DNA from: Bdellovibrionota bacterium
Lineage (GTDB): Bacteria; Bdellovibrionota_C; UBA2361; CALJRW01
Length of the DNA stretch: 64,000 nucleotides
NCBI GenBank assembly: GCA_041740355.1
Contig: JBGSMD010000009.1
Span: 89,060 to 153,059, forward strand
Direction of reading: 5' to 3'
Under the pieces are notes generated by a model that made no database searches, had not been told where the DNA came from, and saw only the letters and a program-made list of their open reading frames with translations. The position numbers were made by a program, and so were the translations under genes. Below, piece after piece: positions 1-64,000 of this stretch. The number at the start of each line of letters is the position of its first letter. Position 1 is the stretch's first letter.

Positions 1-393
1 GGGAAAATTAGCTCCAACCTTACTAGCACAAGAATTTTTACCGTCCGAATCTGAGCAAATAAACAAGGCAACAGGACCTTTCGGTAAGCTAGCTAAATCA
101 AAATCGAAGATTGAACTACTGCTTTTGGGATCAGCAGAATCTAGTAAAGTTTTAGTTATAACCTTATTTTCATTTAAAGCTTCTAAAGTTACAATCACTT
201 TAGCAAGCTGACCCTTGGAGACGCGCTCTTCAGACTCATACTTAATGGCATCAAGGTCGCCAAATACACAGCGTTCTTCACGATCAATCTTAATAGTGAG
301 TTGGCTATCTTTAATATCTAAGGACTTAGCTTCTGCCAATAATTCAGGTCCAATAATTAAGAGGAAAGCTAATAAACTAATAATAAATTTCAT
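1..393 (-). CDS. Secreted hypothetical protein, truncated at the window edge (not in the ORF track)
   Basis: ATG at 393 with an open frame to position 1: MKFIISLLAFLLIIGPELLAEAKSLDIKDSQ...LFICSDSDGKNSCASK; signal-peptide-like N-terminus. Confidence 0.8.
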   Translation of the reverse strand, partial: MKFIISLLAFLLIIGPELLAEAKSLDIKDSQLTIKIDREERCVFGDLDAIKYESEERVSKGQLAKVIVTLEALNENKVITKTLLDSADPKSSSSIFDFDLASLPKGPVALFICSDSDGKNSCASKVGANFP

Positions 394-520
394 GATGATT
401 GCTCCACGCTGAATTGGTAAATGTCACTAAAAAGTAATTTGTAAATTACAAATTTTGATTAACTAATTATCTGTGAATTAATAAAAAACTGGACTGCGTC
501 CATACTACTGATGTTGTGGA

Positions 521-548
521 TGCCTCAAAGGTTTTACCCCTTGAGGCA
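521..548 (-). terminator. Stem-loop immediately after the stop of the Cys-rich Hint gene (no U-tract; may be an mRNA stabiliser)
   Basis: TGCCTCAA(A)GG...CCTTGAGGCA inverted repeat. Confidence 0.5.
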
Positions 549-549
549 C

Positions 550-3500
550 TTAATCACTTTTGATTTGATCAAATTCTGTTTGAAGAACTAAATCACCAGT
601 ATAAATACCTTCGGAAACTAACAAATGATTATCCACCTCTGAAACTGAAATCTCAGATAGGGTAAAGTTAATCACATTTTGACCTACAACAACAGGTAAT
701 AATTCCTGTGAACTAACAGCAATCCAAGTTCCATCAGCTTTTTTAACTTCATCGCCTGGCTTAACTTCGATCGCACGTTTTAAGCCTGCTTTAGTTAAGA
801 CAACGTGTTTCTGACTGATCTTAATTTTTTCCACACCATAAGTTAACTGAACCAAGGCTTCTGTTTCAGGTCCTTCTACTACTTTTAATACCTCTAATTT
901 TTGACCTGGGGCTCCAAGTAAATAATCACCAACTTTAACATTTTCAACAAGTACTTCTTGATTGTTAGCTAAAGTTACTTTTGTCCCTGGAGGGAAACAT
1001 CCATCAGATCCCCGATTACAAGCACATGTCCAGCAGGCATTCGGATCGGCTGACAGTTTAGTACCTGTGTAATCAGTCTGACCACCATTAGCATCAGTTA
1101 CAATAACATTACCATTAACGTCGACTCGGGTTACCCCTTGGTTAAGATTTGTATTGTTATAGAACAGATCAGCAATACCCTTATAGTTAGTAAAGTTAAA
1201 TGCTGAATCAACCCCGTCACCCTTCACACAAACTATTTTTTTAGGATCACAATAATCATTATAACGATATCGACCTCGATCTACTTGAGTAGGAACAGGA
1301 ACATTATCACAAACGTTAACAACATCACATGTAGAAGAACATCCTGAGCCAGCTACACCATTATTAACTCCAAGGTCACATTTCTCTCCAAGTTCAGAAC
1401 TTACAATACCATCTCCACAATATTTCGTGATCTCACATTCTGTATTACAAATTTGCTTCGTTGGACTTGCTTGAGATCCAGGAATTAAATCAAAATCAGT
1501 TCCATCGCAAAGTTCATTCTCATCCCTTATTCCATCACCACAATAAGGTACCTCTTCACATGTTACTGAACATCGAGAATTTGGTGTGCCATTACTTGCA
1601 CCAAGATCACATTTTTCCCCTAGTTCCGGACTCAAGATACCATCTCCACAATATGGATTAATGGTACATTCATTATTACAAACTTGATTTGTCAGACTTA
1701 TCTGTACTCCTTGATCTAAATAAAAGTCATCTCCATCACAAAGCTCACCTTCGTTACGAAATCCATCTCCACAGTATGGAGGAAATTCAACTCGGCAAAA
1801 TTCATTACAGGTTACCTTAGTAGGATCTACATTTAATGGGAAGTTAAGATCATCAGCGAAATCGCTGCCATCACATTCCTCATAAACTGGACAGCCAATA
1901 GCCTGACATGTTGGTTGATCTTTAGGTATGCCATTTACAATTCCATCTCCGCAGTATGGAGTCATTTCACAGTTCAGTGAACATCTAGAACCTAGTGTCC
2001 CATTTTTTACACCAAGGTCACATAGTTCTCCAAGTTCTGGACTGAAAATTCCGTCTCCACAATATAAGTTTACTTCACAAATGGAATTACATAATTGATC
2101 GGTAGTACTAACTTGAAGACCTTCAGCTAAATCAAAGTCATCACCATCACAAAGCTCGCCTTCACTCCGAATACCATCTCCACAATATGGCTCATCTTCA
2201 CAGGTTAAGGAACATCTAGAACCAGGAGCACCGTTATTTTCTCCAAGATCACATTTTTCCCCTAATTCAAGATTTAGAATACCATCGCCACAATATGGAT
2301 TAATCCTACATTCTTCATTACAGACTTGATTGGCCAGACTGCTTTGAACTCCCGGATCTAAATTAAAGTCATCTCCATCACAAAGTTCCCCTTCATTTCG
2401 AATATCATCACCACAATATGGTGGAAATTCTACTCGACAATAATCATTACAAGTTACTTTAGTGCGGTCAACATTTAATGGGTAATTAATATCATCCGAA
2501 AAATCATTGCCATCACATTCTTCATAAACTGGACACCCAATTGCCTGGCAGGTCAGATCATCTTTAGAAACTCCATTAACAATTCCATCACCACAATACG
2601 GCTTAACTGTTACTTCACAGCTAGCGGAACAGGTTAGATTATTAAGCGGAATGTTATTAGGATTAGCATAGCCACTGAAATCATTTCCATCACAAATTTC
2701 ACCAGCAGTTACGACTCCATCACCACAATAATCCTCTACAATGACAGTACAATCATCCCTACATGTTAAGGCATCCTGAGGGATATCCGCTTTATCAGGA
2801 TTAAGTTCAAAGTAAACTGAAAAATCTTCACCATCGCATTCTTCGGTATCTGTGCAATAGCCCCAATCTTCTTCGAAGTTATCAACACAAAATGCTCGCT
2901 TCGCTTCTCCATCCCCACAATAAGGTCGGACATGAACATTACAACTTCCTGTACAAATTAAATTTGCTAGGGGAATATTATTTGGATTGGCATAATTACC
3001 AAAATTTGTACCTTCGCAGATTTCATTGTCTGCTAATTGTCCATCTCCACAATATGGATCAATCTGACATTCGTTGGAACATTTTGCATTAGGATGAGTT
3101 ACTCCACCAAGATCTGTTAAATCACATTCTTCAACTCCTGCCTGAATTTCACCATCACCACAATAGGTACATTTAAATCCATTTGCTCGGCAGTTTGGAA
3201 CATAACTTGCTTGACCAACTTTAATTCCATAATCACAATTCTCATTGTTAGTTTCATCTAAAAATCCATCGCCACAAACAACTACTTTGCAATTGTTGCG
3301 ACATGTCTTGCCAGCTGGAGTGTCAGTTCCATCACATTCTTCTAAGGGATTATTAACATCGTTATCTCCGCACTTAGTGCAATCCTCTCGACATCCAGTT
3401 TTAGTTTGAGGATCATTATAATCACAAGTTTCGCCTTTTGGTAAATCTATTTCTTGTGTCCAAACTCCATCACCGCAATAAGGAAGTCGGCAATCGGCAC

Positions 3501-3777
3501 GGCAATTATCCGTTAAGATCTTATTGCCATCATCACATTCTTCATCAAGTAAAATTAATCCATCACCGCAATATGAACAGGTCAGACATTCACAGTTTTT
3601 ACAGCCACAAACATTAGGATCAGAAATGACTGCCGCAACAGAATTTGGATAGGCACTGCAATCTAGGTTTGAGATAACAGAATCTTGTGCGACTGTAAAT
3701 GTTGGAATACTTGCTAGTATGAACAGGCTACAAAGTAACCTCACACAAAGAATAGAGAAAATTTTCGAGTTGGACAT
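550..3777 (-). CDS. Secreted myxococcal-type Cys-rich repeat (DUF4215-like) protein with C-terminal Hint domain
   Basis: Signal peptide; many YCGDG...ExCD repeats; Hint begins at G|CFPPGTKV (Cys927, nt 999), with SQKH block B and ...NHLLVSEGIYTGD end. Confidence 0.88.
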   Translation of the reverse strand: MSNSKIFSILCVRLLCSLFILASIPTFTVAQDSVISNLDCSAYPNSVAAVISDPNVCGCKNCECLTCSYCGDGLILLDEECDDGNKILTDNCRADCRLPYCGDGVWTQEIDLPKGETCDYNDPQTKTGCREDCTKCGDNDVNNPLEECDGTDTPAGKTCRNNCKVVVCGDGFLDETNNENCDYGIKVGQASYVPNCRANGFKCTYCGDGEIQAGVEECDLTDLGGVTHPNAKCSNECQIDPYCGDGQLADNEICEGTNFGNYANPNNIPLANLICTGSCNVHVRPYCGDGEAKRAFCVDNFEEDWGYCTDTEECDGEDFSVYFELNPDKADIPQDALTCRDDCTVIVEDYCGDGVVTAGEICDGNDFSGYANPNNIPLNNLTCSASCEVTVKPYCGDGIVNGVSKDDLTCQAIGCPVYEECDGNDFSDDINYPLNVDRTKVTCNDYCRVEFPPYCGDDIRNEGELCDGDDFNLDPGVQSSLANQVCNEECRINPYCGDGILNLELGEKCDLGENNGAPGSRCSLTCEDEPYCGDGIRSEGELCDGDDFDLAEGLQVSTTDQLCNSICEVNLYCGDGIFSPELGELCDLGVKNGTLGSRCSLNCEMTPYCGDGIVNGIPKDQPTCQAIGCPVYEECDGSDFADDLNFPLNVDPTKVTCNEFCRVEFPPYCGDGFRNEGELCDGDDFYLDQGVQISLTNQVCNNECTINPYCGDGILSPELGEKCDLGASNGTPNSRCSVTCEEVPYCGDGIRDENELCDGTDFDLIPGSQASPTKQICNTECEITKYCGDGIVSSELGEKCDLGVNNGVAGSGCSSTCDVVNVCDNVPVPTQVDRGRYRYNDYCDPKKIVCVKGDGVDSAFNFTNYKGIADLFYNNTNLNQGVTRVDVNGNVIVTDANGGQTDYTGTKLSADPNACWTCACNRGSDGCFPPGTKVTLANNQEVLVENVKVGDYLLGAPGQKLEVLKVVEGPETEALVQLTYGVEKIKISQKHVVLTKAGLKRAIEVKPGDEVKKADGTWIAVSSQELLPVVVGQNVINFTLSEISVSEVDNHLLVSEGIYTGDLVLQTEFDQIKSD
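1318..2601 (-). repeat. Intragenic tandem super-repeat, 2 x 642 nt (214 aa)
   Basis: TCQAIGCPVYEECDG blocks recur 642 nt apart (tcataaactggaca at 1880 and 2522); units 1960-2601 and 1318-1959. Confidence 0.9.
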
Positions 3778-3831
3778 GAATTGAACCTTAATATCTATGA
3801 AACCTATGAGTTAAGATTCAGATCCAGACAA

Positions 3832-3851
3832 ATTCGATTCTTGCTTCTAAA
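3832..3851 (-). promoter_or_regulatory. Conserved upstream motif of Hint gene 1
   Basis: ATTCGATTCTTGCTTCTAAA, 19/20 identical to 4816-4835, both starting 55 nt from the start codon. Confidence 0.65.
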
Positions 3852-4071
3852 TTGATTAAAGGAATTATTTTAAGTTATCATCATTCTAGAAACAAATAGT
3901 AATTTCAAGTAGTTACATTTAGAATAAAAGCTCTTAGCTTTAAGCAGGCTTCTTAAAACATGTAACCAACTCACTGCGCAGAACATTTATCTATAAGTTC
4001 ATATTGCAATGATAATAGATGGTTACTGAAATTCTCTGGAAACAAATTCCGTTTAGTTTTCTTAGCTTTAT

Positions 4072-4761
4072 TTACTCCGTCGCTATTTCTTCTTCTATTA
4101 CTTCTGGATCCAGCGTAATAACAGGTTCAACTTGAACAGCTACTGGCTGATTAATAATTTCCATTGCAGTTAAATCGCCAGTGACAATCCCATTTGATAA
4201 CAACATGTGATTTTCAAGCTGGTCATCCCCTTCTAGCCTAATATTAAAAACTTTCTGCTTAGCTTTCACTGGTAAATACTGTACTTTTGATACTTCAGCT
4301 TTCGTTCCATTAAGATTAGCCAAGTGACCTCGTTTAACATCTCTAGCAGGAATAGTTCCTTCGTCAGTTTTAACTGGATGGGTCTCCGTAACTTTGACTG
4401 TTTTATTACCAACAGTAATTACAACAATCGGTTCAGATTCAAAAGACTCCAGAACATTAACTACTTTAGCTATTTTTCCACTGACAGGATTTATCACTTG
4501 ATCTCCAACTTGGATATCTTTAATTGCTTTCTCCAGTCCATCTCCCATCAGGATTTTGGTATCTGGCACAAAACAACTTGGCAATGCTTGTGGTGAGCCT
4601 TGTTGCGAGCTTGCCGAACCCTGTGGTGAGCCCTGTGGTGAGCTTGTCGAACCCACTGTCGAACCACCACTGCCTTCCGCAACCAACAAAATTGGAATAC
4701 TAATTAATAACAAAGTATAAATTAGGCTTTTAGATAAATTGGCAATTTGAGATAGAAACAT
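4072..4761 (-). CDS. Secreted short S/G/Q-rich peptide fused to a Hint domain
   Basis: Signal peptide, SPQG repeats, then S|CFVPDTKILM (Cys63), TETH block B, ENHMLLSNGIVTGD end, acidic tail. Confidence 0.88.
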   Translation of the reverse strand: MFLSQIANLSKSLIYTLLLISIPILLVAEGSGGSTVGSTSSPQGSPQGSASSQQGSPQALPSCFVPDTKILMGDGLEKAIKDIQVGDQVINPVSGKIAKVVNVLESFESEPIVVITVGNKTVKVTETHPVKTDEGTIPARDVKRGHLANLNGTKAEVSKVQYLPVKAKQKVFNIRLEGDDQLENHMLLSNGIVTGDLTAMEIINQPVAVQVEPVITLDPEVIEEEIATE

Positions 4762-4815
4762 GAATTAAACCTTTAGGGCATAGATAAAAAAGTTATTAGA
4801 ATTCAATCAGAACGT

Positions 4816-4835
4816 ATTCGATTCTTGCTCCTAAA
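4816..4835 (-). promoter_or_regulatory. Conserved upstream motif of Hint gene 2
   Basis: ATTCGATTCTTGCTCCTAAA; matches 3832-3851. Confidence 0.65.
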
Positions 4836-4874
4836 AACAAGAAATTTAGTAACTTGATTATCATGCTAGCGAAT

Positions 4875-4910
4875 GTCAGCTTAATTACCAATAGTAAAAT
4901 TTAAGCTGAC
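4875..4910. other. Intergenic inverted repeat (terminator or operator)
   Basis: GTCAGCTTAA...TTAAGCTGAC perfect 10-bp stem. Confidence 0.45.
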
Positions 4911-5006
4911 TGAACGAGAACTGCTTATAACCTATTCTTTTAATCCGAAGCATAAAAAAAGTCAGAGGTTCTAAGCATCTCCGATAACTAGAAATTGTAG
5001 GTACAA

Positions 5007-5435
5007 TTAAAACAATTTACCTATTAAATCCTTTGCTTTACCAAGAAAACTGCCCTCTCCCTTAAAGATATTTAAAATCGAGCTAAGCTTACCGCCAAAA
5101 AGTCCACTTACAAAATCTATTCCGTAATCTAGAAAACTAGGTTTTTCCACTACACTCTGATTATTTCCACCTAAAGAGTTACCATTATTAGCAGCAAGCG
5201 AATTAGTGTTGTTAACGCCACCAAAACCAATTTGTTGAAAAATATTATTGACTGTCTGCAAGATAATATTAGTTAGTCCATTTAGTAAATTATCAATAAA
5301 TGGATGCTGACACTGCGTTGAAGCAGTGGAATTTAAACTGGTACTATAATTAGTCTGTAATGGTGCTTGATTAATCATAGAAGTTTCCAATTGATAAGGA
5401 ATGGCGGAGGTATTAATTGGTTTAATATCTAACAT
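5007..5435 (-). CDS. Hypothetical Asn/Gly-rich protein with C-terminal amphipathic helices
   Basis: 142-aa ORF with AAGGGA RBS; no recognised family. Confidence 0.7.
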   Translation of the reverse strand: MLDIKPINTSAIPYQLETSMINQAPLQTNYSTSLNSTASTQCQHPFIDNLLNGLTNIILQTVNNIFQQIGFGGVNNTNSLAANNGNSLGGNNQSVVEKPSFLDYGIDFVSGLFGGKLSSILNIFKGEGSFLGKAKDLIGKLF

Positions 5436-5753
5436 TTGGTGTCCCTTTTTAAAAAATTAAAGTCACCTATACCAAAAACAAACTTCAAAAAGTAAATTTT
5501 TCCGGGATTTCTGGATGATACATATTGAATTACTTCAACATATCAATAATTTTTTTTACATTGGAAAGGATTTACCCGTATCGAAGTAAAGAAATCTGGC
5601 AAGGATCCATTTGGTGTATTAATAACTTTTGGTTACTAACTACACCGGAATAAATCCTTATCGAAATTTTGATTAAGATGTTGCTTAATAAAACTCTGGA
5701 TATAATTTCTTTTAAGAATTTGAAAAAGCTTTGATTGTCAGGTGACTTCTAGA

Positions 5754-6794
5754 TTAGATTAACATTTCTCTTTCTGCAGCATTTTTACGATATTCCTGAT
5801 AATGCTGAGAATTTTGAAGGAATAATCCCGCGCCAGCTACGACAGCAGAAATTGGATCAGGAGCTCGATGGACCTTAATTCCCAGCTCTTCAGATAAACG
5901 TTTCTCAAGTCCACGAAGTAGACTTCCTCCGCCGGAAAGATTTAATCCAGTGGAGATAATATCCCCAGCAAGTTCTGGCGGGGTTATTTCTAAGGTTTGG
6001 CGAATTGCTGAGATAATACTGGAAACAACTTCTGACATAGACTCTCGCATTTCCTTGCTAGTCACTGTGATACAGTGTGGCGCACCACTTGTTAAACTGC
6101 GCCCTTTAACTTTCATCTCTAAAGTATCGAAGTCAGAATGTGCCGAGCCAATAGTTAGTTTAATCTTCTCCGCTGTTAATTCGCCAATCAAAAGATGACG
6201 AACTCGCCGCAGATAGTTAATTATTGCTTCATCAATGGTATCTCCCCCTTGGCGAACAGAAAGGGCTTGCACAACATCACCTAAACTAATAACTGCGATA
6301 TCCGTAGTTCCACCTCCGATATCTACAATCATATTAGCTGTGGCTTCGTCGACTGGTAAGTTTGAACCGATTGCTGCGGCCATCGCTTCGTCAACTAATT
6401 GAACTTCTCTGGTTTTGTTTTCAATGGAAAGTCGAATCGCTCTTTTTTCTACTTCAGTAATTCCACAAGGAATACCTACAATCACACGAGGTTTAAAGAT
6501 TGTAATATTATTATCGGTAACTTTATCTAAGTAATGAGCTAACATCATACCTGCAACTTCAAAGTCAGCGATAACACCTGTACGAACTGGGCGAACAACA
6601 TCAACTCCTGGAGGTGTTTTTCCTAACATTGCTTTAGCTTCCGCGCCGAAAGCGATAGGTACTTTTTTATTCCCAACTTTCTTAACAGCAACAACACTAG
6701 GCTCATTTAAGATAATTCCCGCGTCTTTGGCATAGATTAAAGTGTTAGCAGTACCTAAATCAATGGCTAAATCTCTAGCAACAAAACTGAACAT
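5754..6794 (-). CDS. mreB: Actin-like rod shape-determining protein (MreB family)
   Basis: DLGTANT, EPSVVA, VDIGGGTTD, LSGGGSLL motifs. Confidence 0.93.
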   Translation of the reverse strand: MFSFVARDLAIDLGTANTLIYAKDAGIILNEPSVVAVKKVGNKKVPIAFGAEAKAMLGKTPPGVDVVRPVRTGVIADFEVAGMMLAHYLDKVTDNNITIFKPRVIVGIPCGITEVEKRAIRLSIENKTREVQLVDEAMAAAIGSNLPVDEATANMIVDIGGGTTDIAVISLGDVVQALSVRQGGDTIDEAIINYLRRVRHLLIGELTAEKIKLTIGSAHSDFDTLEMKVKGRSLTSGAPHCITVTSKEMRESMSEVVSSIISAIRQTLEITPPELAGDIISTGLNLSGGGSLLRGLEKRLSEELGIKVHRAPDPISAVVAGAGLFLQNSQHYQEYRKNAAEREMLI

Positions 6795-6830
6795 GAAATA
6801 ATCTATTTTAAAAAATGGAAAAATACAGGA

Positions 6831-7030
6831 TACTTAAACTCTCTGCTCGTCTTTTTAGAAAAAATGTCGAGTAAGGAGGGTGAGCAAAGTAATGGCTAAG
6901 CAATTTTTTGCCGCAGAAAACAAATACTCAAAACCAAAAAGTGAAAAATGCAATTCTTACCCGCCGATGCTTTTGCAAAGGAGGACGCATTTTACCACCA
7001 CGTTTCACCAAAACATAATAGGTTTGAGTA
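6831..7030. repeat. Composite palindromic intergenic element
   Basis: 6851-6935 resembles 16415-16498 (TAAGG.G.GTGAGCAAA...TTTTGCCG.AGAAAA); TACTCAAAACC...GGTTTGAGTA arms enclose a REP-like hairpin at 6960-6986. Confidence 0.6.
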
Positions 7031-7065
7031 GATAATAGTTCTAATTCTCTGAAAAATCAAACAAT

Positions 7066-7914
7066 ATGGCTACAATTAAGACAATTGCTGTTATTGGTGC
7101 TGGGCAAATGGGTCTAGGGATTGCTGAACTTTGTGCTAGCAAAAATTTTAAAGTCCAACTCTATGATAGCAACACGCAAATATTAAATAATGCCAAAATA
7201 CGCCTCACTGCATCAGGACTTAAGTTAGTGGAAAAAGGCAAAATGACATCGGCCCTCCAGTCACAAATTATTAACAACATTGAAACATTTAACGATCTCA
7301 CAAAATTAAAATCTGCGGATTTAATTATTGAAGCTGTAATTGAAAATTGTGAGGTAAAGTCATCCCTTTTTAAAAACCTCTCCTCAATTGTTCAAGAATC
7401 AGCAATCTTGGCTTCGAACACTTCTTCCCTTTCAATTACTAGGATGGCAAATTCTTTTATTCGCCCTGATAAATTTATTGGACTGCACTTCTTCAATCCA
7501 GCACCAGTAATGCCATTAGTGGAAGTGATTGGCGGTTTAAAAACAAGTTTAAGTACGAAACAAGATATTCGTGCCTTTGTACTATTATTAGGAAAAGAAC
7601 CAATTGAGGCTCCTGACACACCAGGCTTTCTTGTTAATCGCATATTATGTCCGATGATTAATGAAGCGATTTTTCTATTAGCAGAGGGAAATGCGGTGCA
7701 AGATATTGATCAAGCGATTAAACTTGGGGCCAATCATCCTATGGGTCCACTACAATTAGCAGATTTTGTGGGACTAGATACTCTTTTAAGGATTTTAGAA
7801 TGCTATCAAATTGAATTTGGAGAGGATAAATATCGCCCTTGCCCTTTACTCCGACAATATGTCGATGCCGGATGGCTAGGTAAAAAATCAGGTCGTGGTT
7901 TTTATAACTATTAA
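7066..7914 (+). CDS. hbd: 3-hydroxybutyryl-CoA dehydrogenase (Hbd/PaaH family)
   Basis: GAGQMG NAD-binding motif, SNTSS, HFFNPAP, GANHPMGP. Confidence 0.9.
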   Translation: MATIKTIAVIGAGQMGLGIAELCASKNFKVQLYDSNTQILNNAKIRLTASGLKLVEKGKMTSALQSQIINNIETFNDLTKLKSADLIIEAVIENCEVKSSLFKNLSSIVQESAILASNTSSLSITRMANSFIRPDKFIGLHFFNPAPVMPLVEVIGGLKTSLSTKQDIRAFVLLLGKEPIEAPDTPGFLVNRILCPMINEAIFLLAEGNAVQDIDQAIKLGANHPMGPLQLADFVGLDTLLRILECYQIEFGEDKYRPCPLLRQYVDAGWLGKKSGRGFYNY

Positions 7915-7961
7915 AAAGTTAATCTTCAAAAGATTTTTTAAGTCTCCGCAAATCAACAGCA

Positions 7962-8411
7962 TTATTTAGTGCTGAGAGTTTTGCACATTTCCCAATGTGG
8001 GATTGAAACTTCCAAAAAGCATTCCCCATGTTTCGTATAACCTAGTAATTGATAAAACTTAAGTGCTGTATCTCTGGCATGAAGAATCATTTGGGTATAC
8101 TCACGTTCTTCAGCAAACTGTTCTGAGTATTTAACTAAGGCTCGACCAATTCCTTTTCCCTGCAAAGTACTCACTACAGCTACTTGTCGCATTTGGATTT
8201 GAGTACTTGTAAGCGGACGTAAAACCAAACAACCTAATAACTTATTTTCTAAATAACATCCCAAATGAAAAGAATTCGATTCATTAGATAATTCTTCACT
8301 AGAAAAATTAAGTCCAAGCGGTTGGCGTAAAATGGTATCACGCAATTGAACAGTTAACTGATAGGCCTCTGATCCATAAGGAATTATCTGAAATGAATAC
8401 TGTTCGGTCAT
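7962..8411 (-). CDS. GNAT acetyltransferase (ElaA/YjcF-like)
   Basis: RQVAV...QGKGIG, HAR..A..FY..LG. Confidence 0.88.
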   Translation of the reverse strand: MTEQYSFQIIPYGSEAYQLTVQLRDTILRQPLGLNFSSEELSNESNSFHLGCYLENKLLGCLVLRPLTSTQIQMRQVAVVSTLQGKGIGRALVKYSEQFAEEREYTQMILHARDTALKFYQLLGYTKHGECFLEVSIPHWEMCKTLSTK

Positions 8412-8435
8412 TGAAATTCATTAAGTGATATCTTA

Positions 8436-9722
8436 CTAAGATAATTCTAATATCTTTCTTAACAGCTCACTATTGTGCGAATGCCCAGTCATGTTAGCTG
8501 TAATCTTACCCACGATAGGTCGACCAAGAAGATAAATATCTCCGATCATATCTAGAATTTTATGTCGCACGGGCTCATCAGGGAAACGAAGCTCCGAGTT
8601 GATCACGCCATCTTCGCCAATCAACACAAAATTATTAAATCTTCCACCCTGCGCTAACCCTTGTTTCTGAAGATAATCAATATCTTTAACAAAGCCAAAA
8701 GTTCGACAGCTAGCAATTTCCCTTTGATAACTTTCAAAGTTATCCATTTTAAAAATATAATGTTGCTCCCCAATTGGTTGTTGATAATTGAGCGTGTAGT
8801 CAATAATTAATTCTTCTGCTGGCTCTAATCGTATAAAAGCGTCCCCTTTTCGCACTTCTATAGTTTGAGTGACCATTAATTCGGCAATACTTGCTGACTG
8901 TTCTTTAATGCCTACTTCTTGAAACATTTTACAGAATTCAATTGCGGAGCCATCCATAACTGGAACTTCCTCATTACACTTAATTAATAAGTTAGTAATT
9001 CCGGCTGCGTGGAGTGCCGACATTAAATGCTCAATAGTTGACACTTGAGAGTCGGCATTTTTAATTGTCGTAGCGTATCCAGTAGTGCTGACATAGTTAA
9101 CGTGCGCCGGAACAGCCTGCTTACTCCCAGGTCCAGCAAAGTGAATGCCTGAATTTTCTGGTAGTGGTTCCAAAATTAAACCTGATTTGCGACCACTGTG
9201 AACTCCCACTCCATAAAGAATGCTACTGCCTGCTAAAGTTTTCTGAACTCTTTCTTTGCCAACAAAAAAATCATTTTTAAAAACATCACTTGTAATTTGG
9301 CAAGTTTGCAAAGATAGGCTTTCAATTTCAGGAAGATGAACTGAAGAATTACTCTTACTTGTCAAAGCTTTATTAACAACTTGTTGAATAACTAGTAAGT
9401 CTAGGGGCTTTTCAATAAAATCAATGGCTCCTAACTGCGTCGCTTTTACTGCTGTGGAAATAGTAGCGTGGCCACTAATCATTACCACTGGCAAAAGACT
9501 ATCAAGGCTACGAATCTTTTCTAAAGTCTCCATTCCATCCATCCCTGGCAACCAAATATCCAAGAATACTAGTGCCGGAGATTTTTCTTTAATAATTTCA
9601 AGCGCCTGATTGCCATTACTGGCATGACAACAAATCATGCCAAGATCTTCTAGGACATGACTTAAAGTCTCACAAATACTTTTCTCGTCATCGACAATTA
9701 AAGCTAAATTATTGTTGTTCAT
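8436..9722 (-). CDS. lpxC: Receiver domain-LpxC fusion (UDP-3-O-acyl-GlcNAc deacetylase)
   Basis: REC: IVDDE, FLDIWLPGMDG, ISGH, FIEKP. LpxC: GVGVHSG, TIEHLMSAL, EVPVMDGSA, RHKILDMIGD, TGH. ATG at 9722 preferred over TTG at 9734. Confidence 0.93.
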   Translation of the reverse strand: MNNNNLALIVDDEKSICETLSHVLEDLGMICCHASNGNQALEIIKEKSPALVFLDIWLPGMDGMETLEKIRSLDSLLPVVMISGHATISTAVKATQLGAIDFIEKPLDLLVIQQVVNKALTSKSNSSVHLPEIESLSLQTCQITSDVFKNDFFVGKERVQKTLAGSSILYGVGVHSGRKSGLILEPLPENSGIHFAGPGSKQAVPAHVNYVSTTGYATTIKNADSQVSTIEHLMSALHAAGITNLLIKCNEEVPVMDGSAIEFCKMFQEVGIKEQSASIAELMVTQTIEVRKGDAFIRLEPAEELIIDYTLNYQQPIGEQHYIFKMDNFESYQREIASCRTFGFVKDIDYLQKQGLAQGGRFNNFVLIGEDGVINSELRFPDEPVRHKILDMIGDIYLLGRPIVGKITANMTGHSHNSELLRKILELS

Positions 9723-9786
9723 AGTAAATTTCAAAAATTACTTTATTAATATAGTAATTTACGGCGAGTGTGAATATTAGAGCCTT

Positions 9787-9815
9787 GTCCTCCGAAGCCT
9801 TTGCCTAGGAGTGGA
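9787..9815. repeat. REP-like short palindrome
   Basis: GTCCTCCGAAGCCTTTGCCTAGGAGTGGA, related to 11347-11373 and 6960-6986. Confidence 0.55.
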
Positions 9816-9889
9816 TGCAATTTCACACCGCAGTATCAAAATAAAAAGTTATTCATTAAAACTTTAATAAGTACAAATCACTAAGTGAA

Positions 9890-11212
9890 TTACTTCAGGT
9901 CACCAGTAAACACGCGAATAGTTTCTGCCGTGTTAGAAAAAAGTGTCGCCTCACGTCCGGGCCCAACACTAACTAAAGAAACCGGACAAGCAATAATCTC
10001 ACTAACTGTTGCCAAGTAAAGTTTTACCGAGGCTGGTAGCTGATGCCATTTAGTAATTTTCGAAATATCTTCTTCCCAACCTGTGAGTTCAATATATTCA
10101 GGTGTTACTAATGCTAGATCAGCTGCGAGGGATGGAACATCATCTAATTTATGCCCATCTAAATGATAATTAATACAAACTTTAATTTTTTCCATTCCTG
10201 AAAGCACATCAAGCTTTGTCATGGCCAGAGTTTCAATTCCATTTAAACGAACAGCTCGCTTTAAAGCAAATGTATCTAACCAACCACATCGTCTTGGACG
10301 TCCAGTAACTGTTCCAAACTCATGTCCTTTTTGGCGAAGATCTTCACCAGCCTGACCGTGTAGTTCGGTCGGAAATGGACCTTCCCCTACACGCGTAGAA
10401 TAGGCTTTCACTACTCCGAGGATAGTATCAATTGCTTTTGGTCCAACTCCACAACCTATTGTTACAGCACCGGCAATAGTATTAGAAGAAGTAACGTATG
10501 GCACTGTGCCGTGAATTTGATCAAGTAAAGTTCCTTGTGCCCCTTCAAAGACGATTTTTTGTTGATTTTTAATGGCATGATCTAAAATTAAACTTACGTT
10601 CCCAATGAATGGGCAAAGTTCTTTTGCTGCTAACTCAATATCGCTCCAAATTTTTTCAAAACTAATTTCTTCAGGGTAGTCTAAAACGTGTTTCAATGTT
10701 TTGTTAATCTTGATAACTTTTTCTTTAATTCGGGGTTTTAAATCATTTAACTTAAACAATTCAGCTAAACGAACACCGGAACGATCTACACGATCTTCAT
10801 AGCAAGGACCAATCCCTTTGCCTGTAGTTCCAATTTTTTGATCTCCACGACTAATCTCGCGAGCCAAATCTAGTACTCGATGGTAGTCAAGGATTAAATG
10901 TGAATCACGATCAAGTACCAATCTCTCAGGATTAATTTTGTAACCTGCAGCTTGCAGTCCAGTAACTTCCCAGGTAAAGATTTTTGGATCTACAACGCAC
11001 CCAGCTCCAATCAAGCAACAACAGTTGTCTCGCAAAATACCCGATGGGATTAAATTTAATTTGGTTGTCTTTCCTTCCACGACAATAGTGTGTCCGGCAT
11101 TATTTCCACCATGAAAACGAACTACGAAATCGGCCGCCGAAGTTAAGTAATCAACAAGTTTACCTTTACCTTCATCACCCCACTGACATCCAACAACAAC
11201 TAGTGAAGACAT
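9890..11212 (-). CDS. purA: Adenylosuccinate synthetase
   Basis: QWGDEGKGK, GGNNAGHT, EGAQG, TVTGRPRRCGW. Confidence 0.97.
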   Translation of the reverse strand: MSSLVVVGCQWGDEGKGKLVDYLTSAADFVVRFHGGNNAGHTIVVEGKTTKLNLIPSGILRDNCCCLIGAGCVVDPKIFTWEVTGLQAAGYKINPERLVLDRDSHLILDYHRVLDLAREISRGDQKIGTTGKGIGPCYEDRVDRSGVRLAELFKLNDLKPRIKEKVIKINKTLKHVLDYPEEISFEKIWSDIELAAKELCPFIGNVSLILDHAIKNQQKIVFEGAQGTLLDQIHGTVPYVTSSNTIAGAVTIGCGVGPKAIDTILGVVKAYSTRVGEGPFPTELHGQAGEDLRQKGHEFGTVTGRPRRCGWLDTFALKRAVRLNGIETLAMTKLDVLSGMEKIKVCINYHLDGHKLDDVPSLAADLALVTPEYIELTGWEEDISKITKWHQLPASVKLYLATVSEIIACPVSLVSVGPGREATLFSNTAETIRVFTGDLK

Positions 11213-11346
11213 TAATCTTTACCAAAAAATAAAATAAATTATACGAGCTCTATTATTATAGAGAACTACTTCAAACGTTTAGATTTTGAGTAGAGGTCGA
11301 ATTAAAACTTTTGGTAAAAACGCAGGTATACAATATATAGCAGCGT

Positions 11347-11373
11347 GTCCTCCAAAGCTTATGCGATGGAGGA
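11347..11373. repeat. REP-like short palindrome
   Basis: GTCCTCCAAAGCTTATGCGATGGAGGA. Confidence 0.55.
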
Positions 11374-11424
11374 AGTATTTTACCAAGATTTTTCTTTCGA
11401 GATCTGCCAAAAGCTAAGCATATA

Positions 11425-12309
11425 CTATGCCTTTGCGCGAAATGCGAACTGCCAATTAATATCATCATTCACAATTAAACCCAACGGTTCACCATTAAAT
11501 TGATAAATAATCGGCTGATCTGTAGATTCTAAATCCTTAGTAAATTCAACTAAAGCCTGGGGCAAACCATTATGCAACTTTTGCGCTAATTCCTGACTTA
11601 CCTCCATGAAAATAGCATCGGAAAATAGCAAAGTCCAAGGAAAAATATCTGTTAATTGCAGCTCTTCGATTGTCTTGGCGTCCTTAATTAAAAATGGCAA
11701 AGAAGCCTCTCTGCGAAGACTGGCAATTGTACCATAACAACCTAATGCTTCGCCTAGCTCCCGAGCAATCGAGCGAATATAAGTTCCTACTGTTGATTTA
11801 ATCTCAAATTGCAAAAGATTATCAGCAATTAATTCATACTTAAAACTTTTAATATCAATTTGACGTGCTTTAAGTTCTACCGTCTTTCCTTCCCTGGCTA
11901 ATTTATACGCTCTTTTTCCATCAACTTTTAGAGCACTATAGGTTGGAGGCATTTGTGAAATCTTTCCAGTAAATTTTTTATTAATAACAGTTGCAATTTG
12001 ATCCAAATTTGGTCGATTTGTACTTTCTAGAATAACTTCACCTTCTAAATCATCAGTGGTAGTTTGAATTCCAAACTGAATTGTACCTGAATAAATTTTA
12101 TCGTTTTTTTCAACATAGGAAGCAAGTCTAGTTGCACGTCCGGTAAGACAAACAAGTAGCCCGGTAGCTAAAGGGTCAAGTGTCCCACAATGACCAATTT
12201 TATCTAATGATAATTTTCGTTTAAGTTCAAGGATTGCTTTTTGTGAGGTAATCTTTAGTTTCTTATCTAATAAAAAAACTCCTGCCGCTGGCGTTCCGAC
12301 TATAGACAT
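11425..12309 (-). CDS. truB: tRNA pseudouridine(55) synthase
   Basis: GHCGTLDPLATG, PPTYSALK, GTYIRS. Confidence 0.96.
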   Translation of the reverse strand: MSIVGTPAAGVFLLDKKLKITSQKAILELKRKLSLDKIGHCGTLDPLATGLLVCLTGRATRLASYVEKNDKIYSGTIQFGIQTTTDDLEGEVILESTNRPNLDQIATVINKKFTGKISQMPPTYSALKVDGKRAYKLAREGKTVELKARQIDIKSFKYELIADNLLQFEIKSTVGTYIRSIARELGEALGCYGTIASLRREASLPFLIKDAKTIEELQLTDIFPWTLLFSDAIFMEVSQELAQKLHNGLPQALVEFTKDLESTDQPIIYQFNGEPLGLIVNDDINWQFAFRAKA

Positions 12310-13316
12310 TTTTTTGCTCGCAACTCAGCTTCCACTCCGGCAATTAATCCAGCAACAAATTCTGGTAAATCTTTTTTCCACTTTATACCTGAGGCTTGAG
12401 CATGCCCACCTCCACCCAGAGGTTTAGAAATTTGATTCACATCGATCGGATCGATCGATCTTAAACTTGCTTTCCATACTCCTTGGTCTTCGCGAATCGT
12501 AGCCGAAACCTTTACTCCATTAATATTACGATAAAGATCCTTAACATGATGTAGCTCATCATAATTAACATTTAATTCTTCCATCCATTTTTCAGGAATC
12601 ACTAAGTAGGCAAATTGATCATTAAATAACAGATTAACATTTTCGATCATCCGTGATTGTAATTTAAGAATTGCTAAAGATTTTTCTTGAAAAAGTTTCT
12701 GGCTAATTCCTTGTAAATCTGCCCCTGCTTTAACTAATTCTGCTACGGTCAGAAATGTTTCCGAGCCAACGCCTTTGTATTGGAGAGAGCCGGTATCAGA
12801 ATATATCCCGGCAAGTAATAAATTTGCTATTGGTAAATCGATCTCAATTTCCAATGCTTGGATTAATTTAAAGACCATCTCGGAGCAAGAAGATACTTCT
12901 TGAACTAAGTTTGTAAGACCAAAAAATTCATTAGAGACATGGTGATCAATATTTAAGTCCACACCACGAATACTTAGAGCCTCGCAATAGTTTTTGCCCA
13001 GGCGCGCCAGTCCCGAGGAATCAGTTGTGATCACAAAAACTTCAGTGAGATCTGGTAAATCTGTTTTTATTGTATCAATAAATGGTAAGAATCTTAAGTC
13101 TTCAATAATTCCGGTAGCATTCAATGTGACGACGTTTTTATTTAATTTACTTAGTGCTGCAGCTAAGGCTAGGCTCGAACCGTAAGCATCCGGGTCTGGA
13201 CTTTCATGGCTGATCACCACAAAGTTTTTTGCAGCAAGGATTAGCTTAGCTGCATCTTGATAAGAACTACTCGTTGTCCTGCTCGTCATGATTCCTTTCT
13301 TTATCTTTGTCAGCAA
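12300..13316 (-). CDS. nrnA: DHH/DHHA1 nanoRNase / pAp phosphatase (start may be ATG 13289)
   Basis: HESPDPDA, IDHH, DTG, GGGH; position between rbfA and truB. Confidence 0.88.
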   Translation of the reverse strand: MLTKIKKGIMTSRTTSSSYQDAAKLILAAKNFVVISHESPDPDAYGSSLALAAALSKLNKNVVTLNATGIIEDLRFLPFIDTIKTDLPDLTEVFVITTDSSGLARLGKNYCEALSIRGVDLNIDHHVSNEFFGLTNLVQEVSSCSEMVFKLIQALEIEIDLPIANLLLAGIYSDTGSLQYKGVGSETFLTVAELVKAGADLQGISQKLFQEKSLAILKLQSRMIENVNLLFNDQFAYLVIPEKWMEELNVNYDELHHVKDLYRNINGVKVSATIREDQGVWKASLRSIDPIDVNQISKPLGGGGHAQASGIKWKKDLPEFVAGLIAGVEAELRAKKCL

Positions 13317-13644
13317 CCTTATTCATTAGTTGATCTACTTCTGACATCGTTTCCAAAGTATTATCATGAAAGAATCTTAGATTTGGGACAACTCTTAAAG
13401 ATAATTTCTTCCCAAGGGAATTTCGTAGTCGTCCTTTCGCTGCGACTAAGCCTTCAGCAACTTCTTGGTGACGATTATCCCCAAAAACGCTCCAATAGAT
13501 ATTTGCTTCGCGTAGGTCAGAGCTTATTGTGGCTGCTGTTAATGAAACCATTTTGAGACGAGGATCTACCGAACCGATAATCTCCATTGCTAGGATTTCT
13601 CTAATTTGTTCGGCGACCCGATATGCTCTGGGAGTTTTTGTCAT
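13267..13644 (-). CDS. rbfA: Ribosome-binding factor A
   Basis: RVAEQI, DPRL, SDLREA, LRVVPNLRFFHD; follows infB. Confidence 0.95.
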   Translation of the reverse strand: MTKTPRAYRVAEQIREILAMEIIGSVDPRLKMVSLTAATISSDLREANIYWSVFGDNRHQEVAEGLVAAKGRLRNSLGKKLSLRVVPNLRFFHDNTLETMSEVDQLMNKVADKDKERNHDEQDNE

Positions 13645-13650
13645 ATTACC

Positions 13651-16308
13651 TTATGCTAATGTTCTCTGAACTTCTTTAACTCGGTAAACTTCAATCACAT
13701 CCCCTACCTTGATATCATTATAACCTTCGATGGCCATACCACATTCATAACCTGAATTAACTTCTTTCACGTCATCTTTAAAACGACGAAGCGTCTTCAT
13801 GTTTCCTTCATAAATTACAATACTATCACGAAGTAAACGGACTCGAGCACCTCTCTCCACTTTACCATCAGTTACATAACAACCAGCAATAACACCAGCT
13901 TTTGGAACAGAGAAAGTATCACGAACTTCGGCACGAGCTAAACTAACTTCTTGTTTCTCAGGAGATAATAAGCCGGACATTGCTTTTTTAACATCATCAA
14001 TTAGCTCATAAATTACTCGATAGAAACGTACTTCAATTCCTTGACTCTCCGCTTGTTGCATCGCTCTTGGTTCACCACGAACATTGAAACCAACAATGAT
14101 TGTTTTAGAAGCAAGTGCTAGCTGAATATCAGATTCACTAACTCCACCTACTGCTGAGTGTAAGATTTTAACTTTAACTTCTTCTGTTGATAAGCTTTCT
14201 AATGATTGACGAACAGCTTCTAACGAACCATGTACGTCAGCTTTGACAATAACTCGTAGTTCTTCAAAAGCAGCACTGGCAGCTTGTCTAGTGAACTCTT
14301 CAAGGCTGATTGGACCACCAGCTAATTCTAAGTGTAATTTGTCGCGTTGTTTAATAGCACGAAAATTTGCAACTTCTTTAGCTTTCATTTCTGATTCCAT
14401 TACGATGAAATCGTCACCGGCAGCTGGAGTTTCATTAAATCCAGTAATCTCTACAGGAGTCGAAGGAATCGCAGTCTTAATTGGCTTACGAGCATGATCC
14501 ATCATTGACCGAACACGACCTGTGCCAGCGCCTACTAAAAAGAAATCTCCTGTTGTAAGAGTTCCAGCTTGAATCAGAACGGTTGCAACCGTTCCCCGCC
14601 CTTGTTCTTGTTTAACCTCAATAACGGTTCCTTTAACACGACATTCTGGATTAGCTTTTAATTCCTGAACCTCAGCGACAAGCATGATGCTTTCTAACAA
14701 TTCATCCATCCCTGTTCCAACTTTTGCAGAAACTGGCATAAACATTGTGTCTCCACCCCAATCTTCCGGCTGTAGTCCACGCTCTGCTAACTGAGTTTTA
14801 ATTTTTTCCGGATTAGCTTCGGGCTTATCCATTTTATTCATCGCTACGATGATCGGAACGCCGGCTGCTTTGGCGTGATTAAGTGCTTCCAGCGTTTGAG
14901 GCATTACACCATCATCAGCAGCGACAACTAAAATCACTATATCTGTTAAGTTTGCACCACGTGAGCGCATTTCTGTAAACGCCGCGTGACCTGGTGTATC
15001 AATAAATGTAACTATTTTCTTACTTGGAGTTGTAACCTGATAAGCACCGATATGTTGAGTGATACCACCATGCTCTTTCGCAACTACAGCAGATTTTCTT
15101 AAGTAATCTAGAAGTGAAGTTTTACCATGATCAACGTGACCCATAACAGTTACAACCGGTGAACGAGGTACTTGTTTTTCAGGATCATCAATTCCTTCAA
15201 TTTTAATTAAATCTGATTCATCAAATCCCGAGAACTCTAAAGAGAAATCAAATTCAGATGCAACAATTGTGGCCGTGTCTTGATCGATCGGCTGATTGAT
15301 AGTTGCCATCACACCAAGTTCCATTAACTTACCAATGACCTGACCAGTCTTAAGACTCATCTGACCAGCAAGATCCCCTACTGTGATATATTCACCTGGC
15401 ATACGAATTACACGTTTCGAAGCCTTCGTCGCATTTGCAATTACATTATTGCTATCAGAGTTAGAATCATGTCGATCATCACGAGAATTTCTAGCTTTAC
15501 GACGCTTCGTTTCGTAGTCTAATAATTGACCTCGAGAGAATTCTACAACTTTTGATTTCTTATTGGCACCCCCGCGACGTTTGTCAGATTCGTCACTATC
15601 TGGAATGTTTGTAAAATCTACAATTTTGAAACCACCAATTTTCTTGGCGGCTGTACCACCTCGGCGGTTATCCTTGGTCTCCTTTGCATCTCTTTCAGTT
15701 TTAACAACCTTAGAGACAAGTTCCATTTTACCTAAAACTTTTGGACCACTTGCTGGCTGATGAGCACGAGCCACTGAAAAATCAATTGTGGAAAGCTGTT
15801 CAATTTCTTCTACTTGCGGAACAACTTGTTGTTCTTCAAATACTTCATCTGCTTCTTCCTCGATTGCATCTTGAGTCACAACTAGCTCAGGCTTAACAAA
15901 TAAATCATTTGCTTCTGCAATTCGATCCACAGGAAGATTTACTATTGCTTCAGAAGCCACATTTAAATCAATTTGTGGCTCACTTGCTATTTCATCTTGT
16001 TCTACAACAGCAGTGCGACGACGGCGAATAATGTTCCCCTGACGTCTTTCAATTAGAGCGCTTCGCTCACCTGTTTCCGAATCAACATTTACATGGACAG
16101 TTTTTTCAGCAGTGGAATTATCCACGGCATCAGCTCCATCAAGGCCTCCTCGTAAAAATGATCTTCGAATTTGTGTTGTTTCTTCATCGGACAAAGAATT
16201 GGAATGAGACTTAATCCCAGGGATACCCAATTGTTGAGCACGAACGACGACACTTTTATTGTCGAGGCCCAGTTCTTTTGCTAATTCGTAAATTCTAATC
16301 TTGCTCAT
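13651..16308 (-). CDS. infB: Translation initiation factor IF-2
   Basis: RIYELAKEL, GHVDHGKT, DTPGH, NKMD. Confidence 0.98.
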   Translation of the reverse strand: MSKIRIYELAKELGLDNKSVVVRAQQLGIPGIKSHSNSLSDEETTQIRRSFLRGGLDGADAVDNSTAEKTVHVNVDSETGERSALIERRQGNIIRRRRTAVVEQDEIASEPQIDLNVASEAIVNLPVDRIAEANDLFVKPELVVTQDAIEEEADEVFEEQQVVPQVEEIEQLSTIDFSVARAHQPASGPKVLGKMELVSKVVKTERDAKETKDNRRGGTAAKKIGGFKIVDFTNIPDSDESDKRRGGANKKSKVVEFSRGQLLDYETKRRKARNSRDDRHDSNSDSNNVIANATKASKRVIRMPGEYITVGDLAGQMSLKTGQVIGKLMELGVMATINQPIDQDTATIVASEFDFSLEFSGFDESDLIKIEGIDDPEKQVPRSPVVTVMGHVDHGKTSLLDYLRKSAVVAKEHGGITQHIGAYQVTTPSKKIVTFIDTPGHAAFTEMRSRGANLTDIVILVVAADDGVMPQTLEALNHAKAAGVPIIVAMNKMDKPEANPEKIKTQLAERGLQPEDWGGDTMFMPVSAKVGTGMDELLESIMLVAEVQELKANPECRVKGTVIEVKQEQGRGTVATVLIQAGTLTTGDFFLVGAGTGRVRSMMDHARKPIKTAIPSTPVEITGFNETPAAGDDFIVMESEMKAKEVANFRAIKQRDKLHLELAGGPISLEEFTRQAASAAFEELRVIVKADVHGSLEAVRQSLESLSTEEVKVKILHSAVGGVSESDIQLALASKTIIVGFNVRGEPRAMQQAESQGIEVRFYRVIYELIDDVKKAMSGLLSPEKQEVSLARAEVRDTFSVPKAGVIAGCYVTDGKVERGARVRLLRDSIVIYEGNMKTLRRFKDDVKEVNSGYECGMAIEGYNDIKVGDVIEVYRVKEVQRTLA

Positions 16309-16400
16309 TCGTGGTACATTCTAAAACGGGTAGTCGCTAAACGAAAATAATTCCAACTGGCAGAAGATCACTCATAATGATTTCTGAACTCCAAGGATTT

Positions 16401-16519
16401 TACTCACCGCTTTTCATTTTTGATAAAAAATGAAAATAAGGTGCGTGAGCAAAATCCTGTTACAAACAAGTTTTGCCGTAGAAAATAATATTAAACCCAA
16501 CGCAAATTAGCGGTGAGTA
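16401..16519. mobile_element. MITE-like element with 11-bp terminal inverted repeats, inside the nusA-infB operon
   Basis: TACTCACCGCT...AGCGGTGAGTA; core similar to 6851-6935. Confidence 0.6.
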
Positions 16520-16602
16520 TAGGTTTTGCCTTCTACGGCATAATCCTGGCTATAGCTAAGATTATGCTCTCCCTCCGCAAATTTCATCGGCGGAAGGTTT
16601 AA

Positions 16603-16881
16603 TTATTTATCCTGCAACTCTCCCAAAACATGGTCTAAAACTTTATTCAGATTAACATAATCAATTACCTGCTCTGAACTTAGTCTAAAAGCTCGTCGCC
16701 AAATTTTCACCTGACGAGCTTGCTCAATAACTTCAACTTTTGCCTGCAAATAGGCACCCCTTCCCAGCAATTTATGCTGAGAATCCCAAACTACCGAATC
16801 CTGCACCTTAACAAAACGCAGTAATGTTTGAGCTTCGTGTCTTGTTCGTCGAACTAAACACTGTCGTATCGGATTGCTCAC
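16603..16881 (-). CDS. ylxR: YlxR/DUF448 RNA-binding protein
   Basis: PIRQC, LLRFV, GRGAY; between nusA and infB. Confidence 0.85.
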   Translation of the reverse strand: MSNPIRQCLVRRTRHEAQTLLRFVKVQDSVVWDSQHKLLGRGAYLQAKVEVIEQARQVKIWRRAFRLSSEQVIDYVNLNKVLDHVLGELQDK

Positions 16882-18350
16882 TAATTAGCTTCTTGTCTAC
16901 TAGAGAAAAAGCTATTTACAGCAGTCTTCACAATCTCAATTTCTTCTTCCGTCAGTATAGATAATTCATTCAACACATTTTCATCAATTACGGCTAATTG
17001 CTGAATGTTGCGAATGCCCGACTCTAATAATTTATTCTTTAAATCTGGTAACAAATATAAAGACTCTAAGTCGCTAGTGATTGAAGTGTCTTCAGCGGCC
17101 GGAGTTACTTCAACAAGGTCAGCAATTTCTTGCGCCCCTTTGATAGCACTCTCAGCACTTTCCGCATCAAAGCCATCTACTTCCATCAGCTCTTCCACTG
17201 ATAGATTAGCGATCTCGGAAACATTCCGGTAACCAGCCTGATACAATAACTCGGCATGAGTAAATTGGATATTTGGAATCGCTTCCAGCTGTTGTCTGCT
17301 ACGCTTAGCTTCATCTTCCGCGACAGAAACACTGCGCACGTCAATCTGCCAGCCAGTAAGTTTACAGGCAAGCTTAACGTTTTGGCCACCACGACCAATT
17401 GCATAAGAAAGCTGATCATCGGGGACAATTACCTGCATCGAGTGCTGATCTTCATTTAATAAAACACGACTAACTTCTGCTGGAGAAAGTGAACGGGCAA
17501 CAAATGATGGTGCATCACCCGACCATGGAATAATATCAATTTTCTCACCACGAAGTTCTTGCACGATAGCATGAACACGAGAACCTTTAATTCCAACGCA
17601 GGCACCAACTGGATCTAAATTATGATCCGTGGAATAAACTGACATTTTAGCGCGAACACCTGGATCACGAGCAGCCCCTTTAATTTCGATTGTTCCCTCT
17701 TGTATTTCTGGAACTTCCTCACGAAATAACTTAATTAAAAAATCTGGATGACTACGAGTTAAAATAATTTGTGGCCCACGGCGTGTTGGATCAACGTCCA
17801 AAATCATACTGCGAACACGATCACCTTGGCGATACTTCTCACGAGGAATTTGCTCACGCTTAGGAACGATAGCCTCTGTTCTTCCCAGATTTACAATTAA
17901 ATCACCGCGATCATAACGTTGAACAATACCATTAACTAAATCGCCTTTGGCGTTTTTGAATTCTTCAAAAATTGCCCCACGTTCAGCATTACGAACTTTT
18001 TGTACAATTACTTGCTTTGCTGTTTGCGCCGCAATACGTCCAAGAACTTCGGTATCAAGTTTCTTACCAAGTTCGTCCCCGACCATAGCATCTGGATCGT
18101 ATTCTTTACGGGCATCAGCAACTGAAATTTGTGTTGAGGCATCCTCTACATTATCTACCACGATTTTAAACTGTAACAACTCAATGATACCAGTTTCCTC
18201 GTCGAACTGTGTTTCTAAATTTAGGTTGTGTCCATAGTGCTTACGAGCAGCAGACAACATTGCTGATTCGATAGCTTCAACTAGAACAGCTTTATCAATC
18301 CCTTTATCGCGACCGATTTGATTTAAGATAGCATTAAGATCAAATGACAT
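16881..18350 (-). CDS. nusA: Transcription termination/antitermination factor NusA with C-terminal HhH repeats
   Basis: GRIAAQTAKQ, DPVGACVG, AIGRGGQNV; likely start MSFDLN at 18350. Confidence 0.97.
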   Translation of the reverse strand: MSFDLNAILNQIGRDKGIDKAVLVEAIESAMLSAARKHYGHNLNLETQFDEETGIIELLQFKIVVDNVEDASTQISVADARKEYDPDAMVGDELGKKLDTEVLGRIAAQTAKQVIVQKVRNAERGAIFEEFKNAKGDLVNGIVQRYDRGDLIVNLGRTEAIVPKREQIPREKYRQGDRVRSMILDVDPTRRGPQIILTRSHPDFLIKLFREEVPEIQEGTIEIKGAARDPGVRAKMSVYSTDHNLDPVGACVGIKGSRVHAIVQELRGEKIDIIPWSGDAPSFVARSLSPAEVSRVLLNEDQHSMQVIVPDDQLSYAIGRGGQNVKLACKLTGWQIDVRSVSVAEDEAKRSRQQLEAIPNIQFTHAELLYQAGYRNVSEIANLSVEELMEVDGFDAESAESAIKGAQEIADLVEVTPAAEDTSITSDLESLYLLPDLKNKLLESGIRNIQQLAVIDENVLNELSILTEEEIEIVKTAVNSFFSSRQEAN

Positions 18351-18372
18351 AGTATTTACCAAAAACAATCTG

Positions 18373-18828
18373 TTAAAATTTAAAATCAACCTTCGCTGAT
18401 TTCACATCGTTAATTTCAAAACTTATTAATTCAGAAGTGGTTTCTTCCTGAACCTTTCCTGTAGAGGACTCAAAACTTTGAAGGATCCCTAAAATAGTTT
18501 TACCTGCATGTGGTCCAAACTTTAAGACAAGCTTAATACGTTCACCAACTGCACCTTCAAAATGCTCCGACTTCTTTAGCTTTCTTTCGATGCCTGGGCT
18601 AGACACTTCTAGACCTTGATTCTCAAAAAAAGTCACTAATTGCTCGTGCCTCCGAATTAAACGGTGAACATGGGCACATTCATCTACAATAATTTTCCCA
18701 TCCTGCTTAGTTACAAAAACCTGAACTGTTGCTGTACGCGTCGGTGCAAACTCTAGCTCATAAAGCTTCAAGCCAATTCCTAGGACAATTTCTTCAACAA
18801 TTTTAGTTACTTCTGCTTTACTTAGCAT
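18373..18828 (-). CDS. rimP: Ribosome maturation factor RimP
   Basis: LEVSSPGIER; first gene of the nusA operon. Confidence 0.93.
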   Translation of the reverse strand: MLSKAEVTKIVEEIVLGIGLKLYELEFAPTRTATVQVFVTKQDGKIIVDECAHVHRLIRRHEQLVTFFENQGLEVSSPGIERKLKKSEHFEGAVGERIKLVLKFGPHAGKTILGILQSFESSTGKVQEETTSELISFEINDVKSAKVDFKF

Positions 18829-19235
18829 ACACCTCTATAATTCTCTCTTCGTAGTCGACCAAGTTTACACAATAACAAGTTGTAAAAATATTGCAGTTAA
18901 CTTTAGAATCAAAGCACCACAAACCTTGAAGAGGTGAAATATATAACAAATATAGAGAATTAATTCAAATCAAAATCAAATTAAACTAGAGTCTTAATTT
19001 TGAGCTTTAAAACGCTTAACGTAGTTATTTCCCTAGAATATAGTGCAATCCATAATCCTGGGAAGAAAAAGTAGGAATTTTAATACTTTTACCTTTCAAT
19101 GTTAAAGAAAATTTGGTTTAAAAATTACAATTTTATTGAATAAAATTGATTAAGAAATTAGCTAATGATAAGTTGTTAACCTTACAAAGTTCAGATTCTG
19201 TTGACTTTTCCAAATTCCAACTTGAGATTACAAAT

Positions 19236-20444
19236 ATGATTAATCGAATAACCTCCCAAGTACTATTATCTTTACTGATCACAATACTAAGTGTTTTTAG
19301 TTGTTATGCAGACCTTCCAGAAAGTTGCCTCGGCGATTGCCCAGTTGAAAACCTATGTGGCAATCAACAAGTAGACCCAGGGGAAGAATGTGATTCAACC
19401 GAAGGCTGTAATTACAATTGCCAATATGCAGTCTGCGGAAACGGTATCGTGGAAGAAGGTTCTGGTGAGCAATGTGACAATGGAGAAACAGATTTAAATT
19501 GTTTAGATGAAGAATCTAATTGTAACTTTATGCAAAATCTTCGAATTCAAGGTGGTCAAGAGTTAGTCACCATTTGTAACGATAGTTGCTTACTTCAAAC
19601 CTGCGGAAATGAAATCATTGAGGGTGATGAACAATGTGATTTCGGTGATACAGAAGATGGAGATGGTTGTAGCGCCTCTTGTCGCCTTGAGGAATGCGGA
19701 AATGAAATCATTGAGGGTGATGAACAATGTGATTTCGGTGATACGGAAATTGGAGATGGTTGTAGCGCCTCCTGTCGCTTTGAGGAATGTGGCAATAGTA
19801 TCCTTGACCCTGGTGAGCAATGCGATGAGGGTAATCCATCTTCTAATGATGGCTGTAGCAATACCTGTATAATTGAAACTGAATGCGTTGGAAATAATTG
19901 TGGCCCCCAAGCTGAAGTATTTGATTGTCTTGATAAAGAAGGTCAGCTCAATAAGCTTGACCGATGTCAGGTCTGTGGCGGAGATGGTCAAAGTTGTCTA
20001 GCATGCGTGGAAAGCAGTAACGTAGAAGATCAACTAAGAATGGATGGAGCTTCAAAAAGAATGGCTGGACTAATAATTGGTCTAAATAAAAAATTACTAA
20101 AACTTGAGATCTCTAATCAATTAAAAAGAAACCTACTTAATTCTAATAATCAAGTTAAGGAACTTTACTTAACTAGTTGGACATTAGCTTGGTCACTGCC
20201 ACTTGTTACAAAAGCATGCAACACGGTGTTTTGTACAACAGCAGATCTTTCGCCCCTGGTAGTATTATACGCCGAGAAGCTGGCGGAAATAGAAGCTGAA
20301 GCTAGAAAATCGGCTCGAATCCTAAAACGCTTAACAGGCAATAAAAATTCAGCAAAACAATTTTTGGAGAAAATTACAGAACAGTATAATTCTGGAATTG
20401 AGACATCAGGTCTTGTGACTACATCAACAAGCGTTTGCTCATAA
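19236..20444 (+). CDS. Secreted Cys-rich repeat (DUF4215-like) protein with helical C-terminal domain
   Basis: Signal peptide from ATG 19236; CGN...EQCDxG...DGCS..C repeats; DRCQVCGGDGQSC motif. Confidence 0.85.
   Translation: MINRITSQVLLSLLITILSVFSCYADLPESCLGDCPVENLCGNQQVDPGEECDSTEGCNYNCQYAVCGNGIVEEGSGEQCDNGETDLNCLDEESNCNFMQNLRIQGGQELVTICNDSCLLQTCGNEIIEGDEQCDFGDTEDGDGCSASCRLEECGNEIIEGDEQCDFGDTEIGDGCSASCRFEECGNSILDPGEQCDEGNPSSNDGCSNTCIIETECVGNNCGPQAEVFDCLDKEGQLNKLDRCQVCGGDGQSCLACVESSNVEDQLRMDGASKRMAGLIIGLNKKLLKLEISNQLKRNLLNSNNQVKELYLTSWTLAWSLPLVTKACNTVFCTTADLSPLVVLYAEKLAEIEAEARKSARILKRLTGNKNSAKQFLEKITEQYNSGIETSGLVTTSTSVCS
19602..19787 (+). repeat. Near-identical 93-nt tandem duplication
   Basis: tgcggaaatgaaatcattgagggtgatgaacaatgtgatttcggtgatac... 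occurs twice. Confidence 0.9.
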
Positions 20445-20773
20445 TCCATAAGTTTACCTAGCTTGACAATAACGTATTGTAGTTATGACAAAAAGTTATT
20501 TCCGAATATTAAGATATTAGTTTTGTGATTTTTTTCCTAACTATATTCTTTATTCAGCCTCCGATGGATAGTAAGCCCCAAAAGTAATTACTTACTGTAA
20601 TTACCTTTGGGACCAATATAAATGGTGTGAAGCTTGATATAATCTTTGTAAAATCAATACAAACCGCAATTTCCTTACAATAACTTATATGCTAAAAATC
20701 AAAGCATATTAACTTAAGGGTAAACATTCTCTTCTTTGAAAGAACGGATACCTGTTTAACGGATAGATTGATC

Positions 20774-21949
20774 ATGAAAAGTATTGCCGATTTAAACCTC
20801 AAAGATAAAGTTGTCCTAGTTCGTGCGGACTTCAATGTTCCCCTCGATGCTGATTTAAAAGTTACTAATAATAAAAGAATTCGTGAATTCATCCCTACTC
20901 TAAAATTCATTCAAGAAAAAGGTGGTAAGCCAGTTCTTATGTCCCACCTTGGAAGACCTGATGGCAAAGCCTCTGCTAAGTATTCCTTAAAATCAATTAT
21001 TGCCGAACTAGAAAAGCTTTCTGGCGCAAAAGTTATCTTTTCTGAAGATTGTATTTCCGAAGGCAACCGAAGTCTTGCTACAAACTTAAAAGTTGGTGAG
21101 ATTTTACTTCTGGAAAACTTGCGCTTTCATGCTGCAGAGCAAGAAGGTTCTGAAGATTTCGCTAAAAAAATTGCAGCAATTGGCGATGTCTATATTAATG
21201 ACGCTTTTGGAACAGCTCACCGCGCCGATGCTTCGATGTTCGCAGTTGCTAAATTATCTCACGAAAGAGCTCCCGGCTTACTAATGCAAAAGGAACTAGA
21301 TTACTTTAATAAAGCCCTAGAAAACCCAGAACGTCCGCTATGTGTTGTCTTAGGAGGTGCAAAAGTATCCAGCAAACTTCCAGTTTTATTGAATCTAGCC
21401 TCAAAGGCCGATCATCTAATTATTGGTGGGGCAATGGCCAACACTTTCCTTGCAGAACAGGGCTTAGAAGTTGGAAAATCATTACATGAAAAAGAAATGT
21501 TTCCAGAAATTGTAAAACTTCAAGAGTTACTAAAAAAGAATTCCTGTAAACTACACTTGCCCGTAGATTTTCGCTTAGGAGAAGCTTTTGACAAACCGGG
21601 AAGTGGCCAAGTTGCTTTAGCTGATGCCTTACCTGCAAATCTTTCGGCACTTGATATTGGACCTAAATCCTCTGAGATTTTTGCTAAGGTTCTAAAAGAG
21701 TCCAAGACGATTGTTTGGAACGGCCCGATGGGAGCATTTGAAAATCCTGATTTTGCAGAGGGTACACTTGATTTAACTAAAGCAATCGCCGAGGCTTCAG
21801 GCTTAAGTGTAGTTGGTGGTGGTGATACTGTAGCAGCCGTTGAACAAATGGGACTCGAGTCTTCCTTTGATTTCTTATCAACTGGTGGTGGTGCATTTTT
21901 AACGTTAATGGAAGGTGTAGAGCTTCCAGGAATTGAAGCTTTAAAATAA
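20774..21949 (+). CDS. pgk: Phosphoglycerate kinase
   Basis: RADFNVP, SHLGRP, NDAFGTAHR, STGGGA. Confidence 0.97.
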   Translation: MKSIADLNLKDKVVLVRADFNVPLDADLKVTNNKRIREFIPTLKFIQEKGGKPVLMSHLGRPDGKASAKYSLKSIIAELEKLSGAKVIFSEDCISEGNRSLATNLKVGEILLLENLRFHAAEQEGSEDFAKKIAAIGDVYINDAFGTAHRADASMFAVAKLSHERAPGLLMQKELDYFNKALENPERPLCVVLGGAKVSSKLPVLLNLASKADHLIIGGAMANTFLAEQGLEVGKSLHEKEMFPEIVKLQELLKKNSCKLHLPVDFRLGEAFDKPGSGQVALADALPANLSALDIGPKSSEIFAKVLKESKTIVWNGPMGAFENPDFAEGTLDLTKAIAEASGLSVVGGGDTVAAVEQMGLESSFDFLSTGGGAFLTLMEGVELPGIEALK

Positions 21950-21958
21950 ATTAGAACT

Positions 21959-22609
21959 ATGGGAGGAATTCCTTTTTTTTCTTCCCTTTTTTCTCTAATT
22001 TATATTGCTGCCATAAATCCCATTTTATTATTTCCATTAATTGATCAAGCGGCAATTTATAATTTTATGTGGTTCTTTGCTGGACTACTACTTGGAGTTT
22101 GGATCGCTGGTATTTTAGTTAGAGGATATCTGTCAGTTTTCATTCATGAGTTAAAACATTCTGCTCTTTCTAATCTAGTGGGTAATAAATTTGTAGCCTT
22201 TAAAATTAGAAGAGCTCACGGCCACTTTAAGTATAAGTATACTAAAGATACCGCCAAGTTTAATGCAATTATTTCTTTAGCCCCATACTTCTTTCCAATT
22301 ATCACAATTCCAGGAATAGGCTTAGCTTTTGTTGCCGCTCAAACATCCCCTTTCCTTCCGTTGTTAGTTCTTGGTGTCTGTTTCGGTAGTGACTTATTAT
22401 TATCTTTTCGCGACATTGGTGAGCATCAGACGGACTTAACAGAAATTAGAGGTGGATATTATGTGGGACTGACCTACATCATCGCAATGAATATCGTAAT
22501 CAGTACACTGTTACTTGCTTGGATCCTTCAAGGCAAACAAGGCTTAAAGTTTTTAGCGTTTGAACATCTAAAAATATTTGGAATGATTACTGGTTTGAGT
22601 TGGGAGTAA
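21959..22609 (+). CDS. Membrane zinc metallopeptidase, M50-like
   Basis: HELKH (HExxH) next to a TM helix, SLAPYFFP, downstream SD. Confidence 0.65.
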   Translation: MGGIPFFSSLFSLIYIAAINPILLFPLIDQAAIYNFMWFFAGLLLGVWIAGILVRGYLSVFIHELKHSALSNLVGNKFVAFKIRRAHGHFKYKYTKDTAKFNAIISLAPYFFPIITIPGIGLAFVAAQTSPFLPLLVLGVCFGSDLLLSFRDIGEHQTDLTEIRGGYYVGLTYIIAMNIVISTLLLAWILQGKQGLKFLAFEHLKIFGMITGLSWE

Positions 22610-22624
22610 ACTAGTTATTTGCTG

Positions 22625-22655
22625 TCTGCTGAACTTCAATTTGAAGTTCAGCAGA
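22625..22655. terminator. Hairpin between convergent genes
   Basis: TCTGCTGAACTTCAA-T-TTGAAGTTCAGCAGA perfect inverted repeat. Confidence 0.7.
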
Positions 22656-22680
22656 GCTACTATTCTTTCATCGGTAAGAA

Positions 22681-23676
22681 TTAGTTTTTGACATCAGGCA
22701 CTTCAACTGGAGCTTTCTCCTCAGACTCTTCCTTCTTAGCTTCTTTTTCCTTTAAGATCTTATCTAAAGAAAATGCAGTTAAGGCATCAATCTCATACTT
22801 ACTTAACTCAAAGTAAAAAGGCTGACCACCTGTTTTAAGGAAAAACTTCTCTTCTTCCTTTTCTTCCACTTTAAATTTAATTGGACCCTTAATTAAGTAA
22901 TTTTGTTTAACACCCTTTAATGTTAAATCATAAGTAACAATCACTGGAGCCTTTTCCCAACCAGCGGGTACAGCTAATTTTGGCATTTGTGAATAGGACA
23001 TTTGAGTTAATTTATTAACGAAGGCTTCTAACTCTTTTCGATCAACTTGCTTGTCTTCAGGAACAGTGGCAAAACCTAAGATTCCATCGGATTGCTCTAA
23101 CAAGATATCTTCGAATTCAACTAAATCTAAATCCTTAGGAGTGATATTTAATAAAGATCCACTAAACCAACTATCCGGATTAGGAGTTAGTTCGGAGACT
23201 TGGTAATCAACGATATAAGTATTATCTGTACCATTTAAACGCGCATATAATTTTTTAAATGTTGGTGAACTTCCAAAGAAAAGCACTTCTTCTTTTCCGC
23301 CTGACAGAATGCTTAGCTTTTTCTCGTAACCATCAACACCAGTCTTTAATTTTTTTGCGGCACTTAAACTAGTAGCAATCGGGCTTGTCGTTTTTAATTC
23401 CTGTAAATCATTTATTAGTTGTTTAATCTTTCCTTCATCTGCTGGTATGTTTTCCGAAGCCGGCAAAATCCAACCATTTGTTGTTTTCTCTAATTCTAAG
23501 CTTTTATCAGGCTGCTCTATTTTAATTTTAGTTACAGCACTGGGATCAAACTTAATAAACTCGCTAGAGCTGGCATTAACTTGTAAAATTGCCGCACTTG
23601 GATTTTTAAATATAAGTATTCCGCCCTGTAAGACAAGAATGATTAATAAGACTTTTGTCAGTGGTAATTTAGTCAT
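22681..23676 (-). CDS. DUF4340 periplasmic protein associated with Gld-type ABC system
   Basis: N-terminal TM, W..P...PAD motif, operon context. Confidence 0.75.
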   Translation of the reverse strand: MTKLPLTKVLLIILVLQGGILIFKNPSAAILQVNASSSEFIKFDPSAVTKIKIEQPDKSLELEKTTNGWILPASENIPADEGKIKQLINDLQELKTTSPIATSLSAAKKLKTGVDGYEKKLSILSGGKEEVLFFGSSPTFKKLYARLNGTDNTYIVDYQVSELTPNPDSWFSGSLLNITPKDLDLVEFEDILLEQSDGILGFATVPEDKQVDRKELEAFVNKLTQMSYSQMPKLAVPAGWEKAPVIVTYDLTLKGVKQNYLIKGPIKFKVEEKEEEKFFLKTGGQPFYFELSKYEIDALTAFSLDKILKEKEAKKEESEEKAPVEVPDVKN

Positions 23677-26555
23677 TAGTTAGACTCCGATTGAAGATAA
23701 AATTTCTTTTGCCAAATGCTCTTATTTCGAGACTTAAGTTTTAAGCCAAAACCAATTACTAGTAGTAAGACTAAGGCATAAACATAATTCATATATTCCC
23801 AAAACATCTTTTGTTTATCAGTAATTGGTTCCAACGTTCTGGCAAAATTACTACGACCACGAATCTCAACTAGGGCGGGATCTTCTAAGGCAGTATCAAT
23901 CGTATTTTGTAGTAACGTTAAAGAATTTGTATACCGGGTACTTCCAGACATTGAGGACATCTGCAAAGTTTGATCCGCCACAAATTCATTGGATCCTAAA
24001 ATCACAATTCGCGATGAGGCCGGAGACTTTTCAATTAATGCTGAAAACTTATTAATTGGAGGTGCCGCAGGTTTTCCATCAACGGGAGGTGCCGCTGGCG
24101 CTTCTTTCAAGAAATCGAGTGGTTTACCCTTAAAGTAGGACTCAAAACTACCTTGAATTACTGCTCCAAGACTGTAGGACTTTAGTTCTCCGCTTTGTTC
24201 AAAACCAAAGTCTGGAAATCTCTGATAATCAGGGTTTGGATTAAACTTTTTTAATATCCAAGACTCTTCACTACTCTTTAAGAATTCGCTAACAACTCGG
24301 TCTTTATTTAATTCCGAATTAATTTCTAAAGCTGAAGGCCAGTTAAGAGTGACTTGAGAAATTCCACTAAGAAAAAGATTTCCTTTAGCTAATCCTTCCC
24401 CACGAACATCGACAAAAGGTGGATAATTATGCAGTTTAATTTCTTCGACAACATAACCCCCTACATCCCGTTTAACGGGAGCAGGAAAAGGTTCATTTCG
24501 AGTATCAAGCACAATACCGTCAATAAAACTTACGCCGTAAGATTTCAACCAATCTTCTAGTCCTGATTTTAAATCTTCCATCATGATTCCAGCTTGACTA
24601 GCCTGAGTTTGATGCGGTGAAGTGGAAAGAATAATTGTTCCACCGCGCATTAAAAAATTATCCAAATTAAACAAAGACTTTTGAGATAATTCCTTCGGGG
24701 CTAATAATAAAAGGAGATCAACTTCTTCTGAGACAGGAGACTCTAATTCAATATTCCTAATATTATGATTGGTCGATAAACTTTCATAAAGAAAATTGAA
24801 TTGTTTTCCAGTATCCTGCTGATAAGGATTTGTTGCTTGCTCCGCTTTTGGCAAAACTAATCCGACAGTTTTCAAAAAACCTGGAGTTAATCTTTTAAAT
24901 GCAGCATCAAGTGCTTTTTGTAAGCCTTCCGAGTTTAATGGATCAGGTAACCCAACATTAATTGGTAAGTCTGAATTTTCTAAAATCAAATAGAAATAAA
25001 ATTGATTCTGATCAAAAAGACTAGCAACCATTGGCTGTAATCCATACTTCTCTAAGATTTCCTTAGCTACCACTCCCCCATCAGCTAAGGGATCGATAAC
25101 TTGAAAATCAAACTTATCGGATGACTTTGCTTTAACTTCTGCTAGTTTCTCTAAGGTAATTGCTTTAAATCCTTCCAAGCCTTTTGGCAGCGTGTCTGAG
25201 ATATAAGCTTTCATCGTAACTTTCTCCTTCAGATTTGCAAAAACACTTTCCACATCCTGAAATCCGTAAAGTACTTTTTTAACGGCTCGACTTAAATCAT
25301 ATTCCAGATTTTTAAGTTTAACATCAACACTGGTGTCGCCTACTTGATTTACTTCAATTAGATTTCTAAAATTTAATGTTTCAAATTTATCCCCGTACTG
25401 AACAACTAAATCAAAATAAGCACTAACCAGAGAAGCCTGATAGCGATCACTTACTTGCAGGGGAACCGGTTTAACATTGAAGCGTCGTCCTACCTCTTCT
25501 TCTAACTCTGGATTATCTTTTGGGTCAATTAACTCGGCATTTACCTTGCCATTTCCAGCATTTTGGTAAGCTTCTAAAGTATCTTTAATTTGAGGAATCA
25601 AAGGCATTAATAAGGGATGAGTAGAATTACTAATATATGCTCTGATTAATAATGGTTCTCTAACTTGAGCTAAGAGCGTCTTGGTGGAATTAGAAAGAGT
25701 GTGAATATTTCCAGCAGTTAAATCAACGCGCACAGATCGTAAATCTTTAACCCAAAAATTTGCTACTAATAAATTAGCAATTAATAAAACGGTCGCTAAG
25801 CGAAAAGTAAAATTCTTAGTTTTAACTTTGTCGGACCATTTAACTTTAGTTAAAGCAAATACATTTAAAATCAGAAAGATAGCGGTAAGGCTAAGATAAT
25901 AATAAAGATCCTTAACCTCGACTACTCCCCTACTAATTGATTCAAAGTGATCACTAGTGCTAAGGACGGCTAGGAAATCGGAAACTGAAGTAGTCAGTAA
26001 TCCAGTAAAGCTTGTTTGACCAACTAGATAAAAGACTAAGCAAGTTAGGATACTAATAATTAAACTAACGATTTGATTCTCAGAACGAGAACTAACAAAT
26101 AAACCAATAGCAATATAGGCTCCTGCTAAGAAAAACGAGCCAAAATAAGCGCCAATTACTGGACCCCAATCAAGTTCACCTAGGTTTGCAACCATTAGTG
26201 GCAAGCTAAACGTCAAGACAAGTCCACATGCAACTAGTGCTAAACAAGCCAGAAATTTTCCAGCAACTAGCTCCCAAATATGAACTGGTGCAGTCAAAAG
26301 AAATTCTAATGTTCCCATTTTCTTTTCCTCACTCCACATCTTCATGGTGATTGCGGAAACTAGAAACAATAAAAGCAACGGCAAGGAATGAAATAAAGGT
26401 CGCAAGTCAGCAATGTTTCGAGCGAAAAACTTATCCACCCAAAAGAAATTATAAAGGGAGACCACAATAAAAGTGCCTAGAAAAATGTAAGCAATGGGCG
26501 AGGAGAAAAAAGAAAAGAATTCTTTTTGAGCAATTTTTAATACGCGACTGAACAT
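23676..26555 (-). CDS. Fused GldF-like ABC permease and GldG-like auxiliary protein
   Basis: KEFFSFFSSPIAY, WSEEKKMGTLEFLLT, DLT...HTLS..T, NLEYDLS. Confidence 0.85.
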   Translation of the reverse strand: MFSRVLKIAQKEFFSFFSSPIAYIFLGTFIVVSLYNFFWVDKFFARNIADLRPLFHSLPLLLLFLVSAITMKMWSEEKKMGTLEFLLTAPVHIWELVAGKFLACLALVACGLVLTFSLPLMVANLGELDWGPVIGAYFGSFFLAGAYIAIGLFVSSRSENQIVSLIISILTCLVFYLVGQTSFTGLLTTSVSDFLAVLSTSDHFESISRGVVEVKDLYYYLSLTAIFLILNVFALTKVKWSDKVKTKNFTFRLATVLLIANLLVANFWVKDLRSVRVDLTAGNIHTLSNSTKTLLAQVREPLLIRAYISNSTHPLLMPLIPQIKDTLEAYQNAGNGKVNAELIDPKDNPELEEEVGRRFNVKPVPLQVSDRYQASLVSAYFDLVVQYGDKFETLNFRNLIEVNQVGDTSVDVKLKNLEYDLSRAVKKVLYGFQDVESVFANLKEKVTMKAYISDTLPKGLEGFKAITLEKLAEVKAKSSDKFDFQVIDPLADGGVVAKEILEKYGLQPMVASLFDQNQFYFYLILENSDLPINVGLPDPLNSEGLQKALDAAFKRLTPGFLKTVGLVLPKAEQATNPYQQDTGKQFNFLYESLSTNHNIRNIELESPVSEEVDLLLLLAPKELSQKSLFNLDNFLMRGGTIILSTSPHQTQASQAGIMMEDLKSGLEDWLKSYGVSFIDGIVLDTRNEPFPAPVKRDVGGYVVEEIKLHNYPPFVDVRGEGLAKGNLFLSGISQVTLNWPSALEINSELNKDRVVSEFLKSSEESWILKKFNPNPDYQRFPDFGFEQSGELKSYSLGAVIQGSFESYFKGKPLDFLKEAPAAPPVDGKPAAPPINKFSALIEKSPASSRIVILGSNEFVADQTLQMSSMSGSTRYTNSLTLLQNTIDTALEDPALVEIRGRSNFARTLEPITDKQKMFWEYMNYVYALVLLLVIGFGLKLKSRNKSIWQKKFYLQSESN

Positions 26556-26566
26556 AGGAATATTTA

Positions 26567-27490
26567 TTAATTATGGTTTAAAGATCGAAAAACACTATCA
26601 AGACTTTGCTCTCTAGGAGTCAGTGTATACAGTCTCCATCCAGAGGAATGAACACGACTAGAAATATCAGCGAGTAGTGAATGATCTGTTCCCGACTGTG
26701 GACTTAATAAGTAACTGTAAATACCGCTTTCTTTGTTTAACAACCGGACACTTTGAATGCCAGACATTTTAGCAAACTGCGCTTCGACTTCTCGCTCGGA
26801 GCGATCCACACTTAAAATAATTCCACCTGAAGATTTAATTTCTTCCATTGTGGAGTCAAGCACCAATTTCCCTTGCTGGATAATTAAAACCCGATCACAC
26901 ACTGCTTCCACTTCCTGCATGATGTGCGTGGATAAGATTACAGTTGAGTCCACGGCTAAATCTTTAATCAAATGACGCATCTCCTGAATCTGTGAAGGAT
27001 CTAGTCCGTTAGTAGGTTCATCAAGAATTAAGATCTCAGGTTCATGGAGAATTGCTTGTGCTACACCAACACGCTGCTTGAAACCTTTGGATAAAGTTTC
27101 AATTTTGTTTAAGGCTTTAGATTGTAAATTAGTTCGCTTAATAGCTTTGGAGATTTTTGCGATCCGTTCTTCGGGTTTAATTCCTCGCAAGTCAGCTACA
27201 TATTCCAGATAATCAAGTATTGTCATTTCCGGATAAAGCGGAACATTCTCTGGAAGATATCCAATCATTGCTTGAATAGCGATTAAATCATCGGCAATAT
27301 CTAATCCTTTAATTGAAACTGAACCTGCACATTGCTCTAGGTAGCCAGTTAAAACCTTCATAATTGTTGTTTTTCCAGCACCATTATGCCCTAACAATCC
27401 CACAATTTCACCCTTCTTTATCTCAAAACTAACCTGATCGATCGCCGTAAATTCGCCATATCTGCGGACTAAATTATTAACTTTTATCAT
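26567..27490 (-). CDS. ABC transporter ATPase (GldA-like)
   Basis: GHNGAGKT, LSKGFKQRVG, DEPTNGLDP; likely start MIKVNN at 27490. Confidence 0.92.
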   Translation of the reverse strand: MIKVNNLVRRYGEFTAIDQVSFEIKKGEIVGLLGHNGAGKTTIMKVLTGYLEQCAGSVSIKGLDIADDLIAIQAMIGYLPENVPLYPEMTILDYLEYVADLRGIKPEERIAKISKAIKRTNLQSKALNKIETLSKGFKQRVGVAQAILHEPEILILDEPTNGLDPSQIQEMRHLIKDLAVDSTVILSTHIMQEVEAVCDRVLIIQQGKLVLDSTMEEIKSSGGIILSVDRSEREVEAQFAKMSGIQSVRLLNKESGIYSYLLSPQSGTDHSLLADISSRVHSSGWRLYTLTPREQSLDSVFRSLNHN

Positions 27491-27548
27491 GAGTTTGTAT
27501 TGTAATGAGTAGAACCAAGTGGATTTTATACAAATTGATAAAATCGGC

Positions 27549-27845
27549 AAGTCCGTCTTCGCTAAAGCTACGACGCGATAAATGCTTGCCCCGAGGTTCC
27601 TGAAATTTAATTGTTGTTTTAAGTGAGTTTAATAATTTACCCGAGGTCCCTGAGAACTTTAGAGCGACCCACAGACGCTAAAGTTTTGGTGGCTAAGGAT
27701 AAAGTTGTCCAAACAATCTGACTTCGCTAAAACTACGACGTAATCAAGTCCGCCGTCGCCAGAATCATTATAAACTGAGAATGAGCTATTAGGCTCTGGC
27801 GCGATGAAGAATATGTTTGCCCAAACAGTCCGTCTTCGCTTTGCA
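27549..27845. repeat. Cluster of degenerate REP-like palindromes
   Basis: GTCCGTCTTCGCTAAAGCTACGACGCG, CTTCGCTAAAACTACGACG, GTCCGCCGTCGCC...TGGCGCG, GTCCGTCTTCGCT; plus CCCGAGGT(T/C)CCTGA twice. Confidence 0.65.
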
Positions 27846-27881
27846 CAGTTTAAATAGAGAATTAACCAAGGAGCTGACTCC

Positions 27882-27983
27882 TTGACTTACTCCCCAAATA
27901 GGGTCATTTTATTGCTCTAGAACCTGCGAAAAAGTTCTTTTTTTGCCTAGTAATGCAATAGCAAAAGATTCTGTTTTTCGCAG
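27882..27983 (+). promoter_or_regulatory. Putative sigma70 promoter and long 5'-UTR hairpin of ilvC
   Basis: TTGACT-N17-CATTTT followed by CTGCGAAAAA...TTTTTCGCAG stem (27924-27983). Confidence 0.4.
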
Positions 27984-28015
27984 CTCTTGCTCTAATTTTA
28001 ACTATTAACTGAAAA

Positions 28016-29041
28016 ATGAACGCCAAAGTTTATACTGATTCTGAATGTAATTTAGACATTTTAAAAAATAAAACATGCGCTGTGATTGGCTTTGGATCTC
28101 AAGGTCATGCCCACGCTCTCAACCTAAAAGAAAGTGGAATAAAAGTTATTATCGGACTTTACACTGGAAGCAAGTCAATTGAATCTGCTAAGAATAAAGG
28201 CTTTGAAGTGATGACTACTGCTGAAGCTGTAAAACTAGCTGATGTAATTTTCGTAGCAACTCCTGATACTAAAATTGCCGCAATCTTTAATGCTGATATC
28301 AAGGAAAACTTAACTCCTGGTAAAACATTACTATTTAGCCATGGATTTGCTGTTCATTACAAAACAATTGAAATCCCAGCTAACGTCAACGTGATCATGG
28401 TAGCTCCAAAAGGACCAGGACATATCGTTCGTCGTCAGTATGTAAATGGTCAAGGTATCCCTGCTCTGATAGCTGTTGAACAAAATGCAACTGGTGATGC
28501 TAAAGAAATTGCATTGTCATGGGCGAAAGGAATTGGCTGCTCTCGCGCTGGTGTAATTGAAACAACTTTTAAAGAAGAAACAGAAACAGATCTTTTTGGT
28601 GAACAAGCAGTACTTTGTGGTGGAGCATCAGCTCTAGTACAAGCTGGATTTGATACTCTTGTTGAAGCTGGATACCAACCAGAGATGGCTTACTTTGAAT
28701 GTCTTCATGAATTAAAATTAATTGTTGATTTGATGTATGAGTCTGGAATTTCTGGAATGCGTTTTTCTATTTCGGACACTGCCAAATATGGTGATGTAAC
28801 AGTGGGTCCAAAAATTGTAACTGCTGAAACTAAGAAGGCTATGAAAGCAGTACTAACTCGTATCCAAAATGGTGAATTCGCCAAAGAATGGATTGAAGAA
28901 AACAACACTGGTTGTAAAAACTTTAATGCCCTACTTGCTGCTGGTGAAGAGCATCCAATTGAGGCTGTTGGACAGAAATTACGCCCTTTAATGCCATGGT
29001 TTGAGAAGAAAAACCTTAAAGGTAGCCAAGCTGATTACTAA
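28016..29041 (+). CDS. ilvC: Ketol-acid reductoisomerase
   Basis: [33 protein letters not shown]. Confidence 0.97.
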
Positions 29042-29069
29042 TTGTAAACTCAGTTAATTATTACAAAAC

Positions 29070-29100
29070 AAAAAAACAGGCTAAATGGCCTGTTTTTTTT
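29070..29100 (+). terminator. Rho-independent terminator (bidirectional shape)
   Basis: AAAAAAACAGGC-TAAATG-GCCTGTTTTTTTT. Confidence 0.85.
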
Positions 29101-29288
29101 GTTCAAATTTAGCTAATAAATATTGATTTCTTCAAAATCAATGTTTAAACACTAAAGCCCGAGCCTAAAAAAACAATTTCCTTAACGTAAATCTTTTTTG
29201 GCCTCTCTATACTTGTAAGCTACTAAAAAACTTACTATTTTGTATAAAAAGTTGCTTAGCTTGAAGAAATATATATATTTTCTGCCAC

Positions 29289-29603
29289 ATGTACCCCTGC
29301 AATCCGGATAATATTAGAAACTACCTACTGGCGAATGCAGTCCTAAAAAGACCTACACCACAAGATGAAATTACGAAGTGTGGTAAAATTATAAGAGTAA
29401 AAACAAGTGAAGTAGATTTTAAATTAAAACCACTTCGATATCGCCAAGTTTCATTGGAAGTGCGAATGGCACCCGCAACTGCACTATCTAGTCCGGAGAT
29501 CTTAAACCGAATATTAATAGCAACGATCTTAAGCCTAGCAAAAAAGTCTGGCCTCCAAGTCGAAAGCTCTAGACCAAAATTTAAACCAAAAAAGAAAAAA
29601 TAA
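29289..29603 (+). CDS. Small basic hypothetical protein
   Basis: 104-aa ATG ORF filling an otherwise empty gap; no family recognised. Confidence 0.55.
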   Translation: MYPCNPDNIRNYLLANAVLKRPTPQDEITKCGKIIRVKTSEVDFKLKPLRYRQVSLEVRMAPATALSSPEILNRILIATILSLAKKSGLQVESSRPKFKPKKKK

Positions 29604-29638
29604 AAAAGACGACAAAAAATAAAGAATAGTAATTTATT

Positions 29639-30976
29639 CTAGATTTTCTCTCCATGCTGACTCAAATCCAAACCTTCTAATTCTTGCTCCGGGGTAACAC
29701 GCATCGGAATAATTAAATCCGTAATTTTATACAAAGCTAGAGAACCAAAGAATGCAAAACAACTAACTCCAACTAAAGCTGCTAAATGCATCAAGAATGT
29801 TGAAGATTCACCGTAAACTAATCCCACTTTAGCAGCAAACACTCCTGTTAAAATCATCCCTACCATTCCTCCTACACCATGACAGGGAAAAACATCCAAG
29901 GTATCATCAACTCCTGATTTAGTTGTCCAGTTAACGGCATAATTTGAAATAATACTGGCAACAACTCCAATAAAGATTGACTGACCTACTGTTACAAACC
30001 CAGCAGCAGGAGTAATAGCAACAAGCCCTACCACTGCACCAATACAAGCACCAAGTGCTGATAATTTTCGCCCGAGGATTCCATCTAAAAATAACCAAGC
30101 TAGCATCGCCGCTGCTGAGGCTGTATTCGTAGTTAAGAATGCAGCTGCCGCTGTTTCATTAGCGCCTAAGGCAGACCCAGCATTAAATCCAAACCAACCA
30201 AACCACAACATTCCCGTTCCTAACATCACAAAAGGAATATTAGCAGGAGTGTGAGTTTTTCCTTTGGTATGTTCTTGTCTACTACCTAAAAAAATTGCCC
30301 CAGCTAGCGCAGCAAGTCCTGCTGACATATGCACAACAGTTCCACCGGCAAAATCAAGTACCCCAAGTTTTAATAAGAATCCTTCGGGGTGCCATGTCCA
30401 ATGTGCCAAAGGACAATAAATAAAAATACTAAAAAGGCACATGAACAGTAAATACGAAGAGAAGCGTACCCTCTCTGCAAAGGATCCAGTAATTAGTGCT
30501 GGTGTAATAATGGCAAACTTTAATTGAAATAGCGCAAATAGTAATAGCGGCATAGTGCTACCAATACTTGGATGACTAGACCCACCTACTCCATTAAACA
30601 TAAAGAAAGTGAAAGGATTACCAATAAATCCACCTAAGGTAAGGTTCTCGCTAACGACAAATCCCGCCCCTAGAGAACTTCCAAAAGCTAAACTAAAACC
30701 AACAACTACCCAAAGAATACTAATCACGCCCATAGCGATAAAACTCTGAAGCATGGTGGAAATAACGTTTTTTCTATTTACCATTCCCCCGTAAAAGAAG
30801 GAAAGTCCCGGTGTCATAAGCAGAACAAGCGCAGTCGCTGTCAGCATCCAGGCAACGTCACCTTTATCTACAGCTGGTCCAACAAGTTCCGGTGCTTTTG
30901 GTTGGTAGAAAGCCCCGTAAAGTGCCACTGCTATTAGCATCACAAATGCCAGAACCATTCTTTTTTTCATTCTCAT
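29639..30976 (-). CDS. amt: Ammonium transporter
   Basis: DFAGGTVVH, WFGWFGFNAGS, DDTLDVFPCHG. Confidence 0.96.
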   Translation of the reverse strand: MRMKKRMVLAFVMLIAVALYGAFYQPKAPELVGPAVDKGDVAWMLTATALVLLMTPGLSFFYGGMVNRKNVISTMLQSFIAMGVISILWVVVGFSLAFGSSLGAGFVVSENLTLGGFIGNPFTFFMFNGVGGSSHPSIGSTMPLLLFALFQLKFAIITPALITGSFAERVRFSSYLLFMCLFSIFIYCPLAHWTWHPEGFLLKLGVLDFAGGTVVHMSAGLAALAGAIFLGSRQEHTKGKTHTPANIPFVMLGTGMLWFGWFGFNAGSALGANETAAAAFLTTNTASAAAMLAWLFLDGILGRKLSALGACIGAVVGLVAITPAAGFVTVGQSIFIGVVASIISNYAVNWTTKSGVDDTLDVFPCHGVGGMVGMILTGVFAAKVGLVYGESSTFLMHLAALVGVSCFAFFGSLALYKITDLIIPMRVTPEQELEGLDLSQHGEKI

Positions 30977-31089
30977 ATCAAATCCTTTAGATAACCACAG
31001 TCTTAAGATATATATAGTATTATTTATGCTTATTAGTATATAAATTAATTTAATTGATCAAGAATTAAGTAAGAAGTTGGTAAGACTAA

Positions 31090-32688
31090 TTATGATAGGA
31101 AAGGTTTTTCAAAACTTAACTTGGAGAAGAAACGTCCCTTGAATTGACGTAGAGATTTTTCTGACACTTCTTTTAAGGCAGTCTCGTTGGCACCAGTAAT
31201 TGCCAAATCTAATAACTCTAACTGCCTTGCAAATCCAAGATTAAAAGTTATATCTGCTTTGTTCATTTCATAAAATGATTTGCCAGCATTTTTTAACTCA
31301 ACGAGTCGATCCTTAAATCCAGAAAAAGAAACTGGGCCATGAGTTAATATTTCTGCTAAGTAATCAAGTGACTCTTGAAGTTTTACAACCTGCAACACTA
31401 AGCGAATCTGCTTTAATGCCTCACTTCCTGAGTCTGTATTTTTATCCTGAGCAGCCTGTCGAAGGTTCGCAATCTGCAGATCGATTTGTTTCTTAAATGT
31501 AAGATAGGGGCGAGCTTCAACTTGAGATAACAGTCGATCGTTTAAACCAAGCCGAGTTAAATAATTTGTAATTTCTTTATCTGTTCTTTCAGGATTTAGC
31601 TGTCGATTTCCAGTAGTAAATGCCTGCAAACCTTTAGTAAAAACTATCTGCTTATCAAAAACTCTTTCTGCTTTTGCAAAAACTTCGGAATGTGTTGCTC
31701 GGTATTTTACTAAAGCTAAACGATCTTCAATATTAGCAGTTGTTATCTTGGTAACTGACTTTAATCGTTTTGAAAACTTATCAAGTGCCGCATGTAAACG
31801 AGCCCAAGTAGCACTAGTATTAGTTCTTTCTTTTCGATCTCGCAGATTGCCTGACTTAGCTACTTGTTCTCGACCTAATATCTTCGATAATAATAATACA
31901 TTTTTCAATTGCTCAACTACTTCTCCAGCAACCTCACCTGCAAAACTTCGCACAAATGCTTTTTCATCCGAATCTAATTGCCCCCAATCACCAACTTGAC
32001 CTCGAAGCTCCACTACGTTTTTGGCTAAGCGTGTTAATTTATCTACTTCTTTAATATGATGTTGTTCTTCATGTAGCGTCTTACGATAAGCAGAAGATAA
32101 ACTTGTAAAGCACATTGCTAATTTATGATCAGAATCAATTTCCTTACGAAAATAGATGATGCTCCCCATTAACTCCGGCTTTCTTGCAACTAAAGAATTT
32201 AGGATTGGTGATTCTTGGGTAATAATTTGAATGCGATTATTTGTTGCTGGCACTGGAGTAAGACTATTAAATACAGCCTTTAGTTCGGATACAACTTGAG
32301 CAGTAATATCGACTTTCTTAACGGGATTATCCAAAATGCCAAAATTTCTGAGCAACTCAGATGAAATTTTTGTGGGATCTAATTTAACACGTGTACTTGA
32401 AATTGAATCCAAAGTAACTTTATCATCAAGTGCCATCTGACCAGTTGACCTATCAAACTTAACTGGCAGACAATAATCAACAAGTTTTGTGCAACTTGTG
32501 AAGAGTAATTTATATTGCGAGTTAGGAATCTGGGCCCAAAGTTCTAAGAATACTTTACGAGACAATCCAATCTTTTGGGCTTCTTCAAGATTAACAAATG
32601 ATGTTTCAACAACATTTTCGGGGCTTAAACTTCTTACTACTTCTGGTTTCATGTGTAATATTATGTCGGAAATCGAAGTCCTAATCAA
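31090..32688 (-). CDS. Hypothetical helical/coiled-coil protein
   Basis: 532-aa ORF with no recognised motif. Confidence 0.75.
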   Translation of the reverse strand: MIRTSISDIILHMKPEVVRSLSPENVVETSFVNLEEAQKIGLSRKVFLELWAQIPNSQYKLLFTSCTKLVDYCLPVKFDRSTGQMALDDKVTLDSISSTRVKLDPTKISSELLRNFGILDNPVKKVDITAQVVSELKAVFNSLTPVPATNNRIQIITQESPILNSLVARKPELMGSIIYFRKEIDSDHKLAMCFTSLSSAYRKTLHEEQHHIKEVDKLTRLAKNVVELRGQVGDWGQLDSDEKAFVRSFAGEVAGEVVEQLKNVLLLSKILGREQVAKSGNLRDRKERTNTSATWARLHAALDKFSKRLKSVTKITTANIEDRLALVKYRATHSEVFAKAERVFDKQIVFTKGLQAFTTGNRQLNPERTDKEITNYLTRLGLNDRLLSQVEARPYLTFKKQIDLQIANLRQAAQDKNTDSGSEALKQIRLVLQVVKLQESLDYLAEILTHGPVSFSGFKDRLVELKNAGKSFYEMNKADITFNLGFARQLELLDLAITGANETALKEVSEKSLRQFKGRFFSKLSFEKPFLS

Positions 32689-32726
32689 ACTTACTTCAAT
32701 CTTATATTAAATGTAGCTATGTCTTT

Positions 32727-33707
32727 TTAGTGTAGTTTAAGGTCTTTAGCTCTTAACTTGATTTTTTCAAACCAGAAAGCATTTGTAAGAAATTGATAAT
32801 AATCTAAATAACTAAATTGTTCAGAAAATTCCTTTTTCCACTTAGCTAAATTATTAGGAGTAATCTCTTGATAATCATCAAGAATCTTAACCGGCAATCC
32901 TTGATAAAGCGGATCAAGCACAGACTTTTCCACAATAACATAAGACCCTAGAACTAAAGCTTCCCATGTTCGGTGACAATCAAGTCCTGATCCATGAGGA
33001 GAAATAATAAAATCATACTTGGCCATTTCCTTCCAAAGAATGTCCCTACTCAAACGTTTCGCTTGAAATTTTACGGCAGGATTTCCTTGTAATTGCTGAA
33101 TAATCTCATTACGATCTTTTTTTATTTTATGATCGCGCTTTTTAAGTAGTCGAGTGGAATTATTAAATTGAAAATCAGCATAAGCTAAGTTCTGTTTATT
33201 TTTTGGTGCTGCATCCCTTGTTGCTAAAAGCAGTAACTCTTGTTCTTTAGGACTAGCAATCTGCTTAAAGCGCCATGAGGTCTGCTCATATTGCGAATGA
33301 AAATCAATACCCAAAGGCAATGGTGTGACTTTAATAATATTAGAATTTTCCTGATCGCAGTTTTGGGCAAACCAATGAACTAATAACTCTTTATCTAAAA
33401 TCTTTTGAATTTCATCAGACTCAATTTCTTTTGGAAGACTAATTGTAGAATCTCCTGTTACTAAGACAAATGGCTCTTTAATACACGGGAAAACTTCATA
33501 AAAAAAAGATTTGATAAACTTACCCTTAACCCAGACAATCTCCCCTGCCTTAATATTTTGATAAGCACTGGCATTAAACTCCTGGCTAAAATCATAGCGA
33601 TCGCAAAGCATTGCTAATCCTTTATTCCAAAGAATTTCAGTATTATTTGGATAAGTTCTAGGTGAGAGTCGTTTCTTTTTTAATAAATATTTTAAAAAAG
33701 ATAGCAT
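32727..33707 (-). CDS. Exostosin/GT47-like glycosyltransferase
   Basis: ISPHGSGLDCHRTWEAL...LYQGLPV; HWFAQN; PLPLG; ATG at 33707 preferred. Confidence 0.7.
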   Translation of the reverse strand: MLSFLKYLLKKKRLSPRTYPNNTEILWNKGLAMLCDRYDFSQEFNASAYQNIKAGEIVWVKGKFIKSFFYEVFPCIKEPFVLVTGDSTISLPKEIESDEIQKILDKELLVHWFAQNCDQENSNIIKVTPLPLGIDFHSQYEQTSWRFKQIASPKEQELLLLATRDAAPKNKQNLAYADFQFNNSTRLLKKRDHKIKKDRNEIIQQLQGNPAVKFQAKRLSRDILWKEMAKYDFIISPHGSGLDCHRTWEALVLGSYVIVEKSVLDPLYQGLPVKILDDYQEITPNNLAKWKKEFSEQFSYLDYYQFLTNAFWFEKIKLRAKDLKLH

Positions 33708-33742
33708 AATAATGTGATTAGTTAATGAACAATAAATAATTA

Positions 33743-36700
33743 TTAATAGTTTAAATTGCTTTGCAACCACTTCTCCATTTCCATCAAGGTCTTACCTTTT
33801 CGCTTAGCTAAGTCAGCAACTTGATCCTTGGAGATCTGACCCAGACCAAAATACTTAGCTTGTGGGTTCATAAAATACAATCCCGAAACAGAAGAAGCAG
33901 GCATCATGGCAAAGTGTTCTGTCAAAGCCATGCCAGTATGCTTAGTCGCATTAATCAAGCTAAAGATAGTTTCCTTTTCTGTATGGTCAGGACACGCTGG
34001 ATAACCAGCTGCCGGACGAATCCCGACATACTCTTCTTTAATTAATTGTCTGGTAGTTAACATTTCATCTTCGGCATAGCCCCAATATTCTTTACGAACA
34101 ATTGCATGTAAACATTCAGCAAAAGCTTCAGCTAAACGATCAGCAATTGCTTGCGCCATAATCACGGAGTAATCATCACTCTCCGCTTTAAATTTGGTGA
34201 TTAATAATTCTAAATCAATACCAGTGGTGACAGCAAAAGCTCCGATGTAATTTTTAACTCCAGAATTTTTTGGAGCTATGTAATCGGACAAAGCCAAGTT
34301 CGATTGCCCTTCACCTTTCTTTAACTGTTGGCGAAGCGTGTGCATTACTGCAATCACTTCACTTCTAGTGTCGTCGGCATAGACTTCAATATCATCGTCG
34401 TTTATGGAGTTAGCAGGAAATAATCCAATCACTCCATTTGCTTGTGGAATTCCCGTAGCTTGCATTTGTGCCAACATCGCCTTGGCATCTTTAAAGATCT
34501 CACGAGCTTGTTTGCCATAAGTCGGCGAATTTAGGATTTCAGGATAACGTCCTTTTAATTCCCAAGTACTAAAAAATGGTGACCAGTCGATGAACTCAAT
34601 TAGTTGTTCCAGAGGAAAATTTTTAAAAGTATAAATTCCTAATTTGTTAGGCGTATGCGGTTTGAATTCCGACCAATCAATTTGAAATTTATTCTTACGA
34701 GCTTCTTCTAAGGTAAAATATTGCTTAATGTCATCCCGACCTTCGTAATCCGAACGCAATTTTTGATATTCCTTTTTTGTCTGAGCAACAAATTCATCGC
34801 GATTTTCAGGCATTAGTAAACTACTAAGAACAGGAACCGCTTTGGAAGCATCTTTTACGTGGATACATGGTCCAGAATAATGAGGTTCAATCTTTATTGC
34901 CGTGTGTTTCTTAGAAGTAGTAGCACCTCCAATTAACAGTGGGACTTTATAATCACTGCTCTCTAAGAGCTTGGCAAAGTAAACCATTTCATCTAGTGAT
35001 GGAGTAATTAAACCACTAAGTCCAATCACATCTACTTTTAAATCTTTAGCAGCTTTTAGAATCTTTTCCGGGGGAACCATTACTCCCATGTCATGAATTT
35101 CGTAATTGTTACAAGCAAGCACCACACCAACAATGTTTTTACCAATGTCATGTACGTCCCCTTTAACAGTTGCCATCAGAATTTTACCGTTATTCTTAGC
35201 ATCACCTTCCTGTTTTTCCGCGTCCATAAATGGAATTAAATAGGCCACCGCTTTTTTCATTACGCGCGCACTTTTCACAACTTGAGGAAGAAACATTTTT
35301 CCAGAACCGAACAAGTCTCCCACGACATTCATCCCTTCCATTAAAGGCCCTTCGATTACATCAAGGGGTCGACTAGCAAGCTTCCTAGCTTCTTCCACAT
35401 CCTCGTCAATGTAATCAGCCAAGCCTTTAATTAAAGCATGGGTCAGTCGCGCATTCACATCTAAGTTACGCCAGTCAATATTAGCTTTAACATTAGTAGT
35501 ATCAATCTCTCTAAAACTTTCAGCTAAAGAAATTAGATTTTCAGTAGCATCGGCATGACGATTAAATAATACATCTTCAATCTTAAGCAGTAACTCAGCA
35601 TCAATTTCTTCGTAATTAGGAAGTTGTCCAGCATTTACAATTGCCATATCCAGTCCGGCATTAATTGCGTGGAATAGAAAGATGGAATGCATTGCTTCAC
35701 GTACGTAATTATTTCCACGAAATGAAAAAGAAATATTACTTACCCCACCACTGATTTTTGCTTTTGGCAAATGATCTTTAATCCATTTAATAGTTTCAAT
35801 AAAATCGACAGCATAATTATTATGTTCTTCCATCCCAGTTGCAACGGTTAGGATGTTTGGATCAAAGATAATATCTTCAGCGGGAAACTTAACTTCTTCT
35901 ACTAAGATCTTGTAGGCTCTCTGACAAATAGCAATTTTCTTTTCTAGGCTATCAGCTTGTCCATTCTCATCAAATGCCATGACCACCACAGCAGCACCAT
36001 ATTGCCTAACTTTCTCGGCTTGCTCACGAAACTTTTGCTCGCCTTCTTTCATGCTAATCGAATTGACGATTGCCTTTCCCTGTACGGCTTGAAGCCCAGC
36101 TTCAATGACTGACCAACGAGAAGAGTCAATCATAAATGGTACTCTGGAAATTTCTGGCTCAACAGCTAGTAAATTTAGAAAGTGAACCATCTCCCATTCC
36201 GAATCAAGCAAACCTTCATCGAAGTTGATATCTAGAATCTGAGCACCATTTTCAACTTGCTCCCGTGCAACATCCACAGCAGCTTCATAATCTTTCTTTT
36301 GAATTAATTTTTTAAATTTGGCAGAACCAGTAATATTATTACGTTCACCAATATTTACAAAATTACTTACTGTATTAATTACTAAGGGTTCTAAACCGGA
36401 AAGTTGTAAACCAGGTCTTTTAGTTGGCACAACTCGTGGACTACAGGTTTTAATGCGCTCGGCAATTAAACGAATATGTTCGGCTGTTGTTCCACAACAA
36501 CCACCAACTAAATTGATTAATCCTTTGTCGAAAAACTGTTCAAGTTCCAACATAAATTCCCGAGGAGTTTGATCGTACTCGGCCAGTTCATTTGGAAGTC
36601 CCGCGTTCGGGTGAATGCTAACATGAACTTCTGCCATCCGTGATAGCTCACTTAAGTAAGGCAATAACTGCTCAGCACCTAGAGCACAATTAAGTCCAAT

Positions 36701-37426
36701 GCTTAGTAAATTACGAGCGTGTGATACGGAAATCCAGAACGCTTCCGCAGTTTGACCACTTAATGTTCGTCCGCTTAAGTCAGTAATAGTTCCGGAAATC
36801 ATTAGTGGCAATTCAATCCCAGAAGTCTTACAGAATTCGCTATGTGCATAGATTGCCGCTTTAGCATTTAGTGTATCAAAGATTGTTTCAATCATTAATA
36901 AGTCCACACCGCCTTCGGCTAAGGCTTTGATTGACCAAGTATAATCATCAACTAATTGCTGGAAATTAACATTACGAAATGCCGGATTGTTCACATCAGG
37001 AGAAATAGATGCTGTCCGATTAGTTGGACCTAAGAGTCCATAAACATAACGCGGCTGATCAGGTGTTTTTTCGGAATACTTATCAGCTAAGTCTCTGGCA
37101 ATCTTTGCTCCAGCAATGTTTAGATCATAAACTAAATCTTTTTCAAATTTATAATCACTTTGTGAAATTAAATTGGAATTAAAAGTATTAGTTTGAATAA
37201 AGTCTGCCCCGGCTTCTAAATATTCCCCAAATATTTCGGAAATGACTTGGGGATGGGTAATATTTAAAAGATCATTATTGCCTTTAACCGAACAACAATG
37301 ATTTTTAAATTTACTGCCAGCATATTCCTGTTCATTTAGCTGATATTTTTGGATTGCCGTTCCAGCAGGACCATCCAAGACATAAATTCTCTTGCTAAGT
37401 AGTTTTTGAAATGATTTTAAATTCAA
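33743..37426 (-). CDS. metH: Cobalamin-dependent methionine synthase
   Basis: [26 protein letters not shown]. Confidence 0.98.
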
Positions 37427-37428
37427 AA

Positions 37429-38454
37429 TTATCCTTCAATGTAAGCACAGAGTAACTTGAGTGCACCATCTAAGTCTTTCGGGTGGACACATTCTGTTAC
37501 CGTATGGATATTACGAGTTGGTATACTAAGTGCACCAGTCTTTACTCCAGCACGAGATTTCTGAATTGACGCAGTATTTGTACCACCTCTTGGTAAAATT
37601 TCTAATTGAAATGGGATTTTCTTTTTTGTTGCCAAGGCTTTAAACTCATCAACAAAACGACGATCACAAATTACAGATCCATCAAGAATTTTAATACAAA
37701 CCCCTTGTCCTAATTTTGATACCTGTTTGTAATCCGCAACTCCGAATGGCGCATCACCGATAGTTGTATCTAAAGCAATCCCTAAATCAGGATTAATCCC
37801 ATAAGCAGCAGCTTGTGCTCCACGAAGTCCAACCTCTTCTTGAACAGTGAAAGCCATGTAAACATCATACTTCGGCTTTTTAATTTTCTGAAGCATGCGA
37901 ATACCTAGCCAAACACAACAACGATTGTCTAAACATTTTCCAGATACAATATCACCAATCTGTTTGAACTCTTGTTTTAGGGTAACCATGTCGCCGACTT
38001 CCACCATTTGTTTCACTTTTTTGCCAGGCAAACCTAAATCGATATAAAACTCACTTAACTCTGGAACCTTACGACCATCCTCTGGTGAGGAAATATGGAG
38101 TGGGACGATTCCGGGATTTAATAAGCCATTCACCTCACCTTTTTTTGTATGAATAATAACTTCTCTAGCAAAAAGATTGCGCGTGTCGAAACCACCAACG
38201 TTAATAATTCTTAGGAAACCACGATCATCAATATGATTAACATAAAACCCAATCTCATCCATGTGGGCATCGATCATTATTTTCTTAGGATTCTTAATTG
38301 ACTTAGGCGCTTTGATTACAGCAATGTAGTTACCCATGGCATCTTCATATAGCTGGTCAACATGATCTTTTACTTCGGCTTTAATAATCTTGCGAATATT
38401 CTCTTCATTACCAGAGACCCCAGCAGCTTCGGATAGCTTTTTTAATAATTTCAT
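37429..38454 (-). CDS. M42 family metalloaminopeptidase
   Basis: [27 protein letters not shown]. Confidence 0.93.
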
Positions 38455-38614
38455 AAATTTTTTATTTTTAAATTAGTCTTTTGCGCGTTCAATATTAAAA
38501 AATCTTTCGCAGCTTAAAGCTCCCGAATTTAAATTTAAGCAAATGTAATGTTACATTAATCTCTTTCTACTTACCTTATAGAACGTATTTTTACAAAGAT
38601 TGCGCCTTAAAGGC

Positions 38615-39319
38615 TTATGCTTTAGCTGCAGATTGTAAACATGATAAAAGTCCTTGGTACTTGATAATTAGCTCTTCCGCCAAACTCACTGCTTCCAGAT
38701 GAATCTTACAACTGTTTATAATTTGAGGGAAGTTAGAAGCTGATTTAAACTCTTCGATTTGACGCAAGATAGTAAAGAGTTCACGCTGCTTAATAGTATC
38801 TAAGGAGTCAAGTAAGGCCTGCTCATCTTTATTAAAGATTGGCACCAAGGAGATAGGTTTATTTGGCGCAACTAAAACCTGAGGCTTAGCTAAACTCGGT
38901 ATTTGATTATTGTTAAGTAAGGCATAGAGTAAAATAATTAAACCAAAGAATAGACCAAAGAGCATAAAGACTATTCCGGGAATAACCTTCTTGCCTTCAT
39001 ATTGCTCCACCAAGCCTTTTAAGTGATCTGTACTAAAACTTAAATCTTCTTTAAGATCTAGACCAGAGTAACTTTGATAAAAATGGCGCCAAGGTGCCTG
39101 TTCATTTACTGGATAAAGCTTTAACTCTAAATCATGCTTATTACGGAGGGCCGGATCTATTAAATGCTCAAAAGCTTCCTTGAGCCGTTCAATTTTTTTA
39201 ATCTTTCGATTATTTAAACCAAACAATAAGAAACCTCTAAGCTTTTTTTCAAAACGTTTTTTTAAATCTTGTGGGCTAGCATTCGAGGAAACCCCTAATT
39301 TCTTGTAATAGTTATCCAT
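38615..39319 (-). CDS. Membrane protein with degenerate J-domain (no HPD)
   Basis: NYYKKLGVSSNAS..DLKK...EAFEHLIDP..R..HD; one TM segment. Confidence 0.7.
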   Translation of the reverse strand: MDNYYKKLGVSSNASPQDLKKRFEKKLRGFLLFGLNNRKIKKIERLKEAFEHLIDPALRNKHDLELKLYPVNEQAPWRHFYQSYSGLDLKEDLSFSTDHLKGLVEQYEGKKVIPGIVFMLFGLFFGLIILLYALLNNNQIPSLAKPQVLVAPNKPISLVPIFNKDEQALLDSLDTIKQRELFTILRQIEEFKSASNFPQIINSCKIHLEAVSLAEELIIKYQGLLSCLQSAAKA

Positions 39320-39576
39320 TTTACAGCAAACTAAATTTCAACTAAGTTAAGGTCTGCTTTAAAGCCTAATAAAGTTGATATCTTGCCAAAGCATATTTCA
39401 ACTTTATTATTTCCAGTAAACGAAAACTTAGGGCTCAAAAGCTTAAATCTTAAAGTATCTTCAAGTTTAATTGATAAAATTTAATCATGCTAGATAAATA
39501 ATTCACTAATAAATGGTCATTATTTATACAACACACTTTTGGTTTTAACTAGCAAAACACATAATTACTTTCTTTC

Positions 39577-41301
39577 ATGAAGAAAAATCTATTTTTGGCT
39601 TTTCTAATCTTCCTAGTTGCCTGCTTAGCATATATCCCATTAGCTGCGACAGGTGTCCAAGAAAGTGATGGTGCCGAGATAGCCTATCAAGCCCTCAATA
39701 GCGGCGTCTTACATCCGCCAGGATTTCCTTTGTATTCTTTAGTTTCAATCTATTTGGTCAAAATCTTCCCTAATAATCCTTATCACACATTAGCTATCTT
39801 CTCGGCCGTGTGTCAGGCACTAGCCGGAAGTTTTCTGTTTTTTACTGCCAAGATATTTTTAAAATCTAGCTGGGTATCAATTGCCATTGCCTGTTCTTGG
39901 CTTTTCTTTCCGGCAACATTTAGATCTGCCACTGACTGTGAAGTATTTGCATTAAATAACTTATTAGTAATCATCAGTTGTTTCTGCGCTCTAAAAATAT
40001 TACACCAACAATCAAAGCTAGTTTTATACTTAGGACTCTTTACCGGACTTTCATGGTCTAACCACCAAATGTCTATTTTCTTTGCTCCACTAATCTTCCT
40101 GGCCGTTTATTCCACGAAGAGTTGGACACAATCAATTAAATTCGCTTGGGGATTAATCTTAGGCCTCTCCCCGCACCTATACTTAGTTTCCAAAATCTAC
40201 CTGCCCGATCCTAATTTATTTTTCCCTTTAGCAAATTTTAAAGAATTATTTAATTACCTCACTAGATCTGTCTACGGAACTTTTAATCTTAAATATGGTT
40301 TGGAATCCGAGGACATTAGTTATTTCTGGCATTTTATTACCCTTGTGATCTACTACGCACCATTAGCCCTGATCAGCAGTTTTGTTTTAATTATTCGGTT
40401 TAAAAAATACAAACTTATTGCCATAGGATTATTATTAAGTGTTGCTGCTAACCTGTGGTTTGCTTCACAGTTAATTTTTCCCAATCAAATTCAGATTCAT
40501 GGGGAACTTTTAATGCGCTTTTACCCCGGAATACTTTTAGCACTCCTACTTTCCCTCCCAATACTAGTTAAGGAGTTACTATCTCGTCGCTCAGAATATT
40601 GGATCATGTTTTTTCTAATAATAGTTCCTGTTTGTTGGAATTTACCGATGAAGATTGGTACTGCGGATGCCCGACATGATCGCCTAGCAGAAGTGGAAAT
40701 CAAAATGATTCTGGATGAACTTCCGACAAAAGCTATTTACATTTCTAACTTGGATCGCCAAACAATGGGAATTCCCTATTATCAGCAAGTTCTCAAGAAC
40801 CCCAAAGGGATTGAAGTAGTTATTCAGGAATCAATTCAAAATCCTGAATACAAAAGAATCCTCAGCAAAAGGATCTTTGATGAGAAAGATCCTCAATTTT
40901 ATGATTTTCCATCTTTCTTAGAATTAGCATTGTCTCGCGGAAAAGAAGTCTTTATTTTATCTGGCAAAATCCCAGAGCAGTTTGCGGTTCTTCCTTATAA
41001 ACACACTTGGCAAATTGGTAATGCTAATACTATTGCTCAAGTCCCAGACTTAACAGCAAATTTACTCACAAATTGTGCCAACCTTCCAGTGAAATTCTTA
41101 AATGTTTCTGAGCATCGCCATAACTCTCAATTAATTGTTCAAGGGGCCTTCCTTTCGGGCTGGCGTTGGCTTGCAGAGCATCCTCTGCATTTTCCCGAAA
41201 AAAAATTAGCGAAAACAATTATCAGATTATATAAGGAGAAAAAATATTCTGAAGTTCAAGATCTTTGCCAGAAGCTTCTTACTTCTGATAAATCCGCTTA
41301 A
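39577..41301 (+). CDS. DUF2723/TMEM260-like GT-C glycosyltransferase
   Basis: DGAE...GVLHPPGFPLY, EVFAL, NH motifs; many TM segments. Confidence 0.8.
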   Translation: MKKNLFLAFLIFLVACLAYIPLAATGVQESDGAEIAYQALNSGVLHPPGFPLYSLVSIYLVKIFPNNPYHTLAIFSAVCQALAGSFLFFTAKIFLKSSWVSIAIACSWLFFPATFRSATDCEVFALNNLLVIISCFCALKILHQQSKLVLYLGLFTGLSWSNHQMSIFFAPLIFLAVYSTKSWTQSIKFAWGLILGLSPHLYLVSKIYLPDPNLFFPLANFKELFNYLTRSVYGTFNLKYGLESEDISYFWHFITLVIYYAPLALISSFVLIIRFKKYKLIAIGLLLSVAANLWFASQLIFPNQIQIHGELLMRFYPGILLALLLSLPILVKELLSRRSEYWIMFFLIIVPVCWNLPMKIGTADARHDRLAEVEIKMILDELPTKAIYISNLDRQTMGIPYYQQVLKNPKGIEVVIQESIQNPEYKRILSKRIFDEKDPQFYDFPSFLELALSRGKEVFILSGKIPEQFAVLPYKHTWQIGNANTIAQVPDLTANLLTNCANLPVKFLNVSEHRHNSQLIVQGAFLSGWRWLAEHPLHFPEKKLAKTIIRLYKEKKYSEVQDLCQKLLTSDKSA

Positions 41302-41347
41302 TTGACTTCAAATTATTACTAATTTATATTACTATTCTTCAAATAAT

Positions 41348-41424
41348 GGTGGTTGTAGCTCAGTTGGTAGAGCTCTTGATTGTGATTCAAGTTGTCGCGG
41401 GTTCGAGCCCCGTCATCCACCCCA
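41348..41424 (+). tRNA. tRNA-His (GUG) with encoded G-1 and CCA
   Basis: Cloverleaf with GCTC/GAGC D-stem, CTTGA-TTGTGAT-TCAAG anticodon arm, GTTCGAG T-loop, C73-CCA; one U-U mismatch in the acceptor stem. Confidence 0.95.
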
Positions 41425-41491
41425 TTCTTTCTTTTTAGAAATTAATTAATTCAGTAACTGTCCTATAATTATATTAAGTTTATTAACTCAT

Positions 41492-42565
41492 TTATAAACA
41501 TAAATTAAATTTCCCAGAAGCATTGGCACTCTTCATTATCTCGTTTATATATATTTTAAATTTTTTATTTTTCTCAAACCGATACTTGCTATTATTAGCT
41601 AGTTCTAAAGGCAAAGCACACTCAATATCTGACCCCCTAGGCTCAATGACTCCAATAATTGATAGAGAATTTAAAATATTCAACTTTTGCTTTTCAAATG
41701 GAAGATATGAAGAATCATCCACGCAAGAAAAAATTTTTTGTGAAACAACATTAAAATCAGTACAACTGGAATCATTAAGATCAACGATAAGAACATATGG
41801 AATAGACTTATCAACATATCTATAGAACCCCAACTTTGAGCTTTTATTTGAATTTAATATCTCATAGCCGACAATGTCACTACCTGGAACATAGCCTGGG
41901 ATTACATACTCACTTAAATCATTCCTAGAGTTTAAAGACAGAGACTTGTTATTTTGGTCGTAATTGTAATAATTTAAATCCACCCCCCTAGTACTAAGCT
42001 CCTTAATTATTATAAGTCTATCACCATGAGCTCTAGCAATTTTTTGATAGAAGGAAGTAAAAACCATCTCCTCTGACCAATCTAAATAATATCCACTGGA
42101 ATAATTTAAAAAATCGCTCTTAACCCTAGAAGGATCCATACCTCTAAAGTATTTATCAAGTATATTTTTTGAAGCCAAGTTAGCATCTTCTATATTTTGA
42201 AATGAATTATTATTTATAGATTGTTTGATTAATTGTTTTAGTTCTGACTTTTTAGCAAACTTAAAATCATTAGATAAACTGGTATCAGTAACTTGAGATT
42301 TTATACTTGAAAAAGCTTTTGACTCTAAAAAGTGTTTTTTAGGAAATAAAATAAGCTCAATAGCATGAATAAGTGAGATTTGATCTTCGTGTGTTCCTCG
42401 ATATTTATATTGATCAAGATAAGATTTATATCCACCTTGAAAAAATTTCTTCTCTAGCTGAAGTTTTTTTTTATTATAATCAGTAAGGCTAATGTTCTTA
42501 TTAGAACCTTGTGCAAAAGTTATATAGATTATTACAACGACTACGCTGATAGCTAAAAATTTCAT
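41492..42565 (-). CDS. AT-rich secreted protein, putative R-S-E class ADP-ribosyltransferase fold
   Basis: Signal peptide; YRG/FRG, VFTS, RGVDLN, SEYVIPGYVPGSDIVGY. The CDS is solid, the function is tentative. Confidence 0.55.
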   Translation of the reverse strand: MKFLAISVVVVIIYITFAQGSNKNISLTDYNKKKLQLEKKFFQGGYKSYLDQYKYRGTHEDQISLIHAIELILFPKKHFLESKAFSSIKSQVTDTSLSNDFKFAKKSELKQLIKQSINNNSFQNIEDANLASKNILDKYFRGMDPSRVKSDFLNYSSGYYLDWSEEMVFTSFYQKIARAHGDRLIIIKELSTRGVDLNYYNYDQNNKSLSLNSRNDLSEYVIPGYVPGSDIVGYEILNSNKSSKLGFYRYVDKSIPYVLIVDLNDSSCTDFNVVSQKIFSCVDDSSYLPFEKQKLNILNSLSIIGVIEPRGSDIECALPLELANNSKYRFEKNKKFKIYINEIMKSANASGKFNLCL

Positions 42566-42826
42566 GTAATATGATTATCATATAAAATCACTTAAACAAT
42601 ACAGCTACGCTATTCAATCAGTTGATTTTCTATAAAATAAGCTCGAAACGTTTCAAAAACAGGACCCCAACTTCGACAAGGCTTTGGCGCGCAAAAAAAA
42701 TCTATACCTTTCTACTATTCAAACCTCTTTTTACCATAGAGCTGAGTCGGGCAAGCATCTTCAATATCCCCCTATTTTTAAAAAAGTTGCCTGGCACCAG
42801 AGTAAAGTAAAGATTCGGAAGAGCAA

Positions 42827-44221
42827 TTAAGCCACAGGGCTAAATAGTGAGAAGTCATAATTTAAGATTAGTCGGTAATTCTGGGTTGTACCAACTCCTT
42901 CCTCATGCAATGAAGCAGCGCGTGCCCTAAACCAAAGCCCCTCAAACAAACCATTTAATATATGATAGTCGAGTGTAATATCGGTCTCATTTCGGTCAGG
43001 AAGCGCCACCCTCGAGACTTCGTCTATCGCCGAGTCTCCTGAAACATACGAAACATTTAGTGCCAGTCCTTCTAAGCCAAGCCGAGAAAAGTCATAGGCT
43101 GCACCCAGCAAGTAAGAGCTCTCACCAGCTCGATTAAAATGCTCGACCATACTTCCAGTATATCCAGGAAAGGATCCAAACGGGAATTTGACATCAGCGT
43201 CAGACTCGATCTGATTGAAAGCTACTTTCAGTGTAGCATTCCTATAGCTCAAGGCCTCTTGAATTCCCCAAAGGCCTGTGGCGTAAGACGTTCCATCAAG
43301 TACTAGGTCTTCTCCGACACTGCGTTGATCGGCATACTGAACTGAAAAAGCATTAGCAAAATTTTCAGATAATTTATTTTTGAAGGCCGTCTCAAAATAA
43401 AAGGTATTGTATACGTCTTCTGTGTAGTAATTAGCGGTACCAATTGTTAATTCCTCTATTGGAGCATAAGTCAAAGTTGCCAGATAGAGTCCATTTTCCT
43501 TTTCTGTCACACCTGCCGAATCCGACATGGAAACAAAGTGTTCACTATCAAACTCCTTGATGCTGTTGATGTAACCTACATTATATTGCCAAACTTCATT
43601 GCGATCCTTTCCCATGCTCAGTGTGTACCCCTCCTGAGTGAGCGGAAGCATTCGCACATCGTATACATTTAGAAATGGGAGATCAAAACGTTGTCGGTAA
43701 AGTGAAACAACATGGTCTCCAAAATGAAACCTAGGATTTACTACTTGAAAAGTCTCGATATCTCCCTGATCAGGTTCAAGAAGTTTTGATCCCTCCTTAT
43801 CACTGGGGGCATGCAAAGGATAAGAGGTAGCGAACTCAGTCGACATGCTGAAAATTCCATTTACTTTTCCGATTTGATGCTCAATTACATTACCTTGAGC
43901 CCAGCCCAATGGTTGCGTGCCATCGGAATTAATCTGATCAAAATAATAATTTCTTAAGTTGAGTTTTAAGGAGGAGCTCGAAAGTGCTTTTTCTAGATCA
44001 TCCGAGCCGAGTGCATCTAAGAAAACTGGCGCATCCCCTGTATCAAAGCCCGTTGGCAAATTATGAGCTGACGCGGGATGAGGAACATCTTTTAAATTTT
44101 CATCAGCTCTAACTTCTAAGTTCCCAGCCAACAACGGAACAAGTAAAAGTAACGTTACAAAACTTACCCGTATGTGTTTATCTACGATCTTCATCACACA
44201 AAATCTCCGCAAAAAAAACAA
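42827..44221 (-). CDS. OprD-family outer-membrane porin
   Basis: LNLRNYYF, D.RMLP.T..G, FNRAGE, ETDITLDY, GLWFRAR, RLILNYDF. Confidence 0.85.
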   Translation of the reverse strand: MFFLRRFCVMKIVDKHIRVSFVTLLLLVPLLAGNLEVRADENLKDVPHPASAHNLPTGFDTGDAPVFLDALGSDDLEKALSSSSLKLNLRNYYFDQINSDGTQPLGWAQGNVIEHQIGKVNGIFSMSTEFATSYPLHAPSDKEGSKLLEPDQGDIETFQVVNPRFHFGDHVVSLYRQRFDLPFLNVYDVRMLPLTQEGYTLSMGKDRNEVWQYNVGYINSIKEFDSEHFVSMSDSAGVTEKENGLYLATLTYAPIEELTIGTANYYTEDVYNTFYFETAFKNKLSENFANAFSVQYADQRSVGEDLVLDGTSYATGLWGIQEALSYRNATLKVAFNQIESDADVKFPFGSFPGYTGSMVEHFNRAGESSYLLGAAYDFSRLGLEGLALNVSYVSGDSAIDEVSRVALPDRNETDITLDYHILNGLFEGLWFRARAASLHEEGVGTTQNYRLILNYDFSLFSPVA

Positions 44222-45106
44222 TTAACGCGCGATAACTTCAGTGGCTACGACTCGTCCGTTAAGAGGCTGAATCGGACGATTATTGGCATTTAAGCGCTCA
44301 GCAAAAGCTGCTATTTGTCTTTTTGAAATTGTGATCCTCTCACTCATAACTAACCATTCAATACCTTCTGTACATGGTGGAGTTGTGAAAGAGCCCTTGT
44401 AGTGTACCTCCGCTGAACTATCTGGAAGGAGATCATCTACATTTATCTTAACATGCTCCAGATGTTTTGACTCTCCTGGAGTACTCGGCAGGTTTTGAAT
44501 AAGAGACTCAAAGTTTTTGTTGTGTTTCCCTTCTTCAAACAGCACCGATAAGACAGCATATTTCCCATCAAGGCTTTGGTGGACAAGGTGCATCTCCATC
44601 GGAAGGTATTTATTATTAAAGGTATGCTCGCTTGGGGTATGAAAATGAAATTGTTTCAACTCAAACTTTTTATCACCCTGCGTAATCCAACTTCCTTCAT
44701 CATATGTCACCTGAATAGTGTGGCCGTTGTCGAGTATATCCTCAACGTGCTCATGGTGAGCAACTGTCAGGCTGGAATGATTATACTTTCTATTTAGATC
44801 TTTACCTAAGGAAACGGAACGCAGCTCAATATCGATGGGAGATTGAGAAACACCTTCTGAACATGCAGAATAAAGCGGGCTGAGTTGACCCCACGTAGCA
44901 GGAGAATTTTCACCAGAATATCCCCATTCCACAGGTCTAGCAGATGAATTATTGTCTTGCGACGAAACTGAGGAATTTGTACTCGTCGAGTTAGTACTAC
45001 AAGAGATCACCGACATTAAAGAAGTTATTAGCACTAATCGAACGATAGAAGAATCCGCAGCAAAGTTGGATATTCTGTTAAAAAACTTTGTTTGTATAAA
45101 ATACAT
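44222..45106 (-). CDS. Alpha-class carbonic anhydrase, probable lipoprotein
   Basis: QSPIDI, QFHFHTPSEH, EMHLVH, GSFTTPPCTEG; VISC lipobox. Confidence 0.95.
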   Translation of the reverse strand: MYFIQTKFFNRISNFAADSSIVRLVLITSLMSVISCSTNSTSTNSSVSSQDNNSSARPVEWGYSGENSPATWGQLSPLYSACSEGVSQSPIDIELRSVSLGKDLNRKYNHSSLTVAHHEHVEDILDNGHTIQVTYDEGSWITQGDKKFELKQFHFHTPSEHTFNNKYLPMEMHLVHQSLDGKYAVLSVLFEEGKHNKNFESLIQNLPSTPGESKHLEHVKINVDDLLPDSSAEVHYKGSFTTPPCTEGIEWLVMSERITISKRQIAAFAERLNANNRPIQPLNGRVVATEVIAR

Positions 45107-45763
45107 TTTAACACTCTCCCAGTTAATGATAAATTTATATTTACTCCACGTTTCATTAACTTAAGTATATCGAAGATTTAGTGAAGTCAAGAGTTAATTT
45201 AGCTGCTATCCCGAATCTCAGAAACTTCAGTGCGATGGGATATCGACTGTAGAAGGACTTTCTCTGCTGCAATGAATAGGAACTTCTGGAATTAGTTAAT
45301 CTTTATTGGGGGACATCTTATTGCCTTTTATTGTTATTCACTGCTTCCGCTGCAAAGTTACTCTCCCCCTTCGTCTAGCAGTTTTATAACCGAAAAAACT
45401 TCTTAGATTCTACTGCAAGGATTAAACATTGTCTTTGATTCTAAATGTATACTTATGGGTCAAATTCCAATCATTCTTTGAGAACGAACCAAGGATAATG
45501 TCTGTAATTACTCTAAATTCATAAGTTCGATCTTCTTTTAAAATTAAAGACTCATGATTTTGCTTTAGCTTCCAATAATTTTTTTCTCAAGATTGATTTT
45601 ATATGACTAAGGCTGAGTAGCTAAAAAAGTCCTAATTTTATCGCTAAAAAAACACTATTTTTGAAATATCTTTAAATTTCAGGACGTTTCATATGCTTAA
45701 ATATATATTCCCATCCGCTCATTTGCACTAACCCCAAATGTAATATCAAGAATTGCCCCAAGA

Positions 45764-47136
45764 TCACTTTAATATATTCTTGTAGATCTTTCCGTTCTTC
45801 ATGATTAAAAGAAAATTCTTAGCAGGGTCTGCGATAAGTTCTATGTTTGCAATTGGATCTCCATTCACGAGTAACAAATCTGCAATTGCCCCTTCCTCAA
45901 CGACACCTAATTTTCCTGGATAGCGATTACGTGGACCAGAAAGTGCAAGTAATTGTGCGTTCTCACTCGTAACCAACTTGAGTATTTCAGGTGAGGTAAA
46001 CCATTTTTTCAACTTCAATATGTCTGAATTTTGATTTTTATTTTGTGCTGGGTTAAATAAAAAATCGGTGCCCCATGCAAGCTTGACATTGTATTTCTTG
46101 GCCCAAGTGAAGGCGTCATCCGTACCCTTAACGACCGTATGTTTTTTGCCTTAACTTCCGCGCTAGCTGCCGCAGGTGCCTCATCAAGTGACTGCAAACT
46201 GAGCCATATCCAATTTTCGGCAAGGACTTTCATTGTTGGCTCATCTAATAATTGTCCATGTTCTATACATTTCACCCCTGCCTCGACTGCTCGCCTTACT
46301 GATTTAGGTGTGTAGGTATGCACCGTGACATAAGTCCCCCAATCGTCGGCAGCCTCAACAGCTGCTTTCATTTCATCCAATGTATACTGAGCTACGTCCA
46401 GTGGATCATATGGCGATGCTGCACCGCCACCTGCCATAACTTTAATCTGGGATGCTCCAGCAGGAAGATTTTCGCGAGTGGCTGTAAGCACTTCATCTCT
46501 GCCATCCGCAATAAAGTTGGCTCCTAAAAGTTCGCCCCGAGATATAGCACCACCAAATCGATGCGCTCGTTCATGTGGTAGTCGAGAGTCGCCATGCCCA
46601 GAGGTCTGCGAGATCATTGCTCCACTGGCATAAATCCGCGGACCAGATATTGTTCCCTGATCAATTTGTTTCTTTATTTCAAATACTGGACCACCCAGAT
46701 CACGAACAGTAGTGAACCCACGCTGCAACATTTGCTTAGCTTCCTCTCTTCCTCGCGACTGAAGAGTTTCAGGAGTTACTTTTGGATCCATCAAATCATG
46801 TTGGGTGCTGGCATTCATCACTACGTGCACATGGTTGTCTATTAGCCCTGGCATAATAGTGAGTCACTTGGTATCTATGATTGCGGTACCGGCTGCCGGT
46901 TTAATCGGAGTGACTGACATTCGAGTAATTTTGTTTCCATCGATCATAATGCTCATGCTATCTGTAAGCTTTTCACTTACACCATTAAAAATACGAGCAT
47001 TAATTATTAAGGTTTGAACTGAAGCGGAATTATCTTCCGCGACAATCGTAGATTCTTGTGCATTAACTATAGTAGTGATGAGTAAAGTTAGAATCATTGC
47101 GGAGATTAGCAGTCCTAGAAGTTTGAAATCAATCAT
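45764..47136 (-). pseudogene. Secreted metal-dependent amidohydrolase (prolidase-like), disrupted
   Basis: In-frame TGA at 46864-46866 (DTK*LTIMPGLIDNHVH) and a frameshift at the T6 run 46142-46147; three ORF fragments make up one enzyme. Confidence 0.88.
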
Positions 47137-47455
47137 TGCACATAGTCTCTTTGAGTATCTAAAATTGATACGAATAATCTCTCATTTTTTAAATTCTATG
47201 CCAATATAAAATGAATCTTTACAAGCTAGAATGTTAATGCCGATCATTACTGCATCTACTAAGTGTCTAATTAGATAAACATCTAAGTTATTGGTTTCAA
47301 TCTGCTAAGCTGAACTTGCTGAATTAGCGTTTACTTTTGTCGAAGCAAAAGAGACGAATTAAACTATTCAAGATATTAATCCAAAACTTTACTGGCATAT
47401 CAATAAATCGCTTTCTTTAAGCCTAGCCAAAGGACGAAGTGCCTTTTAGTTTAAC

Positions 47456-47983
47456 TTATTTAAGTGACTCGACAATTTTCTTAAGTTCTAGAATCTGTGT
47501 AGCAGAATATCCAATATTAGATTTCCAAATCATTTTTCCTTGCTTATCAATCAAGATAACATGAGCACTTTGCGGTCGCTCATTACCAATAGTATTTATT
47601 ATTTTATCAGCATCTTCATATACTGTAACTACGGATCCCCAATCAGACTTTGGAATACCACTTCTCATTCCGTTATCAATATATTCTTGAACAACTTGCG
47701 GTATCATTCCAGCAATTGTTGGTATTTCTACAATTTTAAGTGGTAAATCGGCTTGAAGTATTCCAAGTATCCAACGATCAATATCAAACTGTGCTCTTTG
47801 TTTATAACCAATAAGCAACACTGTATTACTACCCTGAAAATCTTCCGGTATTTTTACTTTTTTTTCATCCAAACCATTCCCGATAACACTGGGAAAAGTT
47901 TGATTTAGTTGTGATTGATCCATAATGACAGTTTTGGAACATGCCGATAAGAGGATTAAAATTAAGACTAATAATTTTTTCAT
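47456..47983 (-). CDS. Lipoprotein, thioredoxin-like/ATP10-like fold
   Basis: MKKLL...LSAC lipobox; FP.V.G..LD, LIDKQGKMIW; no CxxC. Confidence 0.65.
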   Translation of the reverse strand: MKKLLVLILILLSACSKTVIMDQSQLNQTFPSVIGNGLDEKKVKIPEDFQGSNTVLLIGYKQRAQFDIDRWILGILQADLPLKIVEIPTIAGMIPQVVQEYIDNGMRSGIPKSDWGSVVTVYEDADKIINTIGNERPQSAHVILIDKQGKMIWKSNIGYSATQILELKKIVESLK

Positions 47984-48236
47984 ATTCAAATTGTATTTCA
48001 TAATTTATAAAAAAAGTAACTCTGGCTTTTAAAATTTCATTCTCTGACTACTGAATAAAATTTTGATGTAGTAATATTTTTATTTTTAACTAATTTATAA
48101 TTGTACAATAACAACTAAAAATTATTAACAATATGAGCAAGATCATAATCTACTCAAACTAATTAATAATTAAGCAACCTGCATGGGAGATGCAATTAAT
48201 GGCTACGTTTCTATCCTACCTCTGCTCCCTACAAAG

Positions 48237-49352
48237 TTAGAATAAAAAGAATGACGCAGCTAAGCCAAGAGACACAAGAACTAAGTAAGTAATTGGGAAG
48301 ATCCATCTACTACGAGACTCAATCAAGTCAGCGCGGGCGACATGTCCTTTTTTATCAAGTGACCCAATTAGTAAATTAACAACTATTGTAGCAGACATCA
48401 TTAAAAAACTGATGTTTAGGAAGCCATTTATAAATGTAACATAAGAAATCTGAGGTAGTCGATCACCTAATACTATTTGATAAGCAACGGCTGTTAAAAT
48501 CCCCACAAAACAAATGTTTATTCGATCGCCCATAGAGGATCGATCGATCCAAAAAACAGACCAAATAAGCATAACGATCATTGCTAGCGGAAAAATTACT
48601 AACCGAACCATAAAGAAAGAATTTCGCTCAACATCTATTCTGATTACTAAGGATGATGCGTTACTTCCCTTTCCACTTGTGGTAGATATAAGTTCTCGAG
48701 TGGAAAGATGGATATCTTGAAGATACCATTGATCGACTGAAACCTTTTTCTTGGAAAGGTTGGCATCCTTTGGATTCACTTCAAAAAGGATCTTACTTTG
48801 GTCAAAGCCAAAAATTGCAAAGATAGCTTCAAGTTTTTGCTGATCAAACGGAAGTCGTCTCATAGAAAGTTTTACTTCCGCAATAGCATTAATCATTTGG
48901 GAGAATGTCACGGATCCATCAGGGAATACACTCAAGGATGCGGCGCTTGTTTCAAATAGTCCTGTTTGATTAATTAATACTACCTGAGGAGTCCAGCCAG
49001 TAAATACTTCATTTATCTGATAGTCCCCCTGATATATCTTTTCTGAAATTTGTTCTTTAGCTGGGTCGAAAGCTAGTCGTGGATCAGTCCACTTTAGTGT
49101 GAGTGTCCCCAGGAACTCGAAAGTTTCGTCTTTGTCGTTAATATTATTGATTGCATGTAATTGAAAATCTGCACCTAGAACTAATAGCTTTTCTTTGGAA
49201 GTTGGAGCAGGCAATGAAGTTGCGTTAAGTTGAATCTGCTCTGAATTAACAACAGTGTCTTCTGACCGTTGAGCAAACGCAAAATTGGCATTTAAGATCA
49301 TTACAAATAAAATTTGTATAACAATCCATGAACTTTTCGAATATGAGATCAC
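48237..49352 (-). CDS. Prokaryotic pentameric ligand-gated ion channel (GLIC/ELIC family)
   Basis: Signal peptide, WTDPRL, WTPQV, RRLPFDQQ Pro-loop, four C-terminal TM helices, SRWIFP. Confidence 0.9.
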   Translation of the reverse strand: MISYSKSSWIVIQILFVMILNANFAFAQRSEDTVVNSEQIQLNATSLPAPTSKEKLLVLGADFQLHAINNINDKDETFEFLGTLTLKWTDPRLAFDPAKEQISEKIYQGDYQINEVFTGWTPQVVLINQTGLFETSAASLSVFPDGSVTFSQMINAIAEVKLSMRRLPFDQQKLEAIFAIFGFDQSKILFEVNPKDANLSKKKVSVDQWYLQDIHLSTRELISTTSGKGSNASSLVIRIDVERNSFFMVRLVIFPLAMIVMLIWSVFWIDRSSMGDRINICFVGILTAVAYQIVLGDRLPQISYVTFINGFLNISFLMMSATIVVNLLIGSLDKKGHVARADLIESRSRWIFPITYLVLVSLGLAASFFLF

Positions 49353-49503
49353 TAAATTGATTCCTTTTTCATTTAAACATAATTAAATGGCTACATAAAA
49401 TTAAAAATTTATCCGATTTTTGATAAGCAAACAAGTCCGCTATTACGCTTTGCTACAAAGCAAGTCATTGAGTAAAACCTTTGGAATTTAAGTAAATCTG
49501 TTA

Positions 49504-50190
49504 TTAAACTTGTACATCAAACTCTTCCCGGGCACGATACAATCCCACTAATCGAGCTACCATCACAACTAAGTAAAGCTGACCAGCCACAGTTTCTAAG
49601 ACTACTAGTCCGCGAGCAAAGTCAGAACTGGGAATAATGTCAACATACCCAAGAGTTGCTAAAGTGATGAAGCTGAAATAAATTGCCGAGGCAATTGAGA
49701 ATGACTGATTAGATAAAGAGTCTGAAATTATAAAAGATCCCGGTATTAATTGTTCCATACTCCAATAAACAAATGCCATACAAAGTCCGGCGAGAATATA
49801 CCCACTTAATGCAGCGTAAAGAGTTTCATCATTAACTTTATTAGTGTGAATTGACGACTTAACAGTAAATGCTACTGCCCCTACTGAGAAAATTGCTAGC
49901 AATGGGAGAATAAGAGTGAAGTAGTCGATTTTTAAAATAGAAGAGAGTCCAGCTCCAAAAAGAAAAATCAGTATAGTCAAAATAATGACCTGTAAACTTC
50001 GAAACTTTCGCTCGCCAATAAGAGCTAAACTAAGGTTTAATCCTAGGAAGATATGATAAATGTACCCAGGCAAGTGAAGTGTAACTAATATTGGCGCAGC
50101 ACAAAATGTCAATAATAGTGAATAAAAAAGCATCTGAAAGCGATGTTGAACATAGGAATCAAAGAGTTTGTAAATTTTGGATTTACTCAT
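49504..50190 (-). CDS. Potassium-channel family protein (Ion_trans_2) with altered filter
   Basis: YFSFITLATLGYVDIIP...E...GQLY. Confidence 0.85.
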   Translation of the reverse strand: MSKSKIYKLFDSYVQHRFQMLFYSLLLTFCAAPILVTLHLPGYIYHIFLGLNLSLALIGERKFRSLQVIILTILIFLFGAGLSSILKIDYFTLILPLLAIFSVGAVAFTVKSSIHTNKVNDETLYAALSGYILAGLCMAFVYWSMEQLIPGSFIISDSLSNQSFSIASAIYFSFITLATLGYVDIIPSSDFARGLVVLETVAGQLYLVVMVARLVGLYRAREEFDVQV

Positions 50191-50314
50191 AATTTTTCTG
50201 CCTGCCCATTAGAAAGATTATATCAAAATGATTTCTTTTGAAATAATATTAATTAGTAAAGCTAATTAGATTAATCATGTTATATTTAAGCCAAATATTT
50301 TTTTAGAATGACAT

Positions 50315-51166
50315 ATGAGCCTAAAGAAATTAAAACCAATCTTTAGTTATCTAGGCTCTCGAATGCGAAGTCCCCCGCCGCTCAAGATAATTTCGATTTT
50401 CCACATTTACAACGAGCGTCGTTTTTTACCGGCACAACTTAAACATCAAGCAGAACGAGGTTTGCAGGCTGACATTATTGACAATCAGTTAACTGATGGC
50501 GGTGCTGAAGAACGGGTAAATCAAACTAAGAAAGGTTTAATTTCTATTGGACTTTTAGATCAAGCAACTTTTCTTAATCACTCAGAAAGAAGCTTTTATG
50601 AAGCACTTCTTGATTGTGATACAGATTTTTATCAGACGGTCTCAAAGCAAATCACTTATTGGATTGCAGAGCATAATCCTTCCCAAGTATTTTGTGATGC
50701 TGTGGAATTTTATAATCCAGTGCATGACATAGCTTTACCATTAGTGATATCGGCCGTTAAACAGAAAGAAATTGAAATTCTGGAAGTCCCATTAATTTAT
50801 CAAGACAAGTCCCAAGCAACTGGTTTTTCACTACAACAGGTTCGCCGCTCAAGGCTTCAGGATGAGTTTAATGTTAAACTATCAGATCAGGAAGTTGCCA
50901 ATAAAATTAATGCCCGCGATACAATTTATACTGAACTCTCACAACAGATGGGAGCTTTACTTACAAAAGTAAGTTCCGAGCAGGCCCGCTCAGAATATGC
51001 GGCACAGCACAAACATCCTCTTTCTATCCGTAATGAGAATGAACCACTGCGTTATGAAGAGCGTGCCGAACTTTTATTTTCTCAAGGGCTAGTTCGTGCG
51101 CCGATTCGTTACATGGAAAATTATGTTCCGATAGTTACTGATTTATTAGCTGAAAAAATCTCTTAA
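50315..51166 (+). CDS. Hypothetical protein, apparently chimeric (GT2-like N-terminal fragment joined to another protein)
   Basis: HIYNERRFL...IIDNQLTDGG start, followed by unrelated sequence with DAVEFYNPVHD. Confidence 0.55.
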   Translation: MSLKKLKPIFSYLGSRMRSPPPLKIISIFHIYNERRFLPAQLKHQAERGLQADIIDNQLTDGGAEERVNQTKKGLISIGLLDQATFLNHSERSFYEALLDCDTDFYQTVSKQITYWIAEHNPSQVFCDAVEFYNPVHDIALPLVISAVKQKEIEILEVPLIYQDKSQATGFSLQQVRRSRLQDEFNVKLSDQEVANKINARDTIYTELSQQMGALLTKVSSEQARSEYAAQHKHPLSIRNENEPLRYEERAELLFSQGLVRAPIRYMENYVPIVTDLLAEKIS

Positions 51167-51390
51167 ATTTTGCAGATTATTCCTTAGTGACAATTTTTAA
51201 TTCATTTAAAAATAATTCAGACTTATTACCTTCTACAATTGAGATAATAAAATTTTCTTTTGTGTCCTTGTCTTCAAACCTTATTTGATAATCACTTTTA
51301 AATTCAACATAATATCTCTTTTTTGATCCTTCCATACCACCGGAAGGTAGAAAATGTTGCGAGACATAATATTTATTATTTTTCTTTCAA

Positions 51391-51608
51391 ATATACTAGG
51401 CGACATTTAAAATTACCGTTTTAAATCAGTCGCCTAGTATATCAAGTGCGAAACACTTGTAGCGACCCTAGGGGGTCGCTAAGGCAAAAAAGGCTTGTTT
51501 TACAAGCATTTCTGCTGGGGAAAACAAATATACTAAAACCCGATAAACGGAAAAAGCTTTAGCTTTTTTTCAAGCCGTCGGGTCAAAACCTTATGGGTTT
51601 TAGTATAT
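51391..51608 (-). repeat. ~215-bp composite palindromic repeat, copy 1
   Basis: Its reverse complement aligns with 61595-61807; modules TATACTAGGCGAC...GTCGCCTAGTATA and TATACTAAAACCC...GGGTTTTAGTATA. Confidence 0.85.
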
Positions 51609-51635
51609 TTATCTTAGAACATTACTATTTTTTTG

Positions 51636-53036
51636 CTAACTAAATGAACCACCTAAAGCAAGATGAAGATTTACTCTTTCTGATAATCGCGTTGCCTGTA
51701 ATAAAATTAGTTTACTACGTGCCAAATCGATTTTTGCTTGTAATTGAAGGACTGTTAGAATGTCAGCCTTACCAGACTGTTCTTCTAACTTGCGAATTCT
51801 AAGAGCCTGCTGCAAATCACTAACTTCAGCTTGGATAAATTTTTCTTGGAGCGCCAAACTTTGCTCCAGAGAAAGTTCATTCTCCACTTCACTAAAAGCA
51901 ATTAAAGCTGCCTGACCATAACTAGCAAAAGCTTTTTCTTGCTGAGCTGTGGCGATTTCAATTTCAGCATCTAATTTCCCCCCATCAAAAATAGGAGCAG
52001 TAAAATTTGAAGCAATATTAAAAAATCCATTATTGCCAGTTAGACTTGAAAGTTGTGAATGGGAAGTCCCCAAATTTGCCGACAGCGAAATCTTAGGAAG
52101 TTTGGCCAGTTTACTTGCTTCTACATTTTTAAAGGCAGCTCGAACTACTCTTTCTGCGGCAGCAATGTCTGGTCTTCTCTCTAAAATTTCAGATGGAAGT
52201 CCTGCTGGAACAGTCTTTGGTTGTCTGGGAAGAGCCTTGGCTGTTGCAATTTCTCCACTTGGATATCTTCCCAAGAGAATTTCAAGCGCTCTGGCTGATT
52301 GTTCCTGAACTGTTTTAATGCGCTGCTGTTTTTCACTAGCAGAAGAAAGTTCTGAACGTACTAAAAAAAGATCCTGATCACTTTGTTTTCCAGATTTACT
52401 CCGGGCATCCAAAACTCGAATCATTTCATTGTAGGTGTTGATATTATTTTGAATAAGTCCTACCTGCAAATTAGATTCAATTGCCAAAAACCAAGCTTTG
52501 GCAACAGCCGCTGCAAGTGATTGACGAGCAAACTCATAATCTAACTTAGCTCCCTCATAGGACTCACTTGCTGAATCACGCTGTGAGCGAAGTCTTCCCC
52601 AGACATCTAATTCCCAGGAAACATTTAATCCTGCCCCACGATTAGAAACACTATCAGATAATGAGGACCCTCGTTCCGCGGCCGAACCACTTACGTTCAC
52701 TTGTGGTGCAAGACTTGCTCCGGCCACTTTAGCTTCAGCTGCTGCCTGATCAAGGCTAGCCTTTGCACCTCGCAGTCCTAAATTATTTATTTGTGCTTCG
52801 CTTACTATGGCAATCAAAGCTTTGTCGCCAAAAGATGCTAGCCAGCTGTCAGTTACTGATCCTTGGCTCGTTTCTGTTTGCCAAGAAGTGGGAATAACAG
52901 CCTTGCCTAAGGCCTCATTAGAAATGGCTTTTGTTGAAGGGGCATCCTTTGTAGCGCATCCAAAAGCCACAATTGCAAGAGATAAAAAACAGCCTAGGAA
53001 AATTTTGCGTTTAACAGATGTCATCAATAAATTCAT
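51636..53036 (-). CDS. Outer-membrane efflux lipoprotein (NodT/OprM family)
   Basis: VAFGC lipobox, SWELDVWG, PSEILERRPDI, LHLALGG. Confidence 0.92.
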   Translation of the reverse strand: MNLLMTSVKRKIFLGCFLSLAIVAFGCATKDAPSTKAISNEALGKAVIPTSWQTETSQGSVTDSWLASFGDKALIAIVSEAQINNLGLRGAKASLDQAAAEAKVAGASLAPQVNVSGSAAERGSSLSDSVSNRGAGLNVSWELDVWGRLRSQRDSASESYEGAKLDYEFARQSLAAAVAKAWFLAIESNLQVGLIQNNINTYNEMIRVLDARSKSGKQSDQDLFLVRSELSSASEKQQRIKTVQEQSARALEILLGRYPSGEIATAKALPRQPKTVPAGLPSEILERRPDIAAAERVVRAAFKNVEASKLAKLPKISLSANLGTSHSQLSSLTGNNGFFNIASNFTAPIFDGGKLDAEIEIATAQQEKAFASYGQAALIAFSEVENELSLEQSLALQEKFIQAEVSDLQQALRIRKLEEQSGKADILTVLQLQAKIDLARSKLILLQATRLSERVNLHLALGGSFS

Positions 53037-53051
53037 TTTTAAAATTATGGA

Positions 53052-53145
53052 ATATACTAAAACCAATTAGAAATTACCTTACAACTTGAAAAAAAGCTTA
53101 CTGCTTTTCCCGTATATCGGGCCTAAGCATATTTGTTTTCTCAAG
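53052..53145 (+). repeat. Partial copy of the composite repeat (TATACTAAAAC module)
   Basis: ATATACTAAAACC...AAAAAAGCT...GCTTTT.CCG...ATCGGG...ATATTTGTTTTC. Confidence 0.7.
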
Positions 53146-53168
53146 TAATTTGATAGTCTTCGATCGGA

Positions 53169-54116
53169 TTAAAACGGCAACCAATTCTCCCAACTCTTAA
53201 TTCGCAGGATTATTCTTCTAACAATATTTAACATTCTGGCATTACCAGTATAAACACTTACTGTAGCACTTGAACCAACTGGTAGTTTTAGATCTTTTAC
53301 TTCCTGATCTAATTCAAAAAGCACTGGAACTAAATCACGTTCTTTTAAACTAGTAAAATTTTCTAGTTGGCCACTAGCGCGAAGTAAAGCATTTGCCATG
53401 ATCGGTTGCACCATTTTAACCTTACCGCTGTATACGTCCCCAGGTCGAATATCAAAAGCAACTTCCGCTTCGTTGTTTTCTTTGATAAATTCAATTTCAT
53501 TCTGGGAAAATGCCGCAATTAAATATGGACCTTCGGCATGAATAAAGATCATTACTTGATTAAAAACAACGGGTGTTACCATTTGTCCTGGACGGACTAC
53601 AACTTGGGTAAGATATCCATCTGCCGGAGCTCGGACAACTGTTGCATCTAATTGATATTGAGCAACACCTAAATCTGCTTTTAGTCTATTAGCTTCGGAA
53701 TTAGCCTGATCAAAATCTGCCTTATTCCCCGCCTTTTGATCCATTAAGCGTTTCTCCTGAGCTAATTTTATTTCTGCGAGATCTAACTGCGCTTGAATCG
53801 AAGCAACTCTATCTTTGTATTGGGAAGGATCAATTGTAAATAAAGCCGTTCCTTTCTTTAGCAGAGTGTTACCCTCAGCTGTTACTTCTAAAACTTTTCC
53901 TTGGATCTCAGACACAATTGGTGTGTTAATGGCATAGGTACGAGCTTGATTTGTCATAGGCTGGTATCTACCAAGCAACAGCAAACCAAAAAACACAGTA
54001 ACCATTCCAATGAAGATTGTTGTGACTGTTGTCCAAAGATTAATTGGTAAAAGCTTAAACTTTTTAAAGATTAGCCACCAAATTGCGAAATATCCACCGA
54101 AAACTATCTCAAGCAT
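53169..54116 (-). CDS. HlyD/YiaV-like membrane fusion protein
   Basis: LFTIDP, TVVRAPADG, C-terminal RRIILRIKSW. Confidence 0.88.
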   Translation of the reverse strand: MLEIVFGGYFAIWWLIFKKFKLLPINLWTTVTTIFIGMVTVFFGLLLLGRYQPMTNQARTYAINTPIVSEIQGKVLEVTAEGNTLLKKGTALFTIDPSQYKDRVASIQAQLDLAEIKLAQEKRLMDQKAGNKADFDQANSEANRLKADLGVAQYQLDATVVRAPADGYLTQVVVRPGQMVTPVVFNQVMIFIHAEGPYLIAAFSQNEIEFIKENNEAEVAFDIRPGDVYSGKVKMVQPIMANALLRASGQLENFTSLKERDLVPVLFELDQEVKDLKLPVGSSATVSVYTGNARMLNIVRRIILRIKSWENWLPF

Positions 54117-54465
54117 TTTGTGACCCTCTAATTGTAATTTTTCTGATTTCTTTTTCTAGTTCAGCAATTCGTGTTTGAAGATCTAGGATTTGAGGATCGG
54201 CCGAGTCTAATGAATCAACTACCTTAACAGAAACCACTCCCCTACTTGAAACTGCCCATAAAAATACGAGTGGCCAAATTGCATGCAATGTAAAAAGACT
54301 TAGCCAGCAAGCGTAATGGATTGCTTCAACTTGAGGATGATTTCTTTTTTTTGCAATATGATGCGGCAAGTCATGAATAAAAATGAAGATATAAAATATT
54401 GCCGTAACAGAAAGACAGAGAATTATGAGAGCAAAGTAATCTAACATGGTAAAAGTTTTAGACAA
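54109..54465 (-). CDS. DUF3302/YiaW-like inner membrane protein (start may be 54447)
   Basis: HDLP..IAKKRNHPQVEAI....W.SLFTL..IWP...LWA. Confidence 0.85.
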   Translation of the reverse strand: MSKTFTMLDYFALIILCLSVTAIFYIFIFIHDLPHHIAKKRNHPQVEAIHYACWLSLFTLHAIWPLVFLWAVSSRGVVSVKVVDSLDSADPQILDLQTRIAELEKEIRKITIRGSQNA

Positions 54466-54515
54466 TTTTAGTCATCTTTTCAAGTACTATTAAACTTCTA
54501 GGTTAGTTAGTAAGT

Positions 54516-54660
54516 TTAGTCCCATATTGGAATGACCTGTATCCAATTCGGTGTCGATATTAATTATTTTCTTGATACAGTATTAACTACCCGACACTAA
54601 GTGATGTTTATTAATATGCCGCCTATGATGCTTTAGTATCTCTGAATAGAATGGGACTAA
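54516..54660. mobile_element. MITE-like element with 10-bp terminal inverted repeats
   Basis: TTAGTCCCAT...ATGGGACTAA with internal GTGTCG...CGACAC stem. Confidence 0.5.
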
Positions 54661-54769
54661 TACAAGACATGCCAGATTTGATTGAAGGTCAGCAAAGTAA
54701 TTAATTAACGAACAACTTTGGCAATCTAAAATTATATTTTTTACTGCAGCGATCGGTTTTAAATAATTA

Positions 54770-55293
54770 CTAAATATTGTGATTCTTTGAAATCAAATAA
54801 TCTAGGTATGGCAATTCCTTTCCACTAACAGTTTTCTTAATGTATTCTTTTTGAACTTTACCACCTAAGTATTCAGCAACTCTTCGACTTGGTATATTTA
54901 TTGTGGCACATGGCCAAATAATCTGATCGTAGTCTAGATTTTTATCGGCCCACAGTTTACTACTTCCCGTCCGTAGCGATGACCTTGAGCAGACTCCTTC
55001 ACCCAACCACCCATCTCAGGTATCTTTTGATCTAAATCTTCTAAAGCAAAACATCCCAGAAACTCATTAGTATCTTTTAACAATACGACCATAAATAAGA
55101 GGATGCCTTGCTCCATTTCCACTTCCCTTCTTTTAATTCGCACTTCTACATCTTCCATACTTTCTGATGGCCCATGATTCATGTAGGCGGTGACTGATTG
55201 GTTATATTCCAGAAAAATCTGCTCAGAGTATTCACTTGAGATTGGGACAAGTAATAACCTTTCTGTTTCTATTATTATTTTACTTAAGTTCAT
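54770..55293 (-). pseudogene. RimJ/RimL-type GNAT acetyltransferase, frameshifted
   Basis: IETERLLL...EMGGW...GREVV in one frame, continuing as KLWADKN...NIPSRRVAEYLGG in another; shift near 54960. Confidence 0.8.
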
Positions 55294-55399
55294 CAGGGTT
55301 CTGAGATGTTAAAATTGTAAGCATTTCATATTATTGGATGTAACTATAATTAAAAAGGATTATCTATCTTATAACTAGTTTAAAGATTATAGTTTTCAA

Positions 55400-56101
55400 A
55401 TGGCAATATTTACTAGCGACATCTCCAAAAAAGATTTTCCGATTTCCGATAAAATATCAGGAAACGTAATTAAGCAACCAATTCTAAATTCTATTCAAGA
55501 AGAGAATCCCGATTTTACCAGAGAACAATATTTATCAATTAGTGAATTAAATTATTTTCGAGAAAAATATATCGCAAATTCCTTAATCCATGAAATTGGT
55601 GAACTAACTGAAATGGATCAGACGGTTATTGATTCACTTAGCGACAGAACTACTATATTAACTAAAATTGAATCTGAAGAAAAAACGTCAATTACCTATG
55701 GTCAGAAAGTTGCCGATCAGGTAGCAACTTTTGGTGGAAGCTGGACCTTCATCCTCTCCTTCGGTGCTTTCATTGTTCTTTGGATTGCCTTAAATATTTT
55801 AATCTTTCTAAACAAAGGATTTGACCCCTACCCCTTTATTCTTTTAAATTTAATACTCTCCTGCTTAGCAGCGCTACAGGCACCAGTTATTATGATGAGT
55901 CAAAATCGCCAAGAAGAGAAAGACCGTGATCGAGCGAAAAAGGATTACATGATTAATCTTAAGTCGGAACTAGAGATTCGAATGTTACACGAAAAGATCG
56001 ATCACTTAATCATGCATCAGCAACAGGAACTCTTGGAAATCCAAAAAGTTCAAATTGAGATGATAACGGATATCCTGAAGCAAATAAAACCTGATAATTA
56101 A
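55400..56101 (+). CDS. DUF1003 membrane protein
   Basis: FGGSW.FI, FDPYPFILLNL, QAPVIMMSQNRQ. Confidence 0.92.
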   Translation: MAIFTSDISKKDFPISDKISGNVIKQPILNSIQEENPDFTREQYLSISELNYFREKYIANSLIHEIGELTEMDQTVIDSLSDRTTILTKIESEEKTSITYGQKVADQVATFGGSWTFILSFGAFIVLWIALNILIFLNKGFDPYPFILLNLILSCLAALQAPVIMMSQNRQEEKDRDRAKKDYMINLKSELEIRMLHEKIDHLIMHQQQELLEIQKVQIEMITDILKQIKPDN

Positions 56102-56544
56102 ATGTCTTTCTTTGCAAAGTTAGTAGCGAATCTTAACAAGTAACCATCTGGATCTAAAACTAAGAACTGTTTAACTCCTTGCAGTTGATTATTTACTCGA
56201 TAGCTTTTTTCTTCCATTGGAAATTTAATTGGATAATTATTATTCTGTAATGAACTATAAATCAGATTAATGTCAGGAATGGTAATTTCTAGGTTAATGC
56301 CTCGACCAAAAGGATACTGCATTTCAGCAGTTCTCCACTGACGGTTCGTCACAAACTCTAAATCAGTAACAGCATGGAGAGCTGCTGTATGATCTAACAT
56401 GATATGAACGTCAGCTAGAAAGACTTCAGCAAAACCTTCTTCTTTTCGCTCGGCATAAATTCCAAAGCCTAGTATCTTTGTGTAAAAATTAAGTGACTGT
56501 TGAATATCTGTCACGAGTAATTCAGGGACTAACAAAGGGCGCAT
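56098..56544 (-). CDS. VOC / bleomycin-resistance family protein
   Basis: LVPELLVTD...SLNFY...LGF; DPDGYLLRF. Confidence 0.9.
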   Translation of the reverse strand: MRPLLVPELLVTDIQQSLNFYTKILGFGIYAERKEEGFAEVFLADVHIMLDHTAALHAVTDLEFVTNRQWRTAEMQYPFGRGINLEITIPDINLIYSSLQNNNYPIKFPMEEKSYRVNNQLQGVKQFLVLDPDGYLLRFATNFAKKDI

Positions 56545-56580
56545 ATCAGAAATAAAAGATAAAACTTAGAAAGTTTTGTT

Positions 56581-57210
56581 TTAACCAATAAAATATTTAG
56601 TTAATTCACCAAAACTACCAAATGATTTTGGTTCTCCTGTCGCTTTCCCAAATCCATAGTTAACATGAAAGTAAGGAACACCTGCTTGAATTGAAGACTG
56701 CTCATCCCCCGCAGTATCACCAATATAACACGGTGAAGTTAAATTTTGACGATTAACAAGTGCTTGAATATTACTAGCTTTATTTCTTTGTGTGTTTCCA
56801 AAACATTCCAAATCTTTAAAAAGATATCCCACTCCACTAAACTGATGAAAGGCTTTTAAATAAGCAGTTCCACAGTTACTAACCAGATAAAGTGGGTAGT
56901 AAATACTCAAGGCTTTCAGTCCATCCGCAACTCCTTCATACAGAGCTTTTGGTGCTAATGTTTTAAGTAAATTATTTTCAATCTCCTCAAAACTACTTAG
57001 AATCTGATTATGTAGTATGTCTGGTATGCCAGCTAACAATAACTGATCACATTCATTCGCAGGCTTACCACAAAGAACATTTATATCTGCAGCAACTATT
57101 CTTTTTGAGAGATTATATTTCTCAAAAGCCTGATTAAAAGCATCCGCCGTATTGGAACAGGAATCCCAAAGCGTCCCATCAAGATCAAATATTAAACCAT
57201 CATATTGCAT
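56581..57210 (-). CDS. HAD-family hydrolase (phosphoglycolate phosphatase-like)
   Basis: FDLDGTL, VSN, YIGDT..D. Confidence 0.9.
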   Translation of the reverse strand: MQYDGLIFDLDGTLWDSCSNTADAFNQAFEKYNLSKRIVAADINVLCGKPANECDQLLLAGIPDILHNQILSSFEEIENNLLKTLAPKALYEGVADGLKALSIYYPLYLVSNCGTAYLKAFHQFSGVGYLFKDLECFGNTQRNKASNIQALVNRQNLTSPCYIGDTAGDEQSSIQAGVPYFHVNYGFGKATGEPKSFGSFGELTKYFIG

Positions 57211-57593
57211 GTTATTATCCTAAACTAGCATTTCATTAAAACCAACATCTTAAAAAATGAAACTAAGGCATTTAGAGATGAGATTATCAAAATAGCCCAA
57301 CTTTCTTAAGGGGCAACAAACAATCCAATATGTTTTTCTTAGTTAATACTACTGCTAAATAATGTCCATTTTCTTGTTAGGACTCTTCCCCTATGATAAA
57401 ACTTCAAAATAAGCTATAAACTCGTTAACTTAGAATAATAAAGAGTGCTTAATAAGACTCTAAACGTGTATATATCCACTGGGATTTTGATTTTTGAACA
57501 TGCGACTTGCTGTTTCTCTTATAAGCTTCAACATTCCTTAGTATCTTCCACTACCTAAGCCATATTCAATAAAACAAAAACTTTTAAATAATT

Positions 57594-59054
57594 ATGAACG
57601 AAACAACTGAAACAATAGAATCAACATTTACAAATTTAGTAAACGAACCTTCAATTTTAGCAACCCTGACAAGCTTAGGGTTTACTAAAGCAACTCCAGT
57701 CCAAAGCTTAACTATTCTACCTGCCTTAGATCATAAGGATCTAGTTGTGGAAGCGAAAACTGGTAGTGGAAAAACATTAGCCTTCGGTGTGCCAATGCTT
57801 TGTCAGCTTCAAGCTGAACTTAATAAAGGTCCTGTAACCAAACCATTTGGTTTAGTGGTAACACCTACTCGTGAGCTTGCTGTGCAGATAGCGACAGTTC
57901 TTGGACAAATCATTCCTGACCTTGCTCCAGTAACATTAATTGGTGGAATCCCCTACCCAAAACAAAAACGTCAACTGCAAGAAGATCCAAGAATTGTTGT
58001 TGGAACACCCGGGCGAATCTTAGATGCAATCGATCAGGGAGATCTAGTATTAAGCGAACTAAAAATGTTTGTCTTAGATGAAGCGGATGAAATGTTTTCT
58101 ATTGGATTCACAGAAGATGTAGAAAATATTCTTAGTTCAATTCCAGAAAAAGCACAGGGACTATTTGTGAGCGCAACAATTTCACCCCGAATCATAGCTT
58201 TAGCTAATAAATTCTTACGTGAACCGGTACATATTTCCGCGGCAACAGAAGATGATTTACCACCAGATATTAGACATATTTATTGTGAAGTTGGTGATGA
58301 AGTAATTGATAAGCCGATGGCACTTTGTGATTTCCTTGAGGCATTACAACCAGAATCTGCGATTATTTTTTGTAATACTAAATCTGAAACTGAGTTAGTC
58401 GAAGAGTTTATGCGTCGTCGTGGATTTGATGCTCGTCGAATGAATTCGGATTTAACTCAAGTTCAGCGCAATAAAATCATGGAGAAGATTAGAGCGCGTG
58501 AATTACGTTACCTAATCGCCACAGACATTGCAGCCAGAGGAATTGATATCGCTCAAATTGAATTGGTAGTTAACTTTAGTATTCATCATCAGTCTGAATC
58601 TTATGTTCACCGAACGGGAAGAACAGGACGTGCTGGAAGAAAAGGGACTGCCCTTTCATTAGTAGGCCCACATGACTTTATGGGATTCCAAGGAGTTAAA
58701 GCATTAGGTATTCCTTTAGAAAAAATTAAACAGCCATCCGATGAAGAAGTTGCTAGTGCACAAATTCTACATTTAACAGAAAGTCTTAAAACTACTCGAG
58801 CTAAACTTCGCCCTAGGGATATAGTTTTGGGAAAAGAAATTGTTAAATTGATCCAAGAGAACTCAGCCAATGCTGTTAATCCAGAGGAATTATTGGCAAC
58901 TATTGCTAGGTATACTCTGGAACACTTAGTAGATTTGAAAGCCTTAAGTCTAGAAGAAGAATTAGATAAAACTGCCGCAACGCGTAGTTCTAATCAACAG
59001 AATTACAAACCTCAGGATCGCCAGCATAACAATAATCGTCGTCAACAACGGTAA
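57594..59054 (+). CDS. DEAD-box RNA helicase
   Basis: AKTGSGKT, PTRELA, DEAD, SAT, ARGID, HRTGRTGR. Confidence 0.96.
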   Translation: MNETTETIESTFTNLVNEPSILATLTSLGFTKATPVQSLTILPALDHKDLVVEAKTGSGKTLAFGVPMLCQLQAELNKGPVTKPFGLVVTPTRELAVQIATVLGQIIPDLAPVTLIGGIPYPKQKRQLQEDPRIVVGTPGRILDAIDQGDLVLSELKMFVLDEADEMFSIGFTEDVENILSSIPEKAQGLFVSATISPRIIALANKFLREPVHISAATEDDLPPDIRHIYCEVGDEVIDKPMALCDFLEALQPESAIIFCNTKSETELVEEFMRRRGFDARRMNSDLTQVQRNKIMEKIRARELRYLIATDIAARGIDIAQIELVVNFSIHHQSESYVHRTGRTGRAGRKGTALSLVGPHDFMGFQGVKALGIPLEKIKQPSDEEVASAQILHLTESLKTTRAKLRPRDIVLGKEIVKLIQENSANAVNPEELLATIARYTLEHLVDLKALSLEEELDKTAATRSSNQQNYKPQDRQHNNNRRQQR

Positions 59055-59076
59055 TTATAATCAAATCCTGAATGTT

Positions 59077-59106
59077 AGAGGTCATTTCAAAATAGAAATG
59101 GCCTCT
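59077..59106 (+). terminator. Hairpin after the helicase gene
   Basis: AGAGGTCATTTC...GAAATGGCCTCT. Confidence 0.6.
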
Positions 59107-59152
59107 CATTACTCTCAATAAAACTCCAACTACAACAAGTGACAAATCCTAA

Positions 59153-59243
59153 TAACCTGAATTCGACATAAGAATTCTACTACGATAAGCAAATTGACTG
59201 AATTTGCTTATCTCATTACGAATCTTATATCGAACTCAGGTTA
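59153..59243. repeat. 91-bp palindromic element (MITE/RPE-like)
   Basis: TAACCTGAATTCGACATAAGA...TCTTATATCGAACTCAGGTTA arms with inner GATAAGCAAATT/AATTTGCTTATC stem. Confidence 0.7.
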
Positions 59244-59298
59244 ATAGTTTTCTTTAAATATTGTGGTGGGTTATTCAATGTCATGCTAGTTTAAGCTA

Positions 59299-59751
59299 AT
59301 GATCAAACACGCCTTCTTAATTCTAACCATTCTGCTAACTTCTTGTTCAACAATCCTAGCTAAGCCAGATGTAAATATCATTGATGTTCAATTTCAAGAA
59401 TCAACTTTATTAGAAACTAATTTACAAATAAAAATCCGAATAATTAATCCTGGAAACAAGACGATCGTAATATCAGGATCCAAACATAACGTGAAAATTA
59501 ATGATTATGGACTAGGCAAAGCACAAAGTAGCAATCGAATCGAGCTTCCTCCTTTAGGAGAGGTTACTGACACTTTAATTCTAAGAATGAGTAATTTAAA
59601 ACTAATGACTAAGTTGGAAAGATTAATTAATTCTAACAACTTCACATATGAGATCGATAGTACTTTTTACACTAACCAATTGTTTGGCTTAGGGACGATG
59701 AATACCGTAGCTAAAGGTTCCGTTTATACAGGTAGTAATGAAATAGATTAG
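59299..59751 (+). CDS. LEA_2/WHy domain lipoprotein
   Basis: LTSC lipobox, IRIINP, ELPPLGE. Confidence 0.8.
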   Translation: MIKHAFLILTILLTSCSTILAKPDVNIIDVQFQESTLLETNLQIKIRIINPGNKTIVISGSKHNVKINDYGLGKAQSSNRIELPPLGEVTDTLILRMSNLKLMTKLERLINSNNFTYEIDSTFYTNQLFGLGTMNTVAKGSVYTGSNEID

Positions 59752-59888
59752 TGCCATTTACTCACTGATTACTTTAGAGATTCTCCTCAATTTTCAGGAA
59801 AGACTTAAGAGATTTTGGCTTCTTACCTCTGATTAGATTCAGCCAAATCAGTATTGCATCAATGATTATATGAATCTAAATTGCATTT

Positions 59889-61409
59889 ATGTTCCTAAAA
59901 AAAATTAAATTCACTGCTCTAATTACATTTTTATTCTACTTCTCAGTATCATTTTTTATTTTCTTCATCTGGGCACAGACAACTTATTCCTCAAGGATTC
60001 CTGGTGAACCTGGATTTAATGAATATTCCCGTGCAGAATTAAGTGATCAATTCCAAGGGTTAGCTGATATCCCCTTTGCCTATCGGTCCCTAGTCCCAGA
60101 TCTAGCAAGATCAATTTCAATTTTAGTACCTTCGGACTTTAAAAATTTTCTATCTGAAAAATATCCAAAATTATCTTATTTAAGCGAGACTATAAATTTA
60201 AGTGATAAAAGCTTTTACTTTGAGGCTTTTGTAGTTTTATTTTTAATTTTTTTATCACTCATAATTTATTGTTACCAAATTAGAAGACTTTTTCTAAATA
60301 ATTATGAGTCCGGATCGCTAACAGCGAATCTGGCACCTTTAGTATCACTATTATTCCTACCCCTAGTATTCTATCAAGGGACTAGATTCCCCTACGACTT
60401 CCCTCAGTTAGCTTTATTTACTTTAGCTTTAAATTTAATCATAGAAAAGAAAAAGATTTACTTCTTTACAGTCTTTATTATTTGTTGTTTTAACAAAGAA
60501 ACTGCGATTCTTTTAAGTTTTATATATTTATGCAACTTCGCTTTAGAACAGAAAAGATTGATAACTTTTATAGAAATCAGTGCTCAGATATTATTAGCCT
60601 TAGCAATCCGTCAGATATTAGAACTGAGGTTTTCCGAAAATCAAGGAGCTAACCTTGAAGATCATTTGTATTATAATTTAGAACAAATTTTTTCGGCGAA
60701 TTATCTTTTTTCTCCAGGAATAATGCTACTAATCGGAACTCTCCTCCTTTTAGTATTTAGAAAGTTTGCCCAGCGTCCAGCTTTTTTAAAAATGAGCCTG
60801 CTAATATTTATTCCTCTGGCCATGGGCAAGTTACATTCCGGAATCTGGGGAGAAACTAGGGTATTCTTAGAAGTCTATCCAATAGTTTTTTTACTGGCCT
60901 ACCAAAGTTTAGTAGAATTTTTTGCTTATCAAATTAAAGTAAAAAAGAATGTGCTAACTTACCCAGAGTCAAATACTTTCCCTTGGTTAGAAAAAAACTT
61001 TGCAATTATTTGCTATTCCCTGTCAGCGATCACCTTTACAATTGTATTATTATATTGTTTTAATATTTTTGCCCGCCCAATTTCAGCTGCTACCCGTACA
61101 ATTCTAAGTTTAGAAAACTTGCAAAATGCCACCACCGACAATCCAATCTGCATTTCCGCATTAGGTGCAAACATCGACTTGGGGTCAGTTAAATATTACG
61201 ACAACCTGCAAGTTGCCATATCAAACTCAACTAAATTTAAATTAGTATTTTATAATTTAAATAGGCAAGTTTTGAAATTATCAATTAACAAGCCAGATAT
61301 CTTTAATGTTCGAATCTTAGATTTAACTAAGCATCGAGGGTATGATCAAATCTCTATAATTCCATATGGGAATCCAGAATATTGCATATTAGCTTTTAAG
61401 CTTACATAA
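59889..61409 (+). CDS. Polytopic membrane protein, GT-C glycosyltransferase-like
   Basis: PFAYRSLVP, YDFP, NKET, ETRVF; many TM segments. Confidence 0.6.
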   Translation: MFLKKIKFTALITFLFYFSVSFFIFFIWAQTTYSSRIPGEPGFNEYSRAELSDQFQGLADIPFAYRSLVPDLARSISILVPSDFKNFLSEKYPKLSYLSETINLSDKSFYFEAFVVLFLIFLSLIIYCYQIRRLFLNNYESGSLTANLAPLVSLLFLPLVFYQGTRFPYDFPQLALFTLALNLIIEKKKIYFFTVFIICCFNKETAILLSFIYLCNFALEQKRLITFIEISAQILLALAIRQILELRFSENQGANLEDHLYYNLEQIFSANYLFSPGIMLLIGTLLLLVFRKFAQRPAFLKMSLLIFIPLAMGKLHSGIWGETRVFLEVYPIVFLLAYQSLVEFFAYQIKVKKNVLTYPESNTFPWLEKNFAIICYSLSAITFTIVLLYCFNIFARPISAATRTILSLENLQNATTDNPICISALGANIDLGSVKYYDNLQVAISNSTKFKLVFYNLNRQVLKLSINKPDIFNVRILDLTKHRGYDQISIIPYGNPEYCILAFKLT

Positions 61410-61594
61410 AATCTTAGTGTAACAAATATAGCTGAGCTCACTATCTATGTTGTTTTTAGCTATGCAGCCATAGCTTTTATTTTGGCGAGACAGGAATTTA
61501 AAATTTGCATTAGCCGAAATGACTCGGCTCAATTTACTAATGTAAATTATTTTTTGTCATTACTATATCTAAAATGCAAAAAACTTTTGGAATG

Positions 61595-61807
61595 CATACT
61601 AAAACTCATTAGGTTTTTCCGAACGGCTTGGAAAAAGCTTTTAGCTTTTTCCGCAGATCGAGTTTTAGTATAGTTGTTTTCCCCAGCTGTATGTTTATTT
61701 TATAAGCATACAGCCTAAAACCCCGTAGGGTTGCTTCAAGCACTTCATGCTTGAGATACTAGGTGATTAATTTTAAAGCAGTAATTTCTAATGTCGCCTG
61801 TGTATAT
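61595..61807 (+). repeat. ~215-bp composite palindromic repeat, copy 2
   Basis: Diverged inverted copy of 51391-51608. Confidence 0.85.
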
Positions 61808-61847
61808 AGAAAATTTTACCGTCCAACTTTAGAGCCAATCGTTAGAA

Positions 61848-62936
61848 CTAATCGATCAATCCTGAGATTCGAGAGCTTAAATAACTTCGATTAGCTACAT
61901 TTTGTAAACTCGCAAAATTTGAGACATCTTCATAACCACAGTCTTCGCGCTGTCCATTCGAAGTAACTCCCGCAAGTACCCATCTAGAATTACGATAAAC
62001 TAGTAGTGGTCCACCAGAATCACCAAAACAAGTATTGCTTTGATCAGGTGTATTAAAATTAATACTCAGTCCCGCGCTAGCAACTCGGGTTAAATTATTC
62101 TTACCGGCCATTAATACTTCGGCACTTTCCTCGCTTCCGATATTTACCACACCAAAACCGGCAATAATTGAGTCCTCCCCAAGCGTTAAAGATTGAAAGC
62201 TAGAGAAAACTGGGAACGCAGGTACATTTAAATCTTGATTTGTAATGACCACTCCAAGATCGTAAGTTTCTGTTCCATTGTACTTAGGATGATAGTCAAA
62301 GGAGGCCGCTTGGATACTGCCTTTTCCAGTTTGGACAATAATATTAACAATACCATCGATACAATGTGCGGCAGTAATTATGCTTCTAGAATTAACAACC
62401 GTACCAGAACATATGTAATAATCTCCATTCCGATCTTCTAATAACAGAGTCACAATAGGACTATTTAAAGTACTGCATTCCTTGCCATTAATTATCCTAG
62501 AAGTGAAATTCTGTTGCCCAGAAACAACATCACAAGCGTCAACATCACTTCCAAAACCAACATCAAAGTAAAACTGAGACTTCTGATCACGACACAAAGC
62601 AATTTCTGTCAGAATAGTTTTTAATGTACGAATCTTTGATCTTCTTGCGACTACACGGATACTTTGTTTACTTACTGGGAGTAATTTCATCGCAGCTCTA
62701 ATTTTTTTGATTTTATTTTTAAGTTTTGTTGATTGTTCTACAAAGTCAACATTTAGATAATTACCCGAAATTAACTTTTGTAAAATACTAGCCGAGTAAA
62801 AACCATATTGATCACTAGCACGGGTTAGTAGGCAACTATACTGTCCATTATTGGAAATAGGAACTAAAGACTGCTGTGCTAATAATGAATTTGATAGATA
62901 GAAAAAGAAAAAAAGGCTAAGTAATAATTTGTTCAC
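61848..62936 (-). CDS. Secreted S1 (trypsin-fold) serine protease
   Basis: IING, TAAHC, YDLG, CFGDSGGP; signal peptide and basic helical pro-region. Confidence 0.93.
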   Translation of the reverse strand: MNKLLLSLFFFFYLSNSLLAQQSLVPISNNGQYSCLLTRASDQYGFYSASILQKLISGNYLNVDFVEQSTKLKNKIKKIRAAMKLLPVSKQSIRVVARRSKIRTLKTILTEIALCRDQKSQFYFDVGFGSDVDACDVVSGQQNFTSRIINGKECSTLNSPIVTLLLEDRNGDYYICSGTVVNSRSIITAAHCIDGIVNIIVQTGKGSIQAASFDYHPKYNGTETYDLGVVITNQDLNVPAFPVFSSFQSLTLGEDSIIAGFGVVNIGSEESAEVLMAGKNNLTRVASAGLSINFNTPDQSNTCFGDSGGPLLVYRNSRWVLAGVTSNGQREDCGYEDVSNFASLQNVANRSYLSSRISGLID

Positions 62937-63088
62937 AATACTGAATATACAAGAAAATTATAGATGGCTAAGCTTATTAAGCATGAAATTCGCTAACTTT
63001 TGCACAAAAAACTAATCTCATCTACTGACATTAATGACAACCTATTACAAGTTATCATATCATCAGGCTATAATCCTCGACAGATTGC

Positions 63089-63850
63089 TTAATAAACTTG
63101 AATAAAGTCTCCCGGTAAAAACTTAATTTTCTGATCATTTTCTAAATTAATTAATTCCTGATAGAAAACCTCACTAGTAATTCCGAGATGAAGGGCTTTA
63201 GCCTTAAGATCCTCTCGATTAAGACCATTATTTTGCTGTATTTCATTTAAGAGCATGTTTTGTGGCCTGGAAATTTCACAATTTAGCCTTGGAGACTGAA
63301 CTTTTGGTAAAAACTCATAAAAATCCTCCATACAGGTAATTATCTCTGCGCCCGATTTAATTAATTGATTAGACCCTTTGTAGTTTGGATTGGAAATATC
63401 TCCTGGAATTACATATAAATTCTTACCCTGCTCTAAGGCATATCTTGCTGTCACTCTAGAGCCACTTTGTTCACTAGCCTCAATTACTAATATATTATCT
63501 GATAATCCTGCAATCAATCGGTTGCGATTTAAAAAATTAGCTGGGTATGCTCGACTATAAGGATAGAATTGAGAAAGCAAGACTCCCCCATTTTGTATTA
63601 TTTTTCTTGCTAAATTTTGATTAGTTCCAGGATAAATACTGGGTAGCCCATTACCTAAGATTGCTAAAGTACTAGATTGCTGGCCCGAATCCAACGCCCC
63701 TTGATGTGCGCTAGCATCAATCCCAATTGCTAATCCACTAATTATTTTCTGTTGATTTTCTGCTAGGAGCTTTGCAATTCGAGAAGCTAAATGTAAGCCA
63801 GCAATGCTGGCCTTGCGTGCCCCTACTATTCCCCAGGTAATTCCTTCCAA
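63089..63850 (-). CDS. dprA: DNA-processing protein DprA (N-terminally short)
   Basis: IVGAR, ISGLAIGID..AH, FLNRNRLIAGLS, GSNQLIKSGA. Confidence 0.88.
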   Translation of the reverse strand: MEGITWGIVGARKASIAGLHLASRIAKLLAENQQKIISGLAIGIDASAHQGALDSGQQSSTLAILGNGLPSIYPGTNQNLARKIIQNGGVLLSQFYPYSRAYPANFLNRNRLIAGLSDNILVIEASEQSGSRVTARYALEQGKNLYVIPGDISNPNYKGSNQLIKSGAEIITCMEDFYEFLPKVQSPRLNCEISRPQNMLLNEIQQNNGLNREDLKAKALHLGITSEVFYQELINLENDQKIKFLPGDFIQVY

Positions 63851-64000
63851 ATCAAACGTACTATAGGGAGTCCAAAAAATAAATTACGTTAAGAGAGGAT
63901 AAGCTTTCAAAAGCAATCTGACGAATTGAGTTTGTGAATTAATTCCTAAATTTTTTTGGTATATCGTCTTTACCTGAATAGGTGACTAGGATTAGTGGTA

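Follow-up and report, generated by a model that had tools for sequence, protein, structure and literature searches.

The BIL domains of Tetrahymena BUBL mediate conjugation and are a precedent for a Hint thioester that joins the upstream domain to another protein. In Hedgehog, the Hint domain performs only the N-S acyl shift (PMC7664689), and D46 is the general base that activates cholesterol (PMC9163320). BIL domains, without a +1 nucleophile, yield cleavage products (PMC7664689, PMC4031507), and those of type B, which lack block G, cleave without splicing (PMC7664689, PMC4031507, PMC7765530).

A group of bacterial secreted proteins described by Burglin in 2008 has signal peptides, a Hint-like domain at the C-terminal end and, upstream of it, a conserved pair of cysteines (PMC2362128). 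This group, termed 'yet another subgroup', has motifs A and B and the start of a BIL-A-like motif F, includes members from Myxococcus, Stigmatella, Photorhabdus, Serratia, Yersinia and Reinekea, and was noted also by Dassa and Pietrokovski in 2005 (PMC2362128). We liken it to the family reported here by its description rather than by member sequences; the excerpted description names no partner gene and says nothing of TGD (PMC2362128), and the group of 2005 and 2008 is still uncharacterised. The autoprocessing idea is less novel than the original prediction implied, since BIL domains that cleave but do not splice are established and a similar secreted group was already on record (PMC2362128).

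Two genes with C-terminal Hint domains

The window, a 64,000-nucleotide stretch of a Bdellovibrionota genome, carries two co-oriented open reading frames on the minus strand, confirmed at 550..3777 (the large gene) and 4072..4761 (the small gene). An arrow marks the predicted junction in the motifs below.

1..393, - strand: partner gene, 5' part, 131 of 238 codons; remainder just beyond the window (full gene L005:10740-11453:-)
490..548, - strand: hairpins 3' of the large gene's stop codon, one terminator-like by score
550..3777, - strand: large precursor gene, 1075 aa (ORF list); signal peptide, DUF4215/TIGR02232 Cys-rich acidic repeats, linker, C-terminal Hint
580..999, - strand: large protein, Hint domain C927-Q1066, then 9-aa tail (seed HMM, domain E=1.5e-78); Cys1 codon 997-999, TGD codons 592-600
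1000..1317, - strand: large protein, linker, aa 821-926, ending in the junction motif C915-x-x-C918-x-C920-x-R922-x3-G926 (family alignment)
1318..3600, - strand: large protein, Cys-rich repeat cargo, aa about 60-820 (Pfam/NCBIfam matches, translation)
3688..3777, - strand: large protein, probable Sec signal peptide, aa 1-30, ...TVA↓QD (translation read by eye, hydrophobicity heuristic)
3780..3850, - strand: large gene, 5' leader with shared motif
4072..4761, - strand: small gene, 229 aa (ORF list); signal peptide, linker, Hint, tail
4075-4161, - strand: small protein, 29-aa acidic tail
4162..4575, - strand: small protein, Hint domain C63-M200; Cys1 codon 4573-4575, TGD codons 4174-4182
4576-4677, - strand: small protein, 34-aa S/G/Q/P-rich linker, aa 29-62
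4678-4761, - strand: small protein, signal peptide, ...LVA↓EG (read by eye)
4764..4832, - strand: small gene, 5' leader with shared motif

Both proteins have the hydrophobic, Sec-type N-termini that had been proposed for them, as judged by eye. The cargo of the large protein matches Pfam DUF4215 (35.7 bits, cut-off 27) and, over 10 stretches, NCBIfam TIGR02232 (60.3 bits), while that of the small protein is almost nil, with 34 residues between signal peptide and Cys1. The leader motif, AAGAATC.AAT ... GATCTGAATCTTAA ... TTAAGGTT before the ATG, is common to the large gene, the small gene and both genes of a syntenic relative. At the other end of the large gene, the terminator-like hairpin has its stem at 502-490, followed by a T-run, and a longer inverted repeat was read by eye at about 548-520.

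All motifs quoted in the original prediction were found: G926↓C927-FPPGT with SQKH in the large protein and S62↓C63-FVPDT with TETH in the small one. The C-terminal strings are NHLLVSEGIYTGDL (T1060-G1061-D1062) and NHMLLSNGIVTGDL (T194-G195-D196), respectively. The two domains are homologous, as had been claimed (BLASTP E=1e-21, 30% identity over 184 columns), and structure prediction returned a Hint fold (AF2 pLDDT 90.5, pTM 0.79). The best Foldseek match in the PDB is BIL2 of Tetrahymena BUBL1 (6y75, E=9e-11); the top matches include the Clostridium thermocellum BIL 2lwy, and the gp41-1 intein (6qaz, TM 0.89 on target) and Hedgehog Hint (1at0/6tyy, E about 1e-6 to 4e-7) were also recovered. 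A profile search of the PDB ranked 2lwy first (E=5e-14). Among the Pfam and NCBIfam models, whose matches cover the N-terminal part of the Hint domain only, Vint (31.8 bits, cut-off 27) and intein_Nterm (25.9 bits, cut-off 24.5) pass in the small protein, Hom_end_hint falls short in the large one (28.2 bits, cut-off 32.1), and the Hog and BIL families score below their cut-offs. Both domains retain the Hint fold with Cys1 and the block-B T/S-x-x-His.

Canonical splicing is excluded, as the original prediction held, because both domains lack a C-extein nucleophile; for the same reason one would naturally expect an N-terminal acyl shift of the Hedgehog kind. The proposed equivalence of G-D-L to the His-Asn and +1 positions of inteins is plausible but indirect, depending on a mini-intein alignment that ends just before G-D. 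The family profile aligns to 139-residue Mtu RecA mini-intein chains as far as profile position 185 (chain residue 137), and TGD occupies profile positions 185-187, which places G and D opposite chain residues 138-139, presumably His-Asn. The C-terminal-half profile, searched by itself against the PDB, gave no match over block G. Since Pfam covers the N-terminal half only, the C-terminal catalytic assignment rests on fold topology and on this alignment ending at the Thr of TGD.

The TGD family and its partner gene

Searching 1.84 billion representatives with an HMM yielded 10442 matches at E<=1e-3, of which 212 reach E<=1e-30; the matches listed, with P0003 and P0004 of this genome, form a set of 152 proteins. 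One strong C-terminal Hint of the TGD type is present in 146 of these 152, among the matches listed, with the signature G↓CF ... [TS]xxHP ... QxVxN ... H/R ... TGD-LxLQ. Conservation among the matches listed extends across the junction (Gly at -1 in 132/142, Cys1 in 140/142, Phe2 in 139/142), the block-B His and a Glu at Hint position about 46 (146/146 each), block F (Q, V and N in 134, 144 and 144 of 146), TGD itself (G in 141/145, D in 139/145) and the Gln that follows in LxLQ (142/145). The TGD Asp is replaced by Asn in four and by Glu in two of 145 members among the matches listed. The Hint domain lies at the extreme C-terminus throughout, with a tail after TGD of median 13 aa (25 aa or fewer in 132/141), and 96 of the 128 Met-starting members have a hydrophobic N-terminus by a heuristic, again among the matches listed. 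In the 22 aa upstream of Cys1, 100 of 138 members among the matches listed have at least two Cys, and 66 of 138 have CxxC.

Only two of 146 members among the matches listed, P0113 and P0116, have Ser for Cys1. Both have also lost Gly at -1 and changed block-F V to A and N to G and the Gln after TGD to Glu, and the genomic members L033 and L034 show the same joint substitutions; because they change together with it, the LxLQ Gln and block-F Asn appear tied to the nucleophile. For both window Hint domains, dN/dS against their orthologues is about 0.12. The argument that TGD is kept by selection, first made from two paralogues, is much strengthened by this value and by the retention of G and D across 146 diverged representatives. 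TGD is a signature of the family and not a local oddity, and the TGD Hint family is a large, uncharacterised bacterial subfamily. The features first listed for it were incomplete, omitting LxLQ, the Glu at about 46, the upstream Cys-rich motif and the downstream partner.

This partner, the next gene downstream of the large Hint gene (1-393 of the window, partial), encodes a putative secreted protein with four invariant Cys. Of 124 genomes of the phylum, 25 carry the Hint, 25 the partner and 22 the two together. It is this gene, found in the same orientation and no more than 1500 nt downstream of 33 of the 43 Hint matches in the phylum, that is the conserved companion of the large gene. At 10 metagenome loci, the partner is directly downstream in five and elsewhere in the locus in two. 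A Pfam search with 25 partners assigned no family (one weak match to DUF3114 in 1/25, E 0.0087), and comparison with PDB folds gave no fold match. Gene order suggests that the partner may be functionally coupled to the Hint cleavage step or to the released cargo.

The family shares with Hedgehog/Hog proteins a secreted precursor, N-side cargo, a Gly↓Cys-Phe junction, a C-terminal Hint without C-extein, the block-B Thr/His and an acidic residue at Hint position about 46. It differs in being bacterial, in its own TGD-LxLQ end and dedicated partner gene, in lacking SRR/ARR, with about 13 residues after the Hint among the matches listed, and in its scores against Pfam Hint PF01079 (12.5 and 20 bits, cut-off 29.7). 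Type B BILs are likewise bacterial Hint domains in variable secreted proteins, whereas the TGD family is strictly C-terminal with a conserved end motif of its own; Pfam Hint_2, which we take to represent type B BILs, matches weakly (small protein 14.6 bits, cut-off 28.4) and reaches E<=1e-3 in 13 of 122 members among the matches listed. The BUBL BIL domains (6y75/6tmm), although the best Foldseek match, belong to cytoplasmic proteins of a eukaryote, where they lie beside ubiquitin-like domains, and their last residue is Asn (mutant N143A in a PDB title). PT-HINT domains of polymorphic toxins also release a neighbouring module in secreted bacterial proteins, but they precede a C-terminal toxin domain, whereas the Hint described here has no more than a short tail after it and would release the module on its N-terminal side; their Pfam match is weak (24.1 bits, cut-off 27.7). 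The type A BIL of C. thermocellum, the best sequence-profile match among solved structures, has V-x-N-F in block F in common with the family. Type A BILs have His-Asn as their last residues and are capable of splicing or of C-terminal cleavage (PMC7765530, PMC4031507), whereas the TGD family has Gly-Asp at this point, with a conserved helix and then the end of the protein behind it.

Proposed processing of the precursors

We consider Hedgehog-like N-terminal autocleavage through a Cys1 thioester to be the most likely mechanism for the exported precursors, and probably the correct one. Both genes would encode Sec-exported precursors with an autoprocessing Hint at the extreme C-terminus. After export, Cys1 (C927 or C63), assisted by the block-B Thr/Ser and His, would attack the Gly/Ser(-1) carbonyl to form a thioester, and resolution of the thioester, by default with water, would free the N-terminal cargo, here a Cys-rich repeat protein. 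Splicing would be impossible because only the short conserved LxLQ helix and a few residues come after the domain. The TGD Asp would sit next to the active site, where the terminal Asn of an intein would be, and would most likely act with the Gln four residues on to resolve the thioester rather than cleave the tail. Because these secreted proteins end in a putatively self-cutting Hint of a partner-linked family, the module probably serves to free its cargo, or to attach it, outside the cell.

Several features count against N-terminal autocleavage. Position F:4 of block F, usually an Asp in inteins, where it helps deprotonate Cys1 (PMC4031507), appears as Asn here. Cys1 must remain reduced in an oxidising compartment and, with several conserved Cys 7-12 residues before it, could be disulfide-locked. 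Pfam Hint scores are mostly near or below cut-off, over the N-terminal half only, and the replacement of the TGD Asp by Asn or Glu is no less expected of a residue that cyclises than of a general base.

The thioester could instead be resolved by a nucleophile other than water, such as a lipid head-group, peptidoglycan, a protein or the partner; such ligation of the cargo is possible, although we think it unlikely. The Hedgehog-like layout (secreted cargo, G↓CF junction, C-terminal Hint) favours it, as do the dedicated partner gene, the top fold match to the BUBL BIL domains (known here by PDB title) and the invariant Glu, which by residue counting has the number of the Hedgehog base D46; strict TGD-LxLQ conservation also suggests more than plain hydrolysis. 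Against this stand the absence of a sterol- or adduct-recognition region, the tail after TGD being so short, and the generally hydrolytic cleavage products of BIL domains (PMC7664689, PMC4031507). Similarly doubtful is a covalent anchor or cross-link at the C-terminal Gly of the cargo, comparable to the cholesterol on Hedgehog.

It is very unlikely that the Hint is non-catalytic in vivo, leaving the precursor intact, its folded C-terminal module serving to bind, to target the protein for secretion or to be recognised by the partner. A disulfide lock by the conserved Cys directly upstream of Cys1 is conceivable in an exported protein, the block-F Asp has become Asn, and co-occurrence with the partner is compatible with a binding role; however, Cys1, Phe2 and the block-B His are nearly or fully invariant among the matches listed, and the nucleophile covaries with three other sites, a pattern of an active site and not of a scaffold. 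Most improbable is that C-terminal cleavage is primary, with or without N-terminal cleavage, the TGD Asp cyclising like the terminal Asn/Asp/Gln of inteins to remove the LxLQ tail: G-D lies opposite the last two mini-intein residues, and Asp and its natural substitutes can cyclise, as in inteins ending in Asp, Glu or Gln (PMC4031507), but Gly (141/145 among the matches listed) stands in place of the penultimate His, which assists cyclisation, the supposed leaving group carries a near-invariant Gln and conserved Leu residues and in the model forms a helix against the domain, unlike a disposable C-extein, and losing about 13 residues has no obvious use.

Origin of the small gene

In the syntenic position a relative (L007) carries a 924-aa gene, and the Hint of its product (P0006) is 72% identical to that of the small protein. 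Judged from this comparison of sequences, the small gene is a cargo-deleted (N-terminally deleted) paralogue, and the two genes do not form a two-part system. Among the matches listed, Met200 of the small protein is the sole Met (1/145) at the near-invariant Gln that closes TGD-LxLQ, Ser at -1 is found in 8/142 members, and the small protein is one of 6/138 members in which the 22 aa before Cys1 are free of Cys. Its Hint is under purifying selection, yet deviant at three family-conserved positions; because these three features are missing, the small protein may process abnormally.

The small gene may, tentatively and on balance less probably, be a decaying remnant of a full-length cargo-Hint gene, without function of its own. 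The full-length gene kept by the relative and the three deviations point that way, as do a C-terminus that extends 24 aa beyond the orthologue's stop and the absence of a partner gene of its own at the locus. Decay is harder to reconcile with an intact frame with its own signal peptide, retention of the 5' leader motif common to the paralogues, and a Hint dN/dS against the orthologue equal to that of the large gene. Nor is the small gene an assembly artefact, because 4384-4613 and 4683-5000 are matched exactly by short contigs that the same study obtained in a second run.

The large protein has its orthologue in P0005 (77% identity, in a search limited to C-terminal residues 900-1075). Its N-terminal third is closer to the relative's upstream 924-aa gene than to the positional orthologue, and the large gene therefore looks recombined.

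The paired genes and the fold of their Hint domains

The two proteins considered here are encoded on the minus strand by co-oriented genes whose limits are identical to those of the original prediction (ORF listing):

550..3777, minus strand: large gene, open reading frame of 1075 aa
4072..4761, minus strand: small gene, open reading frame of 229 aa

Both proteins begin with the hydrophobic, signal-peptide-like N-terminus that had been proposed, read by eye from the translations, and the motifs quoted from them are all there: G926|C927-FPPGT, SQKH, and NHLLVSEGIYTGDL in the large protein, and S62|C63-FVPDT, TETH, and NHMLLSNGIVTGDL in the small one. Nucleophile and block B are present in both (C927/SQKH and C63/TETH), the residue after the Asp of the TGD motif is Leu, and 13 (large) or 33 (small) residues lie between this Asp and the stop. 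The homology claimed for the two C-terminal regions is borne out by BLASTP (E=1e-21, 30% identity over 184 columns). Upstream, the Cys-rich acidic repeats of the large protein correspond to DUF4215 and TIGR02232 in Pfam and NCBIfam. For the Hint domain itself these libraries cover the N-terminal part alone, with scores mostly near or under the cut-off. The small protein reaches 31.8 bits for Vint (cut-off 27), 29.1 for Hom_end_hint (32.1), 24.1 for PT-HINT (27.7), 20.0 for Hint (29.7), 14.6 for Hint_2 (28.4), and 25.9 for intein_Nterm (24.5); the large protein reaches 28.2 bits for Hom_end_hint (32.1).

An AlphaFold2 model of residues 45-229 of the small protein, built from a 25-row family alignment, is all-beta (mean pLDDT 90.5, pTM 0.79), with a short helix right after TGD. 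Foldseek retrieved 71 matches in the PDB at E<=1e-3, and the matches listed are almost all inteins, bacterial intein-like (BIL) domains, Hedgehog Hint domains, or Vint. At the top are BIL2 from the BUBL1 locus of Tetrahymena (6y75, E=9e-11) and the gp41-1 intein (6qaz, TM 0.89 on the target), and other top matches include a Clostridium thermocellum BIL (2lwy), several mini-inteins, and Hedgehog Hint (6tyy, 3.5e-7; 1at0, 9.3e-7). When PDB sequences were searched with the family profile, 2lwy ranked first (E=5e-14). The predicted Hint fold is therefore present in the model, and the window domain is a member of the Hint superfamily.

In intein nomenclature, Cys1 (C927 in the large protein, C63 in the small) is position A:1, and the Thr/Ser and His of [TS]xxH are B:7 and B:10. 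On the 139-residue Mtu RecA mini-intein chains, the alignment of the family profile ends where profile position 185 meets chain residue 137; as TGD occupies profile positions 185-187, its Gly and Asp fall opposite chain residues 138-139, which we take to be the His-Asn of block G. The original prediction that G and D replace the penultimate His and terminal Asn is consistent with this alignment, but a profile of the C-terminal half matched 2lwy alone in the PDB, over block F and not over block G, so the equivalence is plausible but indirect. The Asn of the family motif QxVxN aligns with that of V-Y-N-F in the type A BIL 2lwy and corresponds to block F:4, a position described in sections of PMC4031507 as most commonly Asp in inteins.

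A C-terminal Hint subfamily among the known classes

Word-based protein searches yielded few matches (2, 2, and 7). An HMM search of 1.84 billion cluster representatives (clusters at 50% identity) returned 10442 at E<=1e-3, 1639 at E<=1e-10, and 212 at E<=1e-30, counts obtained with a profile that included non-Hint columns. We therefore re-scored 152 proteins, comprising the matches listed together with P0003 and P0004 of the window's own genome, with a Hint-only HMM; 146 of them contain a single strong Hint domain, at the C-terminus (E<1e-30), and the other six are multi-Hint proteins with weak matches. These six (P0009, P0014, P0058, P0068, P0075, and P0141) are 842-4119 aa long and carry at least four tandem, weakly matching Hint domains, an architecture unlike that of the single C-terminal Hint family. 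A cluster look-up for 10 family members returned no names.

Among the 146 members in the matches listed, the junction is highly conserved (Gly-1 in 132, Cys1 in 140, and Phe2 in 139 of 142), as are an Asn-Pro pair (135 and 130), the His of [TS]-x-x-His-Pro (146/146), and a Glu 45 residues after Cys1, at position 45/46, that is invariant (146/146). Block F reads Gln-x-Val-x-Asn (134, 144, and 144 of 146), with His (97) or Arg (38) at F:13. Thr-Gly-Asp follows (114, 141, and 139 of 145), then Leu-x-Leu-Gln with the Gln in 142 of 145. Counted from the Asp, the protein soon ends, after a median of 13 aa and after no more than 25 aa in 132 of 141 members. Judged by these columns, this is a large, sharply defined subfamily whose domain always closes the protein and keeps every residue predicted to be needed for thioester formation.

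From two diverged paralogues it had been argued that TGD is under selection. The family counts for Gly (141/145) and Asp (139/145) show that the argument was right, and the case is far stronger than first stated; for both window Hint domains, dN/dS against the related-genome orthologues is about 0.12 (0.199/1.63 and 0.152/1.27, Nei-Gojobori, with synonymous sites near saturation). Natural substitutes for the Asp are Asn (4/145) and Glu (2/145). Ser replaces Cys1 in only two of the 146 members among the matches listed, P0113 and P0116, and both carry coordinated changes: the block-F Val to Ala and Asn to Gly, the Gln after TGD to Glu, and no Gly at -1. The same combination occurs in two genomic members (loci L033 and L034). 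These co-occurring changes indicate that the Gln of LxLQ and the block-F Asn are functionally linked to the nucleophile.

The region before Cys1 is Cys-rich, typically C-x-x-C-x3-R-x3-G|C, with at least two Cys within 22 residues of Cys1 in 100 of 138 members and CxxC in 66. A crude hydrophobicity criterion, applied to the 128 members with an initial Met and over 40 residues ahead of Cys1, picks out an N-terminus resembling a signal peptide in 96. Cargo regions are varied and mostly without a Pfam family; DUF4215 occurs in 17 of 122 scanned members and dockerin in two. A TadE-like pseudopilin N-terminus, present in two of seven further matches (P0156 and P0157), hints that type IV/Tad pilus-like machinery is linked to the family in some lineages.

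Among the known classes, Hedgehog (Hog) shares with this family the C-terminal position after a secreted cargo and the Gly|Cys-Phe site (S|CF in the small protein), GCF being what we take to be the Hedgehog cleavage site. It differs in having a sterol or adduct recognition region, for which the short family tail leaves no counterpart. By residue count, the family Glu at 45/46 falls where Hog has its general base, an Asp or His at Hint position 46, and may be its equivalent. The Pfam Hog profile (PF01079) gave 12.5 and 20.0 bits against a gathering score of 29.7. The motif pattern of type B BILs, in which the N-terminal intein motifs are kept and block G is absent, also fits, with the Hint_2 score under its cut-off and cleavage as a prediction only. 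The window domain thus appears, from its motifs, to work most like Hog and type B BILs, under the sequence thresholds of both. The Vint match spans only profile positions 1-68 of 166, and the window proteins are without the VWA domain that, with Vwaint, forms the N-terminal regions of Vint proteins as described in part of PMC2362128. Type A BILs, for which sections of PMC7765530 and PMC4031507 describe a conserved C-terminal His-Asn, are excluded by the Gly-Asp found here. PT-HINT of polymorphic toxins is excluded because no toxin domain follows the Hint domain (Pfam; tail lengths). An intein is excluded by the lack of a host protein and of a +1 nucleophile, Leu following the Asp; class 1 inteins end in the His-Asn of block G, and the family in Gly-Asp.

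The closest description comes from a passage in Burglin 2008 (PMC2362128) on a bacterial C-terminal Hint-like group with signal peptides and two conserved upstream Cys, called "yet another subgroup", with members such as MXAN_6253 and plu1731; according to the same passage, Dassa and Pietrokovski had also seen this group. As far as that description goes, it suits the family as a whole; the large protein shares its C-terminal Hint domain, signal peptide, and upstream Cys, and the small protein differs in having none of the upstream Cys. Searches on the Burglin locus tags, on DUF4215 with Hint, and on Vint, BUBL, and N-cleavage returned nothing on this family, and the literature searched yielded no functional study of it. 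Three points appear to be new relative to that literature: the gene pairing with a four-Cys protein described below, the covarying TGD-LxLQ signature, and how large the family is.

A four-Cys partner and the predicted reaction

The next gene downstream of the large one is cut by the window edge and complete in locus L005:

L005:10740-11453 (window 1-393 being the first 131 codons), minus strand: partner, a predicted secreted protein of 238 aa

Four Cys are invariant throughout the partner family, which is also marked by the motifs RC[MV]FGDLD, C-D-x(n)-C-x-x-K, DKIYFF, and, near the C-terminus, LP-x-[YF]-D-x-x-KC. It matches no Pfam family, apart from a weak DUF3114 match in one of 25 partners (E=0.0087). 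An AlphaFold model (pLDDT 86.9, pTM 0.83) found no match in the PDB (best E=0.02, TM <=0.2), and an Atlas search gave no usable match. Prediction of a complex between the Hint domain and partner residues 21-238 was uninformative either way (ipSAE 0.01, two runs).

A partner homologue (E=6e-10) follows a third Hint paralogue in the window's genome, and others follow the Hint genes of distant relatives, across loci whose Hint identities reach down to about 30%. The phylum was surveyed in 124 species genomes, of which 25 carry the Hint family, 25 the partner, and 22 both, and the partner lies within 1500 nt downstream on the same strand for 33 of 43 Hint matches, counts that are not independent because the genomes are related. 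The ten exceptions are the window's small gene, its orthologue, one match on a contig without a partner match, two weak Hint matches, four in one many-copy genome, and one with a partner 2.9 kb away. A single peptide pattern, which captures only part of the family, led to ten metagenome loci. In five of them the partner comes directly after the Hint gene, in two (the same sequence from two samples) it lies upstream within the locus, and in two it is absent; the remaining locus stops short of any downstream sequence. In the window, a terminator-like hairpin stands between the large gene and the partner; many other loci have the two genes abutting or overlapping. The Ser1 sub-lineage (L033, L034; P0113, P0116) retains a partner gene downstream. 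Some Hint genes precede genes with a prepilin-type N-terminal methylation motif and not the usual partner, which is a further hint of the pilus-like link in some lineages (L009:2017-3635 and L011:2604-2975, with P0156 and P0157).

Sections of published accounts describe Hint chemistry as opening with an N-S acyl shift in which block B assists (PMC7664689, PMC4031507, PMC7765530, PMC9163320). The same sections describe BILs lacking a +1 nucleophile as giving mainly cleavage products, and type B BILs, which lack block G, as cleaving without splicing (PMC7664689, PMC4031507, PMC7765530); Hedgehog is described as using this first step alone, after which cholesterol takes up the cargo, aided by the general base D46 (PMC7664689, PMC9163320). 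The window proteins have the full residue set for the first step, a Hedgehog-like junction (G|CF or, in the small protein, S|CF), and no sequence to which they could splice: as originally proposed, canonical splicing is impossible with no +1 nucleophile, a Leu after the Asp, and only a short tail. Given these residues, this junction, and the missing splicing target, the best-supported reading is that the proteins would undergo autocleavage through a thioester at G926|C927 (S62|C63 in the small protein), releasing the cargo.

By topology, the Asp of TGD would sit beside the active site, where it could help to resolve the thioester and not to remove the tail. That role is suggested by the almost invariant Gly at the place of the His that aids cyclisation and by the conserved helix after the Asp. 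Both features count against a rival in which the Asp cyclises and so removes the tail; we keep this rival alive, as the Asn and Glu that naturally replace the Asp are in its favor.

The acceptor that resolves the thioester could be water or another nucleophile. The invariant Glu, numbered like Hedgehog D46, the strict TGD-LxLQ, and the dedicated partner are at most suggestive of transfer to a nucleophile other than water. In its fullest form, which we consider improbable, the Hint protein and its four-Cys partner would constitute a two-component extracellular acyl-transfer system that passes the C-terminal Gly thioester of the cargo to a defined acceptor, either the partner or an envelope molecule presented by it, with TGD-LxLQ and the invariant Glu replacing the Hedgehog general base. 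Such a system would be a bacterial counterpart of Hedgehog cholesteroylation that fixes proteins outside the cell independently of sortase. The two genes form a defined and testable pair with which to ask whether Hedgehog-style chemistry serves only for cutting or also for attaching. Transfer would mean a new route of protein anchoring, together with a compact module capable of ligation in oxidising conditions; hydrolysis alone would mean an ordinary self-cleaving maturation domain and leave the partner unexplained.

Paralogue history and genomic setting

The related-genome locus L007 has the same gene order as the window: a 282-aa gene, mreB, a 142-aa gene, the Hint proteins P0006 (924 aa, at the position of the small gene) and P0005 (890 aa, the orthologue of the large protein), and a 238-aa gene. 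This synteny is borne out by DNA comparison, in which the small gene's Hint region (window 4577-4147) aligns with the 3' end of the P0006 gene and its signal peptide and linker find no match in the relative; at the protein level, the Hint domains are 72% identical. Judged by this comparison, the small gene is a cargo-deleted paralogue. Just 34 residues (aa 29-62) separate its signal peptide from Cys1. It has Ser at -1, shared by 8 of 142 members, is among the 6 of 138 without an upstream Cys, is alone among 145 members in the matches listed in having Met at the Gln position, and extends 24 residues beyond the stop of its orthologue. The gene is intact, and its 5' leader motif is common with its paralogues. 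A second run of the same study yields short contigs identical to the window over 4384-4613 and 4683-5000; these, with the gene's own leader and signal peptide, rule out a misassembly.

3780-3850 and 4764-4832, minus strand: leader motif AAGAATC.AAT ... GATCTGAATCTTAA ... TTAAGGTT-ATG (sequence comparison)

This motif is common to all four Hint genes of the window and L007 tandem pairs and is possibly a common promoter or operator. The leader of the third paralogue (C61/L006) is different; this gene, on a separate contig of the window's genome, encodes 1148 aa in the same architecture. The large gene shows signs of recombination: its 5' third (1.1 kb; window 2680-3824, minus strand) is closer to the relative's upstream gene (L007:3672-4806) than to its positional orthologue, which suggests gene conversion or recombination among repeat-rich paralogues.

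Contigs related to the window are labelled as Oligoflexaceae, Silvanigrellaceae (Bdellovibrionota, class Oligoflexia), "Pseudomonadota bacterium", or "bacterium" MAGs. Such labels would place the window's genome in Oligoflexia as well. An Rfam search of window 1-7000 at E<=0.1 gave no match, and a sigma-70 scan found 12 candidates against a shuffled mean of 19.1, fewer than expected. The genes flanking the Hint pair are housekeeping genes, mreB (similarity by eye) and a receiver-LpxC fusion; the features upstream of the pair are:

5007-5435, minus strand: Asn/Gly-rich protein of 142 aa, directly upstream of the Hint genes, with no signal peptide or Pfam match
8436-9734, minus strand: receiver-LpxC fusion, with a response-regulator receiver at aa 12-120 (103 bits) and a full LpxC deacetylase domain at aa 164-429 (298 bits)

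The 142-aa protein holds the same position in the relative (L007:3122-3550), where the receiver-LpxC fusion is also kept. The domain composition of the fusion suggests that lipid A synthesis may be controlled by phosphorylation.

A second family of secreted Cys-rich proteins is encoded at window 19146-20444 (plus strand) and at L004:2468-4201 (minus strand). The two have in common a C-terminal domain of about 175 aa ending in ...SVCS (BLASTP E=2e-17), in which neither a Hint domain nor a Pfam family was found, and the window member also carries DUF4215. The copy on C61 lies just downstream of the Hint-partner pair of that contig. The window's genome further encodes a giant Cys-rich repeat protein on contig C48 of G000 (about 35260-36843, plus strand), a 5320-aa open frame with many DUF4215 repeats and no Hint domain.

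Follow-up and report, generated by a model that had tools for sequence, protein, structure and literature searches.

Within the window (the whole analysed stretch of DNA, 64,000 nucleotides long) a single gene on the reverse strand encodes a response-regulator receiver joined to a complete LpxC deacetylase domain, referred to here as REC-LpxC. Including its stop codon the gene spans positions 8436 to 9734, which corresponds to 432 amino acids when read from a TTG at 9734. The real start is likely the ATG at 9722, giving a protein of 428 amino acids (the length of both the REC-LpxC database entry and the same-genus homolog). This start reproduces the coordinates 8436 to 9722 of the initial annotation, and the single continuous frame described there is uninterrupted. 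Below, Pfam domain ranges follow the 428-residue form, whereas named residues and the linker are numbered in the 432-residue form.

The neighbouring genes lie on the same strand. Upstream, across a gap of 155 bp, is purA (adenylosuccinate synthetase; positions 9890 to 11212), with which a rimP-nusA-infB-rbfA-DHH-truB-purA run ends next to REC-LpxC; purA is likewise found upstream of REC-LpxC in another member of the same family (L016). A GNAT acetyltransferase gene (positions 7962 to 8411) follows 24 bp downstream and is possibly co-transcribed with REC-LpxC. Scans for promoters and terminators around the REC-LpxC gene performed no better than on shuffled sequences.

The receiver domain (positions 9375 to 9701, reverse strand; residues 12-120 of the 432-residue form) is recognized by Pfam Response_reg (PF00072) with an E-value of 1.2e-29, covering residues 8-116 and scoring 103.2 bits (cut-off 30.2). 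Its set of switch residues is complete, comprising F106 and all those pointed out in the initial annotation: the acidic pair D15/D16 (IVDDE), the phospho-acceptor D59 (FLDIW), S87 (ISGH) and K109 (EKP). Asp59 is the residue predicted to be phosphorylated, and its codon occupies positions 9558 to 9560 (reverse strand). The receiver had also been called NtrX-like, in agreement with NtrX being its best receiver-only family match (111.6 bits, over the receiver part only, against a cut-off of 600 for the NtrX equivalog NF051870) and with the Brucella NtrX receiver (4d6x/5m7n) being the closest solved sequence. REC-LpxC lacks the AAA+ and HTH domains, whereas an NtrX has the architecture REC - AAA+ - Fis-type HTH. 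Judged by these profiles the protein is not an NtrX; the receiver alone is of the NtrX/NtrC type.

Receiver and deacetylase are connected by a linker (positions 9246 to 9356, reverse strand; residues 127-163) of about 37 residues, close to the 40 estimated before. Variable sequence and predicted disorder characterise the first half, with AlphaFold2 pLDDT values below 50 at residues 131-143 and of 70-83 beyond residue 143. The last 20 residues or so (alignment consensus VFKNDFFVGKERV) are semi-conserved among the fusions and run into LpxC strand 1.

The LpxC domain itself (positions 8448 to 9245, reverse strand; residues 164-429 of the 432-residue form) is matched by Pfam LpxC (PF03331) with an E-value of 6.7e-89: residues 160-425 cover profile positions 1-267 out of 268 at 298.4 bits (cut-off 27). 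The NCBIfam lpxC equivalog TIGR00325 is matched at 265.2 bits (cut-off 187.25). The motifs read earlier from the translation are all in place, namely E235/H236 (IEHL), H391/K392/D395 (HKILD) and H418 (GHSHN). LpxC sequences from the PDB match at an E-value of about 1e-51, with approximately 34-36% identity to the solved chains, and aligned with these the zinc ligands are H236, H391 and D395 and the catalytic residues E235 and H418. We take their equivalents in E. coli LpxC to be H79, H238 and D242 (zinc ligands) and E78/H265 (catalysis). An AlphaFold2 model of REC-LpxC (pLDDT 87.1, pTM 0.83) was compared with solved LpxC structures using Foldseek, yielding TM-scores of 0.84-0.96 (normalised by target, about 275 columns) and rmsd values of 1.4-2.5 A for almost all listed LpxC chains; the two-domain LpxC fold is thus predicted by the model.

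REC-LpxC is the one lpxC of this genome (completeness 97.27%), a point that the initial annotation had raised for checking. Further lipid A pathway genes found in the genome are kdtA, lpxK and lpxB; a Pfam search returned no matches for PF04613, the N-terminal domain of LpxD. Being the sole LpxC beside lpxB, lpxK and kdtA indirectly predicts deacetylase activity on UDP-3-O-acyl-GlcNAc.

Taxonomic range and invariant residues

The fusion is found throughout the phylum and beyond it. Among 124 genomes of the phylum, 104 have a single match spanning both receiver and LpxC (103 at an identity of at least 46%, and G041 at 33%). Another 16 have partial matches, most of them truncated where a contig ends, with a few in longer frames, and four genomes have no REC-LpxC match. 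All 120 database proteins listed carry both Pfam domains, and among the 150 best clusters (50% identity) at least 37 consist of fused forms. Close homologs are labelled in the database as 'Bdellovibrionales', 'Oligoflexia', 'Deltaproteobacteria' or 'Dadabacteria' bacterium, and in other phyla too REC-LpxC is the sole LpxC. Labels in the ESM Atlas suggest Myxococcota or Spirochaetota as further carriers. A search of genome contigs for related loci returned the fusion in 5 of 80 loci; the rest are mostly alphaproteobacterial NtrX-type receivers, which were drawn in because one of the search patterns sat in the receiver.

Across 143 fusions (41-93% identity) the receiver residues D15, D59, S87, F106 and K109 are invariant, as are E235, H236, T345, H391, K392, D395, D399 and H418 in LpxC. 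Position 16 is D in 142 fusions and E in one. An artefact of assembly or gene calling, or a decaying gene, was conceivable for a fusion read from one contig, but this reading is refuted and retains practically no probability: the reading frame is intact, the same architecture recurs in more than 100 independent assemblies of the phylum and in the database proteins and clusters given above, and both catalytic and switch residues are invariant.

In another phylum we encountered forms that differ in the degree of fusion. Two loci (L107, L108) contain an unfused series ruvB-lpxC-kinase-sigma54 regulator. These regulators keep the GAFTGA motif (GAFTGA/GSFTGA), which argues that they are true sigma54 activators; the alphaproteobacterial NtrX is not known to carry this motif. 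A sigma54 promoter scan 5' of the two unfused lpxC genes gave no strict match; under relaxed criteria there was one, in L108, but it falls 11 bases into a called ORF rather than in the intergenic region. Three further loci (L109-L111) encode long fusions of 726-795 amino acids with the order REC-AAA+-lid-LpxC, in which GAFTGA is lost. Finally, in L017 the genes ruvC-ruvA-ruvB-kinase are followed, after a gap of 18 bp, by REC-LpxC. Reduction probably ran from an lpxC with an NtrY-like kinase and a sigma54 regulator as neighbours, through REC-AAA+-LpxC, to REC-LpxC, with kinase and fusion genes becoming separated later in the phylum of this genome. The long REC-AAA+-LpxC forms would be living intermediates, and the series from unfused operon through long to short fusion would provide a clean case of a transcription factor becoming the allosteric domain of its own target.

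A related situation is found in D. vulgaris. According to the available text of PMC3333781, lpxC is the single mapped target of the sigma54-type regulator DVU2934 of this species, and in S. fumaroxidans lpxC immediately precedes the operon of the orthologous regulator. The DVU2931-DVU2934 system is a two-component system dedicated to lpxC, and the order in S. fumaroxidans resembles that of L107 and L108 (a likeness of gene order only). The D. vulgaris system consists, however, of separate genes and exerts transcriptional control, whereas REC-LpxC is fused.

The NtrY-like kinase on contig C6

As stated in the initial annotation, no histidine kinase is encoded nearby: the whole 153-kb contig (C9) is without a HisKA or HATPase_c match. 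The NtrY-like kinase whose existence had been left as a question is present on another contig (G000:C6:118866-121085) and is, by orthology, the candidate partner of REC-LpxC. NtrY_N is matched at 30.9 bits (cut-off 23.2) and HAMP, HisKA and HATPase_c all exceed their cut-offs, which identifies the protein by profile as a member of the NtrY family. The kinase is predicted to cross the membrane four times and to have an extracytoplasmic domain; HAMP, a His-box (H520) and the ATPase follow, and the cytoplasmic part comprises about residues 311-739. Pfam calls no PAS domain in this copy, whereas one is called in its L017, L107 and L108 orthologs.

The kinase gene is preceded by ruvB and by a DUF4390 (PlrP-like) gene, whose product starts with a hydrophobic, signal-like segment. 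On the 3' side follow an ORF of 375 amino acids, for which Pfam gives a weak match below threshold, and the gene of an M23 peptidase; directly downstream, the slot for a cognate regulator gene (ntrX/plrR) is empty. In the available text of PMC13001219, DUF4390/PlrP is genetically a third component of NtrYX-family systems; in the Bordetella PlrP-PlrS-PlrR system plrS follows plrP, in the same way as the C6 kinase gene follows the DUF4390 gene.

Four kinases adjacent to fusions elsewhere each find the C6 kinase as their unique full-length best match (319-380 bits, against at most 89 for the next kinase of this genome), and the ruvB neighbourhood is preserved on C6. Outside the phylum, 8 of the 16 genomes examined have a kinase gene whose end lies immediately 5' of the fusion, and no adjacent kinase within 1.5 kb was seen in the other eight. 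Within the phylum this arrangement occurs in none of 14 loci, and where kinase and fusion share a contig they are at least 37 kb apart. NtrY_N kinases were nevertheless detected by Pfam in 110 of the 124 genomes (one match per genome, with one exception), and an ortholog was recovered in three out of five Pfam-negative genomes when these were retested with the kinase protein as query. Family f22 (G041 and G043, 80-85% complete) yielded no NtrY-like kinase by either Pfam or protein query. We considered this family as a natural experiment in which the kinase was lost and the receiver decayed, and rejected the idea because its receivers look intact, with Asp, Ser and Lys kept.

Overall, the C6 kinase is the most likely partner of REC-LpxC as judged from orthology and gene order. 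In favour of this pairing, a profile of the fusion receivers scores kinase-adjacent sigma54 regulators at 160-170 bits, like the fusions (140-188), against 109 bits for an orphan sigma54 regulator of this genome (C9:7767-9158). The genome does contain other candidates on both sides of such a pair. The backbone of a receiver tree (118 columns) is poorly resolved, with a support of 73/87 for the branch separating the other receivers of the genome, so the orphan sigma54 regulator may be a partner, or a second partner, of the C6 kinase. On the kinase side, contig C64 encodes a second non-hybrid kinase (1021 amino acids) without a neighbouring regulator. Orphan receivers are also numerous in the genome. 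In total we counted 11 HisKA and 16 HATPase_c matches, the latter including non-kinase GHKL ATPases.

Proposed control of LpxC through its receiver

LpxC catalyses the committed step of lipid A synthesis. This step controls the flux through lipopolysaccharide synthesis, and the enzyme is one of the leading targets for antibiotics. Known control, as covered by the available text of two reviews (PMC12444477; PMC13333357), consists of FtsH/LapB/YejM proteolysis in enterobacteria, of other proteolytic or LapB-linked mechanisms elsewhere and, for two alphaproteobacteria, of transcriptional regulation through NtrYX and ChvGI. For R. sphaeroides and C. crescentus, repression of lpxC transcription by NtrYX is reported (available text of PMC12444477). 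The initial annotation knew of no characterised REC-LpxC fusion; we too found none described in the literature searched, including the available text of both reviews.

The stand-alone enzymes of E. coli, P. aeruginosa, Y. enterocolitica and A. aeolicus share with REC-LpxC the full-length catalytic domain, the zinc ligands and the Glu/His pair, but not the N-terminal receiver and linker. E. coli LpxC moreover has a C-terminal tail; REC-LpxC ends 3 residues past the LpxC domain, near E. coli residue 279, so the E. coli-type degron tail is absent. FtsH is present in the genome, whereas neither DUF3413/YejM N-terminal domain nor Zn_ribbon_LapB is matched in the Pfam search (the latter only a moderately strong result, since the LapB profile is short and gives matches in Gram-positive control genomes as well). 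As far as these domains can tell, the E. coli-type set of LapB, YejM and C-terminal degron is not found here.

There is also a likeness to NtrY/NtrX systems: NtrX is the best match of the receiver both by family and by solved structure, and the kinase has NtrY_N, HAMP, HisKA and HATPase. In REC-LpxC the AAA+ and DNA-binding parts of an NtrX-type regulator are replaced by the regulated enzyme itself, and control would therefore be post-translational. A further difference is that kinase and regulator genes are unlinked in this phylum.

Given these observations, lipid A synthesis is probably under the direct control of a membrane sensor kinase that acts on the LpxC protein. We lean, with somewhat better than even confidence, towards REC-LpxC being a response regulator with an enzyme as output, in which Asp59 receives phosphate from the C6 kinase and the activity or stability of LpxC is adjusted as a result. 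Phosphotransfer between kinase and receiver, and any effect on LpxC, are what we infer from the sequences. In response to a cue from the envelope or periplasm, the kinase would pass phosphate to Asp59, after which S87, F106 and K109 would shift the conformation or dimer state of the receiver, and this change would raise or lower the activity or stability of LpxC. Lipid A synthesis would in this way track the state of the envelope, with no transcription step in between. As the ancestor was presumably a sigma54 activator, continuity hints, weakly, that phosphorylation activates. Whether the scheme can be generalised, such that in several little-studied phyla an NtrY-type envelope sensor kinase with a periplasmic DUF4390 partner phosphorylates the LpxC receiver and thereby switches the enzyme, in place of transcriptional or proteolytic control, is a proposition we find evenly balanced.

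Other readings accommodate part of the same data. It might be argued that the receiver sets the lifetime of LpxC and not its rate, phosphorylation exposing or hiding a signal for FtsH, Lon or ClpXP; the proteolytic logic of E. coli would then be kept, with a kinase input in place of LapB/YejM. This is in line with FtsH being encoded while the LapB and YejM markers are not found, the initial annotation had allowed for activity and stability alike, and among the modes of LpxC control proteolysis has the best documentation in the available text of PMC12444477 and PMC13333357. Given that REC-LpxC is without the tail that bears the E. coli degron and that none of the loci examined shows an adaptor or protease gene linked to the fusion, we regard both lifetime control and the retained E. 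coli logic as unlikely, though deserving some weight. A different phosphate donor taking over after the genes separated (the 1021-residue C64 kinase, a hybrid kinase or acetyl phosphate) would explain why kinase and fusion are never adjacent in the phylum and why f22 genomes carry a fusion without a detectable NtrY-like kinase, and the HisKA and HATPase_c counts given above (the latter with its GHKL ATPases) leave room for it. The NtrY-like kinase is, however, found in most genomes of the phylum, stands without a regulator beside it in this genome and has orthologs directly preceding the fusion elsewhere, which makes such a replacement rather improbable.

It is also conceivable, but improbable to a greater degree, that the receiver is phosphorylated while LpxC stays constitutive, the domain being a phosphate sink, a tethering or dimerisation module for the NtrY pathway, or a matter of co-expression only. 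The long linker with its predicted disorder would permit this, and the kinase could have its real output in the orphan sigma54 regulator on C9. Against it, the fusion persists as the only LpxC throughout the phylum and in others, and phosphate-sink receivers are usually single-domain proteins. Furthermore, a whole regulator appears once to have been fused to LpxC, and the loss of its AAA+ and DNA-binding parts with REC and LpxC kept is hard to explain unless the receiver acts on LpxC.

If phosphorylation of REC-LpxC by the C6 kinase holds true, the built-in receiver would represent a third mode of LpxC control, post-translational and signal-driven. One kinase and one substrate enzyme would make a simple in vitro system for studying how a signal sets lipid A synthesis, and the puzzling, pleiotropic NtrY kinase family would be tied to an ancient envelope function.

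The other known natural LpxC fusion is the bifunctional LpxC-FabZ (NF009667), whose LpxC half is matched at 201.5 bits (below the model cut-off of 465); there a pathway enzyme is attached C-terminally, against an N-terminal signalling domain here. Response regulators with enzymatic outputs are well known from CheB, PleD/WspR and RpfG, in which, as in REC-LpxC, a receiver with the complete set of switch residues is N-terminal to the enzyme and connected to it through a linker. Their outputs are signalling or second-messenger enzymes, whereas that of REC-LpxC is the committed-step enzyme of an envelope biosynthetic pathway.

A receiver domain joined to the only LpxC of the genome

The fusion gene lies on the minus strand (8436..9734) as a single uninterrupted frame of 432 aa from a TTG start; an alternative ATG at 9722 gives a protein of 428 aa, which is the range of the initial annotation. 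Since the plus strand, when translated, is rich in stops throughout, that ORF call was made on the reverse strand, with the strand left unstated. Pfam recovers Response_reg (residues 8-116 of the 428-aa form, E 1.2e-29) and LpxC (residues 160-425, 267 of 268 profile positions covered, E 6.7e-89), and the protein passes the NCBIfam lpxC equivalog (265.2 bits, cut-off 187.25). The best receiver-only NCBIfam family, NtrX, scores 111.6 bits, well short of its 600-bit cut-off. Frame and domain matches thus confirm the continuous receiver-LpxC ORF described initially, and every motif named there for the two domains is present in the translation. The genome (3.27 Mb in 74 contigs; completeness 97.27%; 36% G+C) was also checked for other lpxC copies: the fusion is its only LpxC match. 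The cell's only LpxC is covalently joined to a receiver in which all switch residues are retained. As kdtA, lpxK and lpxB are also encoded, lipid A is presumably made.

Encoded on the minus strand like its neighbours, the gene follows rimP-nusA-infB-rbfA-DHH-truB-purA and precedes a GNAT gene; promoter and terminator scans around it perform no better than shuffles. Neither HisKA nor HATPase_c has a match on the whole 153-kb contig, in agreement with the earlier remark that no histidine kinase is encoded nearby. Elsewhere in the window, DUF4215 repeats and Hint-type (intein/hedgehog-like) domains occur in large ORFs, namely those of a 1075-aa DUF4215 and Hom_end_hint protein (550-3777, minus), a 229-aa Vint/Hint protein (4072-4761, minus) and a 432-aa DUF4215 protein (19146-20444, plus).

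Spread and conservation of the fusion

The fusion is neither an assembly artefact nor unique to this contig, as the initial annotation had allowed for, being found in 104 of 124 phylum genomes and in the databases. Among 41 genomes (40 relatives and the source genome) a single match covers both domains in 35; in G005 both parts lie within one 494-aa frame, and the remainder hold contig-end pieces or, in the case of G034, give a weak receiver match only. In the phylum sample (one class, 124 species genomes, match threshold 1e-30) 103 genomes have a single match that starts at residue 12 or before and ends at 427 or beyond, with 46-100% identity, and G041 has a single match at 33%. Partial matches occur in 16 genomes (mostly contig-end cuts, a few being the LpxC part in 488-526-aa frames), and at 1e-30 a match is absent in 4. 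A divergent fusion, 33-36% identical, is seen in family f22 with genomes of 1.2-1.8 Mb (G041:C25:5404-6639, locus L113; G043:C20, locus L114); its receiver still keeps Asp, Ser and Lys.

Database proteins with E <=1e-20 number 6091, and 120 of the 120 among the matches listed have both Pfam domains; where names are given, they are plain LpxC. Among the best 150 hits in a library of clusters at 50% identity are 18 single-stretch fusions (412-461 aa), 4 fusions (457-505 aa) and 15 two-stretch proteins (650-736 aa). Both domains are likewise present in 17 of the 30 nearest ESM Atlas clusters, whose few taxon labels indicate Myxococcota, Binatota and Spirochaetota.

We aligned 143 fusions (120 database proteins and 23 from loci; 41-93% identity to the source fusion). 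In the receiver, D15, D59, W61, S87, G88, F106, K109 and P110 are invariant (numbering of the 432-aa form) and at position 16, 142 fusions have D and one has E; in LpxC, E235, H236, T345, H391, K392, D395, D399, H418 and N421 are invariant. Solved LpxC sequences align with the LpxC part from end to end (E about 1e-51), and the nearest solved relative of the receiver is Brucella NtrX (4d6x, 5m7n). An AlphaFold2 model from 78 sequences reaches pLDDT 87.1 and pTM 0.83, with pLDDT below 50 only at residues 1-5 and 131-143. Superposition of the LpxC part of the model on solved LpxC gives a target-normalised TM of 0.84-0.96, and for almost all chains listed the rmsd is 1.4-2.5 A; among the solved chains matched in the structure search, none spans both domains. 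Judged by these residues and folds, both domains look functional, and the fusion is real, conserved and apparently functional.

Origin beside lpxC and an NtrY-type kinase

In genome G124, of another phylum, the order is ruvC-ruvA-ruvB-kinase-REC-LpxC, with 18 bp between a 762-aa kinase (HAMP, PAS, HisKA, HATPase) and a fusion 46% identical to that of the source (locus L017). Loci L018 and L021 show the same order with frames broken in the assemblies, and in G124, G125 and G126 the fusion is the only LpxC of each genome. A sample of 151 genomes of this phylum contains 15 full-length fusions, 20 genomes with a match to the LpxC part only (47-57% identity, in 450-837-aa frames) and about 110 with unfused LpxC (35-45% identity), several of which encode, some 3 kb away, a receiver 47-56% identical to that of the fusion.

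Six loci of this phylum were fetched (L107-L112). Two (L107, L108) have ruvB, unfused lpxC, an NtrY-like kinase and a sigma54 regulator (REC, AAA+, HTH_8) that keeps GAFTGA or GSFTGA. Three (L109:2168-4552, L110:1652-3829, L111:1552-3783) encode REC-AAA+-lid-LpxC proteins of 726-795 aa, with an HTH-like part between lid and LpxC; they keep the Walker A motif and have lost GAFTGA, and in L110 a kinase lies directly upstream. By domain content, each is a whole NtrX-like regulator joined to LpxC. L112 has a short fusion. Of the 50%-identity clusters, at least 15 fall in this length class, and others of intermediate length (650, 505 and 483 aa) exist. With tblastn, the fusion is immediately preceded by the C-terminal half of a kinase in 8 of the 16 genomes from outside the source phylum (G124, G125, G126, G236, G269, G164, G202, G132), against none of 14 loci within it. 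The ancestor of the fusion gene family was a regulator whose gene lay next to lpxC and an NtrY-type kinase gene; both architecture and origin are well supported.

A candidate kinase and possible control of LpxC

Signalling domain matches in the source genome comprise 11 HisKA, 16 HATPase_c and 19 receivers. The search for an NtrY-like kinase, proposed initially, returned one of 739 aa (G000:C6:118866-121085; NtrY_N, HAMP, HisKA, HATPase_c), with four hydrophobic segments and a His-box at H520. Its gene lies behind ruvB and the gene for a 184-aa DUF4390 protein with an N-terminal hydrophobic segment; DUF4390 is the PlrP domain, described in PMC13001219 as a periplasmic third component that occurs almost only beside NtrY/PlrS homologs. 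No regulator gene adjoins, and the genome thus retains an NtrY-type kinase and a PlrP-like partner without an adjoining regulator. The slot directly downstream, the usual place of ntrX, holds a 375-aa ORF (G000:C6:117648-118775, minus strand; L095:5652-6776) whose only match, to Formyl_trans_N, is weak and below threshold; an M23 peptidase gene comes next.

Pairing of this kinase with the fusion receiver is probable. Four kinases adjacent to lpxC or a fusion match it over nearly the whole length (319-380 bits, 31-36% identity), against at most 89 bits for the next-best kinase of the genome. The NtrY_N kinase occurs in 110 of 124 phylum genomes (one match each, one genome excepted), and retesting five Pfam-negative genomes with the kinase protein found full-length orthologs in G007 and G025 and a shorter one, still beside ruvB, in G069. 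Against the pairing, the source phylum shows no case of linkage between the two genes, and family f22 has the fusion with no NtrY-like kinase detected by NtrY_N profile or kinase-protein queries (G041 and G043, 80-85% complete).

The kinase may instead serve an orphan sigma54-dependent regulator outside the window (G000:C9:7767-9158, minus strand, L096; REC, AAA+ with GAFTGA, HTH_8), whose gene has M16 peptidase genes on one side and a branched-chain amino acid ABC transporter on the other; it lies on the same 153-kb, kinase-free contig as the fusion. Against a profile built from fusion receivers, this regulator scores 109 bits, two kinase-adjacent sigma54 regulators 160-170, the fusions themselves 140-188 and all other receivers at most 86. 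In a maximum-likelihood tree of 35 receivers with a poorly resolved backbone, one branch, supported at only 73/87, separates off the other receivers of the genome. Other partners may also be involved on either side, given a second orphan kinase (contig C64) and many orphan receivers.

If the C6 kinase is the partner of the fusion, it would phosphorylate D59, the S87/F106/K109 switch would alter the receiver surface or dimer state, and this would in turn change LpxC activity or lifetime; we infer such a regulatory effect of the receiver on LpxC. The weak guess that LpxC function would rise on phosphorylation comes from the unfused ancestor type, a sigma54 activator and so able only to turn genes on. 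Control of the E. coli type is unlikely, as the source genome gives no match to the LapB zinc-ribbon or the YejM N-terminal domain, the fusion lacks the C-terminal tail of E. coli LpxC, and FtsH is the sole component present.

We found no description of a receiver-LpxC fusion in the main text of open papers, and it is apparently uncharacterised so far. A word search in two recent LpxC-control reviews returned no 'receiver', 'fusion', 'fused' or 'response regulator' (PMC12444477, PMC13333357), nor 'two-component' in the latter. Transcriptional links are on record: NtrYX represses lpxC in R. sphaeroides and C. crescentus (PMC12444477), lpxC is the single mapped target of D. vulgaris DVU2934 (PMC3333781; also 10.1101/2021.11.05.467447), and in S. 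fumaroxidans lpxC adjoins the operon orthologous to that of DVU2934 (PMC3333781). The fusion is a further case of the known response regulators with enzyme output.

A second lipid A enzyme fusion was observed in the same genome outside the window: a 981-aa ORF (G000:C16:34998-37943, minus strand; L117:5002-7944) with LpxB (14-357), ABC_membrane (424-685) and ABC_tran (752-901), a full ABC exporter, has DUF374, lpxK and kdtA as neighbours and looks like an LpxB-MsbA fusion.
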